Part shown: positions 1 through 64,000 of the stretch, piece after piece | Layout of the letters: every line of letters starts with the position of its first letter | How positions within the stretch are numbered: the stretch's first letter is position 1 | Source of the DNA: an uncultured Collinsella sp. | Lineage (GTDB): Bacteria > Actinomycetota > Coriobacteriia > Coriobacteriales > Coriobacteriaceae | NCBI GenBank assembly: GCA_900762355.1 | Contig: CAAFGE010000018.1 | Coordinates: 20,030-84,029 of the forward strand | Reading direction: 5' to 3' | DNA: 64,000 nucleotides | Notes under the pieces: generated by a model | What the model was told of the DNA's origin: nothing | Seen by the model: only the letters and a program-made list of their open reading frames with translations | The model's database searches: none | Position numbers and translations under genes: made by a program

Positions 1-502
1 CGCCGCGCTCGGAGCGCGCGTACACATAAACGCTACCCTGGACCACCAGTACGTGCACCATCGCATCGGGGTCGTGCATTTGAACCTTTTTATCGGGGAA
101 GGCCTCACACAACACCTCGCCCACCTGACGATTGATGTCAATCGAGGTGAGCTCATAGTCGGTATTGGAGCGCTTAGCGTGCACCTTAAACGAATCGAAG
201 GAACCAAACTCGCGCAGCGCCTTGACGGCGGCGGCGCAGTACTCCTGCGGGTCGCGGTTGGTGTGATACGCCAAAGACACACGAGCAACGCCGGGAACGG
301 TGCGAATGACACGCGCCGCATCATCGGCCTGATGCTCGTTAAAGGTCACGAGGATATAACCGGAAATTCGAGACACGGCGTTCACGGAAAAGGCGGCCAA
401 AGCCGCCTTAATGTTATCCATGAGGATATGCTCAAAATGTGCGCGGTTCTTGCCCTTCAGTCCAACCTCGTGATAGTGGACCAGGCAGACGCGAGCCGCC
501 AT
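1..502 (-). CDS. thiI: tRNA sulfurtransferase ThiI, N-terminal THUMP-domain part; gene runs off the left edge of the window
   Basis: Reverse-complement translation of 1..502 is an open frame, MAARVCLVHYHEVGLKGKNRAHFEHILMDNIKAAL..., matching the ThiI N-terminus (LxRYGEIALKGKNR). Its ATG directly follows the rpoZ stop (TAAATG). Not in the ORF track because there is no stop inside the window. Confidence 0.7.
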   Translation of the reverse strand, partial: MAARVCLVHYHEVGLKGKNRAHFEHILMDNIKAALAAFSVNAVSRISGYILVTFNEHQADDAARVIRTVPGVARVSLAYHTNRDPQEYCAAAVKALREFGSFDSFKVHAKRSNTDYELTSIDINRQVGEVLCEAFPDKKVQMHDPDAMVHVLVVQGSVYVYARSERG

Positions 503-784
503 TTAGGCTTCAGCAACCTTGTGGCCGAGCGCCTTCTCGTAACGGGCCTCGTCGTAAGAGATGTCGCCGTCGACAATCTCGTCCATAGCCATCGAGATGG
601 TATCGGCACCGGAAAGCCCGATGGTGATGTCATCGACATCCTGGACGGCAAGCACGCGGTTGTGCTGGCCACGCAGCATGCTATTGATGTCGCAGGCGCG
701 CTTGGAGGCAAGCGAAGCGAGCAGGAAGCGGTTGTGATCGGTCTTCTCCAGAAGATCGTCAATGCAAGGCTTTACAACGGACAC
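503..784 (-). CDS. rpoZ: DNA-directed RNA polymerase subunit omega
   Basis: 93 aa; DDLLEKTDHNRFLLASLASKRACDIN matches the omega-subunit core motif; lies downstream of gmk as is typical in Actinobacteria. Confidence 0.8.
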   Translation of the reverse strand: MSVVKPCIDDLLEKTDHNRFLLASLASKRACDINSMLRGQHNRVLAVQDVDDITIGLSGADTISMAMDEIVDGDISYDEARYEKALGHKVAEA

Positions 785-789
785 GGACC

Positions 790-1359
790 TCAGATCCTTT
801 CATGCATATCGAGAACGCGAACGAGCTCATCGGTCGCGCGGTCGAGATCGTCATTAACCACGACGTCGTCGTAGCGGTCGGCAAGGGCAAGCTCATCGGC
901 GGCGTTTGCCATACGCAGCTCAATCGTCTCGGGCGTCTCGGTACCGCGACCGACTAGACGCTCGCGGAGCACCTCAAGCGAAGGCGGCTTGATAAAGATC
1001 AGCACGGCCTCGGGGAAACGCTCCTTCACCTGCAGGGCGCCCTGGACATCGATCTCCAAAATCAGAGACGAACCAGAGGCGAGCTTGGACTGGACCTCGC
1101 TCACCAACGTGCCGTAGCAGTTACCGTGGACCTCGGCCCACTCAACAAACTCACCGTTTGCCACGCGGCGGTCGAACTCCTCGCGCGTCAGAAAAAAGTA
1201 GTTGACGCCGTCGACCTCACCTTTGCGTGGTGCTCGCGTGGTAGCCGAAACCGTCAGGCCCAGGTTCGAGCGGCGCTCGCGCACACGAGTGACGAGCGTA
1301 CCCTTGCCTGCGCCTGACGGTCCAGAAATCACAAAGAGCTTGGAATCCTGAGCGCTCAC
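790..1359 (-). CDS. gmk: guanylate kinase
   Basis: 189 aa; P-loop GPSGAGKGT; full-length similarity to Gmk. Confidence 0.9.
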   Translation of the reverse strand: MSAQDSKLFVISGPSGAGKGTLVTRVRERRSNLGLTVSATTRAPRKGEVDGVNYFFLTREEFDRRVANGEFVEWAEVHGNCYGTLVSEVQSKLASGSSLILEIDVQGALQVKERFPEAVLIFIKPPSLEVLRERLVGRGTETPETIELRMANAADELALADRYDDVVVNDDLDRATDELVRVLDMHERI

Positions 1360-1668
1360 TTATTTGGTCAGCTGCTCGAGGAGCTGCTCGCGCTGACGGA
1401 CGCCGAGGCCCTGGACGCGACGGGTAGCGGAGATACCGAGCTCCTCCATGATCTTGGCGGCCTTGGCCTTGCCATAACCAGGAAGAGACTCGATGAGGGT
1501 GGAAACCTTCATGCGGGAAGCGATGGGGTCATCGGAGTTGAGCACGGACTCGAGGGACTTCTCGCCCTTCTTGATCTGCTCGCGAAGCTCAGCGCGGGCG
1601 TGACGTGCGGCAGCAGCCTTCTCAAGAGCCTGCTTGCGCTGCTCATCGGTAAGCTGAGGGAGTGCCAT
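1360..1668 (-). CDS. mihF: integration host factor MihF (actinobacterial type)
   Basis: MALPQLTDEQRKQALEKAAAARHARAEL... matches mIHF. Conserved position between pyrF and gmk. ATG at 1668 preceded by GGAGG; the ORF track extends to a TTG at 1680. Confidence 0.8.
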   Translation of the reverse strand: MALPQLTDEQRKQALEKAAAARHARAELREQIKKGEKSLESVLNSDDPIASRMKVSTLIESLPGYGKAKAAKIMEELGISATRRVQGLGVRQREQLLEQLTK

Positions 1669-1907
1669 TCGTACCTCCAAAAAGTTGGGTTATATCTGAT
1701 TCAATAATTGGCATTTTAGCACGTAGAACGTACAAAATGCCCAATCGCGGCTCCATAGGTTAGACGATACCCGCAAAAAGTGCAATATACTGCGCCCAAA
1801 GTTAAGCCCCTGACCTGCGATTCCACACAAAGGATGGGAAAGTTTACGCAGGCACAGGGGCTATTTTGTGCTAATGAGACCCAAAAGTGGTGACTTAGGG
1901 GAATCTT

Positions 1908-2624
1908 TTAGGCGACGTTTTCGACCAGCTCAGCGACAATAGCGTCAAAGGCGGCAACCGGATCGTCGGCGCCGGTGATGGGACGGCCCACCACAATGTG
2001 GCTTGCGCCACGCTCGATAGCCTGGGAAGGCGTCGCCACGCGGGACTGGTCACCAAGGGCGGCACCCACCGGACGCACACCCGGAGTCACGATCAGGGCA
2101 TCGGGACCCAGCAGCTCACGCATGTCGTGAGCCTCCATCGGCGAGCACACGATACCGTCGATGCCGTTGGCCTGAGCGAGCTTTGCCAGGCGGGCGGCCT
2201 CCTCGGCCACGGGCGACTCGACGCCGATCTCGCTCAAGGCATCCTGGTTCATGCTCGTGAGCACGGTGATGGCGACGAGCTTGGCGCGGTCCTCGCGCGC
2301 CTCCTCGGCGCCCTCGCGGCAGGCAGCGAGCATGGCGCCCGAACCCAAGCCGTGGACCGAAAGCAGATCGGCACCGGCAAGCGAGGCCGAGCGGGCGGCA
2401 CCGCGAACCTGATGCGGAATATCATGAAACTTAAGGTCAAGAAAGACCTTAAAGCCCAGGTCCTTAAAGGTCTTGACGATCTGGGGACCCTCGGCGTAAT
2501 AGAGCGTCATGCCAACCTTGAGCCAGGCGGCATGGCCCGAAAGCTCGTGGGCAAGCTCGAGCGCACGCTCACGGTCGCAGTCGAGGGCGACGATAACACG
2601 GTCGCGGGCATCGGTCTCTAGCAT
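1908..2624 (-). CDS. pyrF: orotidine 5'-phosphate decarboxylase
   Basis: 238 aa; VIVALDCD...KVG...FLDLKFHDIP OMP-decarboxylase motifs. Confidence 0.9.
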   Translation of the reverse strand: MLETDARDRVIVALDCDRERALELAHELSGHAAWLKVGMTLYYAEGPQIVKTFKDLGFKVFLDLKFHDIPHQVRGAARSASLAGADLLSVHGLGSGAMLAACREGAEEAREDRAKLVAITVLTSMNQDALSEIGVESPVAEEAARLAKLAQANGIDGIVCSPMEAHDMRELLGPDALIVTPGVRPVGAALGDQSRVATPSQAIERGASHIVVGRPITGADDPVAAFDAIVAELVENVA

Positions 2625-3526
2625 TCGAAAGCACCCACCAGCTCGTTGATGTCCTTTACGCCCTGGGACTCGGCCCAGGCCTCGAGCTCATGCGCGATCT
2701 TAAGCGAAGCACACGGATCGACGAAGTTGGCCATGCCGACCGACACGCAGGTGGCGCCGGCCAGGATAAACTCAGCCGCATCCTCGCCAGTCATGACACC
2801 GCCGACACCGTTGATGGGGATATCGACGGCCTGGGCAACCTCCCAGACCATGCGCACGGCGATGTGGTGGCAAAGCGGACCCGAAAGGCCGCCCTTGGGC
2901 TTGGCCACGCGGGACTTGCGGGTATGAACATCGATGGCCATGCCTTGGATGGAGTTAATGACCGAAAGGCCGTCGGCTCCCGCGGCCTCGAGAGCCTTGG
3001 CAATCTCGGCGACGTTGACCGGTGCCATCTTCACGAACAGCGGTTTATCGGTCACCTTGCGGCAGGCAGCCATAACGGAAGAGGCGCCCTCGGGCGTGGA
3101 GCCCATAGCGGCACCGCCGGCGGCGATATTAGGGCAGCTCACGTTGATCTCGTAGCCGGCAGCCCAGGGGCACAGCTCGACATACATCTCGAGTGCGCGG
3201 ACAAACTCGTCAACGGAGTGGCCGGCAACCTGACAGATGACCTGGCAGCCGTCCTTCGACAGCTGTTCGAGCCACGGACCGGACTCGCGGGCAAAGGCGG
3301 CCACGCCGGGGTTCTGAAGGCCCACGGAGTTGATCATGCCGCCGGGAATCTCGGCCATACGGGGCGCGGGGTTGCCGGGCCAGGGCTCGGCAGCGCAACC
3401 CTTGGTGGTGATGGCACCCAGCTGGGAAACATCAAAGAAGTTCTGGAACTGCCAACCGTAGCCAAAGGTACCGGCTGCGGTGTTGATGGGGTTCTGCATC
3501 TTGACGCCGCCGAAATCGACGGCCAT
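2618..3526 (-). CDS. pyrD: dihydroorotate dehydrogenase, class 1B catalytic subunit
   Basis: MAVDFGGVKMQNPINTAAGTFGYG... aligns with the B. subtilis PyrD N-terminus. Start taken at the internal ATG (3526), not the ORF-track extension to 3589. Confidence 0.9.
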   Translation of the reverse strand: MAVDFGGVKMQNPINTAAGTFGYGWQFQNFFDVSQLGAITTKGCAAEPWPGNPAPRMAEIPGGMINSVGLQNPGVAAFARESGPWLEQLSKDGCQVICQVAGHSVDEFVRALEMYVELCPWAAGYEINVSCPNIAAGGAAMGSTPEGASSVMAACRKVTDKPLFVKMAPVNVAEIAKALEAAGADGLSVINSIQGMAIDVHTRKSRVAKPKGGLSGPLCHHIAVRMVWEVAQAVDIPINGVGGVMTGEDAAEFILAGATCVSVGMANFVDPCASLKIAHELEAWAESQGVKDINELVGAFEC

Positions 3527-3540
3527 GTTCACGGTACCCA

Positions 3541-4332
3541 CTAGAAGACCACCACCTTGGAAGCATCGAACACGGGGCCGCACATGCAAGCACCCTTCAT
3601 ACCGTCAACCGTCTCGACATTGCAGGTGTTGCAGGCGCCAAAGCCGCAGCTCATCATGCGCTCGAGCGACACCTCGCAGTACGCACCGGCCTCGGCGGCA
3701 GCGGCGGCGACCTTCTTCATCATGACGGCGGGACCGCAGCTGGCGACGTAGTCGTAGCCGCCCTCGCCGAGCAGCTCGGCTGCCGGGTCGGTGCAAAAAC
3801 CGTGCGTGCCCAGCGTGCCATCGTCGGTGCACACGTTAACCGTGGCGCCCAGCGCGCGGAACTCGTCGATGCCCACGGCTTTGGAAGCGGTGCCAAAGCC
3901 CAGGCACGCGTCCACATCAACACCCTGCTCGGCAAGCATACCGGCAAGACACAGCACAGGCGGAACGCCGATGCCGCCCGCCACGAGCAACGCCTTCCTG
4001 GTGCCCTCGGGAACAAGCCAGCCACGGCCGCCAGGGCCCAGCAGATTAGAGGTGGAACCGGGAGCCATCTGCGACAGACGACGGGTGTCGTCGCCCACGA
4101 CGGCGTACCACAGCTCGACGGTGCCGGCCTGGGCGTCAGCGCGATAGAAGCTCAGGGGCACGCGAAGCAGCGAGGACGCATCGCCGGGTACGGCAATGTT
4201 CACAAACTGACCGGGCTTGAGCGCACTTGCAAGCTTGGGGGCCGAAATGACGAGCGAGAAGATGCCGTCGGCGATCTCCTGGTTCGAGACGACCTCGAAG
4301 TCGTGCATGCGTGCAGTGGAAGGTGTGGGCAT
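3541..4332 (-). CDS. pyrK: dihydroorotate dehydrogenase electron-transfer subunit (FAD/2Fe-2S)
   Basis: VVSNQEIADGIF..., C-terminal CGFGACNTC cysteine cluster. ATG at 4332 has an upstream GGAG; alternative ATG at 4308. Confidence 0.85.
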   Translation of the reverse strand: MPTPSTARMHDFEVVSNQEIADGIFSLVISAPKLASALKPGQFVNIAVPGDASSLLRVPLSFYRADAQAGTVELWYAVVGDDTRRLSQMAPGSTSNLLGPGGRGWLVPEGTRKALLVAGGIGVPPVLCLAGMLAEQGVDVDACLGFGTASKAVGIDEFRALGATVNVCTDDGTLGTHGFCTDPAAELLGEGGYDYVASCGPAVMMKKVAAAAAEAGAYCEVSLERMMSCGFGACNTCNVETVDGMKGACMCGPVFDASKVVVF

Positions 4333-4424
4333 AGACGCTCCAATCCCCCATGCGGTTGCATGGTCCAAACGAACAGAAAGCGCGGCACCGCAAGGGCACC
4401 GCGCACAAAAGCGATAAGGCTATG

Positions 4425-5697
4425 CTAGCAGATGCAGCCGTCGGCGAGCGTCTGCTTGCCACCGACAAATACATCGGTGGCACGACCGGTGAGCGTACGG
4501 CCGGCAAAACCGGAGTTCTCGGCGCGCGACTCGTAGCCGTCCTCGCCGACCGTCCAGGTTGCAGCGGGATCGAACACGGTCAGGTCGGCAACGGAGCCTG
4601 CCTTAACCTGAACCTGGTCGAGGCCCAGGATCTCACGCGGCTTGATGGCCATGAGCTCGACCATGCGGCCCATGCTCATCTTGCCCGTGTTGACCAGCTC
4701 GGTGAGCACGAGCGACAGCGAGGTCTCGAGGCCGATCATGCCAAAGGGTGCGAGCTCGAACTCGCGGGCCTTCTCCCACGGGGTGTGCGGAGCGTGATCG
4801 GTAACGATCACGTCGACGGTACCGTCGATGACGCCCTGACGAATGGCCTCGGCGTCCTCGTCGGTGCGCAGCGGCGGATTGACCTTGAGCGAGGTGTTGT
4901 AGGTCTCGTCCAAGTCGTTCTCGGTCAGGAACATGTGGTGCGGGGTGGCCTCGCAGGTCACCTGGACACCGGCGGCCTTACCGGCACGCACGAGCTCGAG
5001 ACCGTGAGCGGTGGAGATGTGCTGGATGTGCAGCTTGGCACCGGTCAGCTTGGCGATCTCGATGTCGCGGGCGATCTGAAGCTCCTCGCCGGCGGCCGGC
5101 CAGCCCTCGAGGGCCAGACGGGTCGAGACCTTGCCCTCGTTGATCTGGCCGTGGCCGACTAGATCCTCGTCCTGGCAGTGGCTCATAAAGACCTTGCCGA
5201 ACATCTTGCCGTAGTCCATGCAGCGGCGGAGCATGCCCGCGCCCTGCACGCCGCGACCGTCGTCGGTGAAGGCGACGGCGCCGTGGGCGACCATATCGCC
5301 CATCTCGGACATGGCCTCGCCCTTAAGACCGCGGGTCATAGCGCCCGACGGATAGACGCGGCAGTGACCGACCTCGGCAGCACGGGACTTAACGAACTCC
5401 ACGACGGTACCGTTATCGGTAACGGGATCGGTGTTGGGCATGGAGCACACGCCGGTAAAGCCGCCCTTTGCAGCTGCGCGGGTGCCGCTCTCGATGTCCT
5501 CTTTGACCTCGTAGCCGGGCTCGCGAAGGTGAACGTGCATATCCACCAGGCCGGGGACGAGGTACTTGCCGGAAAGGTCGCGGACCTCGGCTCCCTCGAC
5601 GGCGAGATTCTCGCCGACCTCGGCGATCTTGTCGCCGTCAATCAGGACGTCAACGACACCGTCAAGCTCGACGGACGGGTCGACGACGTGGGCATTC

Positions 5698-5714
<17 letters not shown>
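4425..5714 (-). CDS. pyrC: dihydroorotase
   Basis: MALLLKNAHVVDP...DMHVHLREPG metal-binding motif. ATG at 5714 with GGAGG 9 nt upstream; overlaps the pyrB 3' end. Confidence 0.9.
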
Positions 5715-7243
<1,529 letters not shown>

Positions 7244-7484
7244 TCACATGTCTTGACTGCTGACACAGTCAAAAAAATAGATGCCCGACCGCTCAAAGCG
7301 GACCAGACACCCACAGGAAGGGCTGCTCTTTGGCAGCTATATAATTCCATGTGGGTATCTCGTACCCCTTTAATGGTCAAGGGATAGTGTAGCCAACCTC
7401 GAGCTTAATTGCGAGCATAAATACAGAGCAATCCGTAAACGGAGCCCAATGCTCCATAAACCTATATATATTTGTGGGACGAGC

Positions 7485-7513
7485 TTGAAAACACACGCAC
7501 GAGCTGGCATAAT
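7485..7513 (+). promoter_or_regulatory. candidate sigma-A promoter for rpmB (TTGAAA-17-CATAAT)
   Basis: Hexamers read from sequence about 170 nt upstream of the rpmB start; sequence-only prediction. Confidence 0.3.
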
Positions 7514-7682
7514 CCCCTCTGCTGCACGCAAATCGGATCTACGTCCAGGGCCGTAGCGTGGGCACTATCGCCAAAAGAGGAATATCTCTGTGTAGATTGC
7601 GCACAGGGAGCGACTTCTGTGCTATAGTTCAGGCTTGTTTGTTAACGCGACATGTTCGTTTGTCGCCCAAGGAGGGTCAGTT

Positions 7683-7871
7683 ATGTCCAAAGTTTGCGAA
7701 GTTTGCGGTAAGCACCCCGTTGCCGGTCGCTCCATCAGCCACTCTCACCGCGTCACCAACCGTAAGTTCCGCCCCAACATCCAGCGCGTGTACGTCGTCG
7801 TCGATGGTCACCGTCGCAAGATGAACGTTTGCTCCACCTGCCTCAAGTCCGGCAAGGTTGCGCGCTCCTAA
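7683..7871 (+). CDS. rpmB: 50S ribosomal protein L28
   Basis: MSKVCEVCGKHPVAGRSISHSHRVTNRKFRPNIQRV...; AAGGAGGG 6 nt upstream of the ATG; first 16 codons of the ORF-track entry are non-coding extension. Confidence 0.9.
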   Translation: MSKVCEVCGKHPVAGRSISHSHRVTNRKFRPNIQRVYVVVDGHRRKMNVCSTCLKSGKVARS

Positions 7872-7930
7872 ATAAGGTCTTACCAACAAGTACCTCGGAC
7901 TCTCCGGGTCAAAGACCTCGCGTTCATATA

Positions 7931-7963
7931 GAACTTACCAAAGGCGCCCTCCCCTACGGAGGG
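7931..7963 (+). terminator. rho-independent terminator after rpmB
   Basis: GGCGCCCTCC-cctac-GGAGGGCGCC perfect 10-bp stem followed by TTTTT. Confidence 0.75.
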
Positions 7964-8096
7964 CGCCTTTTTGCACTCATTGGGGACGGATTTAAATGAG
8001 TGTTTGCGAATGTCAAAGGGATCGTAGCCCAGCTGATATGCCTTGTAGTTTGACCTGCGCCCAATAATTGAGGCGATGCGGCAGGCGGATTGTTTT

Positions 8097-8124
8097 GTTA
8101 AAACGCTTCAGTATATTGAAGCGT
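8097..8124. promoter_or_regulatory. perfect palindrome AAAACGCTTCA-gtatat-TGAAGCGTTTT about 100 bp upstream of adhE
   Basis: 11-bp arms with an AT spacer, seen in sequence; candidate operator or attenuator hairpin. Confidence 0.35.
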
Positions 8125-8171
8125 TTTAGTGTGCCTTTTAGAGGAATCTGACCGTTCGCCGAATAATTTCT

Positions 8172-8200
8172 TGCTATCATGCAAGGCGTAGGGTAAATCT
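8172..8200 (+). promoter_or_regulatory. candidate adhE promoter (TTGCTA-17-TAAATC)
   Basis: Hexamers read from sequence about 45 nt upstream of the adhE ATG; prediction only. Confidence 0.3.
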
Positions 8201-8220
8201 CCGATCGCAAGGAGACACAA

Positions 8221-10869
8221 ATGGTGAAAAAGTCACCGGAAAACACTACTCCCGCAATTGTGGACAACGTAGAGGCGCTTGAGGCTAAGCTCGCTCAGAT
8301 GCGAGAGGCCCAGGCGCTTTTTGCTACGTACACGCAGGAGCAGGTCGACAAGATCTTCTATGAGGCCGCCATGGCCGCCAACAAGGCTCGTATCCCGTTG
8401 GCGAAGATGGCCATCGAGGAGACCGGCCGCGGCGTTCTTGAGGACAAGGTCATCAAGAACCACTACGCCGCAGAGTACATCTACAACGCTTACAAGAACA
8501 CCAAGACCTGTGGCGTTCTGGAGCGCGACGAGGCTTACGGCATCACCAAGATCGCCGAGCCCATCGGCATCGTGGGTGCCGTCATCCCGACGACCAACCC
8601 CACCTCCACCGCGATCTTCAAGACGCTGATCAGCCTGAAGACCCGCAACGCCATCATCATCTCCCCGCACCCGGCAGCCGCCAAGTGCACCATCGCCGCC
8701 GCCAAGCTCGTGCTTGACGCCGCCGTCAAGGCCGGCGCCCCCGAGGGCATCATCGGCTGGGTCGATGTCCCCTCCATCGAGCTGACCAACATGGTCATGC
8801 GCGACGTCGACATCATCCTCGCCACCGGTGGCCCGGGCATGGTCAAGGCCGCCTACTCCTCGGGCAAGCCCGCCCTGGGCGTTGGCGCCGGTAACACCCC
8901 GGTCGTCATCGACGACACCGCCGACGTTCTGCTCGCCGTCAACTCCATCATCCACTCCAAGACCTTCGACAACGGCATGATCTGCGCTTCCGAGCAGTCC
9001 GTGACCGTCATCGACACCATCTATGACCAGGTTAAGGCCGAGTTCCAGAAGCGCGGCTGCTACTTCGTCAAGCAGGGTGCCGAGATGGAGGCCCTGCGTG
9101 CCGCCATGTTCAAGAACGGTGCCCTCGATCACCGCATCCCCGGCATGGCTGCCGCCAAGATCGCCGAGCTCGCCGGCATCGAGGTTCCTGCCAAGACCAA
9201 GATCCTGATCGCCGAGGTCACCTCCACCGACCCCGCCAAGGAGGAGTTCTCCCACGAGAAGCTCTCCCCGGTCCTGGCCATGTACCACGCCAAGGACTTC
9301 CAGGAGGCCGTCGACAAGGCCGAGCACCTGGTGCTCGCCGGTGGCCCGGGCCACACCGCCTCTCTGTACGTGCACCCCGCCCAGGCCGAGAAGATCAGCC
9401 TGTTCGAGCACGTCATGAAGGCCTGCCGTATCGTCATCAACACCCCGTCCTCGCACGGCGGCATCGGTGACCTGTACAACTTTGGCATGAAGCCGTCTCT
9501 GACCCTGGGCTGCGGCTCCTGGGGCGGCAACTCCGTCTCCGAGAACGTTGGGGTGAAGCACTTGATCAACGTTAAGACTGTGGCCGAGCGCCGTGAGAAC
9601 ATGCTGTGGTTCCGCGCTCCCGAGAAGGTCTACTTCAAGAAGGGTTCCACGCCCGTCGCCCTCGACGAGCTTGGCAACGTCATGGGCAAGAAGCGCGCCT
9701 TCATCGTCACCGACCAGTTCCTCTTCAAGAATGGCAACACCCGCGCCATCGAGGCCAAGCTCGACGAGATGGGCATCGCCCACGACTGCTTCTACGACGT
9801 CGAGCCCGATCCGTCGCTGCAGTGCGCACGTCGCGGCGCCAAGCAGATGGCTCTCTTTGAGCCGGACGTCATCATCGCCGTCGGCGGTGGCTCCGCTATG
9901 GACGCCGGCAAGATCATGTGGATGATGTACGAGCACCCCGAGTGCAAGTTTGAGGACATGGCCATGGACTTCATGGACATCCGCAAGCGTATCTTCACCT
10001 TCCCCGAGATGGGCAAGAAGGCCTACTTCGTCGCCGTCCCGACCTCTTCGGGTACCGGCTCCGAGTGCACGCCGTTCGCCATCATCACCGACAAGGAGAC
10101 CGGCATCAAGTGGCCGCTCGCCGACTACGCGCTGCTCCCCAACATGGCTATCGTCGACGCCGACAACTGCATGACCGCCCCGCGCGGCCTGACCGCTGCC
10201 TCCGGCATCGATGTCATGACCCACGCCATCGAGTCCTACGTCTCCATCATGGCTTCCGACTACACCAAGGGCCTCTCCGAGCGCGCTGCTAAGCTCGTCT
10301 TCGAGAACCTGCCCTCCAGCTTCACGAACGGCGCCAAGGACCCGCACGCCCGCGAGGAGATGCACAACGCCTCCTGCATGGCCGGCATGGCCTTCGCCAA
10401 CGCCTTCCTGGGCCTCAACCACTCCATGGCTCACAAGCTCGGCGCCTTCCATCACCTGCCCCACGGCCTCGCCAACGCCGTCATCCTGACCCGCGTTATG
10501 CGCTACAACGCCGCCGAGGCTCCCGTCAAGATGGGCACGTTCTCCCAGTATCCTTACCCCAACGCGCTGCACAACTACGCCGAGATGGCCAAGTACTGCG
10601 GCATCGAGGGCAAGGACGACAAGGAGGTCTTCGAGAACTTCATCACGAAGCTCGAGGAGCTCAAGGACTTCATCGGTGTCAAGAAGACCATCGCCGACTA
10701 CGGTGTTGACGAGCAGTACTTCCTCGACACCCTCGACGAGATGACCGAGCAGGCATTCAACGACCAGTGCACCGGCGCTAACCCGCGCTACCCGCTCATG
10801 AGCGAGATCAAGGAGCTCTACCTGGACGCCTACTACGGCCGCGAGCCTCAGGACTACGCCGTCTGCTAG
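8221..10869 (+). CDS. adhE: bifunctional acetaldehyde-CoA / alcohol dehydrogenase
   Basis: 882 aa; N-terminal ALDH domain and C-terminal iron-type ADH domain (GGGSAMDAGK); AAGGAGA ribosome-binding site. Confidence 0.95.
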   Translation: MVKKSPENTTPAIVDNVEALEAKLAQMREAQALFATYTQEQVDKIFYEAAMAANKARIPLAKMAIEETGRGVLEDKVIKNHYAAEYIYNAYKNTKTCGVLERDEAYGITKIAEPIGIVGAVIPTTNPTSTAIFKTLISLKTRNAIIISPHPAAAKCTIAAAKLVLDAAVKAGAPEGIIGWVDVPSIELTNMVMRDVDIILATGGPGMVKAAYSSGKPALGVGAGNTPVVIDDTADVLLAVNSIIHSKTFDNGMICASEQSVTVIDTIYDQVKAEFQKRGCYFVKQGAEMEALRAAMFKNGALDHRIPGMAAAKIAELAGIEVPAKTKILIAEVTSTDPAKEEFSHEKLSPVLAMYHAKDFQEAVDKAEHLVLAGGPGHTASLYVHPAQAEKISLFEHVMKACRIVINTPSSHGGIGDLYNFGMKPSLTLGCGSWGGNSVSENVGVKHLINVKTVAERRENMLWFRAPEKVYFKKGSTPVALDELGNVMGKKRAFIVTDQFLFKNGNTRAIEAKLDEMGIAHDCFYDVEPDPSLQCARRGAKQMALFEPDVIIAVGGGSAMDAGKIMWMMYEHPECKFEDMAMDFMDIRKRIFTFPEMGKKAYFVAVPTSSGTGSECTPFAIITDKETGIKWPLADYALLPNMAIVDADNCMTAPRGLTAASGIDVMTHAIESYVSIMASDYTKGLSERAAKLVFENLPSSFTNGAKDPHAREEMHNASCMAGMAFANAFLGLNHSMAHKLGAFHHLPHGLANAVILTRVMRYNAAEAPVKMGTFSQYPYPNALHNYAEMAKYCGIEGKDDKEVFENFITKLEELKDFIGVKKTIADYGVDEQYFLDTLDEMTEQAFNDQCTGANPRYPLMSEIKELYLDAYYGREPQDYAVC

Positions 10870-10888
10870 TTTTAGCACGGTTTTTAAC

Positions 10889-10923
10889 GGCGGGGGTGCA
10901 CGGGTGTTTCACACACCCCCGCC
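10889..10923 (+). terminator. hairpin terminator after adhE
   Basis: GGCGGGGGTG-N15-CACCCCCGCC 10-bp GC stem; weak T tail. Confidence 0.5.
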
Positions 10924-10957
10924 GTCGCTTCTATCGCATCGTTGAAAGGATGCAACC

Positions 10958-11722
10958 ATGCTGCTACCCGATTCCAAGACCGAGCTCGTCCGCCGTGGCA
11001 ACAAGGTCGTTTACGACCTGGGCGACAAGATTGTCAAGGTCTTTAACGAGACCAAGCCTGTCTCCGACGTGTTCAACGAGGCTTTGAATCTTGCCCGCAT
11101 CAATGAGTGCGGCATCCGCAGCCCCAAGGCTCTCGAGGTTTCCCAGCTCGAGAACGCCAACGGCTGGGCGCTCGTGACCGAGAAGGTTCCGGGCACCACC
11201 CTTGCCGAGAAGATGACTGCCGAGCCCCAGCGCTTTGGTGAGTATCTCGAGATGTTCGTCGACCTCCAAATCGAGATCCACGGCTACACCTCCCCGCTGC
11301 TCAACCGTCAGCGCGACAAGTTCGCCCGCATGATCGACAGCCTTGATCAGCTCAATGCCACCACGCGCTACAACCTTCAGGAGCGTCTGGACGGCATGAC
11401 CAAGGAGTTCAAGGTCTGCCACGGCGACTTCAACCCCTCCAACGTCATCGTCGGCGACGACGGCCAGCTCTATGTGTGCGACTGGGCACACGCCACCCAG
11501 GGCTCCCCTGCTGCCGACGTTGCCACCACCTACCTGCTCTTCGCCCTCAACAGCAAGGATCAGGCCGAGGCCTACCTGGAGCTCTACTGCGACCGCGCCG
11601 ACATGCCCATGCAGGTCGTGCGTCAGTGGACGAGCATCGTCGCCGCTTCCGAGCTCGCTCGTAAGCGCAACGTGAACGATGAGTTCCTGAAGAACTGGAT
11701 CGACGTCGTCGATTATCAGTAA
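10958..11722 (+). CDS. aminoglycoside/choline-kinase-like phosphotransferase (APH family) of unknown substrate
   Basis: 254 aa; Brenner motif HGDFNPSNVIV and DWAHA catalytic loop; AAAGGA ribosome-binding site. Confidence 0.75.
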   Translation: MLLPDSKTELVRRGNKVVYDLGDKIVKVFNETKPVSDVFNEALNLARINECGIRSPKALEVSQLENANGWALVTEKVPGTTLAEKMTAEPQRFGEYLEMFVDLQIEIHGYTSPLLNRQRDKFARMIDSLDQLNATTRYNLQERLDGMTKEFKVCHGDFNPSNVIVGDDGQLYVCDWAHATQGSPAADVATTYLLFALNSKDQAEAYLELYCDRADMPMQVVRQWTSIVAASELARKRNVNDEFLKNWIDVVDYQ

Positions 11723-11756
11723 TATCTGAGCGATTTATTTCGCATCGGAGGCACAA

Positions 11757-11790
11757 GAAAACCCCGCAGCTCATATGGGCTGTGGGGTTT
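11757..11790. terminator. bidirectional hairpin terminator (A-run / stem / T-run) after the kinase gene
   Basis: AAAACCCCGCAGC-tcatatgg-GCTGTGGGGTTTT. Confidence 0.6.
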
Positions 11791-11826
11791 TCCTTTACCC
11801 ATCGAGTTTATTCACGCAACAAAATA

Positions 11827-11867
11827 GACTGCTCCGCATCTCTTCCTAAGAGAGATACGGAGCAGTC
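11827..11867 (-). terminator. proS terminator hairpin
   Basis: GACTGCTCCG ... CGGAGCAGTC inverted repeat followed on the minus strand by a U-rich run. Confidence 0.6.
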
Positions 11868-11898
11868 CCGCAATTACATCTAATAGCAGAAACGTCGA

Positions 11899-13620
11899 TT
11901 AACGGCGGGCCGCCTTAACAAGCTCGGCAACCTTGGCGACGACCTCGTCAATCGCCACGTCCTCGCGCTCGCCCGTGGCACGGTCCTTGAGCTCAACGGT
12001 GCCATTCTTAAGGCCACGCTTGCCAAGCACCACCTGATACGGGAATCCCATAAGGTCGTTATCGGCAAACTTAAAGCCGGGACGCTCGTCACGGTCGTCG
12101 ACGACGACCTCGATACCCTCGGCGCACAAGCCCTCGACGATTTGGTCGCAGACGGTTGCGCACTCCTCCTTCTTGGGATCGAGCGGAATCACCGTGACCT
12201 CGTACGGGGCAACGGAGACCGGCCAGACGATGCCGTGTTCGTCGTTGTGCTGCTCCACGACGGCAGCAAGCGAGCGGGACACACCAACGCCGTAGCAACC
12301 CATGATGAGCGGCTTCTCCTTGCCGTCCTCGTCCATAAAGGTGGCACCCATGGCCTCGGAGTACTTGGTGCCCAGCTGGAACACCTGAGAGACCTCGATG
12401 CCGCGGGCAGCAGAGAGCGGCTTGCCGCAGTGCGGGCAGGGATCGCCGGCAACGACGGTGACCAGATCTGCCCACTCATCGACGGTAAAGTCGCGCTCGG
12501 GGCAGGCACCGGTAAAGTGATAATCGACCTCGTTGGCACCGCAGGCCCACTGCTTGGACTCGCGCAGGCTCTCGTCGCACACCAGACGGATGCCCTCGGG
12601 CAAGTTAACCGGTCCGATAAAGCCCTTGTGCAGACCGTAGGTCTGGAGCTCCTCGTCGGTCATCATGCGATAGCCCTTGCCAAAGACATGCTCGGCCTTG
12701 CAGTCGTTGAGCTCATGATCGCCCGGGACGATGGCCACGACGGGCTTGCCCTCGGCATCGATGAGCGCCAGGGACTTGCGCGTGCCGTTCTCGGGGAACC
12801 CAAAGAACTTAGCAACAGCCTCAATGGTGCCCATGCCCGGAGTCTCAACCTTGGTAAGCGTACCGTCACCGGGACCCTCAGTCACGACGACCTTGGTGCT
12901 TGCAGCCTCATCATCGGCGGCAAAACCGCAGTCATCGCAATAGACGAGAGAAGCCTCGCCGGCGTCGGCCAAAGCCATGTACTCGACGGAGGTATCGCCA
13001 CCGATCTCGCCGGAATCGGCGACAACGGGCAGGGCCTTGATATAGCAGCGCTCGCAGATATTGGCGTAAGCCTGCTTCATCTTGTCGTACTCCTCCTGCA
13101 GGCTCTCCTGCGTGGCGGAGAAGCTGTAGGCGTCCTTCATGATGAACTCGCGACCGCGCATCAGGCCAAAGCGGGGACGGAACTCGTCGCGGAACTTGTC
13201 CTGGATGTGATAGAGATTCACCGGCAGCTGCTTGTAGGAACGCAGCTCATTGCGCACCAGAGCAGTCACGGTCTCCTCATGCGTGGGGCCGAGTACGAAC
13301 TCGCGGCCATGACGGTCATCGAAGCGCACGAGCTCCTTGCCATAGGCGTCGATACGGCCGGACTCACGCCACAGCTCGGCATCGACCATGATGGGCATCA
13401 TGAGCTCCTGGGCGCCGGCGGCGTCCATCTCGTCGCGCACGATGTTCTCGATCTTACGGATCGAGCGCCAGGCGAGCGGCAGGTAGGAGTAGAGACCTGC
13501 GGCCTCCTTGCGGATCATGCCGGCACGGAGCAGCAGACGATGGCTCGCAAGCTCGGCGTCAGCCGGATCCTCTTTGAGCGTCGGAGCATACAGCGTAGAC
13601 ATATACATTGCTCGGGTCAT
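11899..13620 (-). CDS. proS: proline--tRNA ligase (bacterial type)
   Basis: 573 aa; N-terminus aligns with E. coli ProS ([20 protein letters not shown]). Its ATG abuts the ispG stop (TAAATG). Confidence 0.95.
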   Translation of the reverse strand: MTRAMYMSTLYAPTLKEDPADAELASHRLLLRAGMIRKEAAGLYSYLPLAWRSIRKIENIVRDEMDAAGAQELMMPIMVDAELWRESGRIDAYGKELVRFDDRHGREFVLGPTHEETVTALVRNELRSYKQLPVNLYHIQDKFRDEFRPRFGLMRGREFIMKDAYSFSATQESLQEEYDKMKQAYANICERCYIKALPVVADSGEIGGDTSVEYMALADAGEASLVYCDDCGFAADDEAASTKVVVTEGPGDGTLTKVETPGMGTIEAVAKFFGFPENGTRKSLALIDAEGKPVVAIVPGDHELNDCKAEHVFGKGYRMMTDEELQTYGLHKGFIGPVNLPEGIRLVCDESLRESKQWACGANEVDYHFTGACPERDFTVDEWADLVTVVAGDPCPHCGKPLSAARGIEVSQVFQLGTKYSEAMGATFMDEDGKEKPLIMGCYGVGVSRSLAAVVEQHNDEHGIVWPVSVAPYEVTVIPLDPKKEECATVCDQIVEGLCAEGIEVVVDDRDERPGFKFADNDLMGFPYQVVLGKRGLKNGTVELKDRATGEREDVAIDEVVAKVAELVKAARR

Positions 13621-14703
13621 TTATTTCTCCTCAATAAGCTTGTCGACCTCGGCCATAAGCGCGTCGACAATTTGGTCCTCAGCTACTTTACCAATGATCT
13701 GGCCGTGCGAAAAGAGCAGGGCCTGACCTCGTCCACAGGCAACGCCCAAGTCGGCGTCAGAGGCCTCGCCCGGGCCATTAACCGCGCATCCCATCACGGC
13801 AATCGAAAGCGGCGCAGAGTAGTTCTTGAGCCGCTCGGTGACCTCCTCGGCGATTGGGATGAGGTTGACCTGGCAGCGGGCACACGTGGGGCACGAAACG
13901 ATCTCGGGGCCACGGCGGCGAAGGCCCAGCGACTGCAGGATGCCCCAGGCGACCGGCGGCTCCTCGACCGGGTCGGCCGTGAGCGAGACGCGCATGGTGT
14001 CGCCAATGCCCTCGGAGAGCAGAATACCCAGTCCCACAGAGCTCTTAATGGTGCCCTGGAGCTTGGTACCGGCCTCCGTCACGCCCAAATGAAGCGGAAC
14101 ATGGGGGATTTCGCGCGACAGGGCACGATAGGTATCAAGCGTCGTAGACACGCTATGTGCCTTGGCGGAAAGCACGATGTTGGTAAAGCCGCGATCCTCA
14201 AAATGTTTGACGAAACGCTCGCTCGACATCACGAGTTTCTCGGGCTGCGCAAGCCCATCGCGCTCGGCGATATCCTGCTCAAGCGAGCCGGCGTTCACGC
14301 CAATGCGAATCGCGCACCCAGCGGCGCCCGCAGCATCGATCACGGCATCGACCTTGGCCCAATCGCCGATGTTGCCGGGATTGATACGCAGCTTGGCGGC
14401 ACCGGCCTCAACGGCGCCAATGGCGAGCTTATGGTTAAAGTGGATATCAGCGACAATCGGCACCGGAGACTCGGCACAGATGGTGCGGAAACCCTCAAGC
14501 GCGGCCTCGGTGGGCACGCTCACACGCACGATATCGCAGCCAGCCTGCGCCAACGCGCACACTTGCGCAAGCGTTGCCTGGGCATCAGCGGTATCGGTGC
14601 AGGTCATGGATTGGACCACCACCGGCGCGCCGCCACCGATCTGCACACCGCCCACATGCACGGGGCGCGTCAACTCGCGAGGCAAAGGATGGGATAAAGA
14701 CAA
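13621..14703 (-). CDS. ispG: 4-hydroxy-3-methylbut-2-en-1-yl diphosphate synthase
   Basis: TRPVHVGGVQIGGGAPVVVQSMTCT matches the GcpE N-terminus. Likely TTG start at 14703 with GGGGAG 8 nt upstream. The ORF-track extension to 14790 would overlap rseP by 74 nt and encodes a non-conserved peptide. Confidence 0.85.
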   Translation of the reverse strand: MSLSHPLPRELTRPVHVGGVQIGGGAPVVVQSMTCTDTADAQATLAQVCALAQAGCDIVRVSVPTEAALEGFRTICAESPVPIVADIHFNHKLAIGAVEAGAAKLRINPGNIGDWAKVDAVIDAAGAAGCAIRIGVNAGSLEQDIAERDGLAQPEKLVMSSERFVKHFEDRGFTNIVLSAKAHSVSTTLDTYRALSREIPHVPLHLGVTEAGTKLQGTIKSSVGLGILLSEGIGDTMRVSLTADPVEEPPVAWGILQSLGLRRRGPEIVSCPTCARCQVNLIPIAEEVTERLKNYSAPLSIAVMGCAVNGPGEASDADLGVACGRGQALLFSHGQIIGKVAEDQIVDALMAEVDKLIEEK

Positions 14704-14716
14704 TCCAAACACTCCC

Positions 14717-16093
14717 CTACAGAATAAATCGAAGGATGTCAGAACGAAGCATATAGACAAACAGCAGCGCAAAGAGCGCGATGCCCACATAGCTCACAAT
14801 CGTCTGGACCTTGAGCGGAAGCTCGCGGCCCGCAATCTTTTGAATGATCTCGATGACCAGCTTGCCGCCATCGAGTGGTGGGATGGGCAGCAGGTTCATA
14901 AAGCCAAGCGAGAACGAAATGAGCGCGGCAAACGACAGGAACGTTGCGGGGCCGGCAGCAGCAGCCTGTGAGGACATAACGCTAATACCCACGATCGAAG
15001 AAGACTGATCGAGAATCTCCATCGTATGCTGCGGCTGGAGTAGGCGCATCACGCCATCCGCCGTCTGTACAACATAGGAGAATGACAGACGCGCCGAGGT
15101 GATCGGGTCTAAACGGACCACCTGCGTAGAGGCATACACACCTAGGCGCTCGTCCTCTTTGAGCGCAACCGTGGTCGAATGCTGCTTGCCGTCACGCTCG
15201 TACTCGATGGCGATATCGTCCTTACCGGCGGCCTTGCCGATGGCATCGTAGACATCCATCCAAGTAGAACATGAGACACCGTCAACCGAAAGGATCGCAT
15301 CACCGGCCTCGATACCCGCCTTGGCGGCAATAGACCCCTCGTCAACCTGACCGATCACGTTGGTATCCATCGGCACGGTGACACCCGCAATGGAATAGAT
15401 GCTCATAAGGAGCAAAAAACCCGTCAAGATATTGACGATAATGCCTGCGAGCAGCATAAAGGCGCGCTTGAGAAAGCCTTGGCCAAGATAGGTGTGCGAG
15501 CGTTCTTGCGCAAGGAACTCGGCCTCGCCGCACGGCAGCTCCCACACATCGCCCTCGGCAGTCGCATGTTCGCGATCGAAACGGCGACCATCAAAGGTGG
15601 TATAGCCTGCCGTGTCTCGTGGCAACGTCTGATATTTGGTGGGATAGTAGCTCGGCGAGGGCTTCTCCCCTTCCTCATACCAGGGCGCGATGGAGCCCCA
15701 GCCCAGCAAAAGGGCGCATGCCTCGAGCACATCCTCCTCGGAAAGTTCGAGCTCGACAGCAAGGTCGGCCACGGTCACGCGACCATGACGATAGATAGCC
15801 GCGAGCACGCGATCGGCGCACGAAACATCGGTCGGATCCATACCGCAGATGGCAGCGTAGCCACCCAGCAGCAGCGGGGTCACGCCAAACTTGGTTCCAA
15901 TGCGACGCGACGTGTAATGGATGTCAAAGCGGCACGGCAGACCCAAAAAGAACTCGGTCACACGGACGCCGCAGGCACGCGCCGCCAAAAAGTGGCCGCC
16001 CTCGTGCAAAAACACGAGGACGGAAAGCATCAGCAGGCCCCAAAAGACCGATGAGAGAACGCTCAGAACAGTATCCATAAAACGAAAAAGCAA
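14717..16093 (-). CDS. rseP: site-2 protease (RseP/Rip1 family, M50 zinc metalloprotease) with an unusual cytoplasmic insertion
   Basis: HEGGHF zinc motif in TM1, PDZ-like segment, and LPIPPLDGG motif in a C-terminal TM. About 110 extra residues lie between GGY and TM2. Confidence 0.85.
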   Translation of the reverse strand: MLFRFMDTVLSVLSSVFWGLLMLSVLVFLHEGGHFLAARACGVRVTEFFLGLPCRFDIHYTSRRIGTKFGVTPLLLGGYAAICGMDPTDVSCADRVLAAIYRHGRVTVADLAVELELSEEDVLEACALLLGWGSIAPWYEEGEKPSPSYYPTKYQTLPRDTAGYTTFDGRRFDREHATAEGDVWELPCGEAEFLAQERSHTYLGQGFLKRAFMLLAGIIVNILTGFLLLMSIYSIAGVTVPMDTNVIGQVDEGSIAAKAGIEAGDAILSVDGVSCSTWMDVYDAIGKAAGKDDIAIEYERDGKQHSTTVALKEDERLGVYASTQVVRLDPITSARLSFSYVVQTADGVMRLLQPQHTMEILDQSSSIVGISVMSSQAAAAGPATFLSFAALISFSLGFMNLLPIPPLDGGKLVIEIIQKIAGRELPLKVQTIVSYVGIALFALLFVYMLRSDILRFIL

Positions 16094-16103
16094 TCCTTAT
16101 GGG

Positions 16104-17291
16104 TTAGGAACGGGTTGCGGCGAGCACCTGCACAGCCTTTTCACGCGCCCACGCATCGATGTCGCGAAGCTGCTCAAACGAATCGACCGCCTGCATATCG
16201 TGGGCGTCCATGCAGGATTCCACAATGCGATCGATATCGGTAAAGCTGCAGCCATCGTGCAGGAAGGCATCGACGGCAACCTCGTTGGCGGCATTGAGCA
16301 CGCACGGCATGGTGCCACCCGTCTTGCCGGCACGCTCGGCCAGTGCCAGACAGCGGAAGGTATCCATGTCGGCAGCATCAAACGTGAGCTGCCCCAGCTC
16401 GCGGAAATCGATACGAGGCGCCGGGGTATCCCAACGCTCGGGATACGAGAACGCGAACTGGATGGGAATACGCATGTCGGATGCACCGAGATGCGCCATC
16501 ACGGAGCCGTCGGCGAACTCGACCATAGAGTGAATCTTGGACTGACGCTGCACGACCACGTTAATGAAATCGAGGCCGCAGTTAAACAGATGCATGGCCT
16601 CAATGCGCTCCAGGCCCTTGTTCATGAGGGTGGCGGAGTCAATGGTAATCTTGGCACCCATGGCCCACGTGGGATGCGCGAGGGCATCGGCACGCGTCAC
16701 GCGATCGAGCTCGTCGCGCGTGCGGCCAAAGAACGGACCGCCCGAGCAGGTGAGCCAAATGCAGTGGGCCTCGCGCGGGTTCTCCCCCAGATAGCACTGG
16801 TAGATGGCGGAATGCTCAGAGTCGACCGGAATAAGCTGGCCCGGTTGTGCCAACGGCATAAGCAAGTCGCCACCGACGACGAGGGACTCCTTGTTGGCAA
16901 GGGCAAGGCGCTTATTCGAGGTCAAGGCCGCATGGCTCGCCTCGAGACCGGCGGCGCCCACAATAGCGACAAGCACGCAGTCGACATCGTCGCGATGCGC
17001 GAGCTCGCAAACCGCCTGCGCGCCAACGCCGAGCTTCGTTCCCTCGGGCAACTCCTGCAGCACGGCGTCATCGCCATGATCGACATCGGCCACGGCAACC
17101 GCCGGAACCGAGAACTCGCGGGCAGCGGCAACGAGCTCGGAGGTACTGGAGTTAACGGACAGCGCCGTCACCTGCAGGCGATCGGCATGCTGGCGGCACA
17201 CATCGAGCGCCTGGGTGCCGATAGAGCCCGTACAACCCAGGATGGCAACGCGAAGGCGTCCATCGGGGCCATACGTCGTCTGGGAGGACAT
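16104..17291 (-). CDS. dxr: 1-deoxy-D-xylulose 5-phosphate reductoisomerase
   Basis: 395 aa; RVAILGCTGSIGTQALDV NADPH-binding N-terminus; start overlaps the cdsA stop. Confidence 0.95.
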   Translation of the reverse strand: MSSQTTYGPDGRLRVAILGCTGSIGTQALDVCRQHADRLQVTALSVNSSTSELVAAAREFSVPAVAVADVDHGDDAVLQELPEGTKLGVGAQAVCELAHRDDVDCVLVAIVGAAGLEASHAALTSNKRLALANKESLVVGGDLLMPLAQPGQLIPVDSEHSAIYQCYLGENPREAHCIWLTCSGGPFFGRTRDELDRVTRADALAHPTWAMGAKITIDSATLMNKGLERIEAMHLFNCGLDFINVVVQRQSKIHSMVEFADGSVMAHLGASDMRIPIQFAFSYPERWDTPAPRIDFRELGQLTFDAADMDTFRCLALAERAGKTGGTMPCVLNAANEVAVDAFLHDGCSFTDIDRIVESCMDAHDMQAVDSFEQLRDIDAWAREKAVQVLAATRS

Positions 17292-18190
17292 TACAGCACG
17301 CCTCCGATCATCAGCAACAGCTGCGCGGTGATGCAGCCGAAGATAAGCGAATCGCTACGATCGAGCATTCCGCCGTGGCCCGGGATAAGGTTGCCGGAAT
17401 CTTTGACGCCCACACCGCGCTTGATGCGCGACTCGATAAGGTCGCCGATAACGCCCAGAATGGACACGACCACGCCGCACAGCAGCGCATAGGGCAGGCT
17501 GAGCTTGTAGAAGTGCGTCGCCCACAGGATGAGCCAAATCAAAACCGAGCCCAAGATGCCGCCGGCAAACCCCTCCCAGCTCTTTTTGGGAGAGATCTTG
17601 GGAACCATCTTGTGCTTGCCGATACGGCTGCCCACGATGTAGGCAAACGAATCGGAGACCCAAAGGGACGCGCAAACGCCCACTGAAAGCAGGGCGCCGG
17701 CAAAACCGGGCACGGCATCGCGCAGCAGCACGATAGCCGACAGCATAAAGCCAGTGTAGATGGGACCCATGAGCGTCACGGCCACATCAGAGATGCGGGT
17801 ACGCGGCGACCAGACATACCAAATGCCCACAGCGAGCATCAAGGCAAAAAGCAGGGCATTCAGCAACATCGAATCGCCCAACGCCGACAGCGGAAAGAGT
17901 ACGGCGGCAGCGATACCCATGCGCTCGTTAGCCATCTTGCCATCGAGCCTTGTCATACGGAAAAACTCATAGCAGCACAGACCGCTCATGACAGAAACAA
18001 AGATGGCCGTGGGCACGATACCCAAAACCAGGCACAGGATAAAGACAACGGCGTAGACGATACCGGCGGCGGCACGGGTAATAAAGCCCGCCAGCCACGA
18101 ACCGGTGCCGCTCTTCGCTGCAGGCGCTCCCGCAGTGGCAGCTTTGCGCACAGGCGTCTTGGGAGCAGATGCCTTGGGACGATCGGACAC
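17291..18190 (-). CDS. cdsA: phosphatidate cytidylyltransferase
   Basis: 299 aa integral membrane protein; C-terminal KxSPxKSWEG CdsA signature. Confidence 0.9.
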   Translation of the reverse strand: MSDRPKASAPKTPVRKAATAGAPAAKSGTGSWLAGFITRAAAGIVYAVVFILCLVLGIVPTAIFVSVMSGLCCYEFFRMTRLDGKMANERMGIAAAVLFPLSALGDSMLLNALLFALMLAVGIWYVWSPRTRISDVAVTLMGPIYTGFMLSAIVLLRDAVPGFAGALLSVGVCASLWVSDSFAYIVGSRIGKHKMVPKISPKKSWEGFAGGILGSVLIWLILWATHFYKLSLPYALLCGVVVSILGVIGDLIESRIKRGVGVKDSGNLIPGHGGMLDRSDSLIFGCITAQLLLMIGGVL

Positions 18191-18192
18191 GA

Positions 18193-18987
18193 TTAAGCCT
18201 CCTCGGTCTTGCTCAGTCCACCAAACCTACGGTCACGGCCCTGATAGGCCAAAATGGCGTCGACAAGGCCCCAACGATCAAAGTCGGGCCAATAGGTATC
18301 GGTGACGTAGAATTCGGAATAAGCCACCTGCCACAACAGATAGTTCGAAAGGCGCAGCTCACCTGAGGTGCGAATCACAAGCTCAGGATCGGGAAGGCCG
18401 GCGGTATAGAGGTGGGAAGCCACCATGTCGTCATCAATTGCGGCAGGATCGATCTTACCGGCGGCAGCGTCGAGTGCAATCTGACGGACAGCGCGGGTAA
18501 TCTCGGCACGCGCGCCGTAGTTGACGGCAAGCGCCAGCGTCATACCGGTGTGATCGGCGCACTCGGCAAGACCGCGTTCAAAAACGTCGCGGGTCTTCTT
18601 GGGCAGCGCGGAAATGTCGCCCAAAAAGACAACACGCACATTTTCGCGCTTCAGAAGCGGCAGCTCGTCGATAAACGTCTTGGCAAACAGATGCATCAAG
18701 ACGTTGACCTCATGCTGCGGACGGTTCCAGTTTTCGGTAGAAAACGCATAGGCAGAAAGCACGTCGACGCCCAGGCGCACGCAGGCGGTAATGATCTCGC
18801 GCAGCGAGAGGATACCTGCCTTATGACCCTCGGTGCGTGCAAGACCGCGCGACGTGGCCCAACGACCGTTGCCGTCCATGATGCACGAGATATGGTGCGG
18901 AATGTTATTGAGGTCAAGGTCGGAAAAACCGACGCCCGCAGGGGCGTCGGCAAAGTACTCGACCAGTTTATGCTCGTCGTATTGCAC
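18193..18987 (-). CDS. uppS: undecaprenyl diphosphate synthase
   Basis: HISCIMDGNGRWA cis-prenyltransferase motif. Confidence 0.95.
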   Translation of the reverse strand: MQYDEHKLVEYFADAPAGVGFSDLDLNNIPHHISCIMDGNGRWATSRGLARTEGHKAGILSLREIITACVRLGVDVLSAYAFSTENWNRPQHEVNVLMHLFAKTFIDELPLLKRENVRVVFLGDISALPKKTRDVFERGLAECADHTGMTLALAVNYGARAEITRAVRQIALDAAAGKIDPAAIDDDMVASHLYTAGLPDPELVIRTSGELRLSNYLLWQVAYSEFYVTDTYWPDFDRWGLVDAILAYQGRDRRFGGLSKTEEA

Positions 18988-18988
18988 C

Positions 18989-19525
18989 TTAGATCTCCAT
19001 GACCTCGGCTTCTTTTTCCTTCAGAAGCTCCTCGACCTTGGCGACATACTCATCGGTGTGCTTCTGGACCTTGGCCTGCTCGCGACGGACATCGTCCTCG
19101 GTGAGCTCCTCATCGCGCTCGAGCTTATTGTTGAAGTCGCGACGGATGTTACGGATAGACACCTTGGCCTGCTCGGCGTACTCACGGCACTCCTTGACGA
19201 GCTCGCGACGGCGCTCCTCAGTGGGGGCCGGGAACGGCAGACGAACGACGGTGCCATCGGAGTTGGGGGTAATGCCCAGATCGGAAGCGCCGATGGCCTT
19301 GACGATAGCGTTGATGAGCGCCTTGTCCCACGGCTCGATGAGCAGCATGTGAGCCTCGGGGGTCTTGACGGCGGCAATCTGCGTGACCGGCGTGGGGACA
19401 CCGTAATAATCGACGGTGATGTCGGACAGAATGTTGGCGTTGGCGCGACCGGTACGGACCTTGGAGAAGTTATGCTTGAGGGACTCGAGCGACTTGTCCA
19501 TATGGGCGGTGATGTTCTCTGCCAT
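18989..19525 (-). CDS. frr: ribosome recycling factor
   Basis: 178 aa; full-length RRF similarity. Confidence 0.95.
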   Translation of the reverse strand: MAENITAHMDKSLESLKHNFSKVRTGRANANILSDITVDYYGVPTPVTQIAAVKTPEAHMLLIEPWDKALINAIVKAIGASDLGITPNSDGTVVRLPFPAPTEERRRELVKECREYAEQAKVSIRNIRRDFNNKLERDEELTEDDVRREQAKVQKHTDEYVAKVEELLKEKEAEVMEI

Positions 19526-19527
19526 GC

Positions 19528-20250
19528 TTAATCCTCCTGATAGACGAGCGTGCCGACGGGCTCACCCGCGAGCGCGCGCTTGACGGTGTCCTCGCCATCG
19601 ATGTTGAGGACCAAAATAGGCATACGGTTATCCTGACACAGAGCCGTAGCCGTGGAATCCATAACCTGCAGGCCGCGAACGAGAACCTCGTGATAGGTAA
19701 TCTTGTCAAAACGGACGGCATCGGCGCACTTGACGGGATCCTTGTCGTAGATGCCGTCAACCTTGGTGGCTTTAATCAGAATCTCAGCGCCGATCTCGCA
19801 CGCACGAAGAGCCGCGGCGGTGTCGGTCGTAAAGTACGGATTGCCCGAACCGGCGGCAAAAATAACGACATTGCCCTTGGAAAGGTGGTTGATGGCGCGA
19901 CGGCGAATATAGGGCTCGCAGATCTCGTTCATCTGGATAGCGCTCATCACGCGGCAGGGAACATCGTTATGCTCGAAGGCATCCTGCAGAGCAAGCGCGT
20001 TCATAACGGTTGCCAGCATGCCCATGTAGTCGGCCTGAGCACGCTCCATGCCACCGGCAGCGCCGGCCATGCCACGGAAAATATTGCCGCCGCCGACAAC
20101 GACGCCGACCTCATGGCCAACGGCGAGCAGCTCCTTGACCTGCTTGGCAAGATGGTCGGTAACCTTGGGGTCGATGCCATATTGGCCGTCGCCCATCAGT
20201 GCTTCGCCGGAAAGCTTAAGAAGCACGCGTTTATATCGGATGTCGGACAA
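19528..20250 (-). CDS. pyrH: UMP kinase
   Basis: 240 aa; [12 protein letters not shown]... UMPK motifs. Confidence 0.95.
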
Positions 20251-20305
20251 AGCGATCCTCCTTTAATTAGACTCTCAATATGATATCAAAGGCTCTGATA
20301 AGAGC

Positions 20306-20345
20306 CATGAAAAAGCAGGCTGTGAGTAAAACCCACAGCCTGCTC
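20306..20345 (-). terminator. tsf terminator (hairpin then U-run on the minus strand)
   Basis: AGCAGGCTGTG-N10-CACAGCCTGCT stem with an A5 run on the plus-strand side. Confidence 0.6.
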
Positions 20346-20367
20346 ATTACCAGCTACAAGAGCTTAT

Positions 20368-21237
20368 TTACTCGCCACGGACCAGACGGTCAAAGGCAAC
20401 GACGGTAATGGTGTCGCCGAGCTCCTTGGAGACCTGCTCAGCGTACTTCTTGATGGTGAGGGAGCTGTCCTTGATGAACTCCTGCTCGGTGAGCACGGAC
20501 TGCTTGTAGAACTTCTCCAGACGGCCAACAGCCATCTTCTCCTGGATAGCCTCGGGCTTGCCGGACTCGGCAGCCTGGGCCATGTAGATCTGCTTCTCGT
20601 GCTCGACGGTCTCGGCCGGAACCTGATCGCGAGTAGCGCAGATCGGTGCGACGGCGGCAACCTGAAGGGCAACGTCGTGAGCGAAGGTCTTGAAGGACTC
20701 AGCCTGAGCGGTCTCGGCCTTCTCGAAAGCAAACTCGACGAGGACGCCGATCTTACCACCCATGTGGATGTAAGAAGCGAGCGCGCCGTTCTCGGCCTTG
20801 CGGGCAGCGAAGCGGGAGATCTTCATGTTCTCGCCCATGATGTGAATCATCTCGGTGAGCTCGGAGGAAACGGTCTCCTCGCCCATCGGCTTCTCGAGCA
20901 GAGCATCGACATCGGCCGGCTCGGTGGTGGCGACAACCTCGGCGACCTTGGAAGCAAAGCCGGTGAACTTGGCGTTGGAGCCAACGAAGTCGGTCTCGCA
21001 GGAGAGCTCAAGCAGAGCGCCGGTCTTGCCATCCTCGGAGACGAACGCGGCTACAGCGCCCTCGTTGGTCTCGCGGCCAGCCTTCTTAGCAGCCTTGGCG
21101 AGGCCGTTCTTGCGCAGAACGTCGACAGCGGCGTCCATGTCGCCGTCAGCCTCGACGAGAGCCTTCTTGCACTCCATCATCGGGGAGTCGGTCATCTCGC
21201 GGAGCTGCTTGACCATAGCGGCGGTAATCTGGGCCAT
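20368..21237 (-). CDS. tsf: translation elongation factor Ts
   Basis: MAQITAAMVKQLREMTDSPMMECKKAL matches the EF-Ts N-terminus; start taken at the internal ATG (21237), not 21252. Confidence 0.9.
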   Translation of the reverse strand: MAQITAAMVKQLREMTDSPMMECKKALVEADGDMDAAVDVLRKNGLAKAAKKAGRETNEGAVAAFVSEDGKTGALLELSCETDFVGSNAKFTGFASKVAEVVATTEPADVDALLEKPMGEETVSSELTEMIHIMGENMKISRFAARKAENGALASYIHMGGKIGVLVEFAFEKAETAQAESFKTFAHDVALQVAAVAPICATRDQVPAETVEHEKQIYMAQAAESGKPEAIQEKMAVGRLEKFYKQSVLTEQEFIKDSSLTIKKYAEQVSKELGDTITVVAFDRLVRGE

Positions 21238-21282
21238 TGTGGTTCCTTTCAAAGAGATGAAAAAGAATTAACTAAGACTGAT

Positions 21283-22011
21283 TTACTCGGCCTTGGGCTC
21301 AGCGGCCATCTCGGCCTCGGAGACCTGCTCCTTGCCGGAGCCAGCGAGGCAGGCGTCAGCCATGAGCTCGCACATAAGGGTGACAGCAGAGATAGCGTCA
21401 TCGTTGCAGGGGATGCCGTACTCGACCTCGTCGGGATCGGAGTTGGTGTCGATCAGAGCGACGACGGGGATGTTCAGGCGCTGAGCCTCCTTGATGGCGT
21501 TCTCCTCGCGCTTGGTGTCGATGACGAAGAGAGCCTGGGGCAGACCCTTCATGTCGCGGGCGCCACCGAGGTTGGTCTGAAGCTTGGTGAGCTCCTTGCC
21601 GAGAACAGCCTGCTCCTTCTTGGGGAGCACTGCCATGCGGCCGTCCTCGACCATGGCCTCAAGCTCCTCCATGCGGTTGATGCGGGAGCGGATGGTGACG
21701 AAGTTGGTCAGCATGCCGCCGAGCCAACGCTGGTTGATGTAAGGCATGTTGGCGCGCTCAGCGGCGTTCTTGACGGCCTCCTGAGCCTGCTTCTTGGTGC
21801 CGACGAACAGCACATTGCCACCCTTGGCGACGTTCTTGACGAAAGTGTAGGCCTGGTCGGCATCGAGGATGGTCTGCTTGAGGTCGAGGATGTAGATGCC
21901 GTTGCGCTCACCGAAGATGAACGGCTTCATCTTGGGGTTCCAGCGACGGGTCTGGTGACCGAAGTGGCAGCCGGCCTCGAGCAGGGTGCGGATATTAATC
22001 TTGGTAGCCAT
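21283..22011 (-). CDS. rpsB: 30S ribosomal protein S2
   Basis: 242 aa; [28 protein letters not shown]. Confidence 0.95.
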
Positions 22012-22230
22012 GTTAAACCTCCTGTGGTTTGCCTCCGCGCGGGGTCATCCTCCAAAACCAACCCGGACATGTGCTACCAAAGCCCGGGCACCACGGTATG
22101 AAGTAGCCGCGCGTGCGTGATAAAAACCTGTTGCCGTGAAGCAACCCGATGAATGATAGCAGGAATGCATCTTCCTGCCAACCCGCAATCAAAACCACAC
22201 ACCTGAGCGCGGCGCGGGACGTCCCAGCCA

Positions 22231-23073
22231 CTATTCGCCGCGGGGATGGGCTTGAGCCACAGCCCGCTTAAGCCGATCGGGTGTGAGATGCGTGTAGATC
22301 TGCGTCGTGGACAGGCTCGCATGACCTAGCAGCTCTTGAACCGAGCGCAGGTCCGCGCCGCCCTCGAGCAAGTCGGTCGCAAAGGTATGACGCATCGCAT
22401 GCGGGGCGATGTCGGCCGGAATGCCGGCGAGCGTCGCCAGCATATGAAACCGCCGCCTGAGCATGGCGGCACTCATGCGATTACCGCGCACCGATATAAG
22501 CAGCGGATGCGGCCCGGTAGCGGGGTCACGACGCTTTGTCTGAGCGAGCAACTCCGGCCTCCCCTCCTCAATATAGAGACGCGTCGCCTCGAGCGCACGA
22601 CGATACAGAGGGACGATACGTTCTTTGCTCCCCTTGCCCCACAGGCGCAGCGTGCGTTCGGACCACGCAATGGACTCCACATTGAGTGCTGCGAGCTCAG
22701 AGATACGGGCGCCCGAGGCATAGAGCAGCTCGAGCATCGCCGCATCGCGCAGTCCCGCGGGTGTTGAGGTATCAGGCGTCTTGAGCAGCGCCTCCACCTG
22801 TTGGGTCGTCAGCACACCGGGTAGATCGCGCGGGAGCTTGGGCGAGGAAATTGCCGAGACCACATCGCCCTCCACGACCCCCTCGGCAGCCATCCATCGA
22901 TAGAGCGATCGGATAGCCGACAGATGCGCCGCAAGCGTTCGGGGAGCCACCTGCTCACGCGAAAGCTCGGCAAGATAGCGGCGAATGGTGCGCACGTCGG
23001 CAGCGAAAGCATCGATATCCTCGCGCTCGCACCAGGCAGCAAAGCGCTCCAGCCTCGAGCCATAGGCCGTCAC
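22231..23073 (-). CDS. xerC: site-specific tyrosine recombinase XerC/XerD family
   Basis: Catalytic R..HxxR..Y residues (ARISEL, HAMRHTFAT, LGHASLSTTQIYTHL). The annotated start is a GTG. The conserved N-terminal helix is encoded upstream without a canonical start codon. Confidence 0.85.
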   Translation of the reverse strand: MTAYGSRLERFAAWCEREDIDAFAADVRTIRRYLAELSREQVAPRTLAAHLSAIRSLYRWMAAEGVVEGDVVSAISSPKLPRDLPGVLTTQQVEALLKTPDTSTPAGLRDAAMLELLYASGARISELAALNVESIAWSERTLRLWGKGSKERIVPLYRRALEATRLYIEEGRPELLAQTKRRDPATGPHPLLISVRGNRMSAAMLRRRFHMLATLAGIPADIAPHAMRHTFATDLLEGGADLRSVQELLGHASLSTTQIYTHLTPDRLKRAVAQAHPRGE

Positions 23074-23147
23074 CGTGTTGGGAGAAAGTCCCTCGACACG
23101 TGAGATATAGGCGATAAACGAGTCGACGGTGTCGTACAGGTCAAAGG

Positions 23148-24491
23148 CTATGACCGGTCGCCTCCAAACAGATCAGGACGAGTGGCCAGATAGGCATCAA
23201 GGGCCTCGAGCGCACGGTCCGTATAGGCCTGGTAGCGGTCGCGCTTGCTGTGGCGCTTACCATCCTCGAGTGGCGGCACCAGGCCAAAGTTGACATGCAT
23301 GGGCTGATAGCCCACGGTGGCAGGATCGGTCGCATAGCCCACGAGCGCACCCAGGGCACCCACACGCGGCAACTCGACGCCCGCGGCACCGATAGCATCG
23401 GCATAGGTGTTGAGCGCCGCGAGCAGACCTGTCGCCACGGCTTCCATGTACCCCTCGGTGCCGGTGATCTGACCGGCCAGGCGCACACCGGTACCGGGCA
23501 CGGCGAAGGTGCCATCGAGCACGTGCGGGGCGTCGACAAAGGTATTGCGGTGCATGACACCGTAGCGGAAGAACTCAGCGTTCTCCAGGCCCGGCACCAT
23601 ATGGAAGACGCGCTTCTGCTCGCCAAAGGTCAGGTTGGTCTGGAAGCCCACCAGGTTATAGGCGGTCTTCTCCTTGTTCTCGGCGCGCAGCTGGATCGCC
23701 GCCCAGGGGCGACGTCCGGTACGCGGGTCGGTGAGGCCGACGGGCTTCATGGCGCCAAAGCGAATGGCGTCCTTGCCGGTGCGCGCAACTTCCTCGGCAG
23801 GTTGGCAGGCCTGGAACAGATCGCCGCCCTCAAAGTCTTTGAGCACCACGCGGTCGGCCGTGGTAAGTGCCTCGATAAAGGCCTCGTACTCCTCCTTGTT
23901 GAGCGGAGCGTTGAGATAGTCGCCGCTCCCCTGCTCCTCGTAGCGCGACTGCGAAAACAGCACGTCCATATCGAGCGTGGAGGCATCGACGATCGGCGCC
24001 GCGGCATCGAAGAACGCAAGGGCGTCGCCACCGACGAGCTTCATGACCTCTTCGCTCAGCGCCGGTGAACACAGCGGGCCCGCGGCAATGACCACGTGGC
24101 CCTCGGGAATCTGCGTGACCTCGCCGTGCGCGACCTCGATATTGGGACGGGCGGCAACCTCGGCCTCGACAAGCTCGGAAAACTTGACGCGGTCGACCGC
24201 CAGGGCACCGCCGGCGGGAACAGCCGCGCGATGGGCGCAATCGAGCAGGACTGAACCCATGCGCTTAAGCTCGGCCTTCAGCAAACCAGCCGCGGAATCC
24301 GGACGGGTCGACTTAAACGAATTGGAGCAGACGAGCTCTGCCAAGTGATCGGTATGGTGAGCCGGGGAGCTAACCTGGGGGCGCATCTCGCACAGCTTTA
24401 CGGCAAAACCGCGGTCTGCCAGCTGGATCGCGCATTCCGAACCCGCCAGACCGCCACCGATAACCGTCACCTGATCGAACTGCATCTGCAA
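23148..24491 (-). CDS. trmFO: methylenetetrahydrofolate--tRNA-(uracil54-C5)-methyltransferase
   Basis: 447 aa; VTVIGGGLAGSECA FAD-binding N-terminus; full-length TrmFO/Gid similarity. Confidence 0.9.
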   Translation of the reverse strand: MQMQFDQVTVIGGGLAGSECAIQLADRGFAVKLCEMRPQVSSPAHHTDHLAELVCSNSFKSTRPDSAAGLLKAELKRMGSVLLDCAHRAAVPAGGALAVDRVKFSELVEAEVAARPNIEVAHGEVTQIPEGHVVIAAGPLCSPALSEEVMKLVGGDALAFFDAAAPIVDASTLDMDVLFSQSRYEEQGSGDYLNAPLNKEEYEAFIEALTTADRVVLKDFEGGDLFQACQPAEEVARTGKDAIRFGAMKPVGLTDPRTGRRPWAAIQLRAENKEKTAYNLVGFQTNLTFGEQKRVFHMVPGLENAEFFRYGVMHRNTFVDAPHVLDGTFAVPGTGVRLAGQITGTEGYMEAVATGLLAALNTYADAIGAAGVELPRVGALGALVGYATDPATVGYQPMHVNFGLVPPLEDGKRHSKRDRYQAYTDRALEALDAYLATRPDLFGGDRS

Positions 24492-24499
24492 ACACCTTT

Positions 24500-25435
24500 C
24501 TAATTGACACGTTTTCCATTGTGACCGAAGGGCGTCTGGGCGTGAAGGGCAAACTTGGAGGGCGCATACCTTCCATCCATCATGCGCTCGATAAGGCCCT
24601 CGAGTTCAAGCGAACCCAAGAGTTTGAGTACGCCGACAGCATCGAGCGCGACGAGCGCCGCGATGTCGTCGACCTTGAGCGGAGAGGCGATGAGCGCATG
24701 CATCACGGTCTGCTGTGTTGGATCCAGGTCGGCAATGCCGGGAGCATCGGGGCGCGAGTAGCGCAGGGTGCCGTAGATGCGTGAGATAGCCATCTCGATA
24801 GATTCCTCGTCGATGATGCAGCAAGCACCGTTCGCAATGAGGTAATTCGTGCCACGCGACTCGGGCGATAGGATCGACCCCGGCACGACAAGAAGTTCGC
24901 GCCCCAAATCCATAGCAGCCTCGGCTGTAGAAAACGTCCCGGAAGGCATACCCGCCTCGGAAACAAAGAGGGCTTGCGACAGGGCCGCGATCACGCGATT
25001 GCGGCGCGGAAAGGCAAACTTGCGCGGACCCATGCCCCACGGAGAGATCGACACGACCGCGCCACCCGTATCGAGCGTGCGCATAATAAGCCCCGCGCTC
25101 GAACGCGGGTAGACCACGTCGGCGCCCGTCCCCAGCACCACGACGTGTTTGCCGCCGGCGTTGACCGCAGCCCAACCCGAGGCCTGGTCACAACCGACCG
25201 CGCCGCCCGAAACTACCGTCACTCCCGCCTCGACCGCCACCTTTGCCGCAAGCTCTGCCACGGCAAGACCATACGGCGAGGCCTTGCGCGCGCCGATGAT
25301 GGAGAGCGCGGGCGTCGAAAGCACCTCGGGGTTGCCGCGCACATAGAGCGTCTGGGGTACATCAGAAAGCTCCAAAACGGTCTCGGGATACAACGCATCA
25401 CCTGGATGCAGCTCGTAGGTCCCCTCGGCCATCAT
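24500..25435 (-). CDS. dprA: DNA-processing protein DprA (Smf)
   Basis: Rossmann-like DprA domain (IIGARKASPYG...VVSGGAVGCD...) plus C-terminal winged helix. ATG at 25435 overlaps the comM stop (ATGA). The ORF-track N-terminal extension is the reverse complement of comM coding and is rejected. Confidence 0.85.
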   Translation of the reverse strand: MMAEGTYELHPGDALYPETVLELSDVPQTLYVRGNPEVLSTPALSIIGARKASPYGLAVAELAAKVAVEAGVTVVSGGAVGCDQASGWAAVNAGGKHVVVLGTGADVVYPRSSAGLIMRTLDTGGAVVSISPWGMGPRKFAFPRRNRVIAALSQALFVSEAGMPSGTFSTAEAAMDLGRELLVVPGSILSPESRGTNYLIANGACCIIDEESIEMAISRIYGTLRYSRPDAPGIADLDPTQQTVMHALIASPLKVDDIAALVALDAVGVLKLLGSLELEGLIERMMDGRYAPSKFALHAQTPFGHNGKRVN

Positions 25436-26955
25436 TGGTCCCTCCTTCCCTGGTACATCGCTGCCTCGAGCACGTGGTCCTGCGTCACTTGCTCGCTCTC
25501 GGCGACGTCGGCGATTGTACGCGCGATACGCACCAGTCGCACAATGCCGCGACCCGTGAGATGTGTGCGCTTCGACAGGCCGAGCACACACTTCTCCGCC
25601 GCATCATCGAGCTCAAAGGTCGAAACGACGCCGTCAATGGACCGTGTCTCGTCATCCTCGGCCTCGGCATCCGCATCGTCCATACGGGATTCGCGCCAAG
25701 CGCGAAAAGCGCGACCGCGCACAACGTAGTCACGTAACTCGGCAGACGACATACCCTCCGCACCCTCGATAATCACTTGGGGGTCGGGACGGGTCACATC
25801 GATCATCATGTCGATACGGTCGGCCAAAGGACCGCGCAGTTTAGACCGATAGCGCTCGACCATCGCCGCCGAGCAGCGACACGGCACCTCGCGATCACCC
25901 AAGAAGCCGCAGGGGCAAGGGTTACTCGCAGCCAGCAGCTGAAAGCGCGACGGGAAGGTAAAGGCCCCGTCGACGCGTACGATCCTGACGTAGCCGCGTT
26001 CGATGGGCTGACGCAGCGTCTGCAGCACACCCGTGGGAAACTCAGCAAGCTCGTCCAAAAAGAGCACGCCGCCATGAGCCAGGCTGATCTCACCCGGATG
26101 CACCGGGCGCCCTCCGCCAATGAGGCCAGCCGTTGATATGCTGTGATGGGGACTTCGAAACGGCCGATGACCTGCCAATAAGCCATCGATGTTCTCACCC
26201 AAAACCGAATGGATGCACAGCGCTTCCTGCTGGTCCTCAACGGAAAGCTCGGGCAGAATGCCGGTCATACGGCGCGCGAGCATGGTCTTACCCGAACCGG
26301 GCGAGCCGATCATGAGCAGGCCGAGCTCGCCGGCGGCCGCAAGCGCCATGCCGCGTTTAGCGACTTCCTGCCCCAGCACATCGGCATAGTCGAGTTCGGG
26401 CTCAAAGGTCGTCTCAACACCCTCGGAATCCAGATAATGACGCACGGCATCGCCCATGCCGCGAGCAAGCTGAGACAGATGATCGATAAAGCCGCAATCA
26501 ACGCCCGCAAGCGGCACATGCTGATCGGACCTGCCGGCGATAAAGGACAGCCCCATGTCGCGAGCCAGCAGCTGAAACGCCACCTCGCCCTTGACGGGAA
26601 GCACCGTACCGTCCAAGCCGAGCTCGCCGGCGATAAGGCAGCGATCGAGGTTGTCACGGGGAATCTGCCCATCGGCCGCCAACACCGCGATGGCGATGGG
26701 CAGATCAAAGCCGCTACCGGTCTTGCGAATATCGCCGGGCGCCAGATTGACCGTAATGCCCGAGCGCGGGATCTCGAACCCGGCGGAGCGCATCGCACAG
26801 CGAATACGACCGCGTGACTCCATCACCTCCATACTCGGAATGCCGAGCATCTGAATACCCGGAACGCCGCCGGCAAGCGAGACCTCGACCGTGACGGGAA
26901 TTGCCTCGACGCCGCGGATGCAGGCCGCGTGAACGGCAAACGTCTCGAACGCCAT
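25432..26955 (-). CDS. comM: YifB/ComM family Mg-chelatase-like AAA+ ATPase
   Basis: Walker A GSPGSGKTMLARR, Lon-protease-like N-terminal domain, and C-terminal Mg-chelatase domain. ATG at 26955 overlaps the yraN stop (TGATG). Confidence 0.9.
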   Translation of the reverse strand: MAFETFAVHAACIRGVEAIPVTVEVSLAGGVPGIQMLGIPSMEVMESRGRIRCAMRSAGFEIPRSGITVNLAPGDIRKTGSGFDLPIAIAVLAADGQIPRDNLDRCLIAGELGLDGTVLPVKGEVAFQLLARDMGLSFIAGRSDQHVPLAGVDCGFIDHLSQLARGMGDAVRHYLDSEGVETTFEPELDYADVLGQEVAKRGMALAAAGELGLLMIGSPGSGKTMLARRMTGILPELSVEDQQEALCIHSVLGENIDGLLAGHRPFRSPHHSISTAGLIGGGRPVHPGEISLAHGGVLFLDELAEFPTGVLQTLRQPIERGYVRIVRVDGAFTFPSRFQLLAASNPCPCGFLGDREVPCRCSAAMVERYRSKLRGPLADRIDMMIDVTRPDPQVIIEGAEGMSSAELRDYVVRGRAFRAWRESRMDDADAEAEDDETRSIDGVVSTFELDDAAEKCVLGLSKRTHLTGRGIVRLVRIARTIADVAESEQVTQDHVLEAAMYQGRRDQ

Positions 26956-27440
26956 CACGACACCTGCCAATCGAATGCGTTGTACTGATGCTCGATCTCG
27001 GCGATATGCCCGCCGCGAATGGTGACACCCACGGCATCGAAGCGAATCGCCTTGAGCGGATAATGCTCCATGAGATAGCAACTTGCGATGCGGCGGTAGC
27101 GGCGTTGTTTTTGGGCGTCCACGGCCTCCTCGGGAAAGACCCGCGTGTTGCAATCCAGTGCGACGCGTCTGGTCTTGACCTCGGCCATCACCACGACATC
27201 GTCGAGCTCATCGAGCAGCACCAGATCGGCCTCGCCCTCGGTGCAACGATAACCCTGCTCCAGCAAGGTGTAGCCGCGCTCGTTAAAGTAGTCGATGGTG
27301 ATCAGCTCGCCCAGCATGCCCAGCTCGCGGGGACTGAGTCCCTTGATAAACTCGGGCGTCATCGCCCCGCAGTCGAGCTCGCCGTTTTCCCAACGCTCCT
27401 TGAGCTGCTGCGTCTTGCTCTTTTTGCTTGCGGCACTCAT
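26955..27440 (-). CDS. yraN: YraN family (UPF0102) putative endonuclease
   Basis: GEADLVLLDELDDVVVMAEVKTR matches the YraN core; the basic, Lys-rich N-terminus is unusual. Confidence 0.8.
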   Translation of the reverse strand: MSAASKKSKTQQLKERWENGELDCGAMTPEFIKGLSPRELGMLGELITIDYFNERGYTLLEQGYRCTEGEADLVLLDELDDVVVMAEVKTRRVALDCNTRVFPEEAVDAQKQRRYRRIASCYLMEHYPLKAIRFDAVGVTIRGGHIAEIEHQYNAFDWQVS

Positions 27441-27629
27441 GGGGTCTCCTTTCCCGCACGCTGCATTGCCCCGATGATGAGGGCACCTTTCATGCGGGTA
27501 AGTACCGGAAGTAAACCAAAAGCTGACCAAATGCCGTCAAAAAACGGGCCGTACGCAGCAATGGTGTTGCATACGGCCCGCTACCAGCAGGTTTATAAAA
27601 CCCCAGAGGTCCCTGTCTCCACAATTGAC

Positions 27630-28418
27630 CTAGAAAAGGCGCTCAGTCTGCAGAAAGTTTCCGCAAAAGCTCACGCGGTGCAGTGGACAAAGTCCATGTT
27701 TGCGAATGGCCTCGATATGCTCGGGGCTTGCATAGCCCTTCGACTCGGCCAGATGGTACTCGGGATACTCGGCGTCGTACTCGACCATCATCTCGTCACG
27801 CGTGACCTTGGCCATGATGGACGCCGCGGCGATACAGGCGATCTTGGCATCGCCCTTCACCACGTCGCGCTCGTTGGGAACGGCGCCCAAGGGGTTGCCA
27901 TCCATGAGGACGCAGTCGGGTTCAAGTCCCGTATCGGCCACGGCGCCCGCAACGGCGGTACGGATAGCACGGGCCATGCCCATTTCATCGATATCCTTCG
28001 GCGCGATATGGCAAAAACCGATTGCCGTCGCCACCTCGGCAATCTTCACCGAGAGCAACTCGCGGCGCGCGGGCGTGAGCTTTTTGGAATCGTTGATACC
28101 CCAGACGCGCGGCTCCATAGGAAGACAGACGGCGCATACCGTCAAAGGGCCGGCCACCGATCCGCGACCTACCTCGTCGACACCAACGACCACCCCATCG
28201 CCGCCAAGCTCATGCATAAGCTCGTACATGTCATTGACGCGCTCGCGCTCGGCAAGCTCTTTGTCATGGCGTTTGAGGGCGCGTTCACAAGCCTTGATCA
28301 CCTGCTGGCGCGGGTCCTCGCGATAATGCTCCACGAGGGCGGGAATCTCCTCAAACGTAGCGCTCGCCAACTCACCGGCAACCTGCGATGCCGAAACCGA
28401 GCTCGTCATGTTGGCCAT
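27630..28418 (-). CDS. rnhB: ribonuclease HII
   Basis: GVDEVGRGSVAGPL catalytic motif preceded by an ~80-aa N-terminal domain, as in B. subtilis RnhB. ATG at 28418 has AAGGAGG 7 nt upstream. Confidence 0.85.
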   Translation of the reverse strand: MANMTSSVSASQVAGELASATFEEIPALVEHYREDPRQQVIKACERALKRHDKELAERERVNDMYELMHELGGDGVVVGVDEVGRGSVAGPLTVCAVCLPMEPRVWGINDSKKLTPARRELLSVKIAEVATAIGFCHIAPKDIDEMGMARAIRTAVAGAVADTGLEPDCVLMDGNPLGAVPNERDVVKGDAKIACIAAASIMAKVTRDEMMVEYDAEYPEYHLAESKGYASPEHIEAIRKHGLCPLHRVSFCGNFLQTERLF

Positions 28419-28442
28419 ACCAGGCCCTCCTTGCATGCAAAT

Positions 28443-28477
28443 CAGATAAAAAGAAGGGCCACCCGAAGGTGACCCTT
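28443..28477 (-). terminator. rplS terminator
   Basis: On the minus strand: AAGGGUCACC-uucg-GGUGGCCCUU followed by CUUUUUAUCU. Confidence 0.55.
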
Positions 28478-28511
28478 GTGTCCAAACGAGTGGACAGACG
28501 CTGCGATCTTC

Positions 28512-28853
28512 TTAGCGCTTCTCGGGGATGCGAGCAGCCTTGCCCACCTTGTCGCGGAGGTAGTACAGCTTGGCGCGACGGACGCGACCATGACGGACGA
28601 CCTCGAGCTTGGCGATCTTGGGGCTGTGAAGCGGGAAGGTACGCTCAACACCGACACCGAAGGACATCTTGCGGACGGTGAAGGTCTCGCGGGCACCGGC
28701 GCCGGCCATGCGGATGACGTCGCCCTGGAAGACCTGAATGCGTTCGCGGTCGCCTTCCTTAATGCGGTAGTGAACCTTGACGTTGTCGGCGACGCGAACC
28801 TGAGGAATGTCCTCGCGGATCTGCTGACGCTCGATTGCGCGGATGTAATCCAT
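28512..28853 (-). CDS. rplS: 50S ribosomal protein L19
   Basis: Full-length L19 similarity; ATG at 28853 preceded by AAGGAA. Confidence 0.9.
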
Positions 28854-28996
28854 GTGCAATTCCTTACTCTTCTAGAGGTGCCGTACCACCTTGGCCGGCA
28901 CGTAGTTGAACAAACGTATTCGAGTATACACGCGCGGGTTTCTGCTGCAAGAACATTTTTTCACGCAGACAAAAAGACAAAACCCGCACATGATAA

Positions 28997-29024
28997 CCGC
29001 CCGTCTCACGAATGAGACGGGCGG
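28997..29024 (-). terminator. ppdK terminator hairpin (perfect 12-bp stem CCGCCCGTCTCA-cgaa-TGAGACGGGCGG)
   Basis: Palindrome 40 nt downstream of the ppdK stop; U-tract weak, and a second long-range hairpin plus U-run lies further downstream. Confidence 0.45.
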
Positions 29025-29062
29025 CATGAAGGGGGCTACGCTAGGCGTCTAAACCCAAAACG

Positions 29063-31813
29063 TTAGGCGGAACGCTTGGCCTCGAGCTTGGCCTGAGCGG
29101 CAGCCAGGCGCGCGAGGGGCACGCGATAGGGCGAGCAGGACACGTAGTCCACGTCGGCCACGTTAAACAGGCCCTTGATGGACTTGGGGTCGCCGCCGTG
29201 CTCGCCGCACACGCCAAAGTGCATGTCGGGATTGGTGGCGCGGCCCTTCTCGACGGCCAAGCGCACGAGCTCCAGCACCGCCGCGTCGATGGTCTCGAAG
29301 GGGTTGTCTTTCAGGATCTTTTTATGCATGTACAGCGGGATGAACTTGGCCTCGGCGTCATCGCGCGAGAAGCCAAAGGTCGTCTGGGTGAGGTCGTTGG
29401 TGCCAAAGCAGAAGAAGTCGGCATGATGGGCGATCTCGTCAGCGACCATGCAGGCACGCGGCAGCTCGAGCATCGTGCCCACGGGAATATTGAGCTCGAC
29501 GCCTTCCTCGGCGGAAACCTCGGCGATCACGCGCTCGATAACCTCGCGGGTCTGGACATGCTCGGCCGTGATGGAAACGAGCGGAACCATGATCTCGGGG
29601 CGCGGGTCGACACCCTCCTTGACAAGGCGGGCAGCGGCCGTGGCGACGGCGCGAACCTGCATGAGCGGCAGATCGCCAAAGACGACGGACAGGCGCACGC
29701 CGCGCAAGCCCAGCATGGGGTTGGACTCGACCATGCCGTCAATGCGACGCAGGCGGGCGCGCAGGGCAGTGAGCTCCTCCTCGGGAGCGCCGGCGGCCTC
29801 CTTCTTGGTGATGGCGACCTCGAGCTCTCGAGGATTATCCAAGAACTCATGAAGCGGCGGATCGAGCAGGCGGACGACCACATCGCGACCGGACATGGTC
29901 TTGAACATCGCCAGGAAGTCCTCGGTCTGAACCTTGAGCAGGTCGGCCAGGGCCTGCTGCTTCACGGCCTCATCGTCAGACAGGATAAAGCTCTGGATGA
30001 TGTTCTTGCGATCGCCCAGGAACATGTGCTCGGTGCGGCACAGACCGATGGCCTCGGCGCCAAACTCGAGCGCGAGCTCGGCATCCTCGGGGTTGTCGGC
30101 ATTAACGCGCACGTGGTTGGCGTGGCCACCGGTCTCGTCCAAACGGATCTCATCGGCCCAAGACAGGATGGTGTCCAGGTCGCCGGTGAGCTCTGCAGAG
30201 ACCAGGTCGACCGCGCCGTCGACGACGATACCCTGGGTGCCGTCGATGGAGATGACATCGCCCTCGCGCAGCACGCGGTCGCTGCCCTCGATGCGCACGA
30301 CCTTCTCTGCCGCGTCAATGTGGAAGCGCTCAACGCCGCAAACGCAGGGCGTACCCATGCCGCGGGCGATAACGGCGGCATGGCTCGTCTTGCCACCGTG
30401 GCTGGTCAGGATGCCCTCGGCGGCGACCATGCCCTTCAGGTCGTCGGGGTTGGTCTCCCAGCGGACCAGAATGACCTTGTGGCCCTCGTTGGCGCGCGCG
30501 ACGGCGTCATCACTCGAGAACACGACCTCGCCCACTGCGGCACCAGGGCTGGCGTTAAGGCCGCTGGCCAGGGCCTCGTACTTCTTGGAGGCGTCGAACT
30601 GCGGGTGCAGGAGCTGGTCGAGCTGCGCGGGATCGATGCGGCTCACAGCCTCCTCGCGGGTGATGAGGCCCTCCTCGACCATCTCGATGGCGATGCGCAG
30701 GGCGGCGGTGGCGGTGCGCTTGCCCACGCGGGTCTGGAGCATCCAGAGCTTGCCCTGCTCGATGGTAAACTCGATATCGCACATATCGCGGTAATGATCC
30801 TCGAGCGTCAGGAACACGCGCTCGAGCTCCTCGCCTGCGGACTCGAGGCCCGAGGTGGTCTTGAGGTCGGCGATGGGCTCGGTGTTTCGGATGCCGGCGA
30901 CGACGTCCTCGCCCTGGGCATTCACCAAAAAGTCGCCATAGAACTCCTTGGTGCCGTCGGCCGGGTTGCGCGTAAAGGCGACGCCGGTCGCAGAGGTCTC
31001 GCCCTTGTTGCCAAAGGCCATGGCCTGGACGTTGACGGCGGTGCCGAGCTCGTCGGAAATGCCGTGCTGCTTGCGGTAGATGCAGGCGCGCTCGTTCATC
31101 CAGCTGCCAAAGACGGCCTGGATGGCAAGGCGCAGCTGGAGCTCCGGATCGTGCGGGAAAACGGGCTTACCGTCGGCGACCTCGAGCTCGGGATACAGGG
31201 TCGCCTCGACGTTCTCGGAGAAGATGCCCTTGAAGGTCTCGACGAGCTCCTGCAGGTCCTCGGCCGAAAGCTCGGAATCGACACGAACGCCGGCGACCAG
31301 GCGGGCCTGGGTCAGGGCGTTCTCGAATAGGTCGGCGTCGACGCCCATGACGACGTTGGAGAACATCTGGATAAAGCGGCGGTAGCTATCCCAGGCAAAG
31401 CGCGGGTTTTGCGTCTGGGCGATAAGGCCCTGAACGGAATCGTCATTGAGGCCCAGGTTGAGGACTGTGTCCATCATGCCGGGCATGGAGAACGGAGCGC
31501 CCGAGCGAACCGATACGAGCAGCGGATCGGAGGCATCGCCGAGCTTTTTGCCGCAGCGGGCCTCGAGGTCGGCCTCGGCGGCAACGATCTCATCGAGTGC
31601 GCCTTCGGGCCAGACGTTGCCGGCACCGGAGTACTCGACACAGGTCTGGCAGGTAATGGTAAAGCCACCGGGAACCGGCAGACCGATGCGGCTCATCTCG
31701 GCAAGGTTTGCGCCTTTGCCGCCAAGCACGAAGTTCATGGATTTGTCGCCCTCAGTGACACAGGTGCCCTGGGCGTCGGTTCCAAAACGGTAAACCCTCT
31801 TGCAATCGCTCAC
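29063..31813 (-). CDS. ppdK: pyruvate, phosphate dikinase
   Basis: 916 aa; N-terminal ATP-grasp (GGKGANLAEM), central phosphohistidine domain (GGKTSHAAVIARG), and C-terminal PEP-utilising TIM barrel. Confidence 0.95.
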   Translation of the reverse strand: MSDCKRVYRFGTDAQGTCVTEGDKSMNFVLGGKGANLAEMSRIGLPVPGGFTITCQTCVEYSGAGNVWPEGALDEIVAAEADLEARCGKKLGDASDPLLVSVRSGAPFSMPGMMDTVLNLGLNDDSVQGLIAQTQNPRFAWDSYRRFIQMFSNVVMGVDADLFENALTQARLVAGVRVDSELSAEDLQELVETFKGIFSENVEATLYPELEVADGKPVFPHDPELQLRLAIQAVFGSWMNERACIYRKQHGISDELGTAVNVQAMAFGNKGETSATGVAFTRNPADGTKEFYGDFLVNAQGEDVVAGIRNTEPIADLKTTSGLESAGEELERVFLTLEDHYRDMCDIEFTIEQGKLWMLQTRVGKRTATAALRIAIEMVEEGLITREEAVSRIDPAQLDQLLHPQFDASKKYEALASGLNASPGAAVGEVVFSSDDAVARANEGHKVILVRWETNPDDLKGMVAAEGILTSHGGKTSHAAVIARGMGTPCVCGVERFHIDAAEKVVRIEGSDRVLREGDVISIDGTQGIVVDGAVDLVSAELTGDLDTILSWADEIRLDETGGHANHVRVNADNPEDAELALEFGAEAIGLCRTEHMFLGDRKNIIQSFILSDDEAVKQQALADLLKVQTEDFLAMFKTMSGRDVVVRLLDPPLHEFLDNPRELEVAITKKEAAGAPEEELTALRARLRRIDGMVESNPMLGLRGVRLSVVFGDLPLMQVRAVATAAARLVKEGVDPRPEIMVPLVSITAEHVQTREVIERVIAEVSAEEGVELNIPVGTMLELPRACMVADEIAHHADFFCFGTNDLTQTTFGFSRDDAEAKFIPLYMHKKILKDNPFETIDAAVLELVRLAVEKGRATNPDMHFGVCGEHGGDPKSIKGLFNVADVDYVSCSPYRVPLARLAAAQAKLEAKRSA

Positions 31814-31925
31814 GATACTTCCCCTTCCATGCGCTTACGCGCACGACCGTGGTAACGAATCGACCCGCCGGATGCGGGCCGTGAGGGAACTATACGGCGG
31901 GTTTTGGACAGGCTTGAGCAGAGGG

Positions 31926-31973
31926 TGCGCGGTTTGGTAAACGTGCTAAAACCGGCGGTAAACGGTAGGTAAA
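31926..31973. repeat. three direct GGTAAA(C/G)G repeats plus an inverted GGTAACC, 110-160 bp upstream of ppdK
   Basis: Read in sequence: ggtaaacg (31926), ggtaaacgg (31947), ggtaaagg (31958), tggttacc (31966). Confidence 0.3.
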
Positions 31974-32082
31974 GGTGGTTACCTTATGAAGATACCACTA
32001 CAAGGAAAGTGCAGGTCGGATGCGATGTTTTTGCTAAATCGCTTTACCATTTATCAGCATTATTTCCAAGTATTCTCTTCGG

Positions 32083-32143
32083 TTAGCTAAAAGAGCCCCG
32101 TCCCAAATTAGCTACCCAAACAACCTTGTCCCAAGTGAGCTAC
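32083..32143. repeat. tandem ~26-bp units, each TAGCTA palindrome + (C/T)GTCCCAA(A/G), overlapping the stop of the PDRP gene
   Basis: TTAGCTAAaagagcCCCGTCCCAAA / TTAGCTACccaaacaaccTTGTCCCAAG / TGAGCTAC. Confidence 0.35.
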
Positions 32144-33015
32144 TTTTGTTGAACGCAACGGGCGGCACGGCGGGCTCTTGCCTCTTGAATCTCTTCGAGG
32201 TGAGCAATGATCTCGGCAGCGCTTTCCTCGATGGCTTTGCCGTCGGTACGCACAACAAAGCAGCCTAAGCGCTTCATGAGGGCACGAGCTTCCTCAAGCT
32301 CGCCGCGCACGCTCTCGGGCTCGGCATAGGAGCCGGCAACGGCACGGGCGTAGTCATCGCCCAAGCGGCTATCGCGAATCTCGGAAATCACATCGACGGT
32401 CGAAATCAAGCCGAACAGGCGCATCGGGTCAACCTCGTAAATCGACTTGGGCGGCTCCATGCCATGCGCCAACGGAACATTGGCGACCTTGTAGCCCTGA
32501 TAGGCTAAATACATCGACAGCGGCGTCTTGGATGTACGCGACACACCCAGCAGCACGATATCGGCACCCGACAGATCGTCACAACCACGACCGTCATCGT
32601 GCTCAACGAAATACTCCATGGCCTCGATACGATGGAAATACCGATCGTCGGTCTTGTGAATCACGCCCGCAACGCCTTTGGGCGGCACACCGATGAGCGA
32701 CGACAATACGGCGAGCGTCGGACCGATCAGGTCGACCGAGCGAATGTGCAGCATGCCCAAATAATCGAGCACGCGGGCGCGAAGCGCCGGATCGACGATG
32801 GTGTGGAACACGGCGATATCGCGATGGTCGGCATCGACGCGCGGCCCCACAAATGACTTGACCTGCTCCACGGAGGTCACCTTAGGCAGGCGCAAAACGC
32901 GAAAAGCCCCTACATCAAATTGCCCGGACGCCGCAAGCACCACCTCACAAGCGGTATCGCCGAGCGAGTCGGAGATAACGATAACGGTGGGACGAGCGGT
33001 GACCGGGCAATCCAT
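32140..33015 (-). CDS. pyruvate, phosphate dikinase regulatory protein (PDRP, DUF299 kinase/phosphotransferase)
   Basis: 291 aa; P-loop GVSRTSKTP and PDRP-family architecture; sits next to ppdK as expected. Confidence 0.85.
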   Translation of the reverse strand: MDCPVTARPTVIVISDSLGDTACEVVLAASGQFDVGAFRVLRLPKVTSVEQVKSFVGPRVDADHRDIAVFHTIVDPALRARVLDYLGMLHIRSVDLIGPTLAVLSSLIGVPPKGVAGVIHKTDDRYFHRIEAMEYFVEHDDGRGCDDLSGADIVLLGVSRTSKTPLSMYLAYQGYKVANVPLAHGMEPPKSIYEVDPMRLFGLISTVDVISEIRDSRLGDDYARAVAGSYAEPESVRGELEEARALMKRLGCFVVRTDGKAIEESAAEIIAHLEEIQEARARRAARCVQQK

Positions 33016-33049
33016 GCGGGGCTCCTTTTGCGCTTATGCGCAGGCTGGC

Positions 33050-35146
33050 TTACTTTTTGCGGGCAAGCTCACCGATGTTGGCAATGCCGGAGAAAACGGC
33101 CTCGAAGCGGTTGAGCAGCTTAAGGCGATTATCGCGAAGCTGCTCGTCTTTGTCCATGACCATGACCTCATCGAAGAAACGGTCGATGGGCGCGCGCAGG
33201 GCGGCGAGGGCGGCAAATGCGGCCGGGTAGTCCTCGACAGCAAGGGCGGCATCGACAGCGGTCTGAGCGGCCTCGGAGGCGTCGGCGAGCGCGAGCTCGA
33301 CCTCGCCCATCAGGCTGCGGTCATACTCCGCACCAAGCTCAGGCTTGGAGATATGCGCGGCGCGGGCATAGGCGGTCGCCAGGTTGTCGAACGTCTCAGC
33401 GTCGTTCTTGCGGGCCTCGTCGAGGGCGGCGCAGCGGGCGAAGAAGACGGACGGGGCGATAATGTGCACCGCGGAGACGGCGGCAACGGTATCGGCCGGG
33501 ATCTTTTCGTCGCGGGCCATGCTCACCAGGCGGCCATGGAAGAAGTCACGAACCTGCTGGGCGACCTCGGCGGCGTCGAACTCAATGCCCTGCTCGCTAT
33601 AGAGCTCGAGCGCAAAGTCGATGAGCGACGTGGGATCGATCGGCAGACGGTCGCGCAGGATGTTGATGATACCGATAGCGGCACGACGCAGCGCGTAGGG
33701 ATCGGAGGAGCCAGTCGGGGGCTCGCCGATGGCAAAGATACCGGCGATGGTATCAAGCTTGTCGGCGCAGGCCACGATGCAGCCAGCGGTGCCCTCAGGC
33801 AGCTCGTCACCGGCAAAACGGGGACGATAGTGATCGCGAATGGCGTGGGCGACCTCGTCGTTCTCCCCCATCGCGGTGGCGTAGTAACCGCCCATCACGC
33901 CCTGCTGACTCGTGAACTCGACGACGGCGTTGGACACCAGGTCGGCCTTGCACAGGTGCGCGGCGCGAGCAGCGTCGGCGGCAAGATGGGCGCCCAGATG
34001 AGCCTCGCGGGCAATAGCGAGCGCGAGCTGCTCGATGCGCTCGGACTTGGCGAGCACGCTGCCGAGCTTCTCCTGGAAGGCAACCTTGGCCAGACGCTCG
34101 CGGAACTCGTCGAGGGAGATCTTCAGGTCCTCCTCGTAGAAGAACTTAGCGTCGTCTAGACGGGCGCGCACGACGCGCTCGTTGCCGTCGATCACGCGCT
34201 CGGCATTCTCGGGCTTGCTGTTGGAGACGACCACGAACTCACGCGTGAGCTTGCCCTCGCCGTCATAGATCGGGAAGTAGCGCTGGTTGGTGAGCATGGA
34301 CTCGCAGATAATCTCGTGCGGGACCTTGAGGAACTCCTCGTCGAAAGTACCGACGAGCACCGTCGGCCACTCGCAGAGGTTGATGACCTCCTCAAAGACC
34401 TTCTTAGGCGTATCGACATGGCAGCCGGGACGGGCAGCCTCGACCTCGGCGATACCGGCGAGAATCGCCTCGCGACGACGCTCAGCAGAGAGCACGCCGG
34501 CGCCCTCGAGCACCTGCTCGTAGACGGCGGGGCTGGCGACAACGTGGTCACCAGGGCCAAGTACGCGATGACCACGCGTGGTGTTGCCACTCGTCACGTC
34601 GGCAAACGACACGGGAACAACATCCTCGCCCAAAAGGCAGCAGATCCAACGGACCGGACGAACAAAGGTCGCGTGCTCGTGGCCCCAGCGCTGGCTGCGG
34701 TAGTTGGGCCACTGCAGGCCGGCAATAGTCTTCTCGCACAGAGCGGTCAGAATCGGCGTAGCCGGTGCGGAGGGAATGTTCTTCTCGGCGAACACATACT
34801 CGCGACCGTCAGTGTCCTCGCGTCGAACCAGGTCCTCGGCAGCCACACCGCACTTGCGGGCGAAGCCCTGGGCGGCCTTGGTGGCGTTGCCGTCGGCATC
34901 GAAGGCAATGTTTGCCGCGGGACCGCGCTTGACCTCATGGACCTCATCGGTCGCAGTGGCGACATCGGCCACGAGCGCAGCCAGACGACGCGGGCTCGAG
35001 ATCACGCGGACCTCGCCATGGGCCAGACCGGCCTCGTCGAGGCCCTTGGCGATCATGGTGCCAAGCTGCTTGACGGCATTGTTCAACGGTGCGGAGGGCA
35101 TTTCCTCCGTACCAATCTCAAACAGGAAATCCTTAGCGTCTGCCAT
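33050..35146 (-). CDS. glyS: glycine--tRNA ligase beta subunit
   Basis: 698 aa; full-length GlyS similarity. Confidence 0.95.
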   Translation of the reverse strand: MADAKDFLFEIGTEEMPSAPLNNAVKQLGTMIAKGLDEAGLAHGEVRVISSPRRLAALVADVATATDEVHEVKRGPAANIAFDADGNATKAAQGFARKCGVAAEDLVRREDTDGREYVFAEKNIPSAPATPILTALCEKTIAGLQWPNYRSQRWGHEHATFVRPVRWICCLLGEDVVPVSFADVTSGNTTRGHRVLGPGDHVVASPAVYEQVLEGAGVLSAERRREAILAGIAEVEAARPGCHVDTPKKVFEEVINLCEWPTVLVGTFDEEFLKVPHEIICESMLTNQRYFPIYDGEGKLTREFVVVSNSKPENAERVIDGNERVVRARLDDAKFFYEEDLKISLDEFRERLAKVAFQEKLGSVLAKSERIEQLALAIAREAHLGAHLAADAARAAHLCKADLVSNAVVEFTSQQGVMGGYYATAMGENDEVAHAIRDHYRPRFAGDELPEGTAGCIVACADKLDTIAGIFAIGEPPTGSSDPYALRRAAIGIINILRDRLPIDPTSLIDFALELYSEQGIEFDAAEVAQQVRDFFHGRLVSMARDEKIPADTVAAVSAVHIIAPSVFFARCAALDEARKNDAETFDNLATAYARAAHISKPELGAEYDRSLMGEVELALADASEAAQTAVDAALAVEDYPAAFAALAALRAPIDRFFDEVMVMDKDEQLRDNRLKLLNRFEAVFSGIANIGELARKK

Positions 35147-35149
35147 GGC

Positions 35150-36061
35150 TTACGCCACCTCGCCTTCCTGGTCGGCATTCTCGTTGACTCCGGCGACCTC
35201 GGCCATGTAGGCCTCGCAGCACGCCTTGGCGACGGCGCGGACGCGCAGGATGTAGTTGGCACGCTCGACCGCGGATAGGGCACCGCGGGCATCGAGCAGG
35301 TTGAAGGCGTGGCTGCACTTCATGACACAGTCGTACGCCGGCAGCGGCAGCTTTCGCTCCAGGCAGGAATGGCACTCGGCCTCGTAGTCGTCAAACTTCT
35401 GACGCATCATCTCGACGTTGGCGACCTCAAAGTTATAAGCACTGAACTCGCGCTCATTCTCCAAGAACACGTCGCCGTAGGTCATGGGCGTGCCGTCGGG
35501 CAGGTAGCTCCACACCAGGTCGTAGACGGAGTTGACGCCCTGGGCATACATGGCGATACGCTCCAGGCCGTAGGTGATCTCGACGGGCACGGGGTCGACC
35601 TCGATGCCGCCCACCTGCTGGAAGTACGTAAACTGCGTGACCTCCATGCCGTTGAGCCAAACCTCCCAGCCAAGGCCCCAGGCGCCCAGGGTCGGGCTCT
35701 CCCAGTCGTCCTCGACAAAGCGGACGTCATGGTCGTTGGGGTCCAGGCCAATGGCGGCCAGCGAACCCAGGTAGAGCTCCTGGGCGTTGACCGGCGAGGG
35801 CTTGATGAGCACCTGGAACTGATAGTAGTGCTGCATGCGGTTGGGGTTCTCGCCGTAGCGGCCGTCGGCGGGACGGCGGCAAGGCTGCGCATAGCAGGTG
35901 CGCCACTCGGCGGGACCGAGCGAGCGCAGCGTGGTCGCGGTATGGAAGGTACCGGCACCGACCTCGGAGTCATAAGGCTGCATAATGACGCAGCCCTGCT
36001 CGCCCCAGTACTGCTGGAGGCGCAGGATGATGTCTTGGAAGGAAAGCGATGAAGCGTTCAT
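35150..36061 (-). CDS. glyQ: glycine--tRNA ligase alpha subunit
   Basis: 303 aa; [18 protein letters not shown]-terminus typical of GlyQ. Confidence 0.95.
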
Positions 36062-36120
36062 GCCTCTAATATCCCCTCGTCGAAACGATTACACGGTTAG
36101 GTACTGTACTATAGCGGTTT

Positions 36121-36690
36121 TTAGTCGATAGCGCCGATGCGGTTGAGCGGCCAGTAGCGAACGAGTGCCACGGCCATTAAATCGGAGCGGTCGACCGGCC
36201 CAAAATAGCGAGAGTCGGCAGAGTTTTCGCGGTTGTCGCCCATCACCCACACGCACCCGTCGGGAACGGTGTAGGGATAGCTTACCTGAGCGCCGGGCGC
36301 TTGGACCGAAAGCGGCCAGCTCATGCCCGCCGTATAGTCCTCGTCGAGCGCTTGGCCGTCAACGACCACCTTGCCGTCCTGCAGGTCAACCGTCTGGCCG
36401 GCCGTGGCAATTACGCGCTTGACAAGAACATCATGCTCGGAGGTGCCATCGGGGTTGTGAAACACCACGATATCGCCCTGCTTGACGGGCTGACCGAGCT
36501 CGAGGCTCACCTTTTGCGCCAGGATCTGGTCGCCAATCTCGATTGTGTCCTCCATAGAGCCGGTGGGCACCACAAAGGGCTCGACCACAAAGGTGCGGAT
36601 CAGGAAGGTGGCCACAAGCGCGATCGCGATGACCGCGATCCACTCAAAAGCGCCCCTCAACGCGGAATGCTGCGATGGAACCATTCTCAC
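36121..36690 (-). CDS. lepB: signal peptidase I
   Basis: N-terminal TM, SM catalytic Ser motif (PTGSMEDTI), and GDNRENSADSR box. Confidence 0.85.
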   Translation of the reverse strand: MRMVPSQHSALRGAFEWIAVIAIALVATFLIRTFVVEPFVVPTGSMEDTIEIGDQILAQKVSLELGQPVKQGDIVVFHNPDGTSEHDVLVKRVIATAGQTVDLQDGKVVVDGQALDEDYTAGMSWPLSVQAPGAQVSYPYTVPDGCVWVMGDNRENSADSRYFGPVDRSDLMAVALVRYWPLNRIGAID

Positions 36691-37445
36691 TCCTCGCTCT
36701 GCGAATACGAAGCGTCCAGAATCTCCTGCGCGTATGCGCGCTCCTGGGGCGTAAGCCGTGCCGTCTCGATCAGGTCGGGACGCCAGCGGCAGGTGCGCTC
36801 GATGGCATTCTTACGGCGCCAGGCGTCAACCTTGGCATGGTCACCGCTCACGAGCACCGGCGGCACGCCCTCGCCGTTGAATTCAGCAGGGCGAGTGTAC
36901 TGCGCATACTCGAGCAGGCCTCCGTCCTCGGCGGTCGAGAACGACTCGTCGACGTTGCTCATCTCGTCACCAAGGGCGCCGGGAATCAGGCGTACGACAG
37001 CATCGGCAACGACCATAGCGGGAAGCTCGCCGCCCGTGAGCACGTAATCGCCGATCGACAGGCGCTCGTCGGCATACGCATAGGCACGCTCGTCGACACC
37101 CTCGTAACGGCTGCACACAAACAGCAAGCGCTCGCTTTTGAGCAGGCGCTCGGCCACATGCTGTGTAAAGGGCTCGCCACAGGGGGTAAAAAACACCACG
37201 GTGGGCTTAGGACCCTCGGAGCTAATAGCCTCGATGGCCTCGGCAATAGGCTCGACCTTCATGAGCATGCCCTGCCCGCCGCCGTACGGCTCGTCATCGA
37301 CGGTACGATGGCGGTCGTGCGTCCAGTCGCGCAGGTTATACGCCTTAAAATCAAAAAGGCCGGCCTTGCGGGCGCGGCCCAAAATCGATGTGGACATGAC
37401 GGGCTCAAACATCTCGGGAAAGACCGAAAGGGTCTCAATCAGCAT
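36687..37445 (-). CDS. trmD: tRNA (guanine37-N1)-methyltransferase
   Basis: 252 aa; SPOUT-fold TrmD similarity. Confidence 0.95.
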   Translation of the reverse strand: MLIETLSVFPEMFEPVMSTSILGRARKAGLFDFKAYNLRDWTHDRHRTVDDEPYGGGQGMLMKVEPIAEAIEAISSEGPKPTVVFFTPCGEPFTQHVAERLLKSERLLFVCSRYEGVDERAYAYADERLSIGDYVLTGGELPAMVVADAVVRLIPGALGDEMSNVDESFSTAEDGGLLEYAQYTRPAEFNGEGVPPVLVSGDHAKVDAWRRKNAIERTCRWRPDLIETARLTPQERAYAQEILDASYSQSEE

Positions 37446-37455
37446 GTTGTCCTCC

Positions 37456-37977
37456 CTACTTGTCCATATCGATCAGGCCGTCCATAACGTGGACGGAAAT
37501 TGTTCCTGTGTCGGGAAGATCGAGCACAACCTGCTCGATCACGGGAATCAGTACCTCGCCGTACCGATCACCCTCGACAACCCAAACATCGTTAGCGGGC
37601 GTCGACATGATCTCGACGATCGTGCCGAGTGAACCGAAGCGCTCGTCGACCACCTCGCGACCCATCAGGTCGGTATAGGCGGCGTCGAGTGAATCGAGCT
37701 CAAAATCGTCACGATTTGCCAACACATAGCATCCCGTGATGCCCTCGGCGGCCGTCAAGTCGTCAATGCCCTCAAACAAGACCAGATCGCCATCGCCCGT
37801 ATCGGTGACGGACACGACCGTGCAAAAGCGGTCGCGCTTGAGCGCCGGCGGCGTCAGGGCGACGCGCATACCCGGCTCTAATACAGAAGGAAGCCCCCGC
37901 AGCGGCTGCGCGAGGACCTCCCCCTTCCTTCCGTGCGGCTTGACCACACGGGCGATGTTTTTGTACTGGGACCTCAA
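37456..37977 (-). CDS. rimM: 16S rRNA processing protein RimM
   Basis: 173 aa; RimM N-terminal barrel and PRC domain. Confidence 0.9.
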   Translation of the reverse strand: MRSQYKNIARVVKPHGRKGEVLAQPLRGLPSVLEPGMRVALTPPALKRDRFCTVVSVTDTGDGDLVLFEGIDDLTAAEGITGCYVLANRDDFELDSLDAAYTDLMGREVVDERFGSLGTIVEIMSTPANDVWVVEGDRYGEVLIPVIEQVVLDLPDTGTISVHVMDGLIDMDK

Positions 37978-37981
37978 GGTC

Positions 37982-38227
37982 CTAGCCCAGAACCTCTACC
38001 TCGACAGCAGTGTCGAGGCGAGCGGCCAGTGCACGGGCGAGCGTGCGAATGGCCTTGATGGTACGGCCACGACGGCCGATGACCTTAGCAACGTCATCCT
38101 CGGCGACAGAAACCTCAATCGTAGAGGCGTCATCACCATCAATGACCTCAAGGCTCACGGAATCCGGGTCGTCGACGATCTGAACAACGAGATATTCGAC
38201 GAGATCGGCGATGCGATCTGAGAGCAT
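37982..38227 (-). CDS. KH-domain RNA-binding protein (YlqC/UPF0109 family)
   Basis: 81 aa from ATG 38227 matches YlqC length and the KH GxxG motif (VIGRRGRTIKAIR). The ORF track allows a GTG at 38266. Confidence 0.7.
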   Translation of the reverse strand: MLSDRIADLVEYLVVQIVDDPDSVSLEVIDGDDASTIEVSVAEDDVAKVIGRRGRTIKAIRTLARALAARLDTAVEVEVLG

Positions 38228-38269
38228 TGCCTCACCCTCGAGCTGTGCAGCGTCAACCTCAGGCACGAT

Positions 38270-38611
38270 TTACTCCTCGGCACCCTCAGCGGCCTCAGCG
38301 GCAGCCTTAGCTGCCTCGGCCTCTTTGGCGAGCTGCTTCTTGGACTTCTTGACGACGGTCTCGGTCTTCTCGCCCTCGTTGGCGGCCTTGACCAGAGCGG
38401 CGACGGCGTCGGTGAGCTGAGCGCCCTTGGACTGCCAGTCGGCGATCTTCTCGAGGTCGAGGTTGATGGTCTTGGGGGCGGTCATCGGGTTGTAGCGGCC
38501 AACCTCCTCGATGATACGACCGTCACGCGGGGCGCGGGAATCGGCGACGACGACACGGTAGTACGGACGCTTCTTAGCGCCGTGACGAGCAAGGCGAATC
38601 TTGACTGCCAA
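38270..38611 (-). CDS. rpsP: 30S ribosomal protein S16 with Ala/Lys/Glu-rich C-terminal extension
   Basis: [38 protein letters not shown]...; TTG start at 38611 with GGAGGAG 7 nt upstream. The ORF-track N-terminal extension is rejected. Confidence 0.9.
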
Positions 38612-38851
38612 AGGAAACTCCTCCAACCAAGCAGCTTTAGGCTGCAACTACAAACAAACAGTTGAACATAATACGCCATCGACGCGGGCAGGTGAAGTCC
38701 GTGAGACCAACTTCTTCGGTGTAGTCGAGGGCAAATCCATATCTTAGACAAGAATTCGGGATTTGCAAGCACATACACGCACCCCACATGAGCTGCGCGG
38801 TATACTCATGACATGGAAAGACGCGAACATACATACGGTTATAAGGATGCC

Positions 38852-40066
38852 ATGGGCGTCACGCCACCTCCCTGGACGGGTCCGGCGGTGGGCCTCATGG
38901 ACCTCGATGCGTTTTTTGCGAGCGTGGAGATGCTCGATCATCCCGAATGGCGCGGAAAGCCGCTCATCGTGGGCGGAGACGCCGATTCGCGTGGCGTCGT
39001 GTCCACGTGTTCGTATGAGGCACGTCGCTTTGGCGTGCGCTCTGCCATGGCCTCGGCCGAGGCGCGGCGCTTGTGCCCGCAAGCCATTTGGACGCACGGG
39101 CACTTTGATCGCTACCGCGAGGTGAGCGCGCAGGTCATGGCTATTCTTGCCGAGGAGACGCCGCGCGTTGAGCGCGTATCCATCGACGAAGCCTTTATCG
39201 ATATCACACCGGGTCGCTTTGCGCCCGAGGACCCACTGCTGGTTGCACGGCGTATAAGCGACCGTGTGGCAGCGCTGGGAGTGACGTGCTCCATTGGCGT
39301 GGGCTGCAACAAGACGGTCGCAAAGATCGCAAGCGAGCGGGATAAGCCGTTTGGGCTGACCATCGTGCGCCCCGGAACCGAGCAGCGCTTTTTGGCCGCG
39401 CTGCCGGTATCTGCCATGAGCGGCATCGGGCGCTCGGCCGAGGAGCGACTGCGCCGTATGCGCATCTACACGCTCGGCGAGCTGTCACGCGCGCCGGAAT
39501 CCACCTTGGCCTCTATTTTTGGCGTCAACGGCGAACGTATGCGTCAGCGTGCGCTGGGACTTGAAATCTCCGAAGTCACGAGTCTCGATGAAGAGCGCAA
39601 GATCAAGTCGGTCAGCAATGAACGCACCTTTGCGAAAGATTTGACTGAGCGCGGGGACATCGAAGCGGCGATTGCGCTGCTGGGTGAGTCGGTTGGACGC
39701 CGCCTGCGCCGTCAGGGACTGACGGGCGGCACGGTAACGCTCAAGCTTAAGTATTCGTATGGCAGCGGGCGTACGGCACAGCGCCGGCTGCCTCATCCGA
39801 CCGACGATGAGAACATCTTCGTGGCGGTTGCACTCGAACTGCTCGACAACATCTGGCAGGAAGGCATGCATGTTCGCTTAGCGGGCATCGGCATGAGCGA
39901 CTTCGACCACCAAGGCGGCATCCAGACCGACCTGTTCTGCGAAGTCGACGACCGCGGAGCCCAATCAAGCGACCGTCGCGACCTCTCGGTCGCTATCGAC
40001 GCCGTCCGAGACAAGTTCGGCGACACCGCCCTATCTTTCGGCCGCCAATCCCGCTTCAACGATTAA
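38852..40066 (+). CDS. dinB: DNA polymerase IV (Y-family)
   Basis: MDLDAFFASVE...ARRFGVRSAM...SIDEAF Y-family palm motifs; ATG at 38852 chosen from ribosome-binding-site context. Confidence 0.85.
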   Translation: MGVTPPPWTGPAVGLMDLDAFFASVEMLDHPEWRGKPLIVGGDADSRGVVSTCSYEARRFGVRSAMASAEARRLCPQAIWTHGHFDRYREVSAQVMAILAEETPRVERVSIDEAFIDITPGRFAPEDPLLVARRISDRVAALGVTCSIGVGCNKTVAKIASERDKPFGLTIVRPGTEQRFLAALPVSAMSGIGRSAEERLRRMRIYTLGELSRAPESTLASIFGVNGERMRQRALGLEISEVTSLDEERKIKSVSNERTFAKDLTERGDIEAAIALLGESVGRRLRRQGLTGGTVTLKLKYSYGSGRTAQRRLPHPTDDENIFVAVALELLDNIWQEGMHVRLAGIGMSDFDHQGGIQTDLFCEVDDRGAQSSDRRDLSVAIDAVRDKFGDTALSFGRQSRFND

Positions 40067-40101
40067 CCGCCTTTAGGCAAAAAGAAAGCCGGGCAGCTGC
40101 G

Positions 40102-40136
40102 AATGATTATTCTAGGACGGGGATTTTTTAATCATT
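40102..40136. repeat. left 35-bp palindromic terminal repeat of the transposase element (AATGATTATT-CTAGGACGGGGA-TTTTTTAATCATT)
   Basis: Inverted copy of the 40988..41022 repeat (about 29/35 identity); internally a stem AATGATTA/TAATCATT with an asymmetric loop. Confidence 0.5.
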
Positions 40137-40143
40137 TGGAGCG

Positions 40144-40884
40144 TCATTTCGCCCTTTGAATGATATTGGTCCCAATTCCCGTCAGACGCGAAATCTGGTC
40201 AATCGTAAACCCCCGATGCCTCAACACTGCCAGAAGACGATTTCGCTCTGATTTCGGCAAAGTTTTAAGCTGATAAGGCTCATGCGGAGCCAAAAGAGCC
40301 CGGGCAACTTCCAGCGCATCCATATCGGAGATATGCTTACCTTCGGGCATAAAATAGGGATTAGGCTTGCCGTCGGTACTCGAAAGATAAAACGCTTCCG
40401 TACCCCCAAACAGATTGAGAATACCTTCACAATCACAAATTTCGGGATGAGAGAAATACTCATGGAAGCTGCTCCAGCGATACAGAGGAGCAGAAGAAAT
40501 ACCTGCTTTTGCAGGATTATCGTGTATGTATCGGACGCAACGGAGCAGCTGTTTGTCGTCAGAAATGATCACACTCTTGAATCGTTCCTGGAACACCGGT
40601 CCGCGGCGGCCGGTTTTTTGATTGAAGTGTTTCGCATATGCCGTATCAATCGCATGCATAGCAACGCTCATCTGATTATCGAGATCATCAAATAGCAGGT
40701 GAACATGATTGTCCATGAGGCACCAGGCAAGAAGACGAATATGAGCGGACGTAAATCGTCTGTTCAATAGATTGAGAAAATAAAGGCGATCGTCATCGTC
40801 TTCGAAGATCAGCTGGCCAGCACAGCCCTTGAGCATGACGTGATAATGGCCGAGTTCGGACAACGCACGGGCAACACGAGTCAT
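40144..40884 (-). CDS. IS200-like Y1 (HUH) transposase, REP-associated tyrosine transposase (RAYT)-like, with C-terminal HTH
   Basis: YHVMLKGCAGQLIFEDDDDRLYFLNLL and HVHLLF (HuH) match Transposase_17/RAYT. C-terminal HTH-like LTGIGTNIIQRA. ATG at 40884 with GGGAGG 6 nt upstream. GC is lower than in neighbouring genes. Confidence 0.75.
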   Translation of the reverse strand: MTRVARALSELGHYHVMLKGCAGQLIFEDDDDRLYFLNLLNRRFTSAHIRLLAWCLMDNHVHLLFDDLDNQMSVAMHAIDTAYAKHFNQKTGRRGPVFQERFKSVIISDDKQLLRCVRYIHDNPAKAGISSAPLYRWSSFHEYFSHPEICDCEGILNLFGGTEAFYLSSTDGKPNPYFMPEGKHISDMDALEVARALLAPHEPYQLKTLPKSERNRLLAVLRHRGFTIDQISRLTGIGTNIIQRAK

Positions 40885-40987
40885 CGAAACCCTCCCTTCC
40901 AAGGATGCAGTAGTCACAGCATACAAAAGGAAAGGAAGAAAAGGGCCGAACCGCCCAACAAAGGTGAGCGGTTCGGCAAACGGTAGC

Positions 40988-41022
40988 AATGATTATTTTA
41001 TCCCCGTCCCAGAAAAATCATT
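40988..41022. repeat. right 35-bp palindromic terminal repeat (AATGATTATT-TTATCCCCGTCCCAG-AAAAATCATT)
   Basis: Core is the reverse complement of the left-repeat core; its last base overlaps the rsfS stop codon. Confidence 0.5.
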
Positions 41023-41477
41023 TAGAGGAGGTCGAGGGGAAGCTGGGGGGCGTCGCCCCAGAGTTTCTCGAGGCGATAGAAGTCGCGGGCTTCGGGAGTA
41101 AAGACGTGGACGACAACCGAGCCGTAGTCCATGAGCATCCAGGTCTTCTGCTCGCGGCCCTCGATGGAGAACGGATGCTCGCCGCAAGCCTCGGCGACCT
41201 TCTCCTCGATTTCGTCGACGATGGAATCGACCTGGCGGTTGTTGGTACCGGTGGCGAGCACAAAGTAATCGCACACATCGGAAAGCTCGGTCAGGTCGAG
41301 CACCTGCACGTCCTCGCCCTTCTTGTCGTAGGCGGCCTGCGCGGCGGCGCGGGCGACATCCTCGGCGGCGACACCGCTCGCGGACAGCGAGGCGGCAGTG
41401 CGGTCGGACGTGGCAACGAAGCTCTTGTGCTCCACACCTTCAAGAATCTGCTCGTCGGTCATGGTCTCGTCGGCCAT
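41022..41477 (-). CDS. rsfS: ribosome silencing factor RsfS (Iojap)
   Basis: 151 aa; DYFVLATGTNNRQVDSIVDEI matches the RsfS core. Confidence 0.9.
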   Translation of the reverse strand: MADETMTDEQILEGVEHKSFVATSDRTAASLSASGVAAEDVARAAAQAAYDKKGEDVQVLDLTELSDVCDYFVLATGTNNRQVDSIVDEIEEKVAEACGEHPFSIEGREQKTWMLMDYGSVVVHVFTPEARDFYRLEKLWGDAPQLPLDLL

Positions 41478-41505
41478 GGAATACCTCTTTCTAGACGCAC
41501 CCGAG

Positions 41506-42114
41506 CTAGCGCAGCTGGGCGTAATGGTTGTAAATCGAAATAGCCGTGGGATAAAGATAGCGCCCGGACTGGATCACATAGACCAGACCCTGCGCAAAAC
41601 AGGAGAAGAACAACTCGTCGAGCGAGGACTTCCCCACCATCTTGCGCAGCGCATGGGCATAATCGCCGTGGCGGTTGGGTTCGATGGCATCGGCCACAAA
41701 GACCACCATATCGAGCGGCGTCATGTCGCAAGCGCCCACGGTGTGACGGTCGACAGCCTGGAAAACGGCCGGCGACAGCTCGGGAAAAAGCTGCGGAAGC
41801 TCATAGGCGGCAACCGGGCCATGCAAAAGCGGCGTCGCGGCAGACGGAGAGCCGGCAATCTTAATGCCGTAATGCAGAGCGCGCGTGACCAGCTCGTCGT
41901 CGGAGAGCACCTTGTCCCAGTCATGGATCAGGCCGGCGGCAGCGGCATCAAAGCGGTCAACGCCGTAGACCTCGGCCAGATGAAGTGCGGTCTCGGCAAC
42001 ACCCAGCGAATGCACATAGCGCTTGCGCTTATCCTTCATGCGAACATCGAGCAGCTCTTGAATGCGCTTGAGCAGCGCGCGCTCATCGCCCTCAAACTGG
42101 TCCTCTACCGACAA
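41506..42114 (-). CDS. yqeK: HD-domain bis(5'-nucleosyl)-tetraphosphatase YqeK
   Basis: HSLGVAETALHLA...GLIHDWDK HD motif; sits downstream of nadD as in the nadD-yqeK-rsfS operon. Confidence 0.85.
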   Translation of the reverse strand: MSVEDQFEGDERALLKRIQELLDVRMKDKRKRYVHSLGVAETALHLAEVYGVDRFDAAAAGLIHDWDKVLSDDELVTRALHYGIKIAGSPSAATPLLHGPVAAYELPQLFPELSPAVFQAVDRHTVGACDMTPLDMVVFVADAIEPNRHGDYAHALRKMVGKSSLDELFFSCFAQGLVYVIQSGRYLYPTAISIYNHYAQLR

Positions 42115-42126
42115 CGTAGACCCCCA

Positions 42127-42804
42127 TCACTCAAAATCTTCTTGGCCCAAATCGGCATATAGCCTGCGTTTGCGAATGTAGCCGAGCACGGACTCGCTCG
42201 TAAGATAGCGCACGCTCATGCCGCGGGCAACTCGCTTACGAATGTTCGTCGAGCTGATCGCCAGCGCCGGAATCTGAATATAGCGCACGTCGAACGGCAG
42301 TCCCGACTCTTTGATTCGGGCACGCGCCGTATCGATATCAAAGCCCGGTCGCGTCGCAGCAATAAAGGTGGCAAGCTCAGCGATTCGTTCGGCATCATGC
42401 CAGGTCACAATATCGATAATCGCGTCGGCGCCCGTAATAAAGTAGAGCTTTACCTGCGGCGGGTAAAAGTCGCGAAGGGCATGAAGCGTATCGGCCGTAT
42501 AGGTTACGCCCGGACGGTCGATCTCGAACCGGCTCGCCAAAAAGGCCGGGTTCGCGGCGGTGGCGAGGACCGTCATGGCATAACGGTCCTCGGCAGGCGT
42601 CACCGGCTTGTCAAGCTTAAAGGCCGGCGTGCCCGCCGGCATAAAGAGCACGGCATCCAAGTCGAGGGACTCGCGCGCCTGCTCGGCGGTCACCAGGTGC
42701 CCGTAATGGATGGGATCAAAGGTGCCACCCATAATGCCAAGCCTAAACTCCTGCCCGTCCTCTAGAGGAAGCTCGGGCAGACCGATTCCACCGCGCAGCG
42801 ACAT
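42127..42804 (-). CDS. nadD: nicotinate-nucleotide adenylyltransferase
   Basis: GIMGGTFDPIHYGHL (H/T)xGH motif and ISSTNIRKR. Confidence 0.9.
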   Translation of the reverse strand: MSLRGGIGLPELPLEDGQEFRLGIMGGTFDPIHYGHLVTAEQARESLDLDAVLFMPAGTPAFKLDKPVTPAEDRYAMTVLATAANPAFLASRFEIDRPGVTYTADTLHALRDFYPPQVKLYFITGADAIIDIVTWHDAERIAELATFIAATRPGFDIDTARARIKESGLPFDVRYIQIPALAISSTNIRKRVARGMSVRYLTSESVLGYIRKRRLYADLGQEDFE

Positions 42805-42807
42805 GGC

Positions 42808-44286
<1,479 letters not shown>

Positions 44287-44358
44287 CTACAAAAAGAGGG
44301 AGACCCTTGAATCCTAAAACTCAAGTGCCTCCCACATATGTGCTCTATGAAGGGTGAA

Positions 44359-44616
44359 TTACGCGTTCGCGAGCGGGCGTACGCTGACCCTGTGCTTGAT
44401 ACCCTTGTGGAACTCAACGGTACCGTCGACCAGCGCGAACAGCGTGTCGTCCTTACCACGGCCAACGTTCTCACCCGGGTGGATGTGCGTGCCGTGCTGA
44501 CGGACGAGAATCGTGCCCGTGGTTACCGTCTGGCCGGCATAGCGCTTCGTGCCAAGGCGCTGACCGCGGGAGTCACGGCCATTACGGGAGGAACCGAGTC
44601 CTTTTTTGTGTGCCAT
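44359..44616 (-). CDS. rpmA: 50S ribosomal protein L27
   Basis: [25 protein letters not shown]. Confidence 0.95.
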
Positions 44617-44649
44617 TGTGTATACCTACTCTTTCGTTACGAGTGTAAT

Positions 44650-45024
44650 CTACTCGGCGACGGGAGCCTCGGCAACAGCCTCGGCCTCTGCCTTGACAGC
44701 CTTCTTGGCGCGGGACGTAGCCTGGACCTTCACGATCTTCAGCTTGGTGAGCTGCTGACGGTGACCCTTCAGACGACGATAGCGCTTGCGCTTGTGGAAC
44801 TTGAAGACCAGCTGCTTCTCGCCCTTGAACTGCTCAACGATCTGAGCGGTAACCTTGGCCTTGGCCAGCTTGTCGGGATCGGTGACGATCTTCTTACCAT
44901 CGTTGAGGAAGATAACCGGCAGGGTGACCTTGTCGCCCTCATTGCCCTCGATCTTCTCGACGGTGATGACATCGTCGGTGGCGACCTTGTACTGCTTGCC
45001 GCCCGTGTTAACGATTGCGTACAT
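44650..45024 (-). CDS. rplU: 50S ribosomal protein L21 with Lys/Ala-rich C-terminal tail
   Basis: MYAIVNTGGKQYKV...; start at the internal ATG 45024 (ribosome-binding site GAAGGG). Confidence 0.9.
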   Translation of the reverse strand: MYAIVNTGGKQYKVATDDVITVEKIEGNEGDKVTLPVIFLNDGKKIVTDPDKLAKAKVTAQIVEQFKGEKQLVFKFHKRKRYRRLKGHRQQLTKLKIVKVQATSRAKKAVKAEAEAVAEAPVAE

Positions 45025-45091
45025 GTTTACTTGCCCTTCATGCATCAGTTAGTGCAACAGCCGAATATAGTAGCAGGCGATAATACCCCCG

Positions 45092-45904
45092 TCAACGAGT
45101 ATGTGGAGCAAATCCACAAGTTCGCACAGGTATGGGGCTGACGAGTCGGCCCTCGTCGTCCTCGCATGCTTGATTCTGACGCTCGACATCGTAGGAGCAG
45201 ATGGTCACGAGGTCTTGCATACCGGTGGAAACAATAGGTGCATCCACGCCCGGGGTCAAGCCCTGCAACAAAACATCAGCAGCGGAAAGCAAAATTTCCG
45301 GACGCATGGAGCCCTCGTTGTCGGCATGGGTGTCGAGCATGAGCATCAAATGGTCCGGGCGCTCCCCCGCCGTGAGCTCATAGCCCACGAGCGTGTGATC
45401 CAAATCCAATCGCTTGCTCTTTTTTCCGCGCGCGTAGTCGATGCCATGGTCCGCGCGCAGCGTGTCGATCGCACGACGCACCTCCTCGGCGCTTACGGGC
45501 GCCTCGGGATCTAAGTGCAGGTCGATGCGATACGACAGGCGCGTGAGCTGCGCCGTCAACGCCGGCGTGCGCACGTCGATGTACGCCGCCTCGATAGGCG
45601 CCAGATCGGCCGGAGACGCCACAGCCAGGCGCTCAAACGCCTCGTCGAGCGCCACGAACTCGGTCATAAACAGGTCATACCACTCGCAGGTCGACGACGT
45701 ACCAACCGGTAGCGCCGAAGAGAAGCCCACGCGCATGTGCGGAGAGAAGCCCTGCGTGACGGCATAGGGAAGTCCCGCACGGCGCACGATGCGCTCAATG
45801 GTATGGATCACTTCGAGATGGCCCAGGTACTTAAGGCGATCGCGCTTGCCATAGCGAACACGAAGCCTAAAGAGCGTGGGGTTGTCGGTCAGGCGTTCAC
45901 TCAT
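45092..45904 (-). CDS. TIGR03936-family (DUF2344) protein, partner of the TIGR03960 radical-SAM enzyme
   Basis: 270 aa; 4-nt start overlap with the upstream radical-SAM gene; the LKYLGHLEV... motif is typical of this family. Confidence 0.75.
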   Translation of the reverse strand: MSERLTDNPTLFRLRVRYGKRDRLKYLGHLEVIHTIERIVRRAGLPYAVTQGFSPHMRVGFSSALPVGTSSTCEWYDLFMTEFVALDEAFERLAVASPADLAPIEAAYIDVRTPALTAQLTRLSYRIDLHLDPEAPVSAEEVRRAIDTLRADHGIDYARGKKSKRLDLDHTLVGYELTAGERPDHLMLMLDTHADNEGSMRPEILLSAADVLLQGLTPGVDAPIVSTGMQDLVTICSYDVERQNQACEDDEGRLVSPIPVRTCGFAPHTR

Positions 45905-47778
45905 GCGCGATCACCCATCAATACATTCTTGGCGTGGAGCGTGGGGCAGATCCCGCAGCCGGTGCACGACGTGCGGGTGCAGTCGGGAGTCGTGACACCC
46001 TCGAGCGAGCGACGGTACTCGCGCTCGAGGAAGCCGCGCGTGCAGCCGGGACTCACATGCTCCCACGGCAGGCGCCAGTCCAACTCGTAGGGCAGGTGCA
46101 CGAGCTCATTGAGGTCGATGCCGTTTTTGGCAGCAGCCTCCTTCCAGTTCTCGAGCGAGAAATGCTCTACCCAAGCGTCAAAGCGAGAGCCCGCGCGCCA
46201 AGCATCGATGATGACGGGCGTCATGTCACGACCGGCGCGGGACAGCGCGGCCTCGATGAGCGAGGTCTCGGCATCGTGGTAATGCACGCGAACGGCACGG
46301 TTGCGAACGCTCGTGACAAGCAGCTTCTGGCGACGCTTGACGTCGTCGTAGTCGAGCTGCGGGCACCACTGGAACGGCGTGGCAGCCTTGGGGATAAAGA
46401 CCGAAACCGAGATGGACACCGAGATCGAGCCGCGACGAGCCTTGGGCACCACGGAACGACCGAGCTCCAGCACGTGATCGGCCAGATTGGCGATGGCCAC
46501 GATGTCCTCGTCGCGCTCGCCGGGAAGGCCCATCATAAAGTAGAGCTTCATGCGGTTCCAGCCGGCCTCGAAGGCCGCCTTGGCCGCACGGTCCAGGTCC
46601 TCTTCGGTCACGTTCTTGTTAATGATGTCGCGCATGCGCTGGCTGCCGGCCTCGGGCGCGAACGTCAGTCCGCCCTTCTTTTCGCCGGCGACCGACCCGG
46701 CCATATCCACGCCAAACGAATCCAGGCGCTGCGAGGGAATGGACACGCGAATGCCCGTATCTTCCAGACGGCGGTTCAGGCGACCGAGTACATCGCGGAT
46801 GCAGGAGTGATCGGTGGTCGAAAGCGAGGTCAGCGACACCTCGTCATAGCCGGTCTTTTCCAGACCCTGAATCACCGACGAGACGATCTGGTCGGCCGAG
46901 CGCTCGCGCACCGGGCGATACGTCATACCGGCCTGACAAAAACGACAGCCGCGGGCGCAGCCGCGCAGGATCTCGATAGACAGGCGGTCGTGAACCAGCT
47001 GTGCATAGGGCACGCACGACTGCGACAGCGGATTCGTGGCGCCGAAATCCTCGACGACGCGCTTGTAGACCACGGTCGGCGCATCCTTGCCCTCACGCGG
47101 CACGGTGTAGCCATGCGGCGAGCAGGGCTCGTCGTGACGAACCTCATAGAGCGACGGCACGTAGTTGCCGGCAATGGATGCAAGCTGCTCGACAATCTGC
47201 ACGCGCGGGACCCCTTCGTCACGCAGGCGGCGATGCAGCTGGCAGGTCTCGAGCAGCGATTCCTCGCCCTCACCGATGAGGATGGCATCGAAGAAGGCCG
47301 CGTACGGCTCGGGGTTGTACACCGAGGGGCCGCCGGCGATGATAATGGGGTCGTCCTCGGTGCGGTCAGCCGCTAACAGCGGAATACCAGCGAGGTCGAG
47401 TGCCTCGAGGAAGTTCGTCACCGCCATCTCGTGCGGCACATGCAGACCGACGATATCAAACGAAGCGACCGGCGCTGCACCCTCGAGCGACAGCAGCGGA
47501 ATACCCGCCTCGCGCATGGCATCACCCATATCGGGCCACGGCACATAGCCACGCTCGCAGGAGATGCCCTCGGCCTGGTTAAGGATGTTGTAGAGGATGG
47601 CGATGCCCTGGTTGGGCAGACCAACCTCGTACACATCCGGGTAGATCAGGCAGCAACGGTAGTCGGCATCGGCCTTGGAAAGCGTGCCCCACTCGTGATC
47701 GATATAGCGACTCGGCTTCTCGACCTTGGCGAGCAGCGGCTCAATTAAATGAAAACAATCTTGGTATGCAACGCGCAA
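45901..47778 (-). CDS. TIGR03960-family B12-binding-domain radical-SAM protein (function unknown)
   Basis: 625 aa; radical-SAM cluster CARGCRFC and an N-terminal B12-like domain. Confidence 0.85.
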   Translation of the reverse strand: MRVAYQDCFHLIEPLLAKVEKPSRYIDHEWGTLSKADADYRCCLIYPDVYEVGLPNQGIAILYNILNQAEGISCERGYVPWPDMGDAMREAGIPLLSLEGAAPVASFDIVGLHVPHEMAVTNFLEALDLAGIPLLAADRTEDDPIIIAGGPSVYNPEPYAAFFDAILIGEGEESLLETCQLHRRLRDEGVPRVQIVEQLASIAGNYVPSLYEVRHDEPCSPHGYTVPREGKDAPTVVYKRVVEDFGATNPLSQSCVPYAQLVHDRLSIEILRGCARGCRFCQAGMTYRPVRERSADQIVSSVIQGLEKTGYDEVSLTSLSTTDHSCIRDVLGRLNRRLEDTGIRVSIPSQRLDSFGVDMAGSVAGEKKGGLTFAPEAGSQRMRDIINKNVTEEDLDRAAKAAFEAGWNRMKLYFMMGLPGERDEDIVAIANLADHVLELGRSVVPKARRGSISVSISVSVFIPKAATPFQWCPQLDYDDVKRRQKLLVTSVRNRAVRVHYHDAETSLIEAALSRAGRDMTPVIIDAWRAGSRFDAWVEHFSLENWKEAAAKNGIDLNELVHLPYELDWRLPWEHVSPGCTRGFLEREYRRSLEGVTTPDCTRTSCTGCGICPTLHAKNVLMGDRA

Positions 47779-47788
47779 CGGAAAACCC

Positions 47789-48718
47789 CTAAGCAGCGAG
47801 ATCTGATGCGTCCTGATAGGACGCCATAGGACGGGTAGCGCCCGCGACCGTGGTCACCAGATCGCGAACGCGGGAGAACGTGGCAGTGACCACCTCGTTG
47901 GCACGGCTGTAGTCGACATCGCGCTCGTAGAGCGAAACGAGCGCACGGCCCATGCCATAGGTGCCCGCGGCGGCAGTGAGCGCCTTGACGGCAAACCCAA
48001 TATGCGGCGTCTGCTTGACGAGTGCGCGGGTGACCGCGCGGATCACAAGACCGCCGGCAAGCACGCCCGCGACCTCGTAGCCGCGCTCAGGCTTAATGCC
48101 GCGTCCAAAGACGGCAGCGAGCTCAAAGAGCATGCCCACCTGCGCCAGCGCCATAACGGGATAATCGGCGCCCGGCAAAAACGCCAGCGCACCGGTCGCC
48201 ATATTGGTGAGCGCGCACGAGGTGATGATACGGTTGGCCGCCGCGATGCGCATGAAGGCAAAGTTCGCCGCAAAAGCCGTTTCCTTGTCGGTGCGATCGA
48301 GAATCCAGCGGGCAAGCGTCTCGAGCAGATACGTCTTATCGGTTGCCGCTACCATGCCGAGCATGGGCGTGGACTCCTCGATAAACGGCACCTCCACAGC
48401 AGACTCGGCAAGCACGCACACGGGCGCGCCGGCGATCACGAGCTCCTGCACGGCACTCTCCAAGCGGTCGGAACCACACGAGAGCACCAGCACCACATCG
48501 GTATCGGTCTTTGGAGCAATTCGCTCCTCCCCCAGACGCTCGACGCGCACAATGCCCGAGGTCGTCTGCGGCACAAAGGCGTCTCGCACCGTCTCGGCCA
48601 GAAAGCGCGAGGCGGACGAATCCAGATAGACCGAGACGCGCACCGGCGTATCGGAATCCTTCTTAACGGACGCGCCCATCTTAAAAGCGCGGGTCAGCTT
48701 ATCTACGGGAATTTTCAT
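47789..48718 (-). CDS. hypothetical protein (309 aa, no recognised motif)
   Basis: Long ORF in the correct operon context with 10-18 bp gaps to its neighbours; Rossmann-like N-terminal half and Ala/Gly-rich C-terminal half; no confident family match from sequence alone. Confidence 0.5.
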   Translation of the reverse strand: MKIPVDKLTRAFKMGASVKKDSDTPVRVSVYLDSSASRFLAETVRDAFVPQTTSGIVRVERLGEERIAPKTDTDVVLVLSCGSDRLESAVQELVIAGAPVCVLAESAVEVPFIEESTPMLGMVAATDKTYLLETLARWILDRTDKETAFAANFAFMRIAAANRIITSCALTNMATGALAFLPGADYPVMALAQVGMLFELAAVFGRGIKPERGYEVAGVLAGGLVIRAVTRALVKQTPHIGFAVKALTAAAGTYGMGRALVSLYERDVDYSRANEVVTATFSRVRDLVTTVAGATRPMASYQDASDLAA

Positions 48719-48736
48719 AGCAAACCCCTCCAGCGG

Positions 48737-49963
48737 TTACGCGGCGCCCGAACGATGCCGCCATATGGATTGTACGATACCCACCGTCAGCAGCTGAATC
48801 ATCATCGAAGACGAACCGAAGCTAATAAACGGTAGCGGAATACCGGTAATCGGCATCATGCCGATGCACATGCCGATGTTTTCGAAGGTCTGGAACGCCC
48901 ACATGCCAACGATGCCCACACACGATAGGCGCAAGAACAGCGACTCGCACTTAAAGGCGACGCGAATCGTCGAAAAGATCAGCAGCACGTAGAGGCACAG
49001 GAGCAAAAAGGAACCGCAAAAGCCAAAGGTCTCGGACAGGAAGGCGAAGACGAAGTCGGTGTGGAACTCAGGCAGAAAGCCGCCGGCCGACTGCGTCGCA
49101 TGGCCTAAACCCTTACCAAAGAAGCCGCCCGAGCCAACGGCGATAAGCGACTGCTGCAGGTTGTAGGCATCGTCCGAATCGGCATTATCGGGGTCGATAA
49201 AGACCGTCAGGCGGTTCATCTGATACTGCTTGATGAGCACATCGTGGCCGAGCAACGAATCAAAGACCGAATCGAGCGCCAGAACGAGGGCCACCAGGCC
49301 CACAAGCAGGGCCAGGGTCGACAGCACCCATTCGCGGCGCGCACCGCTCATGCAGATGACGATGGCGCCCGAGACCAGCACGACCAGGCCCGAGCCCAGG
49401 TCGCCCATGGCGACGACGGCCAAAAACGGGATGGACAGCATGCCGCAGAGCTTGACGTAGTCGCGAACGGTATCGATGCGGCCGTTATACTGCGAGCCAA
49501 GCGTGGCAATAAAGAAGATGGTGATGAGCTTGGCAAGCTCGACCGGCTGGAATGTCAAGCCGATACCGGGAATCTTGATCCAGCCCGTCATGCCCAGACC
49601 GCCCGTATAGGACAGACCCGGAATCTTGGGCGAGAAGATCACGATCAGGTCGATGACGAGCAACGCCGTCGAGAAATTGGAAATACCGCGCAGGTCGGTA
49701 CGCCAGACCAGCACCGCCAGCAACGCCCCGATACCAATTCCCAGCAGATGGCGTGAGAACGAAGCATCGGCCTTAAACTGCGAAGCCGACCAGATGATGA
49801 TGGCACCGTAGGCGACGAGCGCCACAGTGGCCACGAGCACACCGATATGCACCTTTTGGCGAAACGTGCCGCGCGAGGCCGAAAGTTGCTTGTTGACACG
49901 GTCCAGGCTGGTGCGAGAACCGGTCTTGGTTGAACGGAACAGATCCGCCGGAGAAAAATCCAT
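48737..49963 (-). CDS. rodA: rod-shape-determining peptidoglycan glycosyltransferase RodA (SEDS family)
   Basis: 408 aa, about 10 TM segments, FtsW/RodA signature segments. Confidence 0.9.
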   Translation of the reverse strand: MDFSPADLFRSTKTGSRTSLDRVNKQLSASRGTFRQKVHIGVLVATVALVAYGAIIIWSASQFKADASFSRHLLGIGIGALLAVLVWRTDLRGISNFSTALLVIDLIVIFSPKIPGLSYTGGLGMTGWIKIPGIGLTFQPVELAKLITIFFIATLGSQYNGRIDTVRDYVKLCGMLSIPFLAVVAMGDLGSGLVVLVSGAIVICMSGARREWVLSTLALLVGLVALVLALDSVFDSLLGHDVLIKQYQMNRLTVFIDPDNADSDDAYNLQQSLIAVGSGGFFGKGLGHATQSAGGFLPEFHTDFVFAFLSETFGFCGSFLLLCLYVLLIFSTIRVAFKCESLFLRLSCVGIVGMWAFQTFENIGMCIGMMPITGIPLPFISFGSSSMMIQLLTVGIVQSIWRHRSGAA

Positions 49964-49972
49964 CGCAACCTC

Positions 49973-52042
49973 CTATCGAACCGAAGAATCGCCCGAGGCC
50001 GAAGAGGTATCGGGCTCGTCATAAATCACGCCAAGCACGTCGCGCACGACATGCATCGCGGTATCCGAGCCACCGCCGCCCTGTTCCAGGACAGTAGCGA
50101 TGACATACTTGGGATCATCGGCCGGTGCATAGGCGCAGAACCACGCGTATTCGTCCTCGCCGCTTTTCTCGCCCGTGCCCGACTTGCCGTATACCTGCGG
50201 CGTCAGGGTACCAAAGTGAGCCGCCAGGGACGTCGATGCCGTGTAAATCACGTCGTGCATGCCGTTGCGAACGAGAGCCAAATCCGAATCGCTGTTGATC
50301 TTGGCCTCCAGACGCTTCTTCTTGCCCTTGCCATTGTACTTATAGGCATCGCCGTCGCCATCGCGCGACACGGCAGACAAAAACACGTGGGGCACGTACT
50401 GTTTGCCGCCGTTGGCAAGACCCATATAGGCGCACGCCATCTGCAGGGGCGTCACCAGGATGTCGCCCTGGCCGATGGCAATGTTCGTCATATCACCGGC
50501 ATTCCACTTGCGGTCCTCGGCAGAGGCGTCGGTGAAGTACGACTCTTTCCACTCGGCATCGGGAATACGACCCGCGCCCTCACTCGGCAGATCGATACCG
50601 CAGGTCTTGCCTAGACCCCAGCGACGAAAGACCTCCTGCAGGCCCTCGGGATGTTGCTCGTCATAAAAGAATGCCTTACCCATGTCGTAGAAGACGGGGT
50701 CGCACGAGTTGGCGATTCCCGACTGCAGCGTCATGGTGCCGTGGCCGGAATGCAGCCAGCAGTACTTGCCCCACGACTTGCCCAGACCCGTCCAATAGCC
50801 CGTGCAGTTGGTCGTCTGCCCCGACGTGTAGGTTCCAAACTCAAGACCGGCCAGTGCCGAGAGCGGCTTGATGGTCGAAGCCGACATGTACTGTCCGCTA
50901 ATGGCGCGGTTGAGCAGCGGGTGCGAACCCTTGTCATCATTGAGCTCGGTCCACACGTCATTTGAGACGCCGCCGATAAAGACGGAAGGATCGAACTTGG
51001 GCTCGCTCGCCATGCCCAGGATCTCGCCATTGTTGGGATCGAGACACACCACAGCGCCGTTGCCGGCATTGCTGTAGCCAGTGGTCTTGGCAAGCTCGAT
51101 GGCGCTCGCCAGCGCCGTCTCACAGGCCTGTTGGATCTTAAGGTCGAGCGTGAGCTTAATGTCGGAGCCGGCCTTGGCGGGCACGGCGCCGGCCTGACCG
51201 GTCACATTGCCCGAGGCATCGACCTTGACGGTCTGCTCGCCACGAATACCCTGCAGCAGGTTTTCGTAGTAGCTCTCAACACCCGCCTGGCCCACGATAT
51301 CGCCCGACTGGTACGTAATCCGGCCAGCAGAAGCATCATCATCGCCAGAGGTTTTCTTATTCTGGGCCTCGAGCTGCTCGGAGGTAATGGTGCCGGTATA
51401 GCCCAAGATATGGCATGCCGTCTCGCCATATGGATACTGGCGCTCGGTACGCTCGGCAATCTTGACGCCCGGGAACTCGCCGGCGTGCTCCTGAATATAG
51501 GCAACCGTGGAGCGACGGACGTCCGTCGCGATGGTATGCAGGCTCTGAGCGCCCTCGGAATTGTCCTGAATATTGCGCAGAACCGCCACGTAGGGCATAC
51601 CGAGCACGTTGGCAAGATGGCGAACCAGAACCTCATCCTCGGCAAGGTCGCGGTAGGCCACGACAGCAAGTGAGGGACGGTTCTGGACAAGTGCCACGCC
51701 ATTGCGGTCGAGGATGCGGCCGCGCACAGCGGGTGTGGTAACGGTGCGCGTCTGATTGCTAGTAGCCTGCTTTTCGTAATAGTCCGACGAGACCATCTGC
51801 ATGCCCCACAGCTTGACGGCAAGCGCCGCGAACATCGCGCCCACACCCGTGGTGAGGATGGAGAAGCGGCCCTTAAAGGCGGTCGCCGCGGTATTGCCCT
51901 CGCCCTCGGTGGCGCGCGGGGCCGTCCCATGCTGCGTATCGTAGGTAAAACGAGAATCGCCGCGACGCATGATGACCAGTGCGACCACGATGGCCACAAC
52001 CAGCACGATACCGGCGATAATAACCGTCATCTGGGAAGACAT
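49973..52042 (-). CDS. mrdA: penicillin-binding protein 2 (elongasome transpeptidase)
   Basis: 689 aa; N-terminal TM, dimerisation domain, transpeptidase motifs STIK / SGN / KSGT. Confidence 0.9.
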   Translation of the reverse strand: MSSQMTVIIAGIVLVVAIVVALVIMRRGDSRFTYDTQHGTAPRATEGEGNTAATAFKGRFSILTTGVGAMFAALAVKLWGMQMVSSDYYEKQATSNQTRTVTTPAVRGRILDRNGVALVQNRPSLAVVAYRDLAEDEVLVRHLANVLGMPYVAVLRNIQDNSEGAQSLHTIATDVRRSTVAYIQEHAGEFPGVKIAERTERQYPYGETACHILGYTGTITSEQLEAQNKKTSGDDDASAGRITYQSGDIVGQAGVESYYENLLQGIRGEQTVKVDASGNVTGQAGAVPAKAGSDIKLTLDLKIQQACETALASAIELAKTTGYSNAGNGAVVCLDPNNGEILGMASEPKFDPSVFIGGVSNDVWTELNDDKGSHPLLNRAISGQYMSASTIKPLSALAGLEFGTYTSGQTTNCTGYWTGLGKSWGKYCWLHSGHGTMTLQSGIANSCDPVFYDMGKAFFYDEQHPEGLQEVFRRWGLGKTCGIDLPSEGAGRIPDAEWKESYFTDASAEDRKWNAGDMTNIAIGQGDILVTPLQMACAYMGLANGGKQYVPHVFLSAVSRDGDGDAYKYNGKGKKKRLEAKINSDSDLALVRNGMHDVIYTASTSLAAHFGTLTPQVYGKSGTGEKSGEDEYAWFCAYAPADDPKYVIATVLEQGGGGSDTAMHVVRDVLGVIYDEPDTSSASGDSSVR

Positions 52043-52055
52043 CTACGAGCCTCCC

Positions 52056-52628
52056 CTATTTGAGCTTACGGGTCTTGGGCTTAAAGCGCATGCCCGTCTG
52101 GCGTCCGCCACGTGCGGAGAATCCATAACCGGACTGCGGCACGACGCCGGACATCAAAAACGGAATGGCAACCAGACCCGTCAGGATCGAAGACGGCAGC
52201 GCATGGCCGAAGATCGCCACGACAAAGCTCGTCTCCAAACCCATAAACAGCAAGATGATGCTGTAGATCACATTAATGACGAACGCGAAGGCGCCCACCG
52301 TGATGCCGCGCGCACTCGGGGCACCGCCCGTCTGACCGGCAGCGCTATGCACCAGGGCAAAAGAACCCACGGTCAGCAGGAGCGACATAACGCCCACCGG
52401 CACGGCAGCGGAAAGGTCATAGAACAAGCCGCTGCAAAAACCGCACACGACGACACGGGTCGGGTCGCCCGAGAACACGCTTAGGCACACCAGGATAATC
52501 ATAAAGTTGACGCGACCGCCCGCAATGGAGATCTGCGGTGCCAGGCCTGCCTGCAGCAGCACGCACACAATGGCGGCGATTACAAACGTGCGGGAGCTCA
52601 TCCCCTGCTCGTGTAGATCCATGGACAT
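52056..52628 (-). CDS. mreD: rod shape-determining protein MreD
   Basis: Small polytopic membrane protein directly downstream of mreC; call rests on context and hydrophobicity. Confidence 0.7.
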   Translation of the reverse strand: MSMDLHEQGMSSRTFVIAAIVCVLLQAGLAPQISIAGGRVNFMIILVCLSVFSGDPTRVVVCGFCSGLFYDLSAAVPVGVMSLLLTVGSFALVHSAAGQTGGAPSARGITVGAFAFVINVIYSIILLFMGLETSFVVAIFGHALPSSILTGLVAIPFLMSGVVPQSGYGFSARGGRQTGMRFKPKTRKLK

Positions 52629-52633
52629 GCCCC

Positions 52634-53632
52634 CTATTCGCTCGAGCCGGAATCGGTCGTCTCGGACGTGTCGGAACTGTCATCCGGGCTCTCGTCCTTC
52701 GTCTTGGTCGCAGCATCGCGCGACGTTCCCTGCGGCGTGCTGTTGGCCGTGTTCACGTCCTCATCCGAGGCCGACTGTTCGTCGGTCAGCGAGGTAATGA
52801 CCAGCACTTCCTCGTTGTTCTCGGCCGTCGTCTGGGCGCGCACCACAATGGTGTAGTACACGTCGTTAGCCGATTTCTCAACAGACGAGACGGTGCCGAG
52901 CGGTAGACCCTTGGGGAACACACCGCCAATGCCCGAGGTCACGATGATGTCGCCAACCTTAACGTCGGAATCGACGCTCACGTACTCAAGACGCAGCGTG
53001 CCGTCAGCCTGACCCTGCAGCATGCCCTGGGCGCGCGTGTCCTGCACCATAGCGGACACGCCCGAGTTCTCATCGCCAATCAGGCGCACGGTGGACGTCT
53101 TGGCCGAGACCTCGATAATCTGGCCTATGACACCGGCAGAACTCGTCACAGGCATGTTGATGGTAAGACCGTCGGCAGAACCCTTATCGATGGTGACGGT
53201 CGAGGTCCAGGCATCGCCCGAAGCGCCGACGATACGAGCTGCGGTTGATTTGAGGTTGTAGGTCGACTGCAGGCCGACCAGCCCCTCCAGTCGCTCGGCG
53301 GTCTTTTGAGCCTCGGAGAGCTCGGCAACCTTAGAGGTCAGTTCCTCGTTTTGCTTCTTAAGCTCGTCAAGCGTGTCCTGCGACGCCGTAAGGTTAGAGA
53401 ACACGTTACCGATCGCATTGAAGGGAGCCGCCACAGCCGAGCCCACAAAGCGCACCGGCGAGGTAATCGTCGTCACGCCCGAGCGCACGGCATGAATCGG
53501 TCCTGCCTCGCCCTCGCGGATGTAAAACGTGAGCAGCAACACCGAAATCAGGCTGAAAACAATCAACGGGCGCATACCCGTTGATTGTCGCTTGGTATTC
53601 AGATTTGTGGAGAAACCCGAAGATCGTGCCAA
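52634..53632 (-). CDS. mreC: rod shape-determining protein MreC with Ser/Asp/Thr-rich C-terminal tail
   Basis: N-terminal TM, coiled coil, two beta-barrel domains (DIIVTSGIGGVFPKGLPLG). Confidence 0.85.
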   Translation of the reverse strand: MARSSGFSTNLNTKRQSTGMRPLIVFSLISVLLLTFYIREGEAGPIHAVRSGVTTITSPVRFVGSAVAAPFNAIGNVFSNLTASQDTLDELKKQNEELTSKVAELSEAQKTAERLEGLVGLQSTYNLKSTAARIVGASGDAWTSTVTIDKGSADGLTINMPVTSSAGVIGQIIEVSAKTSTVRLIGDENSGVSAMVQDTRAQGMLQGQADGTLRLEYVSVDSDVKVGDIIVTSGIGGVFPKGLPLGTVSSVEKSANDVYYTIVVRAQTTAENNEEVLVITSLTDEQSASDEDVNTANSTPQGTSRDAATKTKDESPDDSSDTSETTDSGSSE

Positions 53633-53653
53633 ATGGAATCCACCTTTTGGAAA

Positions 53654-54697
53654 TTAAGCATTGGTCTGGACGAAGCCGCCATCAAACGCATTGGCCTCGA
53701 GCACGCGGGCACAGCCGTTAACAACGTTATCGAGCGCCGTGGGGCTGACGTTGACCGAAACGCCGGTCTCATCGCGCAGGCGCACATCGAGACCGCGCAG
53801 CAGCGCGCCGCCACCGGTCAGCAAAATGCCATAGTACATAAGGTCCGAGGCAAGATCGGGAGGCGTAGCGTCGAGTGCGTCCTTGACGGCCTTGGCCATC
53901 TCGTCGAGCGGCTTGTTGAGTGCGCGACGAATCTCCTCGCTCTCGATGCGCACGGTCTTGGGCAGACCGGTGATCACGTCGCGGCCGTTGACCTCGACGT
54001 CGAGCTCATCCTTGAGCGGCACGGCGGAGCCGACCTTGATCTTAATATCCTCTGCCGTACGCTCGCCGATGGCCAGGTTGTAGGCATCGCGAACGTGCGT
54101 GAGGATGGCCTGATCGAACTCGTCGCCGGCAATACGGATGGACTGCGAGACGACGATGCCGCCCATAGCGATAACGGCAACCTCGGTGGTACCGCCACCG
54201 ATGTCGATGACCATGGAGCCGGTGGGTTCCTCGACGGGCAGGTCGGCGCCGATGGCAGCCGCCATGGGCTCTTCGATCAGATAGGCCTGGCGGGCACCGG
54301 CCTGGATCGTGGCCTCAAAGACAGCGCGCTTCTCGACCGACGTGACACCGGAGGGAACGCAGACGACAACACGCGGACGCGGAGTCCACGGATAGCGCTT
54401 CTCGGACGCCTTGTCGATAAAGTAGCGAAGCATGGCCTCGGTAACATCGAAGTCGGCGATGACGCCGTCCTTCAGGGGACGAACGGCCACGATGTTGCCG
54501 GGCGTACGGCCGAGCATGCGCTTTGCCTCGATACCGACCGCCAAGATGCGCTCGTCGTTCTTGTCGATGGCGACAACAGAGGGCTCGCGAATGACGATGC
54601 CCTTGCCGCGCACGGAGACAAGCGTATTGGCGGTGCCGAGGTCGATGGCAAGATCGCCCGCATAGCTACCGAAGAACATATCCATCAAAGAAAACAA
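53654..54697 (-). CDS. mreB: actin-like rod shape-determining protein MreB
   Basis: 347 aa; full-length MreB similarity (DLGTANTLV, VIDIGGGTTE). Confidence 0.95.
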   Translation of the reverse strand: MFSLMDMFFGSYAGDLAIDLGTANTLVSVRGKGIVIREPSVVAIDKNDERILAVGIEAKRMLGRTPGNIVAVRPLKDGVIADFDVTEAMLRYFIDKASEKRYPWTPRPRVVVCVPSGVTSVEKRAVFEATIQAGARQAYLIEEPMAAAIGADLPVEEPTGSMVIDIGGGTTEVAVIAMGGIVVSQSIRIAGDEFDQAILTHVRDAYNLAIGERTAEDIKIKVGSAVPLKDELDVEVNGRDVITGLPKTVRIESEEIRRALNKPLDEMAKAVKDALDATPPDLASDLMYYGILLTGGGALLRGLDVRLRDETGVSVNVSPTALDNVVNGCARVLEANAFDGGFVQTNA

Positions 54698-54757
54698 CGC
54701 AACTCCTGATGTGTTGGATGATTGCTGGAAAACTACTAGCTCATCATACTAGCGCAA

Positions 54758-54790
54758 GCCCGGCGCCTCACTTGCGGTGAAGCGCCGGGC
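54758..54790 (-). terminator. hairpin (14-bp stem, one mismatch) downstream of the TPR-protein gene
   Basis: GCCCGGCGCCTCAC-ttgcg-GTGAAGCGCCGGGC; U-tract weak. Confidence 0.4.
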
Positions 54791-54812
54791 AAAGCTAAAT
54801 CCCATAAGGTCA

Positions 54813-56117
54813 CTACTGGTTGTCAGCAGCCGAGAAATCCATATCAAGCGAAGAAACGGCCCAGCCGATATGGTTGTCGGAGCGCACGAATTTGACGGTG
54901 TACTCCTGCTCGCCGCCCTTGGACAGCGATGCCTTCACCTTGGCGGTCGTCTCGGTCATGGACTGATCCATGCCCTCGACGGACACGGTGGCACCCTGCG
55001 GAATCGAGGAGATGATCATCGACTTAGCGTCCTCGGACAGGCTCGAGGCCAGGCAAGACTCGGCCTTTGCGGCGTCACCGTCGCCGGCAGCCTGGAACAG
55101 ATCGGTAACGACAGACTCCTGAGACGGGAAGCCAAAGCCGCGCGTGTAGGCAAAGCCCAGACCGCCCGCGGCGATCAAAATGAGCAGAAGCAGCACGATG
55201 AAGACTTTAAGACCCGTGTGGCGATGGCGACGACGGACCTTGGCCTGCTTACGATCCTGACGGTCCTGCTGGACCATCTCGGACTCGGACAGCGTAAAGA
55301 AGCCGGTGTCCGAGGGATCGGGCATAAACTGACCGGTCGCGCCCGTAGGATCGAGAGGATCGACGGCAGGAGCGTCCATCGCGGGCGCCGGAGCCGTGGC
55401 CATAGCCGTCTGGGCAGACAGCGCGGCAAGCGAATCGTGCACGCGGGCAAGCTCATCGGCCTGCTCGGAGGTGAGCTGGTAGATGCCATCGGCAGTAGCG
55501 GCGTTAAAGGCGTCGAGTGCGTCGGAGGGACGGCCGGCGGCAGAAAGCGCCTGACCCATGCCGGCGTTGAGCGCACGCGTGTCGTCGCGGGGGCCGGCAA
55601 AGTCGATAGCCGTGCGGTAGGTCTCCACGGCATCCGCCGGACGGCCGAGCTTAATGAAGCAACGACCGAGCTCGCCGAGTGCGGCGGCAGGAGCCGGATT
55701 GGCGCCGTCGATGGCAGCCTGACGGAAGGCGGTTCCTGCGTTGGCATAGTCGCCCGACTGGAACAGCGCATTGCCCAGGCCCAGATAGGCCTTGAACGGC
55801 GTGGCATAGGAAGCATCCTGCGTAGCAGCAGAGAACGCCTGAGCGGCCGTCGTGTAGTCGCCCACGGCGGCAAGCGCCTTGCCGCGGTTGGTGAGCAGCG
55901 CGCCGCGCTTGCCGTAGGTGCCGTCGTTGAGGGCGGCGGCATAGGCCTCGGCGGCCTCGGCATACATGCCCAGGTGCATCAAGGCGTTGCCGCGAAGGTG
56001 ATCTGCCTCGCCCATAATCTCATCGGGAGTCTTTGCCGCCCCAAGCATCTGGGCTGCAGCGGAAAAATCACCCGCGCGGTAAGCGGCGCGGCCCTGTTGG
56101 ATCAGCTGGCTATTCAA
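54813..56117 (-). CDS. TPR-repeat membrane-anchored protein (hypothetical)
   Basis: N-terminal TPR repeats, basic stretch plus one TM (VFIVLLLLILIAAGGLGFAY), and a ~110-aa C-terminal extracytoplasmic domain. Confidence 0.7.
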   Translation of the reverse strand: MNSQLIQQGRAAYRAGDFSAAAQMLGAAKTPDEIMGEADHLRGNALMHLGMYAEAAEAYAAALNDGTYGKRGALLTNRGKALAAVGDYTTAAQAFSAATQDASYATPFKAYLGLGNALFQSGDYANAGTAFRQAAIDGANPAPAAALGELGRCFIKLGRPADAVETYRTAIDFAGPRDDTRALNAGMGQALSAAGRPSDALDAFNAATADGIYQLTSEQADELARVHDSLAALSAQTAMATAPAPAMDAPAVDPLDPTGATGQFMPDPSDTGFFTLSESEMVQQDRQDRKQAKVRRRHRHTGLKVFIVLLLLILIAAGGLGFAYTRGFGFPSQESVVTDLFQAAGDGDAAKAESCLASSLSEDAKSMIISSIPQGATVSVEGMDQSMTETTAKVKASLSKGGEQEYTVKFVRSDNHIGWAVSSLDMDFSAADNQ

Positions 56118-56128
56118 GGAAGTCCCCT

Positions 56129-56671
56129 TTACTCGTGAACGATCTCGACATGGACGATCTCGTCGCCGGCACGCAGCTGCGAAATCACATCGAGACCCTC
56201 GACCGTGGTACCAAAGACGGTGTAACCGGAATCGAGGTTATGCTGGGCGCCCAGGCAGAAGTAGAACTGCGAACCCGCGGAATCGGGGTCCATGGAGCGC
56301 GCCATGGCAAGGGCGCCATCGACATGGCTGTTGCGCGGATTGGTGGCGAACTCGCCCTTGATGCAGTAGCCGGGGCCACCGGTACCGGGCATGCCGTCGG
56401 GGCCCTCAAGACCGGCGGCGACGTCGGCGCCGGACATGTCGCGGGTATTGGGGTCCCCGCCCTGGATAACAAAACCGGGCACATAGCGATGGAACTTAAG
56501 GCCATCATAGAAGCCCATCGTGGAAAGCTCGCAGAAGTTCGCGACATGAATGGGAGCGCCCTCGCCGTCAAACTTGACCTTGATGGTACCCTTCGACGTC
56601 TCGATTACGGCGCACTCGTCGCCGACAAGCTGATACTCGGGCGTGTAGAGCTCTTTCTTAAAACCAAACAT
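56129..56671 (-). CDS. ppiB: cyclophilin-type peptidyl-prolyl cis-trans isomerase
   Basis: 180 aa; FHRYVPGFVIQGGDP cyclophilin signature. Confidence 0.9.
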   Translation of the reverse strand: MFGFKKELYTPEYQLVGDECAVIETSKGTIKVKFDGEGAPIHVANFCELSTMGFYDGLKFHRYVPGFVIQGGDPNTRDMSGADVAAGLEGPDGMPGTGGPGYCIKGEFATNPRNSHVDGALAMARSMDPDSAGSQFYFCLGAQHNLDSGYTVFGTTVEGLDVISQLRAGDEIVHVEIVHE

Positions 56672-56778
56672 GTGGTTCCTTCCTCGTGCGTTTAAAGCAT
56701 ATTTGTACGAATTGTAGCAATAAGCACGGGCTTACATCAATTGCGCACGTAGGTTATGCCGACTATGGCGAACTAATT

Positions 56779-57951
56779 TTAGAAACGCTGCTGCGGCTTC
56801 CAGGAACCCACATTGGCGTCGTACTGGTTCAGCGCGCTGTTGCCACCCTGCGCGATGGGCGCCAGGATCTCGCTTTGGTGGGAACTCATCGACTCGCCAT
56901 CGGGAATGGCCAGCGAGATGTCCCAGCTCTGGCAGATCACGTCGACGCGCTCATACATCCACTCGGCAAGCTGCTTTAAGTGGGCGATGTCGTCCGCATA
57001 GACCGTATCGTCCTGTACTTTCAGGTTGTTAAGCTCATCTTGCGTCTTTTTGATCTGGTCGCGCAGGGCGTAGGCACTCTGCGACAGCTCCTGACGGGTG
57101 GACAGCGGCGTTCGGAGATAGCCGTTGTTAAAGGAATCGATGACCTCGCCGATCTGGTCCTCGTCAGCGTAGGACACGATGGTCTGATACAGACCGTCGA
57201 GCCTGGTATAGAGCTGATCATCGGTGAGCACGGTTTCTTCCTGGACCACCTCGGCAGAATCGTCCTGCTTGGTATCGTCCTCAGTGGCCTCGCCCTTTTG
57301 GCGCGTGGGGAAGGTCGTCTGCGCGGCCTGGCCAAACTGGTCGTAGAAGCCAGGCATGACACCCATGGGATCGGTCGTCACGAACCAATAGGCACCGCCG
57401 CAAACGACGGCAAGGACCGCGATGACGATAAGCGGCTTGGGAATATGACGCTTGTGCTTGTGATAGGCATCCTCGTCGGGGTGCACCTTGCGCTTGGGTT
57501 TTTGAGCATCGTCATGCAGGGAAACGGGCATGGGAATATCGACCTTGGGGATACCGAAATCCTTATCGAAAGCTGGCAGCACGCAGGTCTCATTGGGGTC
57601 GGCGGCGTCCGAAAGCACCGCAGCGGCAGAGGCCGGCGCATGCGGCACCTCGGTATCGATCTGCTCTTGCGTTAGGCGCGGAAAGCCCGCCGTGCGGCCC
57701 GCTGCCAGATCGGATGCAGCCGCGTCCTCGGAGAGGATACCCGGAGCCGGGCGTCCGCATTTGGGGCATGTACGATCATGCGGAGAAAGACGGGCACCGC
57801 AGCCCTCACAGAACACAAACTCGGTGTGCTCGGGACCATCGCCCGGACCCACATAGGCGTTGCAGTAGGGGCAGAACGAGGCGCCGTCCTCGATAGTCTT
57901 AAGGCAATGCGGGCAGATCACGGCATCCTCTTTTCGAAGCAATTCAAACAA
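56779..57951 (-). CDS. double-zinc-ribbon membrane protein (hypothetical)
   Basis: Two CxxC...CxxC ribbons in the first 70 aa, one TM (LIVIAVLAVVCGGAYWFV), and a ~190-aa C-terminal domain. Confidence 0.65.
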   Translation of the reverse strand: MFELLRKEDAVICPHCLKTIEDGASFCPYCNAYVGPGDGPEHTEFVFCEGCGARLSPHDRTCPKCGRPAPGILSEDAAASDLAAGRTAGFPRLTQEQIDTEVPHAPASAAAVLSDAADPNETCVLPAFDKDFGIPKVDIPMPVSLHDDAQKPKRKVHPDEDAYHKHKRHIPKPLIVIAVLAVVCGGAYWFVTTDPMGVMPGFYDQFGQAAQTTFPTRQKGEATEDDTKQDDSAEVVQEETVLTDDQLYTRLDGLYQTIVSYADEDQIGEVIDSFNNGYLRTPLSTRQELSQSAYALRDQIKKTQDELNNLKVQDDTVYADDIAHLKQLAEWMYERVDVICQSWDISLAIPDGESMSSHQSEILAPIAQGGNSALNQYDANVGSWKPQQRF

Positions 57952-58024
57952 TCGAGGTTAGAGCATAACATCGCCACGGCTCCACTGGAGCAAGGCACCA
58001 ATTCAACATCGCCAGGGCGCGTAG

Positions 58025-60757
58025 TTACTTCTTCTTTTTGCTCGGCATCGAGACTTTGATGCCTTGGGCGGACTTGGTTACGCGAGAGCGCTTGGCTCCG
58101 CTACCCTTCTTTTTCTTGGGCTGGACCTGGGCCACGCCCTCGAGTGCGCGGGCCTCGGCCTCGCGAGCGGTGCGATCTTCGCGGCGCTGCGCCATGTCGG
58201 CGGCGACGCGCTTGGCAAAACGCTCCGCCGTCGAACCCGTCGAGCTCACCTTGCCGCCACCGCGACCCAGGCGGACGCGCACACCGCGTCCAAAACCAGT
58301 TGCGGCATGACGACGACGCGGCTTGAGCGAATCCATCATCGTGGCGAGCTTAAAGAACACCGAGCAGGTAAAGACCACGATGACAGCCAAGATAACCATC
58401 TGGCCCATCGACAGGTTGGCAATAGACAGCAGCTCCGGGAATCCGATAACGCCCACCAAGATGCCAGCGACTACAAACACAAAGAGCACCACGCGCAAGG
58501 GCGTGAGAGGCTGCGAGATGCGCCAGATCAGGCTGACGCTCGCCGCGCACGACGTAAGCAGGCACATCGTAGACAGCGTGAGCTGGCTAAAGCCAAACAC
58601 GCGCGCCACAAAGATATCGAGCGCCGCAGCCAAAATGACCGCAATCGACGCCGGCAGTGCACGCTTGAGCACGTTGGTCAAAAATGACCCCTTCACGCGA
58701 GCATTGTTGGGCTCCAGGCCCAACACAAAGCCCGGCGCGCCGATGCAGAAGAAGTTGATGAGCGTCATCTGAATCGGCTCGAAAGGGTACGGCGGCAGCG
58801 CGATGCACAGCGCCGCCAGGCCCATCGAGAACAGCGTCTTGGTCAAGAACAGCGAAGCCGAACGCTGCAGGTTGTTGATGGAGCGACGGCCTTCGGCCAC
58901 CACGGCGGGCATCGAGGCAAAGTCGTTGTCGACGAGCACGATCTCGGCCACGTTGCGCGCGGCATCGGAGCCGGCCGCCATGGCGACGGAGCAGTCGGCC
59001 TCCTTGAGCGCCAACACGTCGTTGACGCCGTCGCCCGTCATGGCCACGGTGTGCTCGCGGCGCTTGAGCGCCTGCACGAGCTCGCGCTTCTGCTGCGGGG
59101 TCACACGACCAAAGACATGGTAGCGGTCCACTGCGGCATCGAGCTTGGCCGGCGTATCGAGCGTCGTGGCGTCCACATAAGCGTCCGCCCCCGGCACGCC
59201 CACCACGCGCGCGATCGACGACACCGTACGCGGGTCGTCGCCACTGATCACGTTGAGGGTCACGCCCTGCTCGTTAAAGTAGCCGATGGTCTCGGCCGCC
59301 GAGGTACGAATCTCGTCGCGGATGGTCACAAAGCCCACGGGCTCGGCCTCGCCCGCCATATCGCCATCGGGCGTAAAGCCGTCCACGCGCGCCACCACGA
59401 GCACGCGGCAGGTATCGGCAAGCTCGGCGACACGGTTCTCGACCTGGGCAAACGCACGATCAGAGAGCACAAACTGCGCCGCACCCATCACATAGGAGCC
59501 CTGCGCAAACGACGCGCCGCTCCACTTTTTGGAGGACGAGAACGGAATGACCGACAGCGGCTCAGACACCTCGACCGGGCGATCGGCGTAATAGTTGAGC
59601 AGCGCCTGGCAGGTCTCGTTGGCATCGGCCGAAGTCGCACGCGCCACGTTAGCCAGCGCAAAATCGAGCACCGTGGTATCGACGGGAACGGCGGCGTCGC
59701 CCTCCCCCGCACCCATACCCTCGACCGGCAGCGGATACGTGCCCTCGACCTCCATGCGACCCGACGTGATGGTGCCCGTCTTGTCCAGGCACAGCACGTC
59801 GACGCGCGCGAGCGTCTCGATGCAGTAGAGCTGCTGCGCCAGCACCTTGCGGCGGGCCAGGCGCACCGTGGCGATGGCGAGCACCGACGAGGTCAGCAGC
59901 ACCAAGCCTTGCGGAATCATGCCCAGCAGGGCACCCACCGTGGACAGCAGCGCCGACGAAGGCACATGACCAGCCAACAGCTCGGAGAAGCACCACGAAA
60001 GCGCGCTGTCACCCGGGGTACCGGCGGCGTCCCACAGCTCGCTCACGCTCGAGGTGAACAGCGCCAGGCCAAGCGGAATCATGATGATGCTCGCAAAACG
60101 CACGATGGCGTTGAGCGCGTTCATGATCTCGGAATTGACCTTTTTTACGTACTTGGCCTCGTTGTTGATCTTGGCCACGTAGTTGTCGGCGCCGACATGG
60201 ATCACGCGGGCGCGAAGCAGGCCCGAATCGATAAAGCTGCCGCTCATGAGCTCGGAGCCGGGCTGCTTCTTAATGAGGTCGCTCTCGCCCGTCAGCAGGC
60301 TCTCGTTGACGAGCGCCTCGCCCGACACCACCACGGCGTCGACGGGAATCTGGTCGCCGCGCCCCAGGCGAATGATGTCGTCGAGCACGATCTGGTCCAG
60401 GTCGAGCTCCACCTCGGCCCCGTCGCGCACCGCGATGGCCTTCTTGGAGGTGAGCAGCGTGAGTTTGTCGACCATCTTCTTGGAGCGCATGGACTGAATG
60501 ACGCCAATCGCCGTGTTCAAGAACACCACGAACAAGAACGTCAAGTTCTTAAACGAACCGGTCAACAGGACCAGAATCGCCAAGACCACGTTAATCAAGT
60601 TGAACAACGTGCAGAGGTTCTCGATGATGAGCTCTTTGACCGACTTGGTCTTGAGCTCCATGTTGCGGTTGATCTTACCGGCGGCGATGCGCTCCTCGAC
60701 CTCGGCGGTCGAAAGTCCGCGCTCGATATCCGTTGCTGCCATACCACGTCCCATCAC
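58025..60757 (-). CDS. cation-transporting P-type ATPase (PacL/Ca2+-Mg2+ type) with Lys/Arg-rich C-terminal tail
   Basis: TGES actuator motif, DKTGTIT phosphorylation site, TGDGVNDVLALKEAD hinge, 10 predicted TM segments. Confidence 0.9.
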   Translation of the reverse strand: MMGRGMAATDIERGLSTAEVEERIAAGKINRNMELKTKSVKELIIENLCTLFNLINVVLAILVLLTGSFKNLTFLFVVFLNTAIGVIQSMRSKKMVDKLTLLTSKKAIAVRDGAEVELDLDQIVLDDIIRLGRGDQIPVDAVVVSGEALVNESLLTGESDLIKKQPGSELMSGSFIDSGLLRARVIHVGADNYVAKINNEAKYVKKVNSEIMNALNAIVRFASIIMIPLGLALFTSSVSELWDAAGTPGDSALSWCFSELLAGHVPSSALLSTVGALLGMIPQGLVLLTSSVLAIATVRLARRKVLAQQLYCIETLARVDVLCLDKTGTITSGRMEVEGTYPLPVEGMGAGEGDAAVPVDTTVLDFALANVARATSADANETCQALLNYYADRPVEVSEPLSVIPFSSSKKWSGASFAQGSYVMGAAQFVLSDRAFAQVENRVAELADTCRVLVVARVDGFTPDGDMAGEAEPVGFVTIRDEIRTSAAETIGYFNEQGVTLNVISGDDPRTVSSIARVVGVPGADAYVDATTLDTPAKLDAAVDRYHVFGRVTPQQKRELVQALKRREHTVAMTGDGVNDVLALKEADCSVAMAAGSDAARNVAEIVLVDNDFASMPAVVAEGRRSINNLQRSASLFLTKTLFSMGLAALCIALPPYPFEPIQMTLINFFCIGAPGFVLGLEPNNARVKGSFLTNVLKRALPASIAVILAAALDIFVARVFGFSQLTLSTMCLLTSCAASVSLIWRISQPLTPLRVVLFVFVVAGILVGVIGFPELLSIANLSMGQMVILAVIVVFTCSVFFKLATMMDSLKPRRRHAATGFGRGVRVRLGRGGGKVSSTGSTAERFAKRVAADMAQRREDRTAREAEARALEGVAQVQPKKKKGSGAKRSRVTKSAQGIKVSMPSKKKK

Positions 60758-60818
60758 GTCGCGTCGGTATAAGAAAAACCGCCCGGACCATGCGAGGTTC
60801 GGACGGTCTTACGTTCGA

Positions 60819-60895
60819 TGGTGCCCCATGTTGGATTCGAACCAACGGCCTTCTGCTCCGGAGGCAGACGCTCTAATCCCCTGAGCTAATAGGGC
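60819..60895 (-). tRNA. tRNA-Arg (anticodon CCG)
   Basis: Manual cloverleaf: 7-bp acceptor stem (one G-U pair), D-arm GCTC/GAGC, anticodon loop CTCCGGA, T-arm GTTGG-TTCGAAT-CCAAC, encoded CCA; 77 nt. Confidence 0.85.
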
Positions 60896-60989
60896 CAACG
60901 TTTGGCATTATACCCAAGTGCACCACGGGCTATCAAAATAAAAGAAAAAGCTTTGCAATTCCGAGGAAGACGCGGTGCAACGGCTCACT

Positions 60990-61018
60990 TTAGAAGGCAA
61001 AAGTGAGTCAGATAGTAT
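60990..61018 (+). promoter_or_regulatory. candidate aroF promoter (TTAGAA-17-TAGTAT)
   Basis: Hexamers read from sequence; prediction only. Confidence 0.25.
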
Positions 61019-61042
61019 AAACTCTCATGCACCATATATACA

Positions 61043-61066
61043 CGGCTCGCGATGCGGGCCGTTTTT
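61043..61066 (+). promoter_or_regulatory. terminator-like hairpin + T5 within the aroF leader (candidate attenuator)
   Basis: CGGCTCG-cgatg-CGGGCCG 7-bp stem then TTTTT, 34 nt upstream of the aroF ATG; an alternative 9-bp hairpin (GGCTCACTT...AAGTGAGTC) lies 35 nt upstream. Confidence 0.4.
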
Positions 61067-61099
61067 GCAAGGGTTATCCATCGAGGTGAGAGGCACACC

Positions 61100-62122
61100 A
61101 TGATTGCAATTTTAAAGCAGAGCGCCAGCGACGAGGCCGTCAGCCACATCGTTAGCTGGATTGAGAAGAAGGGTCTCAAGACCGATGTCTCGCGCGGCGA
61201 GAACGAGACCATCATCGGCCTCGTGGGCGATACCACCAAGATCGACCCGTTCCTGCTCGAGTCCATGGACGTCGTCGAGCGCGTGCAGCGCGTCTCCGAG
61301 CCGTTCAAGCGCGCCAACCGCAAGTTCCACCCCGAGGACTCCGTCATTGACTGCGGCCACGGTGTCAAGATCGGCGGCGACCAGTTCCAGGTCATCGCCG
61401 GACCCTGCTCCGTCGAGGGCGAGAACCTCATCCGCATCGCCCGCCGCGTAAAGGCCGCCGGTGCCACGATGCTGCGCGGTGGTGCCTACAAGCCTCGCAC
61501 CTCCCCCTACGCCTACCAGGGCATGGGACCCGCCGGCCTTGACCTGCTGTGTGAGGCATCGGCCGAGCTCGATATGCCAATCGTCACCGAGATCATGGAC
61601 CCGCGTGACGTGCAGGTCTTCCTCGATAAGAAGATCGACGTCATGCAGATCGGCGCCCGCAACGCCCAGAACTTCCCCTTGCTCAAAGAGGTCGGCAAGA
61701 CGCAGACCCCGATCCTGCTCAAGCGCGGCATGTCCGGCACGATCGACGAGCTGCTCATGGCTGCCGAGTACATCATGAGCGAGGGCAACGACAACGTCAT
61801 CCTGTGCGAGCGCGGCATTCGCACCTTCGAGACCCGCACCCGCAACACCTTCGACCTCAACGCCGTGCCGGTGCTGCACCACCTGTCGCACCTGCCCGTC
61901 GTCGCCGACCCCAGCCATGCCACCGGCTACACCCGCTACGTTGAGCCCATGGCGCTCGCCGCGACCGCCTGCGGCGCCAACGGCTTGGAGATCGAGGTCC
62001 ACGACGAGCCGAGCCGGGCCTGGTCCGACGGCGCCCAGGCCCTCACCCCCGATCAGTTCGACGACACCATGCGCCGCATCCGCGCCATCCGCGAGGTCGT
62101 CTGCCAAGAGACCATGGAGTAG
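61100..62122 (+). CDS. aroF: 3-deoxy-7-phosphoheptulonate (DAHP) synthase, AroF-type, with N-terminal ACT-like regulatory domain
   Basis: KPRTSPY...GARN motifs of type I-beta DAHP synthase; ATG at 61100 with a GAGGTGAGAGG ribosome-binding site. Confidence 0.9.
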   Translation: MIAILKQSASDEAVSHIVSWIEKKGLKTDVSRGENETIIGLVGDTTKIDPFLLESMDVVERVQRVSEPFKRANRKFHPEDSVIDCGHGVKIGGDQFQVIAGPCSVEGENLIRIARRVKAAGATMLRGGAYKPRTSPYAYQGMGPAGLDLLCEASAELDMPIVTEIMDPRDVQVFLDKKIDVMQIGARNAQNFPLLKEVGKTQTPILLKRGMSGTIDELLMAAEYIMSEGNDNVILCERGIRTFETRTRNTFDLNAVPVLHHLSHLPVVADPSHATGYTRYVEPMALAATACGANGLEIEVHDEPSRAWSDGAQALTPDQFDDTMRRIRAIREVVCQETME

Positions 62123-62125
62123 TCC

Positions 62126-63040
62126 ATGGGAACGGTGAGAAACGCACGCGTTAACCAGGGCGGCCCCAAGTGCGCCGGCATTGTGGGCCTGGGCCTCATC
62201 GGCGGCAGCTTTGCCCGCGGTTATGCGCAGGCGGGCGTCCGCGTGCTGGCCTGGGATCCCGATGACGATGTTATGACGGCGGCCAGCATGGGCACCGTCG
62301 CCGGCGAGCTCAACGACGAGACGCTCGGCGAGTGCGACATTATCGTGCTGGCCTGCTACCCCGAGGCATGCATCGAGTGGCTCGAGGCGCACGCGCAGGC
62401 GCTCGCCGACGCCACCGATACCGAGGCCATCATGGGCCCCGTGGTGATCGACACCGTGGGCGTCAAGGGCATTGTGTGCGAGCGCGCCTTTGAGCTCGCC
62501 CGCGACCACGGCTTCTACTTTGTGGGCGCGCACCCCATGGCGGGCACGCAGTTCTCGGGCTATGCGCACTCCCGCGCCGACCTGTTCCAGGGCGCACCGC
62601 TCGTACTTGTGCCGCCCGCGGTGGACGACGCGCTTAAGTTGGAGCTTTTGGGCCAAGTGCGCGAGATGGTGCGCCCCTTAGGCTTTGGCAAGTTCAGCGT
62701 AACGAGCGCCGCCGAGCACGACCGCGTCATCGCATTTACGAGCCAGCTCGCGCACGTCGTCTCCAACGCCTACGTCAAGAGCCCGACCGCCCAGGTCCAC
62801 CACGGCTTTTCGGCCGGCAGCTATCGCGACCTCACCCGCGTGGCGCATCTCAACCCGCAGATGTGGTCCGAGCTCATGATCGACGACGCCGACGCGCTCG
62901 CTTTCGAGATCGACCATCTGATCGAGTCGCTTAGCGCCTACAGCCGCGCGCTTAAGGACCGCGACCAGCGCTACCTGGAGAACCTCCTTGCCGAGGGCGA
63001 CCGCATCAAGCGTGCACTCGACGACGAGGCCTCCCACTAA
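62126..63040 (+). CDS. tyrA: prephenate dehydrogenase
   Basis: IVGLGLIGGSFA NAD-binding motif; TyrA catalytic domain. Confidence 0.9.
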   Translation: MGTVRNARVNQGGPKCAGIVGLGLIGGSFARGYAQAGVRVLAWDPDDDVMTAASMGTVAGELNDETLGECDIIVLACYPEACIEWLEAHAQALADATDTEAIMGPVVIDTVGVKGIVCERAFELARDHGFYFVGAHPMAGTQFSGYAHSRADLFQGAPLVLVPPAVDDALKLELLGQVREMVRPLGFGKFSVTSAAEHDRVIAFTSQLAHVVSNAYVKSPTAQVHHGFSAGSYRDLTRVAHLNPQMWSELMIDDADALAFEIDHLIESLSAYSRALKDRDQRYLENLLAEGDRIKRALDDEASH

Positions 63041-63076
63041 ACCACCCATCACGCCAGGTCGAAAGGACCGAAGCTT

Positions 63077-64000
63077 ATGGCGATTACCATCGATATCGAC
63101 ACCGCTCGCCCCTACCAGGTGCATGTGGGCACGTTTTTGCTGGAGCAGGCGGGCGAGCTTGTGCGCGCCACCGCCGGCGGCTCGCGCGCCGTCATCGTGA
63201 CGGACACCAACGTAGGTCCCCTCTACCAGATGCCCGTTAAGCAGAGCCTTGAGGCAGCTGGCTACGAGGTGAGCATCTGCACCTTCGAGGCCGGCGAGGC
63301 CCATAAGCGCGCCGAAACCTACATCAACATCCTGGAGTTTGTGGCCGAGCACGAGCTTTCGCGCTCCGACGTGATCGTGGCACTCGGCGGCGGCGTCGTG
63401 GGCGACGTGGCCGGCTTTGTGGCCGCCACCTACATGCGCGGCTGCAAGTTTGTGCAGATCCCCACGAGCCTGCTCGCCATGGTGGATTCGTCGGTCGGCG
63501 GCAAGACGGCCATCGATCTGGCCGCCGGCAAGAACCTCGCCGGCGCCTTTTGGCAGCCGAGCGTGGTTATCGCCGACGTGGGGTGTCTCGCCACCCTCAC
63601 GCCCGAGCAGTTCGCCGACGGCTGCGGCGAGGTCGTCAAGCATGCCGTGATTGCCGATCCCGAGCTTTTCGCCGAGCTGGAGAAGACCCCACTCACGCTT
63701 GAGCTGCTGAACCGCGACGTGGCCCGCGTGGCGCTCATCATCGCCCGCAATATCGACATCAAGCGCGCCGTGGTTGTTGCCGACGAGCGCGAGACCAACC
63801 AGCGCAAACTGCTCAATTTTGGACATAGCGCCGGACACGCCGTCGAGGCCTGCGAGCACTTTGAGCTCGGCCACGGCAACTGCGTGTCGATCGGCATGGG
63901 CATCATCACACGCGCCGCAGCCCTGCACGGAGTGTGCGACGCCGAGCTGCCCGGTCGTATTGAGGAACTCTGCGCCCGCCACGGCCTCAAGACTCGCTGC
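63077..64000 (+). CDS. aroB: 3-dehydroquinate synthase (3' end beyond the window)
   Basis: Open frame from ATG 63077 (ribosome-binding site GAAAGGA) to the window end; GGGVVGD, GKT and HxxxHA motifs of AroB. Confidence 0.85.
   Translation, partial: MAITIDIDTARPYQVHVGTFLLEQAGELVRATAGGSRAVIVTDTNVGPLYQMPVKQSLEAAGYEVSICTFEAGEAHKRAETYINILEFVAEHELSRSDVIVALGGGVVGDVAGFVAATYMRGCKFVQIPTSLLAMVDSSVGGKTAIDLAAGKNLAGAFWQPSVVIADVGCLATLTPEQFADGCGEVVKHAVIADPELFAELEKTPLTLELLNRDVARVALIIARNIDIKRAVVVADERETNQRKLLNFGHSAGHAVEACEHFELGHGNCVSIGMGIITRAAALHGVCDAELPGRIEELCARHGLKTRC

What the first reader, a model, noticed from the sequence alone, without database searches (positions are those of the whole stretch)
40102..41022. 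REPtron-like insertion: RAYT/IS200-like Y1 transposase with C-terminal HTH, bracketed by inverted 35-bp palindromic repeats, wedged between dinB and rsfS
A 246-aa protein carries the HuH motif (HVHLLF) and the N-terminal RAYT/IS200 signature (YHVMLKG...IFEDDDDRLYFL) plus a C-terminal HTH-like tail. It sits in a clearly lower-GC ~0.9 kb segment. The two ends are near-identical 35-mers whose central cores (CTAGGACGGGGA versus its reverse complement ATCCCCGTCCCAG) are inverted relative to each other. Their outer arms (AATGATTATT...AATCATT) form an 8-bp stem, so each end is a REP-like hairpin. That is the arrangement described for REP-associated tyrosine transposases, not the usual IS200 layout. 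The right repeat overlaps the rsfS stop codon, and the left lies 36 bp after dinB, so the element occupies the whole convergent intergenic space. This could be a domesticated RAYT with a matching REP family elsewhere in the genome.
Basis: partly seen in the sequence, partly recalled or inferred. Interest (0 to 1): 0.6.

Follow-up and report, generated by a model that had tools for sequence, protein, structure and literature searches.

The report
Collinsella tyrosine-transposase cassette with dispersed repeats
This is a 921-bp cassette in a Collinsella gut bacterium that encodes a RAYT-like single-strand-DNA transposase, and its inverted end repeats belong to a short repeat family scattered around Collinsella genomes; it is a new example of the already described 'TIRtron/TIRYT' kind.

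Summary
An intact 246-aa HUH/Y1 protein (40147-40884, minus strand) sits in a low-GC segment bounded by two 35-nt units in inverted orientation (40102-40136, 40988-41022).

- **Protein.** The N-terminal fold is closest to E. coli TnpA-REP. The protein scores below NCBIfam's RAYT cut-off and carries a conserved C-terminal HTH. This matches the published TIRYT class (TnpA-Y1 subclass 2.1).
- **Repeats.** The 35-nt unit is dispersed in Collinsella genomes. Of 120 loci retrieved, 116 lie away from the gene, at about 21 distinct sites.
- **Doublets.** At 13 sites the unit occurs as a 78-nt palindromic doublet with a conserved 8-nt spacer. The arms show strong compensatory changes, as in REPINs or MITEs.
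The 8-bp hairpin within a single unit gets no covariation support.
- **Second lineage.** A 57%-identical Y1 lineage occupies the same rsfS-dinB locus in other strains and is flanked by a sister repeat subfamily.
- **Empty alleles.** Other strains with identical RsfS lack the gene.
- **Selection and history.** The gene is under strong purifying selection (dN/dS about 0.04). Its history is decoupled from that of rsfS.

Verdict: a new member of a known kind, of moderate interest.

The parts
40102..41022 (-). Whole cassette (TIRtron): low-GC segment bounded by the two inverted 35-nt units. This is the segment that differs between occupied and empty alleles.
   Evidence: Flank homology with the empty allele L144 stops at window 41023 and resumes at about 40103.
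40988..41022 (.). Upstream (gene-sense) A-type unit, read on the minus strand as AATGATTTTTCTGGGACGGGGATAAAATAATCATT. It overlaps the rsfS stop codon by 1 nt.
   Evidence: It has the same orientation as the left half of the dispersed 78-nt doublets.
40945..40977 (-). Intrinsic-terminator-like hairpin (13-bp stem with 9 G-C pairs, then CCTTTTCTTC) between the upstream unit and the Y1 start. It probably terminates the obg-nadD-HD-rsfS transcript.
   Evidence: I7.
40890..40895 (-). Shine-Dalgarno-like GGAGGG, 5 nt before the ATG.
   Evidence: Read directly from the sequence.
40144..40884 (-). Y1/HUH tyrosine transposase-like gene of 246 aa, TIRYT type. The core spans about residues 1-145 (HUH at H60/H62, catalytic Tyr119 in the RYIHDNPAKAG motif). 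A helical C-terminal domain ends in an HTH (residues about 211-244).
   Evidence: dN/dS 0.04-0.05.
40102..40136 (.). Downstream (gene-sense) A-type unit, read on the minus strand as AATGATTAAAAAATCCCCGTCCTAGAATAATCATT. It is inverted relative to the upstream unit. An extended 14-nt stem (40096-40109 with 40129-40142) is followed, in gene sense, by TGCCCGGCTTTCTTTTT.
   Evidence: (I1, I5).

Best explanation
The segment is a TIRtron: a single-locus gene for a TIRYT-type HUH/Y1 enzyme, flanked by its cognate terminal inverted repeats. TIRYT enzymes are RAYT-like, with a TnpA-REP-like catalytic core and a C-terminal HTH domain.

The same 35-nt unit (A type, core TGGGACGGGGAT between AATGATT/AATCATT arms) is scattered through Collinsella chromosomes. 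It occurs as single units and as 78-nt palindromic doublets: unit, 8-nt spacer AGGTACAC or its complement, then inverted unit. The doublets have the same end-to-end architecture as the cassette, with the gene replaced by 8 nt. They therefore look like non-autonomous (MITE- or REPIN-like) derivatives.

**Most likely mechanism (inferred).** The enzyme recognises the unit or doublet on single-stranded DNA, cleaves it and rejoins it through Tyr119 and the HUH metal site, and so copies or moves the doublets in trans. The gene itself stays at the rsfS-dinB locus.

**Sister lineage.** A second Y1 lineage (249 aa, 57% identical) uses the same locus in other strains. It is flanked by a sister repeat subfamily (B type, core GGGACGGGGC between GTAGCT/AGCTAC-like arms).

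**Shown here:** fold and catalytic residues; the inverted flanks; dispersal; palindrome maintenance; lineage-specific flanks; presence/absence polymorphism; purifying selection.

**Inferred:** catalysis on these repeats, the single-stranded substrate, mobilisation in trans, and the role of the HTH.
For: **Protein**
- Y1_Tnp scores above its cut-off. REP_Tyr_transpos is the best NCBIfam hit.
- H60, Y119, N123 and P124 are invariant, and H62 is kept in at least 90% of 51 homologues. R214, Q230, T235 and G236 in the HTH are conserved.
- The AF2 model has pLDDT 93.6. Its best PDB match is 4ER8 TnpA-REP (E 1.4e-7, TM 0.72). IS200/IS608/ISDra2 TnpA match at E of about 1e-4.

**Repeats**
- Only 4 of the 120 are the Y1 locus. 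The flanks cluster into 23 groups, which is about 21 other sites.
- Doublets with the conserved spacer occur at 13 distinct sites.
- In the doublets, 97.7% of cells are paired. Ten of 34 pairs carry changes on both sides, in 27 cells, and 0 of 500 shuffles reach this.

**Cognate pairing of gene and repeat**
- The 246-aa lineage and its 84-86% alleles are flanked by A-type units.
- The 249-aa lineage at the same locus is flanked by B-type units.
- More distant homologues at other loci are flanked by long inverted repeats containing GGGGACAG. These are P0039 (46% identical) and P0060 (42% identical).

**Polymorphism**
- Strains with identical RsfS are occupied (including CP048433.1) or empty (including CP024160.1).
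- The breakpoints fall at the outer ends of the two units.
- Two doublet sites are unoccupied in this window.

**Selection.** dN/dS is 0.04-0.05.

**Literature.** TIRtron/TIRYT is defined in PMC3733652. Subclass 2.1 with a C-terminal HTH is defined in PMC6006769.
Against: - No biochemical or in vivo evidence links this protein to these repeats. The association is positional and comparative only.
- Copy number within a single genome could not be measured. The scan was truncated, and the 64-kb window holds only the two flanking A-type units plus one B-type unit.
- The Collinsella core TGGGACGG matches the published TIR motif GGGGWSAS at only 6 of 8 positions.
- The HTH match to Pfam models is below the gathering score. 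The isolated C-terminal model has no significant structural match.
- Palindrome symmetry in the doublets could come from a copying process, such as fold-back synthesis or gene conversion, rather than from selection on a hairpin substrate.
- B-type units are present in this window although the resident gene is the A lineage. Repeats can therefore persist without their cognate gene nearby.
- Co-occurrence of gene and repeat across genomes was not tested.
Confidence: 0.72

Rival explanations
1. It is an autonomous insertion sequence, related to IS200/IS605 or IS-like, that transposes as a whole. The empty alleles would then be pre-insertion sites.
For: - Strains with identical RsfS differ by presence or absence, and the breakpoints lie at the outer ends of the two units.
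- Gene GC is 0.48 against 0.61 for the window.
- Y1 dS is about 2.0 between alleles whose adjacent rsfS differs by dS 0.25-0.35. Conversely, Y1 dS is 0.012 where rsfS dS is 0.17. The cassette's history is therefore decoupled from its flank.
Against: - Every copy of this lineage and of the 57% sister lineage that was recovered lies at the same rsfS-dinB locus: L001, L002, L026, L029, L097, L119, L137, L139, L143, L142 and L146.
- None of the 116 other repeat loci has a Y1 gene within the 8-kb block.
- There is no tnpB. The ends are inverted copies of one unit, not the distinct left-end and right-end hairpins on one strand that IS200/IS605 elements have.
- The empty allele is not a clean target. 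It holds 63 bp of other sequence, including a B-type unit and a leader-like TACCGTTTGCCG also found inside the cassettes. It looks more like a remnant after gene loss.
- No A-type unit is found in viral contigs, and only 8 relatives at 33-39% identity are found there.
Confidence: 0.1
2. It is a canonical REPtron: a bona fide RAYT (an equivalog of E. coli TnpA-REP, Bertels group 2/3 type) with classical REP hairpins.
For: - The best NCBIfam family is REP_Tyr_transpos, and the best structural match is 4ER8.
- The flanks are inverted and the repeat family is dispersed.
- The doublets behave like REPINs.
Against: - The score is 65.7 bits, below the curated 80. phmmer against 4ER8 gives only E 0.28.
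- A conserved C-terminal domain of about 100 aa is absent from the 165-aa TnpA-REP.
- A-type units have no GTAG tag and no G+C-rich stem. The 7-8-bp A+T stem with a 19-nt loop is thermodynamically weak and shows no covariation.
- The abundance seen here is modest: about 21 A-type sites across the genus sample, and none besides the flanks in 64 kb.
Confidence: 0.12
3. The repeats are host elements, such as transcription terminators, mRNA stabilisers or sites for a DNA-binding protein. On this view their presence next to the Y1 gene is incidental, or the gene simply landed in a repeat-rich spacer.
For: - Units sit at gene 3' ends and overlap stop codons, both at rsfS and at the largest cluster (...CGCCGCTAA|ATGATT).
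- Long palindromes can terminate transcription.
- B-type units occur where the resident Y1 gene is of the A lineage.
Against: - Flank type follows the Y1 lineage: A with the 246-aa lineage, B with the 249-aa lineage, and other inverted repeats with more distant homologues.
- The doublet, including its 8-nt spacer, is copied to 13 unrelated sites, which requires a dispersal mechanism.
- No Rfam family matches.
Confidence: 0.06

Closest known systems
TIRtron / TIRYT (TIR-associated tyrosine transposase; Di Nocera, De Gregorio & Rocco 2013, PMC3733652)
   Same: - A RAYT-like HUH/Y1 gene, longer than RAYTs, flanked by terminal inverted repeats rather than GTAG REPs.
- The TIRs form a moderately abundant family present as singles and dimers.
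- A G-rich motif is shared among the TIRs. Relatives here carry the exact GGGGACAG.
   Different: - The host is a gut actinobacterium (Collinsella). No paper found here describes such a system in Collinsella.
- The core is TGGGACGG, a 6-of-8 match to GGGGWSAS.
- Two Y1 lineages with sister repeat subfamilies alternate at a single locus.
- The doublets are near-perfect 34-bp-arm palindromes with documented compensatory changes.
TnpA-Y1 subclass 2.1 (Quentin, Siguier, Chandler & Fichant 2018, PMC6006769)
   Same: - A long protein with a C-terminal HTH-like extension (HTH_23 or HTH_28 type).
- Conserved serines after the catalytic Tyr (WSS at 137-139).
- Not IS-like.
   Different: - That study found no REP-like sequences near subclass 2.1 genes. 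Here the flanking units are clearly members of a dispersed family.
- Placement in subclass 2.1 was not tested phylogenetically here.
E. coli TnpA-REP / REPtron (PDB 4ER8)
   Same: - It is the best structural match for the catalytic core.
- HUH and the Y-I-x-x-N-P motif align.
- The gene is flanked by inverted repeat units.
   Different: - TnpA-REP is 165 aa with no HTH domain.
- Sequence identity is 19%.
- REPs are GTAG-tagged, G+C-rich hairpins present in hundreds of copies.
REPIN-RAYT systems (Bertels & Rainey 2011, PMC3116915; Bertels et al. 2017, PMC5581495)
   Same: - Inverted doublets form a long hairpin with compensatory changes.
- Singlets exist alongside doublets.
- The transposase is at a single locus, under purifying selection, and flanked by its own repeat type.
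   Different: - REPIN-RAYT systems were described mainly for group 2/3 RAYTs of Proteobacteria and are vertically inherited.
- Here the gene is present or absent among near-identical backgrounds, and its divergence is decoupled from the neighbouring gene.
IS200/IS605 TnpA (IS608, ISDra2)
   Same: The HUH/Y1 fold, with Foldseek E of about 1e-4.
   Different: - No tnpB and no multi-copy gene.
- The ends are inverted copies of one unit.
- The Y motif is of the RAYT type (Y-I-H-x-N-P), not the Y---Q of subclass 1.1 (PMC6006769).

Membership tests
HUH/Y1 transposase superfamily (Pfam PF01797 Y1_Tnp) | HMM score above the gathering threshold | tested here: met
   39.8 bits against 23, E 5.7e-10. All 51 aligned homologues match.
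HUH/Y1 transposase superfamily (Pfam PF01797 Y1_Tnp) | HUH motif and catalytic tyrosine conserved | tested here: met
   H60 is invariant, H62 is kept in at least 90%, and Y119 is invariant in 51 homologues. These residues align with HMH and D-Y-I-Y-I-N-P of 4ER8.
HUH/Y1 transposase superfamily (Pfam PF01797 Y1_Tnp) | Y1 transposase fold | tested here: met
   The AF2 model has pLDDT 93.6. The top 30 Foldseek PDB hits are all TnpA-REP, IS200, IS608 or ISDra2 transposases.
RAYT, strict sense (NCBIfam NF047646 REP_Tyr_transpos, equivalog) | Score at or above the curated cut-off of 80 bits | tested here: not met
   65.7 bits, E 4e-18. It is the best family hit but falls below the cut-off.
REPtron (RAYT gene plus REPs) | Gene flanked by repeat units in inverted orientation | tested here: met
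   35-nt arms, 83% complementary, 851 nt apart.
REPtron (RAYT gene plus REPs) | Units are classical REPs: 20-40-nt imperfect G+C-rich palindromes with a GTAG (or CGTC) tag | tested here: not met
   A-type units have 7-8-bp A+T arms around an asymmetric 19-nt core and no GTAG. Folding is not better than shuffles in 3 of 4 cases. The unit stem shows no covariation.
REPtron (RAYT gene plus REPs) | The same unit is present in many copies in extragenic space of the same genome | tested here: inconclusive
   The unit is dispersed at about 21 sites across Collinsella genomes. The per-genome count is not obtainable because the scan was truncated at 120 rows. The window has no extra A-type copy in 64 kb.
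TIRtron / TIRYT (PMC3733652) | RAYT-like tyrosine transposase gene flanked by terminal inverted repeats that are not GTAG REPs | tested here: met
   The same layout is seen in homologues L006 (58-nt and 24-33-nt arms) and L148 (49-nt arms, 94% complementary).
TIRtron / TIRYT (PMC3733652) | TIR carries the GGGGWSAS motif (stated for the majority of TIRs, not all) | tested here: inconclusive
   The Collinsella core TGGGACGG matches 6 of 8 positions. GGGGACAG is exact in the TIRs of homologues P0039 and P0060.
TIRtron / TIRYT (PMC3733652) | TIRs may form a repeat family of singles, dimers or groups | tested here: met
   Singles and 78-nt or roughly 110-nt dimers are found at 21 or more sites.
TnpA-Y1 subclass 2.1 (PMC6006769) | C-terminal extension similar to Bac_DnaA_C, HTH_23 or HTH_28 | tested here: inconclusive
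   HTH_23 gives E 0.0014, 18.8 bits against a cut-off of 24.6. Of 51 homologues, 5 hit HTH_23, 1 hits HTH_28 and none hits Bac_DnaA_C. The isolated C-terminal model (pLDDT 89) has only generic, non-significant HTH matches.
TnpA-Y1 subclass 2.1 (PMC6006769) | Phylogenetic placement with the subclass 2.1 reference sequences | not tested
REPIN (PMC3116915) | Two inverted units with a short spacer, maintained as a hairpin and dispersed as one unit | tested here: met
   13 sites share the spacer AGGTACAC or its complement. 97.7% of cells are paired, with 27 compensatory cells and 0 of 500 shuffles.
IS200/IS605 insertion sequence | Multi-copy element, distinct subterminal left-end and right-end hairpins on one strand, often with tnpB | tested here: not met
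   The gene is seen at one locus only. The ends are inverted copies of one unit. There is no tnpB in the cassette.

The most novel reading that the evidence does not exclude
Collinsella may harbour a genuine replicator system of the REPIN-RAYT type, run by TIRYT enzymes (subclass 2.1, previously reported to lack REPs).
- Two diverged enzyme lineages, each with its own repeat subfamily, would compete for a single chromosomal docking site next to rsfS.
- The cassettes would be swapped or lost between strains by recombination.
- A-type doublets would preferentially land in or replace B-type units. This pattern is seen at rsfS-dinB and at window 32050-32140.

If true, TIRYT systems would become experimentally tractable in an abundant human gut actinobacterium. 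The doublets would also become strain-level markers.
Probability: 0.4. Interest if true: 0.5.

Novelty: new member of a known kind. Interest (0 to 1): 0.38.

Why it matters
RAYT/REPIN biology has been worked out almost entirely in Proteobacteria. TIRYT-type enzymes with an HTH tail form the second largest TnpA-Y1 subclass, yet they have no demonstrated substrate. The main survey of the subclass found no repeats beside them.

Collinsella offers a clean natural data set:
- an intact, strongly constrained gene;
- flanks that match a dispersed family;
- palindromic doublets with compensatory changes;
- two gene lineages, each with its own repeat type;
- naturally occurring empty alleles.

This gives direct candidates for biochemical tests of what TIRYTs cut and what the HTH binds. 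It also explains assembly breaks and small palindromic insertions and deletions in a very common human gut genus. It does not reveal a new kind of system.

Tried and rejected
Folding is weak, and there is no covariation in A-type doublets or in 43 B-type singlets (72.9% paired, 319 of 500 shuffles as good). My first impression that the arms covary between subfamilies was not borne out statistically.
2. **Test for extragenic location.** I used the longest stop-free frame across each unit. It is uninformative in a 61% G+C genome: even the known intergenic rsfS-side unit is spanned by 190-344 stop-free codons. I make no systematic claim about extragenic location. Only individual sites were checked.
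3. **C-terminal domain on its own.** The AF2 model is good (pLDDT 89.4), but Foldseek against the PDB gave nothing below E 0.4. The HTH stays generic.
4. **Rfam** over 31.5-41.6 kb found no match.
5. **Viral contigs.** No A-type unit was found, and only 8 distant protein relatives. There is no sign of phage carriage.
6. **Global alignment of occupied against empty allele.** It scattered short spurious blocks through the gene. Only the two terminal anchors are used.
7. **Per-genome copy number** could not be obtained.
8. **A first regex for doublets** used the wrong spacing and found nothing. It was corrected.
Full report
**1. What is in the window**

Between dinB (38813-40066, plus strand) and rsfS (41022-41477, minus strand) lies a 921-bp segment, 40102-41022. 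Its G+C content is 0.47-0.50 in a 0.61 background. It holds one gene on the minus strand: ATG at 40884, GGAGGG 5 nt upstream, stop at 40146-40144, 246 aa.

The segment is bounded by two 35-nt units, 40102-40136 and 40988-41022. They are 83% complementary to each other as an inverted repeat. The arm pattern occurs nowhere else in the 64 kb and in none of 100 shuffles.

A strong terminator-like hairpin (40945-40977, minus strand) sits between the upstream unit and the gene. It presumably ends the obg-nadD-HD-rsfS transcript.

**2. The protein**

- Pfam Y1_Tnp matches above threshold (39.8 bits against 23).
- The best NCBIfam family is REP_Tyr_transpos, but at 65.7 bits it falls below the curated 80.
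- In an alignment of 51 homologues at 37-84% identity, H60, Y119, N123 and P124 are invariant and H62 is nearly so. The HUH site and the catalytic tyrosine (in R-Y-I-H-D-N-P-A-K-A-G) are therefore intact.
- The C-terminal roughly 100 residues are conserved across the family. They end in a helix-turn-helix with consensus L-S-x-R-Q-I-E-R-L-T-G-I-G-R-x-x-I-x-R-A, in which R214, Q230, T235 and G236 are conserved.
- An AlphaFold model built on this alignment is confident (pLDDT 93.6, pTM 0.89).
- Its best PDB match is the E. coli REP-associated tyrosine transposase bound to a REP hairpin: 4ER8, E 1.4e-7, TM 0.72 on the target, 150 columns. This is ahead of the ISDra2, IS200 and IS608 transposases at E of about 1e-4.
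- The isolated C-terminal domain also folds confidently (pLDDT 89.4). It has only weak, generic HTH-type matches, and its Pfam HTH hits are below threshold.
- dN/dS between alleles is 0.04-0.05, so the protein is under strong purifying selection.

**3. The repeats are a dispersed family**

One scan of the species-representative genome collection used the pattern TNGGACGGGGATNNNNNAATCATT. All but one are labelled Collinsella or Coriobacteri(ac)eae; the exception, L131, is labelled Oscillospiraceae.

Only 4 of the 120 are the rsfS-Y1-dinB locus. The other 116 have no Y1 gene in the 8-kb block. Clustering the flanks gives 23 groups: the two sides of the Y1 locus plus about 21 other genomic sites, each shared by several Collinsella species.

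Many copies are doublets: unit, an 8-nt spacer (AGGTACAC, GCGTACCT and their complements), then the inverted unit. This makes a 78-nt palindrome. Doublets with this conserved spacer occur at 13 different sites, so the doublet as a whole has been disseminated.

On 26 distinct doublets:
- The 34-bp arm pairing holds in 97.7% of cells.
- Ten of 34 pairs carry changes on both sides, in 27 cells.
- No shuffle out of 500 reaches any of the measures.
- Slid controls fall to 38-58% paired.

Several compensatory changes are independent. One example is ATGATTATT...AATAATCAT against ATGATTTTT...AAAAATCAT at a single orthologous site. Others are ATGTTT/AAACAT, ATGAGT/ACTCAT and GTGATT/AATCAC at other sites.

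Two further observations:
- The same site can carry a singlet in some species and a doublet in others (L048, L052 and L081 against L024, L064 and L123).
- The spacer can be flipped at one site (L030 against L049).

**4.

Folding the four end/strand combinations gives one modest hairpin (-7.6 kcal/mol, z -3.2). The other three are no better than shuffles. In the doublet alignment, the within-unit stem (AATGATT with AATCATT) is paired in 90.9% of cells. However, 72 of 500 shuffles do as well, and there is one compensatory cell. Outer-arm variants break the within-unit stem while keeping the pairing across the doublet.

For the sister (B-type) subfamily, I aligned 43 singlets and tested the 11-bp arm pairing. 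It is 72.9% paired and not above shuffles (319 of 500). The conserved structure is therefore the doublet-level palindrome, not the unit hairpin.

**5. A sister subfamily and a sister gene at the same locus**

All copies share the core CCCCGTCCC (GGGACGGGG on the other strand).
- **A type:** AATGATT-(T/A)TT(T/A)AAT-core-AGAA(A/T)-AATCAT.
- **B type:** GTAGCT, GTAGTC or GCAGCT, then AAAAAAG-core-AAAT(T/G), then AGCTAC, GACTAC or AGCTGC.

At least 48 B-type units lie in the 0.86 Mb of retrieved Collinsella sequence. One lies in this window at 32080-32114, in an intergenic gap.

Looking up the window's exact RsfS protein returned ten contexts:
- Three carry the 246-aa gene with A-type flanks: L137 (CP048433.1, C. 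aerofaciens JCM 10188T), L139 and L143.
- One (L142) carries a different 249-aa Y1 gene. It is 57% identical to the window protein and belongs to the lineage of P0008, P0010 and P0011. It is flanked by B-type units. L146 confirms this arrangement.
- Six have no gene: L136, L138, L140, L141 (CP024160.1), L144 and L145.

In the empty alleles the 98-bp spacer holds three things:
- a B-type unit, intact in L144 and decayed in the others;
- a short stretch (TACCGTTTGCCG) that also follows the upstream unit inside both cassettes;
- a terminator hairpin, whose 3' half survives next to the downstream unit in the window.

Homology between the occupied and empty alleles stops at window 41023 and resumes at about 40103. 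These are the outer ends of the two 35-mers. The polymorphic segment is therefore the TIR-bounded cassette. The 'empty' allele looks like a remnant rather than a virgin target.

**6. Generality in the protein family**

- A 58% orthologue (P0007, L003-L005) lies at the same rsfS-dinB locus. Its neighbours have diverged to 85% (RsfS) and 79% (DinB). It is flanked by units with the related core AGGACGGGGTCC.
- A 46% homologue (P0039, L006) lies at an ilvD/ABC locus. It is flanked by a 58-nt-arm doublet upstream and inverted units downstream.
- A 42% homologue (P0060, L148) lies between adhE and rpmB. It is flanked by 49-nt inverted repeats that are 94% complementary.
- Both of these carry GGGGACAG.
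- Many homologues sit on contigs of about 0.9-1.3 kb, and L001 starts inside the upstream unit. This is what repeats at both gene ends do to short-read assemblies.

**7. History of the cassette**

The window allele differs from the L002 and L029 alleles by dS of about 2.0, although the adjacent rsfS genes differ by only 0.25-0.35. Conversely, the window and L137 genes differ by dS 0.012 where rsfS differs by 0.17. The genes of this family are 6-13 G+C points below their host loci.

The gene therefore stays at one locus but is not simply co-inherited with its neighbours. Allelic replacement, loss and re-acquisition by recombination are likely. The A-type unit was not found in viral contigs.

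**8. Presence/absence of doublets**

Two doublet sites have orthologous positions in this window. At 32050-32140 the window has a B-type unit where L027, L077 and L096 have an A-type doublet. At 58018-58028, an intergenic gap, the window has no doublet where L095 and L102 have one. The boundaries at these sites are not clean, so no target-site rule can be read from them.

**9. Comparison with what is known**

- Di Nocera et al. 2013 (PMC3733652) named RAYT-like genes flanked by terminal inverted repeats 'TIRtrons' and their enzymes 'TIRYTs'. They noted the GGGGWSAS motif in many TIRs. They also noted that some TIRs form moderately abundant families of singles and dimers.
- Quentin et al. 2018 (PMC6006769) defined TnpA-Y1 subclass 2.1. 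Its members are long proteins with a C-terminal HTH related to Bac_DnaA_C, HTH_23 or HTH_28. The subclass 'probably corresponds to the TIRYT', and no REP-like sequences were found nearby.
- Bertels et al. 2017 (PMC5581495) showed that RAYTs outside groups 2 and 3 have few associated repeats.

The Collinsella cassette fits TIRtron/TIRYT on every feature I could test. It fails two defining features of the canonical RAYT/REP system: the curated HMM cut-off and the classical REP structure. A search for papers mentioning both Collinsella and REP-associated tyrosine transposases turned up only one incidental co-mention.

**10. Verdict**

It is a new, unusually clear member of the TIRtron/TIRYT kind, not a new kind of system.

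The mechanism is inferred, not shown. I propose that the enzyme processes its own repeat type on single-stranded DNA and mobilises the 78-nt doublets in trans.

Two main gaps remain. The first is the per-genome copy number. The second is the correlation between gene and repeats across genomes. Both can be settled on complete Collinsella genomes.

Noticed in passing
window 32080-32114 (intergenic gap 31814-32139): A B-type repeat unit (GTTAGCTAAAAGAGCCCCGTCCCAAATTAGCTAC) with the same CCCCGTCCC core as the cassette ends. A partial second copy follows (CCTTGTCCCAAGTGAGCTAC). Other Collinsella species carry an A-type 78-nt doublet at this orthologous position (L027, L077, L096).
   Followed up: partly
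window 58018-58028 (gap between ORFs 56779..57951 and 58025..60757): This is the orthologous position of an A-type doublet present in L095 and L102. The window has no doublet and a shorter, different spacer.
   Followed up: partly
L142 3187-3936 and L146 1754-2503: A second Y1/HTH gene lineage (249 aa, 57% identical to the window protein; clusters P0008, P0010 and P0011, which together have more than 2,700 member sequences). It occupies the same rsfS-dinB locus and is flanked by B-type units.
   Followed up: partly
L136, L138, L140, L141, L144, L145, positions about 2956-3055: Empty rsfS-dinB alleles in strains with an RsfS protein identical to the window's. The 98-bp spacer holds an intact or decayed B-type unit plus a terminator hairpin, and looks like a remnant of a lost cassette.
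   Followed up: yes
L131 (CAVEDI010000257.1, labelled Oscillospiraceae bacterium): This contig carries a Collinsella-type A doublet and two B-type units. It is probably a mis-binned Collinsella contig in that MAG.
   Followed up: no
L037 about 7070-7085; L001 start; homologue list: Assemblies break or have N-gaps at these palindromes, and many homologues sit on contigs of 0.9-1.3 kb. The repeats are a practical cause of fragmentation in Collinsella assemblies.
   Followed up: no
P0004 (152 aa, 99% identical) and P0025 (301 aa, 100% identical over 44% of the query, Pfam PF07275): Truncated or chimeric versions of the window protein exist in other assemblies. They may be pseudogenes or gene-calling artefacts.
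   Followed up: no
L030 against L049, and L024/L064 against L123 (same orthologous sites): The 8-nt spacer of the doublet is in opposite orientation in different species at the same site. This could reflect flip-flop inversion between the arms or independent insertions.
   Followed up: no
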